From assembly GCF_043381705.1 (NCBI RefSeq), contig NC_092214.1, forward strand, positions 2,705,022 through 2,722,529: a DNA stretch of 17,508 nucleotides, given 5' to 3'. The translations under genes and the position numbers were made by a program. Position 1 is the first letter of the stretch. Every line of letters starts with the position of its first letter. The notes under the pieces were generated by a model. It searched no databases and had not been told where the DNA came from. It was given only the letters and a program-made list of their open reading frames with translations. Positions 1 through 17,508 of the stretch are shown in pieces. Source of the DNA: Parasteatoda tepidariorum. Its lineage: Eukaryota.

Positions 1-34
<34 letters not shown>
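1..34. repeat. Poly(A) homopolymer (34 nt) at the window edge
   Basis: An uninterrupted A run opens the window. It could be the 3' tail of a retroposed element lying upstream of the window. Confidence 0.9.
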
Positions 35-35
<1 letters not shown>

Positions 36-1455
36 GTCTGAAATCTAGAGCTCTTCCATGACATCATAGCACGACGTGACTATTTCTTTTTTTTTAACGT
101 CCTGAGTTCATTTATTTCCGTAAAATTTAGTTTGTAATGCAGTTGAAACAATAGAATTAGAACAATATTGAATATTTTTAAACAGTTATTAACTTTATTT
201 TTCAATTCTTAGTGAAAGAACAATGTAGTTTGTTGAGTTAAAAAAAAAGATATCATTTGGGTGGAATTGCGATTTACGTTACGTAAGCTGCTAGTATATT
301 ATTTTGATTTGTTTTCGTTTATTGATGCAATTATATGAATCAAATTTTATTGAATAACTATAAGAATAAATATTGAATGATTGATTTTATTACGTAATTA
401 AATTTGTGTGACTTTATTACTGGAAAAATGAAAAATAGGTTCAGTTTAGTTTTTCAAACTGATGTGTACTGATAAGCAAAAAGATTTGAGTTATATATTT
501 TTTATTTTTATATGAATAACTCATAAAGTTATTCTTTCAATTTAACTTAACTCTTTTTCAAGTTTATGTCGTAAAGATAAAAATTTTACTGAAGTTAATT
601 TAAAAATACCTTTGTTTTCTTACACAACCATCAAGAGTATTATGTGAACATCATTCTCTCATCTTTTCTGCATTTTTGATTTTTTTTCCTCTTCATTGCA
701 TATTGACCAGAACTTAAATCACTTATAAGAATTTTTTAAAACTTTAAACAAAAATATAAACTTCATAGCACATATTAGTGTAAATTAATGCATCTGTATT
801 GTCTAGAGGAAGTTATAAACACCTCTTGTTGTACCGCCAACTAGTACAAAGAAATGTCCTGAGGAATAAGGTGCATACCACCCTTTCTGTGCTTTGCTGA
901 TCCCACCGCATTTCTGATTTTGACTCAAGGGGTGATTCCTTTCTCACAAGCAAAAGGTCAATGAGATGGAATAGAAAAAATCTCTGAACAACTTCAAACA
1001 GCAAATAAACAAGTCTCTCTTTTTTTAGGAAAAAAAAGAAAGAACTTGAAAAAAGTTTGTGTGAGCTTTGTAGTGAAAAAATTATTTTGATCAGTTAAAA
1101 GCGGAAGAACATACAAAAAGGGCAATGTAAACTCGAGGTCCCTCTGTGTATAAGTTTTTTTTTAACGGAAATGCGCATAGCCCAGAGGAATCATATAATT
1201 TTCTTATGATTGTCTAATTGTACGTACCTCATTTAAAAAAAATACTGTTATGGTAAATTTCAGTAACTGAAAATCATTTTTATGAGATTGAAAATCAAGA
1301 ATTCCAGATCCAATCAGAAGTTAAACTAATAGAGTTATTAGGCTTAGAAATATCACAAACTGAAATATCTTTTAAATTTTATATATTGATCATTTTAAAC
1401 ATAATCCAAAACATATAATTTATAAAATACCTAAAAGTGTGAAACTTTATTCCAG

Positions 1456-1555
1456 TAAGTCAGCATATGTATATGGTGTGCATAAAGGTTCAGTTCTCTC
1501 CTTACACCTGTTTGGTAAATATTTTCCACTTGTGATGTCATCTGGATATGATAAA
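1456..1555 (+). CDS. WD40-repeat protein, internal coding exon (starts in phase 2, ends in phase 0)
   Basis: A polypyrimidine tract and AG (ctttattccAG) sit at 1454-1455. The open frame T|AAG TCA... translates to (x)KSAYVYGVHKGSVLSLHLFGKYFPLVMSSGYDK. A GTATGA donor lies at 1556. Joined to the next exon it gives SSGYDK|VLKIWRI, the canonical WD40 'SGSxDxTIKIWD' motif. Confidence 0.6.
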
Positions 1556-1631
1556 GTATGATAATACTTGTTTTTATTTATATTATTCTCTAAAAAAAAA
1601 ACTCAAAATAAAGAAAATTATTTCCTAATAG

Positions 1632-1748
1632 GTTTTAAAAATTTGGCGCATTGATATAAAGGAAACGATAGAGCTTATGCATTATGAAGACGTGACAACT
1701 AAGCATAGTGATGGAATTTTGTGTAGTTATTATGTTGATTATCACAGT
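1632..1748 (+). CDS. WD40-repeat protein, coding exon (phase 0 to 0)
   Basis: The acceptor is ...tttcctaatAG|G at 1630-1631. The translation is VLKIWRIDIKETIELMHYEDVTTKHSDGILCSYYVDYHS. A strong GTAAGT donor lies at 1749. It completes the WD repeat begun in the previous exon. Confidence 0.65.
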
Positions 1749-1970
1749 GTAAGTGTTCATTTACTTTTTACCACTATGCTTTTCCCTCCTGCATAGTTTC
1801 AATGTACACATCAACCCTCATCCTGTTACTAAATAGGAAACTAGTTTGGCTTAGAAATTATTAGCGAATAGGAGCATTTCCAAGTATTTTTTACTTAATT
1901 TTATTCTTGGCAGAATTTGTTACCTGTTCAATCTCTTTCTTGGCTACCAAGTCTGAGATGATATGTAGGC

Positions 1971-2540
1971 TGAAATGTGTACAGTTAATGAAGCTCCACC
2001 CATCACGTGTTATTCATTAAATTCAACAAAGCTTTTCCAACACTTTTAACTAAGATTATAAGCTTTTAAATATAAATAAATTGAAACTTATTTTGTTGTC
2101 TTAAACAATTATCTTCTGGAACATTAACTAAATGTTTTGAATTTTAATATTAATTCAAAAAATTTTAGAAATTAGTTTATTATTGAAGAAAACTACTAAA
2201 AAAGAATTTGGTTTTTGACTGTGAAAAAGCATTATAAGGTGATGCTATTCAGATTGAAATGTGTACAGTAAATAAAACATTACCCATCATGTGATGTTCA
2301 TCAAACTCAAGTAAATTTTTCCAACACTTTTAACAAACTTGGATTAAAAATCTTTTAAAAATAAATAAATTGAAGCTTATTTATTAAAAAATTAACTTGT
2401 CAAATATTAATTAAATGTTATAAATTTTAATATTAATTCAAAAATTTTATTAAACTTTTTTTGTTACTGCAGAACTGCTTTACAGAATTGCTTTTGTACT
2501 GCCACGAAGAAGAATTTAGTTTTTGACTGTGATAAAGCAT
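1971..2540. repeat. Two-copy tandem duplication of a ~285-bp unit (about 80% identity; the second copy carries a ~50-bp insertion), located in intron 2
   Basis: Unit 1 is roughly 1971-2232 and unit 2 roughly 2255-2540. They share TGAAATGTGTACAG...CCCATCA(C/T)GTG...TTTTCCAACACTTTTAAC...AAATAAATAAATTGAA...AATTTTAATATTAATTCAAAAAATTTTA...GAATTT(G/A)GTTTTTGACTGTGA(A/T)AAAGCAT. Confidence 0.75.
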
Positions 2541-2794
2541 CATTCTTCCGTTCCCAAATAAATCAACTGAAATATGTGAGCATAATATTGAGAAGTATGA
2601 AATCTGTGTGACTAGCTACATCATCCATTCTTATGATCTTAGACTTTCAGCGTTATTTCTAATTTTTGGCAGGTGATTAGGTCACCTGGATTTAAATTAT
2701 TAATTCCCAGTTATCTTTCCTAGCAAGCTTGATCACCAGATTTGTTGCGGAAATACTCACCACCCAATCATAGCTAAGCACCTATCCTCATTTT

Positions 2795-3062
2795 TTAACA
2801 GCTGTGGCAGGAATGTTGTATCATTTTGAACCTGATCAGACTACACGGACGGTGCCTGAGTTGGTGCCTTTTTTTCTCTAAGCTTTTACCCTCTAACTGA
2901 TGAGAGGATTTTCGCCCTTGACAGATTTAATGTGCAACTTTGCTGCGTACGCACACCGGTTGTTTAGTCCGCTGCCAGGATTAAACTCCTGAACCCCAGG
3001 TCTCTACCAGCGGTGTGAGCAGAGCCTTAACCATCTCTGCCACTGGAGCGTCTTGTTGTCAG
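2795..3062 (-). mobile_element. tRNA-derived SINE, B2-like head with pol III A- and B-box-like motifs, antisense in intron 2; the 3' boundary is uncertain
   Basis: The reverse complement of 2971-3052 is CGCTCCAGTGGCAGAGATGGTTAAGGCTCTGCTCACACCGCTGGTAGAGACCTGGGGTTCAGGAGTTTAATCCTGGCAGC. It has an A-box-like TGGCAGAGATGG, a B-box-like GGTTCAGGAGTTTAATCC, and the overall shape of a tRNA-derived SINE head. It forms a GC-rich block in AT-rich DNA. The tail side has only short A runs, so the element may extend to about 2650. Confidence 0.5.
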
Positions 3063-3215
3063 AACAGCACAACTGCTTCAAGAGTACACACTGTTGAGCT
3101 TATTTGACTTCTTAGCTAAATGAATTTACTATTTTATAATTCTAAAACAACAGGTTTATATGTCTAAAATTAGAAGTTGATTTTTTTATTTGCTTTTAAT
3201 ATTTTTTTTCTTTAG

Positions 3216-3332
3216 ATTTATCCTCGATATTATTTATCTGGCTCACATGATAATAATATTATTATGACTGAAGGTTATGGGGAGAAAATCTTATGTGGAT
3301 TAAAGACAAGCGTAATAAATGTTTGTTTCTCA
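3216..3332 (+). CDS. WD40-repeat protein, coding exon (phase 0 to 0)
   Basis: The acceptor is ttttttttctttAG at 3214-3215. Only one frame is open: IYPRYYLSGSHDNNIIMTEGYGEKILCGLKTSVINVCFS. The donor is CA|GTAAGT at 3333. LSGSHDNNIIM is WD-like, and VINVCFS is the typical 'V.SV.FS' strand. An alternative weaker donor, GTAATA at 3312, would also keep phase 0. Confidence 0.55.
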
Positions 3333-3722
3333 GTAAGTATCTATTTTTTACTATTTTTTTAGAAGAAAGTAATGAAGTATTTTTAATATTCTAACTTGAT
3401 GTATATCAAGAACAGTGTTGTAATAATCTATATTTTAGTTACTGTTAAATATTTTGTAACCCTCCAAACCCATGAGCCATTGAGTAAAATTACGCAGAAA
3501 TTTTCTTGCTACTTGCAATTTTTTCTTTTGCTAACATGAAGAAACTGGTATTTTAATGCAATTTGAAAAAGTACAACACTAAGAGTCAGAGGGTTAATTT
3601 CAATTTTAGTTCATAATAAATTATAAATAAAAAATTTGTTTCTAAATTATAAAATTCATTTTATCTTTTTAAACTTAATTTTCATAGAAACTGTTTTCAA
3701 CTCCTATTGTTTTATTTTTCAG

Positions 3723-3849
3723 AATGATTATATCATTGGATGTGCTAATGATGGTAGTGTTGCCATGTGGTCTATAGATGGGAAATTATCAAGTTATGTC
3801 CCTGGAATTGATCAATCATCTACAATATTATCATTCTTAGTTGAAAAAA
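3723..3849 (+). CDS. WD40-repeat protein, coding exon (phase 0 to 1)
   Basis: The acceptor is ttgttttatttttcAG at 3721-3722. The translation is NDYIIGCANDGSVAMWSIDGKLSSYVPGIDQSSTILSFLVEK(+a), in the same frame as the supplied + ORF 3636-3866. The donor is A|GTAAGA at 3850. GCANDGSVAMWSIDGK is a classic WD40 core. Confidence 0.65.
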
Positions 3850-4249
3850 GTAAGACAATAATTTGAATTCATGTAGTCATTACAAATATTATTGAGTTAT
3901 AGATAGCATCTATTTAATGAAAAAGATATTTTAAAGCATTCAATCGATGTGAGCTGTAACAGTTTCATTCAAAAACTCAATATTGTCTATTAAATTATTT
4001 TTCCAACTTTCTGCTTTCTTTTTGATTATAAAATAATGGTGAACAAGAATTTAGAATCACTTTTTTCTAAAGTATATGTGGAAAACAAATTTGTTTCTGA
4101 AACTCATCTTGAAGCTAAAATAATTTATACTTTATTATCATATAACTAATCACGTTTTTTGTATATTTTTAAGATTTTGTAATGTAAGTATATTTTTTAC
4201 TTCTTTATTTTTTAAAATATTAATTTTTATTGTATGTTTTTTTGCATAG

Positions 4250-4329
4250 ATGTGGCAGGAGGAGTCTTTGATGTCACTCTGGCATATGTTGATAAAGATG
4301 GCAGTGTGAAAATAACTAAACCTATTCAG
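4250..4329 (+). CDS. WD40-repeat protein, coding exon (phase 1 to 0)
   Basis: The acceptor is tttttttgcatAG at 4248-4249. The one-nt carry-over 'a' plus AT gives N, then VAGGVFDVTLAYVDKDGSVKITKPIQ. The donor CAG|GTTTTA at 4330 is weak. The frame closes with a stop 15 nt further on, so the exon must end by then. Confidence 0.5.
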
Positions 4330-4445
4330 GTTTTAAACTTTTCTTAATAATAACTTGTTACATTAATAGTTTTTAATCACAAATTTTTATTGTTTCTTTT
4401 GGTTAAGCTAAAGAAGCATTTTGAGTTTTCTTTAGAACTTTCTTT

Positions 4446-4503
4446 AGAGGAAAAAATTTTACCAATAAAGATGTACACTACTTTATTGGTAAAATTTTCC
4501 TCT
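4446..4503. repeat. Long near-perfect hairpin (about 23-bp stem, 10-nt loop) in intron 5
   Basis: The left arm AGAGGAAAAAATTTTACCAATAAAG (4446-4470) pairs with the right arm CTTTATTGGTAAAATTTTCCTCT (4481-4503). The pairing is perfect apart from a 2-nt A bulge. The loop is ATGTACACTA. Confidence 0.6.
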
Positions 4504-5974
4504 CCATTTTTAAGTAAAATTAGGCAAAATAATCCATTTTTTGTTTTTTCAAAGATGTTAAAAAGTTAATTTAAATCAGAAATAGTTGGATTTGCTTCTG
4601 ATATTTCACCTCACAAAGAAATTCTTTCGCATTTCTTAGATAAAATTTTATCATCAATAAAACATCTACTGTAAATGAAATATTATTTAGATATATTCCT
4701 TACCGTTGAAAGAAGTTTCAATTTTATTGTTACAAGATTTTCCCCATTGCTACTTTGCAACAAACTTGTATTTGAAGGAGTTTCCTTATTTTTATAGCAT
4801 GTAGCAGATGAGTTTTTTTAATCCAAACCATACGTAGGACTAGGTGATGTAAGAAATTTTGTATTGTGATATATCGTCTGTTAGATATTGCAATATAGTG
4901 ATATATTGCAATGGAACATAGTGTCAGATATTATTTCTTTTGAATCAAAACCACACAATTAGTAATCTTAAATCAATCTTCAAATAAAAAATAGAAATTT
5001 AAATAAAAGAAAATTGTATTTATATGAAAAAAACACTGCAAGCAAAAATAACACTGCTTAGCTTTTAAAAATTAAGAGAATGAAGATGACTTAACACCAA
5101 ACTCTAATATTAAAAATAAACGTAAGCTGAAAATAGTATAAATTTTAAAAATTAAATAACTATCATTCTTAATTTAAATAATTTAAATAGGAAATATACA
5201 CCATGAAATAAATATAAGTAGATTAAGCAGAGAAAAAGTAGACTCTGCCTAGTAAGATTATTTACTCTATTCAATTTAAGCTATAATTAAGAAAGTATTC
5301 CTGAGTTTTTCAATTATAATTTCGATATAAATTTTAAAATTTAGCTTCAAGAAGCTCATTTTTTTAAAACTTCTAAATCTTTTTGTTTTGTGCAACTTAA
5401 AAAAGCAATATTTTAATAAATTTCCCGAATCTTCAGAATCTTGAAAGTTTTTGGCGTGAACTATTAATTGTTGTGCTTTGTATAAAAATCTAAAAATAAC
5501 AAAATAAATGTTTTAAAATGGATTTGTACTACACTATCCCTGACTTTGCTTCAATCCTGATCAGCAGTTGCTGCTGTAAAAATTTATTCACCTTATTTTT
5601 TATCGCACTTCTAACAGCTCTTATTTTACACCTCTAATTTTCTTATTGCACCTATTAGGAATAAAAAATATTGAATTAAAATAATTTTTTAACGATAACA
5701 ATGTTTCTTTTCAACAAGTAGAAACTAACATCGATTTTGAAGTGAAAATTTCATCTTTGAACAACCTTTAACTTTAAAATTACTTCAAGCTTAATGAAAA
5801 GTTTTTTTTCTCCTCATATATCTTAGCCTTAAAATTGATTGGTGTGCAAAACTTCAAATTAATTGGTAGTCTCTTTTTTAATTTACTAAAATCAATCAAA
5901 TTATTTTTAAAAACCTAATTTTATTTGTATGTTAGTGTATATTTTGAAATATTTAAAGTGTTTTTTTTTTCTAG

Positions 5975-6262
5975 AAATTATATTGGTATTCACTTGAAGG
6001 ACACAGCAAAAGTATCACATCATGCAGTATCAATAGAAATGGTGAAATAATCTCAAGCTCTCTTGATGGAACAATAAATGTTTGGAAAATTAGTGCCGAT
6101 ACCCCAGATGCATTTTTAAACCATAAATCATCCATTAATGGAATTCTTATATCAAATGAAAACAAAATGCTGATTACTTCTGATGTGCAAGGAACCATTT
6201 TATTGTGGAAACCGAATGATGTTTCAAAACGATTCAGTTTAGTCTGTGTTGGAAAGAAAACT
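5975..6262 (+). CDS. WD40-repeat protein, coding exon with two full WD repeats (phase 0 to 0)
   Basis: The acceptor is ttttttttttctAG at 5973-5974. The 96-codon open frame reads KLYWYSLEGHSKSITSCSINRNGEIISSSLDGTINVWKISADTPDAFLNHKSSINGILISNENKMLITSDVQGTILLWKPNDVSKRFSLVCVGKKT. A GTAAGT donor lies at 6263. The supplied minus ORF 5971-6198 is its antisense shadow. Confidence 0.8.
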
Positions 6263-9200
6263 GTAAGTCATATTATTTCTTGTTATTGTAGTTTAAATTT
6301 TCTAGCTATTAATTAAATCTGAATAAAGCTTAGAATAAAAAATTTTTTCTTTAGATAAATTATGTTTTAAAATTATGTTAAGAACCTTATTTGTTTAAAG
6401 TGTTATTTTTTTCATATCTTCCTGAAACCAGACATTGGACAACATTTGATAATATTTTAGTGTGCAAAAAAAATTTTTTAAAGATTTTTTTGTGCTTTTA
6501 CAAAATGATTGTCTATGTAAAAACATAATTGATGTAGGTAACCTTTTCAGGGTCAAAATACACTGCAAAAATATGCCACAATCTTTAAAAAAGAAAAACT
6601 TAAATATATAACTTTTTTATGAAATTTAAAATTAATTACATTCAATTGTAATTTTTAAATTTTTTTAATCTTATTTATAAGATAACATTGTTCTAACCTC
6701 CATATTTCTTGGTAAAATAGCATTTTTTGTCATTATACAAAACGTGGATCTCAGGAGGATATGTAATTTGAATTTCATTGAAGGTAAAATTATTGATTCT
6801 TAATTTATCTTTAATATTAACATTACCAATCCCAAGTAGCACAAATCTCAAAAACGCTATCATAAAAACACAACTTCAAGCGATATCGTTGAGAAATATT
6901 GTGATATATAAAAATGGACACAATTTCTAATATTGTTCAATATTCTAAAATTATATTGTTTGATACTTAAAAGAAACGCTGTAGAATGTTATTAGGTATC
7001 TCTGAGCATTAACAAGCGCTGTAAATCGACATTGTAAAAACTACATTCACAAAACAAATGCTGTGGAATTCTGGCCATCATCACCTTCATTTTTCAAAAA
7101 ATGTAACATTTGAAAAAAAAATTCAGGATTGTTTGTAATCTGGAAAAGAGAAAAAACTGTTTATAAAACCATTTCCAGCTAGTTTTCAATAGAAATAGAA
7201 TATCTTTCATTCAATATATATTTACGTGTGGAAGCAACTATTTTGTTAAAAAAGTTGGTAAAGCTTTTCCTATTTTAAACTATACAGCATTATTTACTTT
7301 CTACTGGGTGAAAAACTATCATGCATAGATGTTAGAACTTTTAACAATTCTTGGTAGTCAAGGATATTTTTTTCTCATTCCTGAAAATAAAGCAGCAATG
7401 AAACGGCTTTTGCTAAAAAAAAAATTTCTCTTTTTCCAGTGTACAAAAAGCCCTGTTATAATTTCAGTTTGAAATTTCTTTTAATAATTGTTGTAATAAC
7501 TATAAAAATAATTAAAATGAAACAAAATTACAACGATAAGGATTTTTCTACTTATCTTTTTTTTTCTCTCACTGAAATTCAATCTTCGCATAACTTTTTT
7601 TTTATAATACCTAAACTTTCTCCTGATTAAAATCTTTAATTAAACCTAGAGAGAAAAGTACTGTGTGGGTACGTGTATACTGAGTGGGAAGAAATACACC
7701 AAAAATATTTTGTGATATGCTCGTATTCCATTTGTTTCAACAAAAATAGGTATTAACTCAGTACTTAAAAGTTTCCCTTATAAAAAAATATTTGTAGAAA
7801 ATTTCTTTAAATAGTGACCACAATTCTCTATTAAAACCTATTTTTTCATTTTCAAATAAATAGTTTTTTATATGTCTAGTTGTGAAATTCAGCATAAATA
7901 GACAAATGTTTAAAAATGTAATGCAAAGACACTAGGACTTTAAAAAGATGCCAAAAATTGTGTTTGGTAATGGTTAATAAAGAAAATGATACTCGTATGT
8001 CACATAATTTTATTTTGCATAAAATAATGTTTTCAACTGATTTTATTGAATATAATTTGCTGATAATAGATAATGCATGAAAAATATATTATACATTTTC
8101 TTAAGCAAATGGGTAAAATACATTAATGGGGGAAGAATTTAAAAAATTATGTGTTACAGTCAGTTGCATTGACATTAGTTAGAAATAGAGAAATAGTTCT
8201 TGAGAAAAAAACGACTTATTTGTTTTTCAACTAATAATATCAATAATCAATAGAACACAGGCAATATAGTTTATTAAAGCATGAAATTTCATAGTAAAAT
8301 CATGAAATTTAGGAAAATAAACATTGCGACAGCAATGCTTCCTTAAGATATTTACCAATGATAAGCACTTTAACAACAAAGACAACTTATGGTAGTTATT
8401 AAGACAGTGTGAAGAAAAATATATATGCATTATCTCCATCTTATGTATACTGTCATAGGTACCAACCCTGAAGTAACAACTTCCCACAATATTTAAAGCT
8501 GTATGACAATTATTGTATTTATTGTTATTTTTGTAGGCAAAATCAATTTGAATCAAACTTATTAAATAAAAAAAATGACTAAGCATAAAATTTAATACTA
8601 CTCAAATTATGATCCAAAAAAATTATTGATAAACCTGGGATATTAGCTGGTATGTACTGTATATGCATTTATGAAACATGCTTACTTATACTTTCAAATA
8701 AAATTATGAAGAGATAAAACTTCTCTACATTGGTTTGATCTTTTATACCCTAATAGATATGTTTTTAAGCTATATTTTAAATATTAAGTTGATCAAAGAA
8801 ATTTTTCCCTTAATTTTTATGACTTTATGATAAAAATAGAAACAATTCTCAAGTTTTTAAAAAAACAATTCAAACATTAAATTATTACTATATGCTGGCT
8901 TTATTAACCCTCTAAAGCATTAGTTATTGATTCACCTCACTGTTTATACATATATATACATATTTGCTTCAATATTTTTCTTTCTATGTTATTTTGTACT
9001 AAATACTCAGCAAGATTAAAGTATTAGATATTTAACTCAGTTAACTACTTAAATAATTTCTCAATAATTTCTCATGAATTTTGCATAATATTTTAAATAA
9101 AAGTATATGTTTAATCAGAGACATTTCAATCTAAATGTTTTTAAATTCTAAAAGCAATTCTATATTTACTACTTTGAACTTATTGGTGGTGTTCCAAATA

Positions 9201-10459
9201 AACGAATATCTTTTGATAAATTCTTATACATTCATATTTTTATAGTAAATTATTAATTTAGGAAACTTGTTAGAAAAAATATATACTGTAAATACATTCA
9301 GCTTTTAGCACTATGGTATAAAAAAAATTTTAAAACTTTGTAATATATTTAAATGCATAACATTTGAATTCATTTTATTGAACACGAGAAATGCAAAATA
9401 AAAATATTTATTTAAATCAAGTATTTGCTATTAAAGAAGTTAGAAATAAAGTTTTGGCAGTTTGTTTTTATTGCAAATTTACCAGTTCAGTAATTTTTTT
9501 AACACTATATTTAATACCACAATATATCGCAACTACACTTTGAAAATTTTAGTGTATGAAAACAAATATGAACTCTAATTATATTAAAACTCCTCATTTT
9601 AAGTAGCACTCTTGCTAGTATTTAAATTGTGTAAAAATACTTCATATTCATAAAGCTAATATAGTAAACCATTTTTCATTGTTTGAATTTCAGTTGATAA
9701 GAAATTTGATAACACAAATTCAAAATGGATAACATTTTTATTTTGTGCAAAAATTCATAGGTTTTTCTAAACTGAATTTGGAAACTTAACATCTGAAGAA
9801 ATTAAACATTTAAAAAATTATATTAAAAAAAACTTGCCATTTCTTTTATCTTGATATTTTACTTTAATACTTTTGTAAAGGCAACCAAAATACAAGTAAA
9901 TAATAACTAATGATCAGATATAAAGGCAATTTCAATTTTCAAAAGTGTTTTTAAAAAATCTGTTTAACTAATCTGTGTTTGAGCTGCTGGTCTCAATTTT
10001 TGTTATAGATAAATTCTGGTATTTTATTATTACATTTAACTCTTGACCAATTTACCAATCACAGTTTTACATCTATATCCTGAATGATCTCCAAGACTTA
10101 TGTATTGAATGATTTAAAGGATTATTGCAATTTTTTTTTATTACAAAGCCACATTAATAAACACTACATGTCATGTTTTAGGACTGGATAATAAACATGC
10201 GAAATAATTTATTAAATTATTTTATATTTTTTTATGAAAGACACATAATATTTATAAGTAAAATTCAAAACATTCTGCAGCTTTGCCAGGAAAAATATTG
10301 ACACGCATTTTTAGGGAGTGTTACCATTCATTAAGAACTTCTATTTATGTTTTAAGTGAATGTTTATTTTGAATGTAATTAATATACAAATAATCAAGAT
10401 ATTTTCAATACGCAGTAAAGTTTGATTATATTAGTTTGTTCGATAATAACCTAACCGTC

Positions 10460-10814
10460 AGCCAGTGCCGGATTACCCATAGGCCATGGCCTAGGGCCCC
10501 CTTAAAATGGATTTTTTGAAAATAAATTTTAAAAAATTAAGAAAAATAAGGATTTTTTGAAAAAAAATCAATTTCAAATATATATTAATTAAATACGATA
10601 ATGTTTTTTTATATAATGTTAATCATATTTATTTTGTACTGATTAAAATTTAATTTATTATTATTTATTTTTATTTTAAATATGCTTTCTTAAATCAAAA
10701 GTTATATAAATGCTTTTATATTTTAATAAATGAAAAACATACAAGAAAAAAAATTTAATCTAAGGGCCCCGAAATTTTGAATGGCCTAGAGCCCCGCGTA
10801 CGCTTAATCTGGCT
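10460..10814. mobile_element. MITE-like 355-bp element with an AT-rich core bounded by GC-rich, palindrome-containing imperfect terminal inverted repeats
   Basis: The left end is AGCCAGTGCCGGATTACCCATAGGCCATGGCCTAGGGCCCCC. The reverse complement of the right end is AGCCAGATTAAGCGTACGCGGGGCTCTAGGCCATTCAAAATTTCGGGGCCC. They share AGCCAG...TAGGCCAT...GGGGCCC. There are internal direct repeats GGATTTTTTGAAAA (twice). A perfect 10-bp palindrome GGCCATGGCC and GGGCCC lie in the termini. No clear TSD. Confidence 0.4.
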
Positions 10815-11535
10815 TTGCCATGAGCTAAGAAATGTTAGCTTATACAAAAAATTTTCTTAAGGAATTTAAAAAATACTCTGCATTCTTTATAATGTTACAA
10901 TGAAACATAAAAAGAATCAATTTGAAATTAAACAATATTTAAAGCACCTGAAAATTTGAACATGATATCACCAAGTTTCAGATTAAGCCTACAACACGGA
11001 CTAACAGATGATCAAATATATAAAACGTTAAAAATAATTAATTAAAATATTCACATTTTTGACTGAATACATGATTATTTTCATAGTTGCTAAATACTTT
11101 TAAATAAAATACTTGTGAAAAATAATAAACTATATAATACTCAATAATACTACATAGAAGAAATTAATACCTTTTAAACTTTGCTACAAATATATGTATA
11201 TTGCATACCGCTTTTAACTATCGCTATTCCAATATTGGCATCCATCTACATATCCCTAAGGCGAAGTAAACAACAGTTTCTATCGTTAAAAAGTTTAGTT
11301 CACAAACTGATATAGCTCTCATATAAAAGGTAGAAAGATGCAGAGGAATATTGTGAAAAAATACTGTGTTCATATTTACCATTGCTTACAAATAATTCTT
11401 AAAAGATGTTTAATTTTAACTCTTTTACAATTTCAGCAAACATGAATTATTATTGTCTTTTAAAAAATTTTCTTGAATTTTATTGCTAAATTAGCTTCTT
11501 ATGAAATAAACTAACAGTATATTAAATTGTGTTAT

Positions 11536-11590
11536 TGATGAATGTCGTACAATACTGTACGACGTTCACAATGTCAATCGATATTCATCA
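11536..11590. repeat. Imperfect palindrome / hairpin cluster
   Basis: Inner stem GTCGTAC (11544-11550) pairs with GTACGAC (11557-11563), with loop AATACT. The outer arms TGATGAAT and ATTCATCA also pair. Confidence 0.4.
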
Positions 11591-13349
11591 GTGTCTAACA
11601 ATATCCCTGTGCTACTTGGGGTTATCATCTAATGTGTCTTTGTTTATTTTAAGTTAGCATTTTTATGTAGCAAAAAATAAAAATGTTTAGCAAGATTTTA
11701 ATTTTATTACAAATAAAATAAGTTTGTAATTAATGTGTCACAGCTTGTTCAAAATATATTTTGTTTCTCAAAATTGTTCATGATTTAAGAGATATTATTT
11801 ATTACTTATTGTTTGCTAGATTTTAAAATGAGACAAAATTTTATGCACACAATAAAATTTATATTTATACCAGAGTTCTCCCTAGGAATAAAAAAAGGGC
11901 AGTGTGCTTTTTCACAGAAAAGGGCACTTACAGTTTTGAAAGAGCACTCACCACCGTTAAAAGTTATTAAAATTTGTAATATTATGTAATAACTGAATTT
12001 GATCCTCAATTTTTAAACTATCCTCTCATACTATTTTATGTGTATACTTCACAAAAAAAATTCTCATTAAGTATCAAAATAACAGAAAAATTTTGAACTT
12101 CTGAAAAATAATTAAAGACAAGCTAAAAGACGATCTCTGTGTATAAATTTTCTTCAAAAAAAAAAGGAAACTTCTAAAAAGGATTGATTGATACACAACT
12201 TGAATGCTTTTTTTTATATTTTGAAATGAAAATTATGAGAAAAGAAACATTTAATGGTGCATTTTTAAATATTGAAAAAAATTAATTAAAAAATTTTAAA
12301 TCCTTAAAAAACTCTATGTACCCCCCAAATAAAAGATTTGATTATCGCTGAACTCGAATATCATGCAAATATAACTTAACTATATATAACTAGACAACTG
12401 AAGAAAAATCTTACTAAAATTAAGGACTGAAATTGAAAAGGGAAGTTAAATAATTATCAGTAACTAAATAAATCAGAAGTGATTTCATTAAAACAGATGA
12501 TGAAGAAAACAACCTTTTCCTGAAAAAAAATCAAACAAAAAGGCAGTGACAAAAAGGCAAACAAGATGGCAGCTTATTTTTAAAGAAGAGGAAAGGAGGG
12601 TGCATTTATAAGATCAAAGGGCAGGCGGGGTAGGCCGTCCTTCTAAAAATGCTGTGGGAGAACACTGTTTATACCATTTGCTATAAATATATATTATGTA
12701 TTTTAATTATTTAGAAAATAGTAAGAGTAGTAATAGCTTTAGTAGAGCTCATAACAAAATTTAAAAAAAATATTAGTATCATATTTTCTAAATTTTTGAA
12801 ATCTAGCATATTTATAAACCATTGGATACCTTTACATTTAATTATGCTAATTGAATTATATTTTATTTGGTAAAAATTTTAAGATATTCTTTTTAGTATA
12901 CTGGGGGATTCATCAAAGCTATTGCCTTATCAAAAACATCCACCTTTATAGTTGCTGTGACACAAGTGAGAGAGAACAAAGAAGATATCCATTTTTTGGA
13001 CACTATATCAATCTTGTAATTTATTTAGATATATTTTTAGTTTATTTATTTAAATCACTTTATTTCAGATGAAAATGGAGGGAAAATAAAATTAATGAGC
13101 CACTTTTGGCTCATAAATTTTATGCATTATCTTTCTTTATCTCTTTATCTGACCCTATGTGCCTATGTGAGTTTATTGCAGAACTGAATATTAATTTAAC
13201 AAGAATGAATCATTGTAGAAAGAAAAAAAACATATAACAAAACAGTTCTAAGTGATAAAGATTGCAAATTAGAGTTTCAAGTTTAAATTTTTATAGTTCA
13301 AAAGTTGAACATAATATGTGAAACATAATAAATTTAAGCTTTTGAGTGT

Positions 13350-13357
13350 GTATATAG
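13350..13357. repeat. Left copy of the 8-bp target-site duplication GTATATAG
   Basis: It is identical to 14744-14751 and sits immediately outside the CAGGG terminus. Confidence 0.65.
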
Positions 13358-14743
13358 CAGGGTTCGTTGATTTAAATCAGCTTGATTTAAATCACGATTT
13401 AAATCATAATTTAAATAAATTGCTGCATTAATTAATTTTAGTTAACGAAAATTACTTTCTTTCTTAGTGTGTGTTAAATTCCAACACATTTGAAATTACA
13501 TTTTTAAAAATCTTTTGATTCTTGAGATTGAAAGTACAGATTAAAGTAAACATTTAATGCTGTCTTAATATAGACTTGCATAGCTGTAGAAAGTAATTAA
13601 TAAACATGCATTTTTTTCAAAAATAATGCAAATAATGTTAATTAAAATTCTTCTTTGAATGAAAAAGTGTGAATTAAAATCTACATCATATTTTATTGGT
13701 GAAAAATGTATATTTCTGGAGCTTGAGGTTATAATAAAAAGAAATTACCCTAATATGCCAAAAACAGAAAAAGAAAAAAAAAAAAGACTGATGAATTCAT
13801 ATGTTTTTTTCCTAGTATAGTTTCATTCTTCCCTTTCAAATTCTATTTGATGCAGTAGGGTTATTAACTGGTATTTTTTCTCATAATATGTTTACAGTAT
13901 CTTTGACATTATCTGATTTTCTATTACGAAATTTTGTGGAAAAAAAATTCCAATGAGTACATAGATTTTCAAATTTTTTTTTTAGCTTAACTTATCTATT
14001 TTGATATAGAATTAAAAATGAATATTTTAATATAAAAATATATAGATTAAATATTTATTTATTTTTTGATGAATGACTACATTTATAAACACAGTCTGCT
14101 ACATTTATTTTGTCATTTTAAAAATCAAGAGAAAAAAAAAGAAATCACAATTTTAAATTAAAGTTATGGTTTGCTAACTGAAACTTTGTTTTAATAGTTA
14201 AAGCACAGGGGTCTGTCCAAGCCGGTACCTTTACAAATTCAACTTTAGGAAAAATGATAGAATAATCACACAAAATACTTTTTCTTAAAATTTTATTTTT
14301 GTGTCTCGTAAGAAGCGAAAAATCCATATTTTTACTATATTTCTGTTGATTTTTTATTATAATTTTTAATTTTCACGAAATAGGTACCTCTCAGAATAGG
14401 TACCTCTCAGACCCCTGAAGTATTCTTTAAATTCTCTATTTCATCTAGTCTTTAAATTTTAATCATGCATTTGTTTCAAAATGGTTGCTATGCATTCAAA
14501 GCCATGTATTGTAATGAAAAATTATTTTAGTTAGAGCTTCTAAATTATTGTTACAATATAGTTTTACTATTAAGCTAATTTGATTAAACATTTATAATTT
14601 TTTTAATCATAAATTAAAGTTCTTACAGTGTATTTGAATAAAAATCAAAAAAATCTGATTTAAATCAAAAAAATCCGATTTAAATCAAAAAAATCTGATT
14701 CTTTTGATTTTTTTTAAAAAAATCAAAAAAATCACGAACCCTG
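13358..14743. mobile_element. Non-autonomous hAT-like DNA transposon (1386 bp) with terminal inverted repeats, palindromic subterminal repeats and no intact ORF
   Basis: The left terminus is CAGGGTTCGTTGATTTAAATCAG. The reverse complement of the right terminus is CAGGGTTCGTGATTTTTTTGATT, matching 15 of 16 positions with one indel. There are subterminal repeats of the perfect palindrome TGATTTAAATCA: three imperfect copies on the left, and on the right (C/T)GATTTAAATCA plus AAAAAAATC spacers. Perfect 8-bp direct repeats GTATATAG flank both ends. The only internal ORF is the 60-aa 14145-14327 minus ORF. Confidence 0.7.
14204..14416. mobile_element. Possible small inverted-repeat (MITE-like) insertion nested inside the hAT-like element
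   Basis: The left arm is CACAGGGGTCTGTCCAAGCCGGTACCT. The right arm is AGGTACCTCTCAGACCCCTG, preceded by a direct duplicate ATAGGTACCTCTCAGA. The 10-bp core CAGGGGTCTG / CAGACCCCTG is a perfect inverted repeat about 190 bp apart. Confidence 0.3.
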
Positions 14744-14751
14744 GTATATAG
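14744..14751. repeat. Right copy of the 8-bp target-site duplication GTATATAG
   Basis: It is identical to 13350-13357 and sits immediately outside the ...CCCTG terminus. Confidence 0.65.
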
Positions 14752-16016
14752 CTATGTAAGAGAGTCTTCTAATCTAGATACATAAAAAGTAAATAATGTC
14801 AAAAGTTGAAAAAAGTTTAAAATTATTTTTCTAAGAGAAGTTGATTAAAACATTTGGATAAAAAAAAGTTTTATGAAAAATATTCATATTGAGCCCAGGA
14901 ATAGAGTAAATTTGATTAATTCTTGTTAAAGTCTATTGCTTTTTATCATTTGTGTGGCCCTTAAGAAAGTTCAAGTTGAATTTATAGAATTGCAGCTTGG
15001 AGATTGATAGAATATTCAATAACTTGTTGTTTGGGTTGATTTGTTCTTTAGTGTTTAAAAAAAATTTTATGATTTTGTCTTGAATATTAGATTTTTTTTT
15101 TTGTGTTAGTTATGTAATCTCTTTCCTAATCTAATAAGCTATTCTAAATGTAAAACAATAACCTTTGAATATTAAGTTAAAAAATTTCTTTTTACTTTAA
15201 ATTTCAAATAATGAAACCTTCTCGGTATGAAACTTAAATTTCTGAATATAATTTAAATGTGTTTTCCATTTCAAATTTAAGTCCATATGTAGCCCAAATA
15301 GATTAATGTAGATATAGTTAATGCATCAGGCGTCAGCTTCTTAATGCACCAGGAGTTTATTTCGTTCACTCAAGTAATCAAGTGATAAGTAATATTAAGG
15401 ATAATTTCTTTCTTATTGTCGAGTTGGAAAAACATAAGTTTGGTTTTGTTGCTATTCAAATTCCAAAAATTATCAAACGATTTTCATTTATTTAGTGGTC
15501 TAAGTTTTTAGTCTAATTGATTTGTTCAAATGTGTTTAATCATCATCAAAAATCTTAATCTTAGCTTTTAATCTTATGTTACATAAATTTTACATAAAAT
15601 AAGAAATAGTACTTAACCTCAAAATGAACTCTGAGACTCCTTTAAAAGTTATTATCCTTTTAAAAATTCTTACTTTGAAATTCAGTTGAGTCTTGTAATT
15701 CAAGGTGGATGAGAATAGTCCTGCCTCAAACTATCAAAAACTTGTAATATTGAAAATTCATAAAAATAATAATAAATAAATGGAAATAAAGCATTTTTTA
15801 AATTTTAATGTAGTATAGTTAAATAAAAAATATTGATGTCCCAGCCACTCCATACACATTTCCCTTTCCTGTGGTCTGCAAAAGACAAATAATATTAGTG
15901 GTTAGGACCAATCTTTAGGAATCAGTCAGTTATGAATGGAAACTCTTAGAATGACTTTCTTACATCATGTGACTTGTAGATGAAACTATAGAAATTTACT
16001 ATGATACTTACCGTAT

Positions 16017-16130
16017 TTTTCGGCGAAAGCGCCGCTTCGTCGCAAGCGCCGCACATCGATAAAATGGAAATTTTTAAAAAAAATTTTATAGTAAGCACCG
16101 CAATGGCGCTAAACCGGGCATATCAGCATC
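16017..16130. other. CpG- and GC-rich island with short direct repeats in an AT-rich context (possible promoter or CpG island, or relic of a GC-rich element)
   Basis: The sequence is TTTTTCGGCGAAAGCGCCGCTTCGTCGCAAGCGCCGCACATCGATAAAATGG...AGCACCGCAATGGCGCTAAACCGGGCAT. AAGCGCCGC occurs twice and GCACCGC recurs again at 16318. ATCGATA resembles the core of the insect DRE motif (TATCGATA). Confidence 0.3.
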
Positions 16131-16254
16131 CTTTTAGAGGAGACCTTTAAATTACCATTTAGAATATCTGTATAATAAAAAATTAAATTTTTGAATGCAT
16201 TTCATAAAGTAAAGTTTTAATTTCTAAATTATAATAAAAAATTTCTTTTTCAGC

Positions 16255-16272
16255 AAAAAAAAAAAAAAAAAA
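16255..16272. repeat. Poly(A) homopolymer (18 nt)
   Basis: An uninterrupted A run. Confidence 0.9.
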
Positions 16273-16496
16273 GAAAACAACAAAACGATATAAAATAAAG
16301 TTGTTCTTACCAGTTGGCACCGCGCCAAAGAACAGAAGAACAGCAAAAAAATTATTTATATGTGCAGTAGCTACGCTGAACTGATTACAGAAATCAGTAA
16401 AACAATGTAATAAGAAAAGTAAAATAAAAATTTATTATATGAAAAATTTTAAAATAAAAAGATTTTAAAATTTATTACCGTTAACAATTTGAGGAA

Positions 16497-16575
16497 AAAC
16501 TAATACATAATAACGAAACAGCTAATAATAACGAAATAACTAACAATAACAAGAATAATAAATAACTAAACAAGC
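16497..16575. repeat. A-rich AAYAAC-type low-complexity arm, inverted relative to the T-rich arm at 17285-17492
   Basis: The sequence is ATAATAACGAAACAGCTAATAATAACGAAATAACTAACAATAACAAGAATAATAAATAACTAAACAAG. The reverse complement of 17400-17490 contains AACTAACAATGAATAACAACAAAAAACAAG...GTAATAACGTT. Confidence 0.5.
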
Positions 16576-17284
16576 CCCAAAAAAATTCTGAAGGAATGAG
16601 AGAAGAGGAAATAAGTTTCACTTTCACAATCTTAGGGGGTGGAATTTTAGTGGGTAGAATGCCCTCTCCTTCAATGGAAATAACCCAATGTGACTCAACT
16701 AGAAAGAGAAGAAAATGTTTAAAAGAGGGGTGTACCCCACCTCCTCCACGTGTCATTTCTACTGGAGCTGATTAGGAGAAATCAATCAGTTATATTTTAA
16801 AGGGGTTGGGGAAAAGAAAAGGGTATGGGACCCCTAATCCAGCATTCCAAAATTCAGCACTTAATCTGATCTAATTTTTTCTTCTTTTTTTTTTAAGAAA
16901 TTTATATTGATAAGATAAAAAAAAAATCAGCTATAATCTTTTTATTTGGAATTTTATTCTGTTGAAGTAACTTACTTTATTTTATCTTTTAAAAATAAAA
17001 AAAGAAGCTTGAAAAAAATAATAAAAAATAATAAATCTGTGTCAAAGGAAACATCTGTTTCTTAAGCAGTTTAAAATAAATTGAGAAGTAAAAACATCTG
17101 CATTCCCAATGAACAAAATAAAGAAATGCAAGTTGGAAAAAACTGATCAATCAATCTTGACAGCTGGGCTTGTGCTTTACTAATTTGCCCCCATATTTCC
17201 CTCCTCTGTTTGACCATAAATTGGCCACACCCAGTTGATGACATTGAAACTACCATGTGGACAACAAAGTGAATTCTATCCCTT

Positions 17285-17508
17285 TTGTGGTTTTTTATTC
17301 GATTTATAAATTTTTTTATTTTGCTGCTTTTTATTAGTTATTCACTGCTAATTTGTTTTTTTTTTGTCAGTAGTTAGCTTGTTTTTTTTCTTGTTAATAT
17401 TTGTTTGCTTGTTTCTCTTATTTTTAACGTTATTACTTTTCAGCTTGTTTTTTGTTGTTATTCATTGTTAGTTTCTTAGCATTAATTGTTAATTTTTTTT
17501 TTTTTTTT
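17285..17508. repeat. T-rich GTT/GTTATT low-complexity arm ending in a 16-nt poly(T) at the window edge
   Basis: It is the inverse complement in composition and motifs of 16497-16575. Poly-T runs from 17493 to 17508. Confidence 0.5.

Follow-up and report, generated by a model that had tools for sequence, protein, structure and literature searches.

Elements of the hAT superfamily are characterised by a duplication of 8 bp at the target site (the target-site duplication, or TSD) and short terminal inverted repeats (TIRs) of 10-25 bp (PMC3942097). The ends of maize Ac/Ds read C/TAGGGATGAAA ... TTTCATCCCTA, and their subterminal regions contain the hexamer AAACGG, to which the transposase binds (PMC3260210). 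The different classes of Ds have the termini alone in common, and these enclose a filler of ~1 kb (PMC3260210). In Hermes, a hAT element of insects, BED domains bind asymmetric subterminal repeats with the sequence AAG(T/C), and the preferred target sequence is nTnnnnAn (PMC10368747). Two of the Hermes repeats form a quasi-palindrome in the segment LE11-27, which is bound cooperatively by two BED domains (PMC10368747). Additionally, the insect hAT-derived elements Mar (of Drosophila) and BuT2 (MITEs) are short and non-coding, keep ~90-130 bp of each hAT end and are present in modest copy numbers (PMC3517528, PMC3942097).

The locus described here contains an element of 1386 bp at positions 13358-14743 of the window, which is the whole 17.5-kb stretch of DNA that was analysed. 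The window is AT-rich eukaryotic DNA with an overall G+C content of ~25%. Judged from its sequence, the element is very probably a DNA transposon of class II (cut-and-paste) without autonomy of its own, with the hAT superfamily as its most likely affiliation. The element and its immediate flanks are composed of the following features, given in window coordinates and with the strand where one applies.

13350-13357: left copy of the TSD, GTATATAG, 8 bp; differing 8-bp duplications occupy this place in other copies of the family
13358-13367, plus strand: 5' TIR, CAGGGTTCGT, a perfect 10 bp, with similarity extending to 13373 when a 1-base indel is allowed
13368-13418: 5' array, composed of TGATTTAAATCA at 13368-79, TGATTTAAATCA at 13383-94, CGATTTAAATCA at 13395-406 and a degenerate TAATTTAAATAA at 13407-18
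13419-14641: non-coding interior ('filler'), with no Pfam domain in six frames and ORFs of at most 75 aa
14642-14700: 3' array, composed of three copies of the 20-bp tandem unit AAATCAAAAAAATCYGATTT and holding TGATTTAAATCA at 14656-67 and CGATTTAAATCA at 14676-87
14696-14734: 3' local palindrome, TGATTCTTTTGATTTTTTT / AAAAAAATCAAAAAAATCA, with 19-nt arms that are 95% complementary and contain further TGATT/AATCA half-sites
14734-14743, minus strand: 3' TIR, which reads ACGAACCCTG on the plus strand and is the reverse complement of CAGGGTTCGT
14744-14751: right copy of the TSD, GTATATAG, 8 bp, as supported by the octamer count in the window

Apart from the two TIRs, no exact copy of CAGGGTTCGT is present on either strand of the window, and 0.16 copies are expected even when one mismatch is allowed. 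Past the perfect 10 bp, the 5' arm continues as CAGGGTTCGT-T-GATTT and the reverse complement of the 3' arm as CAGGGTTCGT-GATTT, which differ by a 1-base indel. The initial annotation had reported a TIR match at 15 of 16 positions, and this value is borne out as 10 perfect base pairs followed by the single indel; the positions that it gave for the element and the TSD all proved correct when re-checked against the window sequence. An empty insertion site would be expected to read ...TTTTGAGTGT GTATATAG CTATGTAAGAG..., and an autonomous element of the family would be expected to have the ends CAGGGTTCGT...ACGAACCCT(G/A).

The 19-nt 5' tip of the element was scanned against public metagenome contigs, and 13 loci were matched. 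Five of the 13 (L002, L003, L005, L007 and L008) are chance 19-mer matches and were rejected as relatives. The true relatives are eight contigs from three JGI samples (Ga0115856, Ga0181466 and Ga0068630), which represent five independent sites: L001 (the same as L010), L004, L006 (the same as L012), L009 (the same as L013) and L011. All of the related contigs consist of AT-rich, non-bacterial host DNA. In all five sites, similarity to the window starts exactly at the C of CAGGG, the left flanks are mutually unrelated and the first 12 nt of the element are identical. Equal boundaries in unrelated flanking DNA, which distinguish a transposable element, are found at these five further sites. Three of the sites hold complete copies in addition to that of the window, as follows.

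L004, 3172-4057: 886 bp, flanked by ATGAATAC / ATGAATAC, a perfect 8-bp TSD
L006, 331-1604 (the same site as L012, 4545-5817, on the opposite strand): 1274 bp, flanked by GTTTAATA / GTATTCGT, which do not match
L011, reverse strand: 1259 bp, flanked by ATACTAGT / ATACTAGT, a perfect 8-bp TSD

Perfect 8-bp duplications, each different in sequence, are present in three of the four complete copies, with the window copy included. All copies begin at CAGGG, and L004 and L011 duplicate other octamers; GTATATAG is therefore target DNA and not element, and the possibility that this flank forms part of the element was rejected because the flanks differ between copies. The initial annotation had interpreted GTATATAG as an 8-bp TSD and had proposed a search for other copies sharing the termini as a check, and the five further independent sites in metagenome host DNA uphold it on both points. 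In L006, both termini are intact despite the unequal flanks, and the right flank agrees at 7 of 8 positions with the L004 TSD when the latter is read in reverse complement. The unequal flanks may stem from two copies that recombined with each other or from a rearranged flank.

The 3' termini are more variable in sequence and read ...ACGAGCCCTG in L004, ...ACGAACCCTA in L006 and ...ACGAATCCTA in L011. Expressed as the reverse complement, the 3' tip is CAGGG in the window copy and in L004, TAGGG in L006 and TAGGA in L011. L006, L011 and L013 can be aligned from end to end with 91-94% identity, and L004 and L001 have the same ends with a different interior. As obtained by BLAST, the window copy shares with its relatives only nt 1-59 (91-93% identity) and the last ~108 nt (~1276-1386; 90-96%), and its interior bears no relation to theirs. 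The extra T after the 5' 10-bp TIR and the difference in repeat layout between the left and right ends are present in every related copy. This asymmetry therefore characterises the whole family and does not reflect decay of the window copy, and decay was rejected as the origin of the TIR indel, which is conserved across the family.

Further copies were sought with both tips, which yielded 0 matches in viral contigs and, among prokaryote genome contigs, one chance 21-mer match in an otherwise dissimilar gammaproteobacterial MAG. A literature search with the TIR sequence returned primers at most. Taken together, the element is a member of a multi-copy family that is alike in ~60 bp at the 5' end and in ~110 bp at the 3' end, occupies unrelated sites and duplicates 8 bp of target DNA, and the interiors of the family are heterogeneous and non-coding. 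The shared exact boundaries, the unrelated flanks and the site-specific 8-bp duplications therefore identify a cut-and-paste DNA transposon family.

The subterminal regions are dominated by short repeats. The exact 12-bp palindrome TGATTTAAATCA occurs three times and CGATTTAAATCA twice, at the positions listed above. Their 10-mer core, GATTTAAATC, is found five times in the window, always in the subterminal ~50-90 bp of the element, and the expected number is 0.10; five occurrences are reached in 0 of 200 shuffles. At the 5' end, the motifs succeed each other at intervals of 15 and 12 bp; at the 3' end, they follow the 20-bp unit. In the relatives, the 5' array is kept as GATT(T/A)(T/A)AATC variants. 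The 3' 20-bp array is 90-96% conserved in L004 and L006 and partly deleted in L011, and the 3' local palindrome is likewise present in L004 and L006 and deleted in L011.

Counted over the four complete copies, each terminal 120 bp holds 3-12 TGATT/AATCA half-sites, with 5 and 8 for the two ends of the window copy, whereas the interiors and flanks contain ~0.2-0.9 per 120 bp. Over these terminal 120 bp the enrichment is roughly 5- to 60-fold and varies with the end and the copy. Clusters of short subterminal repeats that are laid out differently at each end, as in hAT elements, are present, and the layouts are conserved across copies. By analogy with known hAT ends, the repeats of the 5' array are candidate binding sites for a transposase of the BED type.

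In the interior, the longest open frames (53-75 aa) of the element gave no significant match in a Pfam scan, and a Pfam scan of all six frames of the element with the stops masked detected no family up to E = 1. Each frame contains about 40 stops in ~460 codons, with 43 in one frame. A hAT transposase would be expected to have a BED zinc finger, an RNase-H-like DDE domain with an insertion domain and a hAT C-terminal dimerisation domain (PF05699); no such transposase and no autonomous copy was seen in 45 kb of related contigs. ORFs of the related contigs that appear Tc1- or MULE-like by eye have no Pfam match and are not claimed as such.

The probable assignment to the hAT superfamily is a purely structural one, drawn from the 8-bp TSD, the C/TAGGG tips and the subterminal repeats. 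A TSD of 8 bp that varies by copy, as expected of hAT elements, is observed in the window, L004 and L011, with the flanks of L006 (the same as L012) being unequal. The TIRs of hAT elements measure ~10-25 bp and have (C/T)A(A/G)NG tips; the present TIR measures 10 bp, and the family has CAGGG as its 5' tip and either CAGGG or TAGGG as its 3' tip. Regarding the palindromic target preference nTnnnnAn of the Ac group and Hermes, T is found at TSD position 2 in all six sites and A at position 7 in two of the six, in a small sample with an AT-rich background. A Buster-type target with a central TA was reportedly described by Arensburger et al. in 2011, and one of the three complete TSDs fits it. The initial annotation had described the CAGGG-type ends as hAT-like, had noted palindromic subterminal repeats at both ends and had concluded from the missing transposase ORF that the element is non-autonomous. 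The first statement is supported by the agreement of the TSD, tips and subterminal repeats with the hAT hallmarks; the repeats are indeed concentrated at the termini and conserved in all copies; and the non-autonomous status agrees with the lack of any Pfam match in six frames. In size and composition, copies of 886-1386 bp with heterogeneous interiors fall outside a strict definition of MITEs (under ~0.6-0.8 kb, high copy number and homogeneous), and the term 'Ds-like non-autonomous element' fits better than MITE.

The individual components of the structure are common enough to raise the question of a chance coincidence of inverted and direct repeats in AT-rich DNA, with no mobile element involved. 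The octamer GTATATAG occurs exactly twice in the 17.5-kb window, both times flanking the element, and two occurrences are not rare by themselves (0.47 expected; at least two in 16 of 200 shuffles); G+C-containing 10-bp inverted repeats within 5 kb likewise arise ~1.7 times per simulated window. However, the full configuration, in which an inverted repeat of this kind is abutted by an identical 8-bp direct repeat, was obtained in 0 of 400 Markov-1 simulated windows; without the G+C filter, the same configuration occurs 0.083 times per simulated window, mostly in A/T runs. Additionally, the same termini recur, exactly delimited, at five more sites with 8-bp duplications of their own, by which a chance origin is already refuted, and it retains virtually no credibility. 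The element could also be a decayed autonomous hAT element or an internal-deletion derivative that carries remnants of a transposase gene, given that internal deletion is a common origin of non-autonomous hAT elements (PMC3942097, PMC3260210). The density of stops in each frame, the lack of a Pfam match up to E = 1 and an interior that is unrelated to those of other members, as is typical of captured filler rather than of a shared ancestral coding region, make such an origin very improbable.

A further explanation places the element, as a non-autonomous member, in a different superfamily of DNA transposons with 8-bp TSDs (P, or Zisupton-, Novosib- or Merlin-like), the transposase of which would mobilise it. 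A TSD of this length is not exclusive to hAT: P elements also generate 8-bp TSDs, and those of Zisupton, Novosib and Merlin measure 8-9 bp. Moreover, no transposase was found in the frames of the element or in the related contigs, and A is not enriched at TSD position 7. P elements have CATGATG ends, a TIR of ~31 bp and THAP-binding sites, and the ends of Merlin begin with GG. The element agrees with P in the 8-bp TSD but has CAGGG tips and a 10-bp TIR in place of the CATGATG tips and long TIR. The C/TAGGG tips instead coincide with the five nucleotides at which the Ac/Ds ends begin (PMC3260210), which is the terminal pattern of hAT, and dense, asymmetric and short subterminal repeats are typical of hAT ends (PMC10368747, PMC3260210). 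With the short TIR and the T at TSD position 2 in every site added, membership in another superfamily appears unlikely.

For the preferred reading, that of a non-autonomous hAT element, the following course of transposition may be proposed. A hAT transposase supplied from elsewhere in the genome would recognise the C/TAGGGTTCGT tips, and its N-terminal BED-type zinc finger would also bind the TGATT/AATCA half-sites that are packed in both subterminal regions, with a different layout in each. The TGATTTAAATCA palindrome, which has nt 11 of the left end as its first base, may bind two BED domains, like the STR1-STR2 quasi-palindrome at nt 11-27 of Hermes. The transposase would then synapse the ends and cut out the element, and reintegration would take place across an 8-bp staggered cut, the repair of which would generate the GTATATAG duplication. 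The binding of the repeats by BED domains is what we infer from the analogy with Hermes.

Divergence among the related copies amounts to 6-9%, and some of their tips are mutated, which points to an amplification in the metagenome host that is of moderate age and not ongoing. The initial annotation had proposed a relatively recent insertion from an active or recently active family on the basis of the intact TSD and the well-matched TIRs; the window copy does have a perfect TSD and perfect 10-bp TIRs, and the divergence among its relatives gives no sign of very recent amplification. On the plus strand of L013, part of a mariner transposase (Mos1-like, HTH_48) is located at 4233-4745, where it is frameshifted and cut by the contig end. 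This fragment is 82-89% identical to mariners of an ant, spiders, a cockroach and a shrimp. The sequence suggests that the metagenome host is an arthropod, with the reservation that mariners transfer horizontally. Besides the element termini, the 45 kb of host DNA from the metagenomes has no repeat in common with the window. If the hosts differ, horizontal transfer of the hAT family would be implied, and such transfer is common for hAT elements (PMC3942097). It is conceivable, if doubtful, that the window and the metagenome contigs do come from different hosts, that the 90-96% identical ends reflect horizontal hAT transfer between animals and that the 12-bp palindrome at nt 11-22 marks a lineage in which a dimeric interaction between BED domains and the palindrome, as at Hermes LE11-27, is the main determinant of end recognition.

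The surroundings of the element contain several other features. An exon encoding WD40 sequence is located at 5975-6313 on the plus strand (Pfam WD40, E = 2.5e-13), and the element lies 7 kb downstream of it. Weaker WD40-like stretches are discernible by eye on the same strand at 1376-1558, 1632-1793, 3216-3359 and 3700-3863, with no significant Pfam match. A word-indexed search of a 5.8-billion-protein database returned no close homologue of the exon, and when 1.84 billion cluster representatives were searched exhaustively with HMMER, only generic multi-WD40 proteins of at most 40% identity were matched. When 270 proteins were compared with the window by tblastn, the exon at 5975-6313 alone was recognised, and 10 ORFs of the window have no exact match in the protein collection. 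No Rfam families or tRNAs are found in the window or in the related loci.

A two-copy tandem duplication with a unit of ~285 bp, 78-91% identity and spacings of 283-308 bp is present at ~1957-2545. It is followed on the minus strand at ~2670-3095 by an island of ~40% G+C in surroundings of 25% G+C, which by eye resembles the head of a tRNA-derived SINE, with …GCTCCAGTGGCAGAGATGGTTAAGG…GGGGTTCAGGAGTTTAATCC… as box A- and box B-like sequences; neither ARAGORN nor Rfam (E up to 1) reports anything in this island. Perfect or near-perfect tandems of high G+C content are present at 16019-16052 (TTCGGCGAAAGCGCCGC twice, partly palindromic) and at 16628-16660 (AATCTTAGGGGGTAG twice). Within the interior of the element, a second, smaller inverted-repeat unit at 14206-14417 consists of the arms CAGGGGTCTG ... 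CAGACCCCTG, which lie 212 bp apart and have hAT-like tips (CAGGG...). The right arm is adjoined by AATAGGTACCTCTCAG twice, as a perfect 16-bp tandem, and GGTACC is located 20 bp inside the left arm. The flanks of this unit, TTAAAGCA and AAGTATTC, are unequal, and no second copy of it was found in the window or in the related loci. The unit may represent an old MITE that is nested in the element, or it may have arisen by chance.

The element is an ordinary hAT-like non-autonomous transposon of a well-known kind, and nothing about it challenges the current understanding of such elements. The practical use of the result lies in annotation, where it is advisable to mask the region as DNA-transposon sequence and not to treat it as search space for genes or regulatory sequences. 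Additionally, the CAGGGTTCGT termini together with the TGATTTAAATCA repeats provide a precise probe for counting the family and for finding an autonomous hAT partner and insertion polymorphisms.

A comparison with the insect elements Mar and BuT2 reveals common features in the short, non-coding sequence and in the 8-bp TSDs that vary between copies (PMC3517528, PMC3942097). The present family has no sequence similarity to either of them, and Mar and BuT2 are deletion derivatives of 0.5-0.9 kb from a known autonomous element, whereas the members of the present family measure 0.9-1.4 kb, have heterogeneous interiors and are without a known parent. The likeness to maize Ac/Ds extends further, to the 8-bp TSD and the short, imperfect TIRs starting with C/TAGGG. 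The 3' end of Ac, ...CCCTA, is found in L006 (the L011 tip is TAGGA), and in both systems many short repeats, which bind the transposase in Ac, occupy the terminal ~100-200 bp (PMC3260210). The window copy is related to the other copies in the same way as Ds2 and Ds-l4 are to Ac, with common termini and unrelated filler of ~1 kb (PMC3260210). However, the TIR beyond CAGGG is different, with CAGGGTTCGT here and CAGGGATGAAA in Ac, and the subterminal motif is TGATT/AATCA in the form of a 12-bp palindrome rather than AAACGG. The host is AT-rich and animal-like here and a plant in the case of Ac/Ds, and an autonomous partner is known for Ds alone.

Hermes and the present family have in common the 8-bp TSD and short subterminal repeats in sets that are unequal between the ends; T at TSD position 2, as preferred by Hermes, is observed here in all six sites of a small, AT-rich sample. 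The differences are that the TIR of Hermes is 17 bp long (CAGAG...) and its repeat is AAG(T/C), that the binding of repeats is inferred for the present family and that the present element is without a transposase gene. A palindromic pair of repeats directly follows the tip in both systems: in Hermes it is the quasi-palindrome of LE11-27, whereas here it is an exact palindrome at nt 11-22. By this analogy, a palindromic site at the position of Hermes STR1-STR2 may serve as a small comparative data point on how hAT ends are read.
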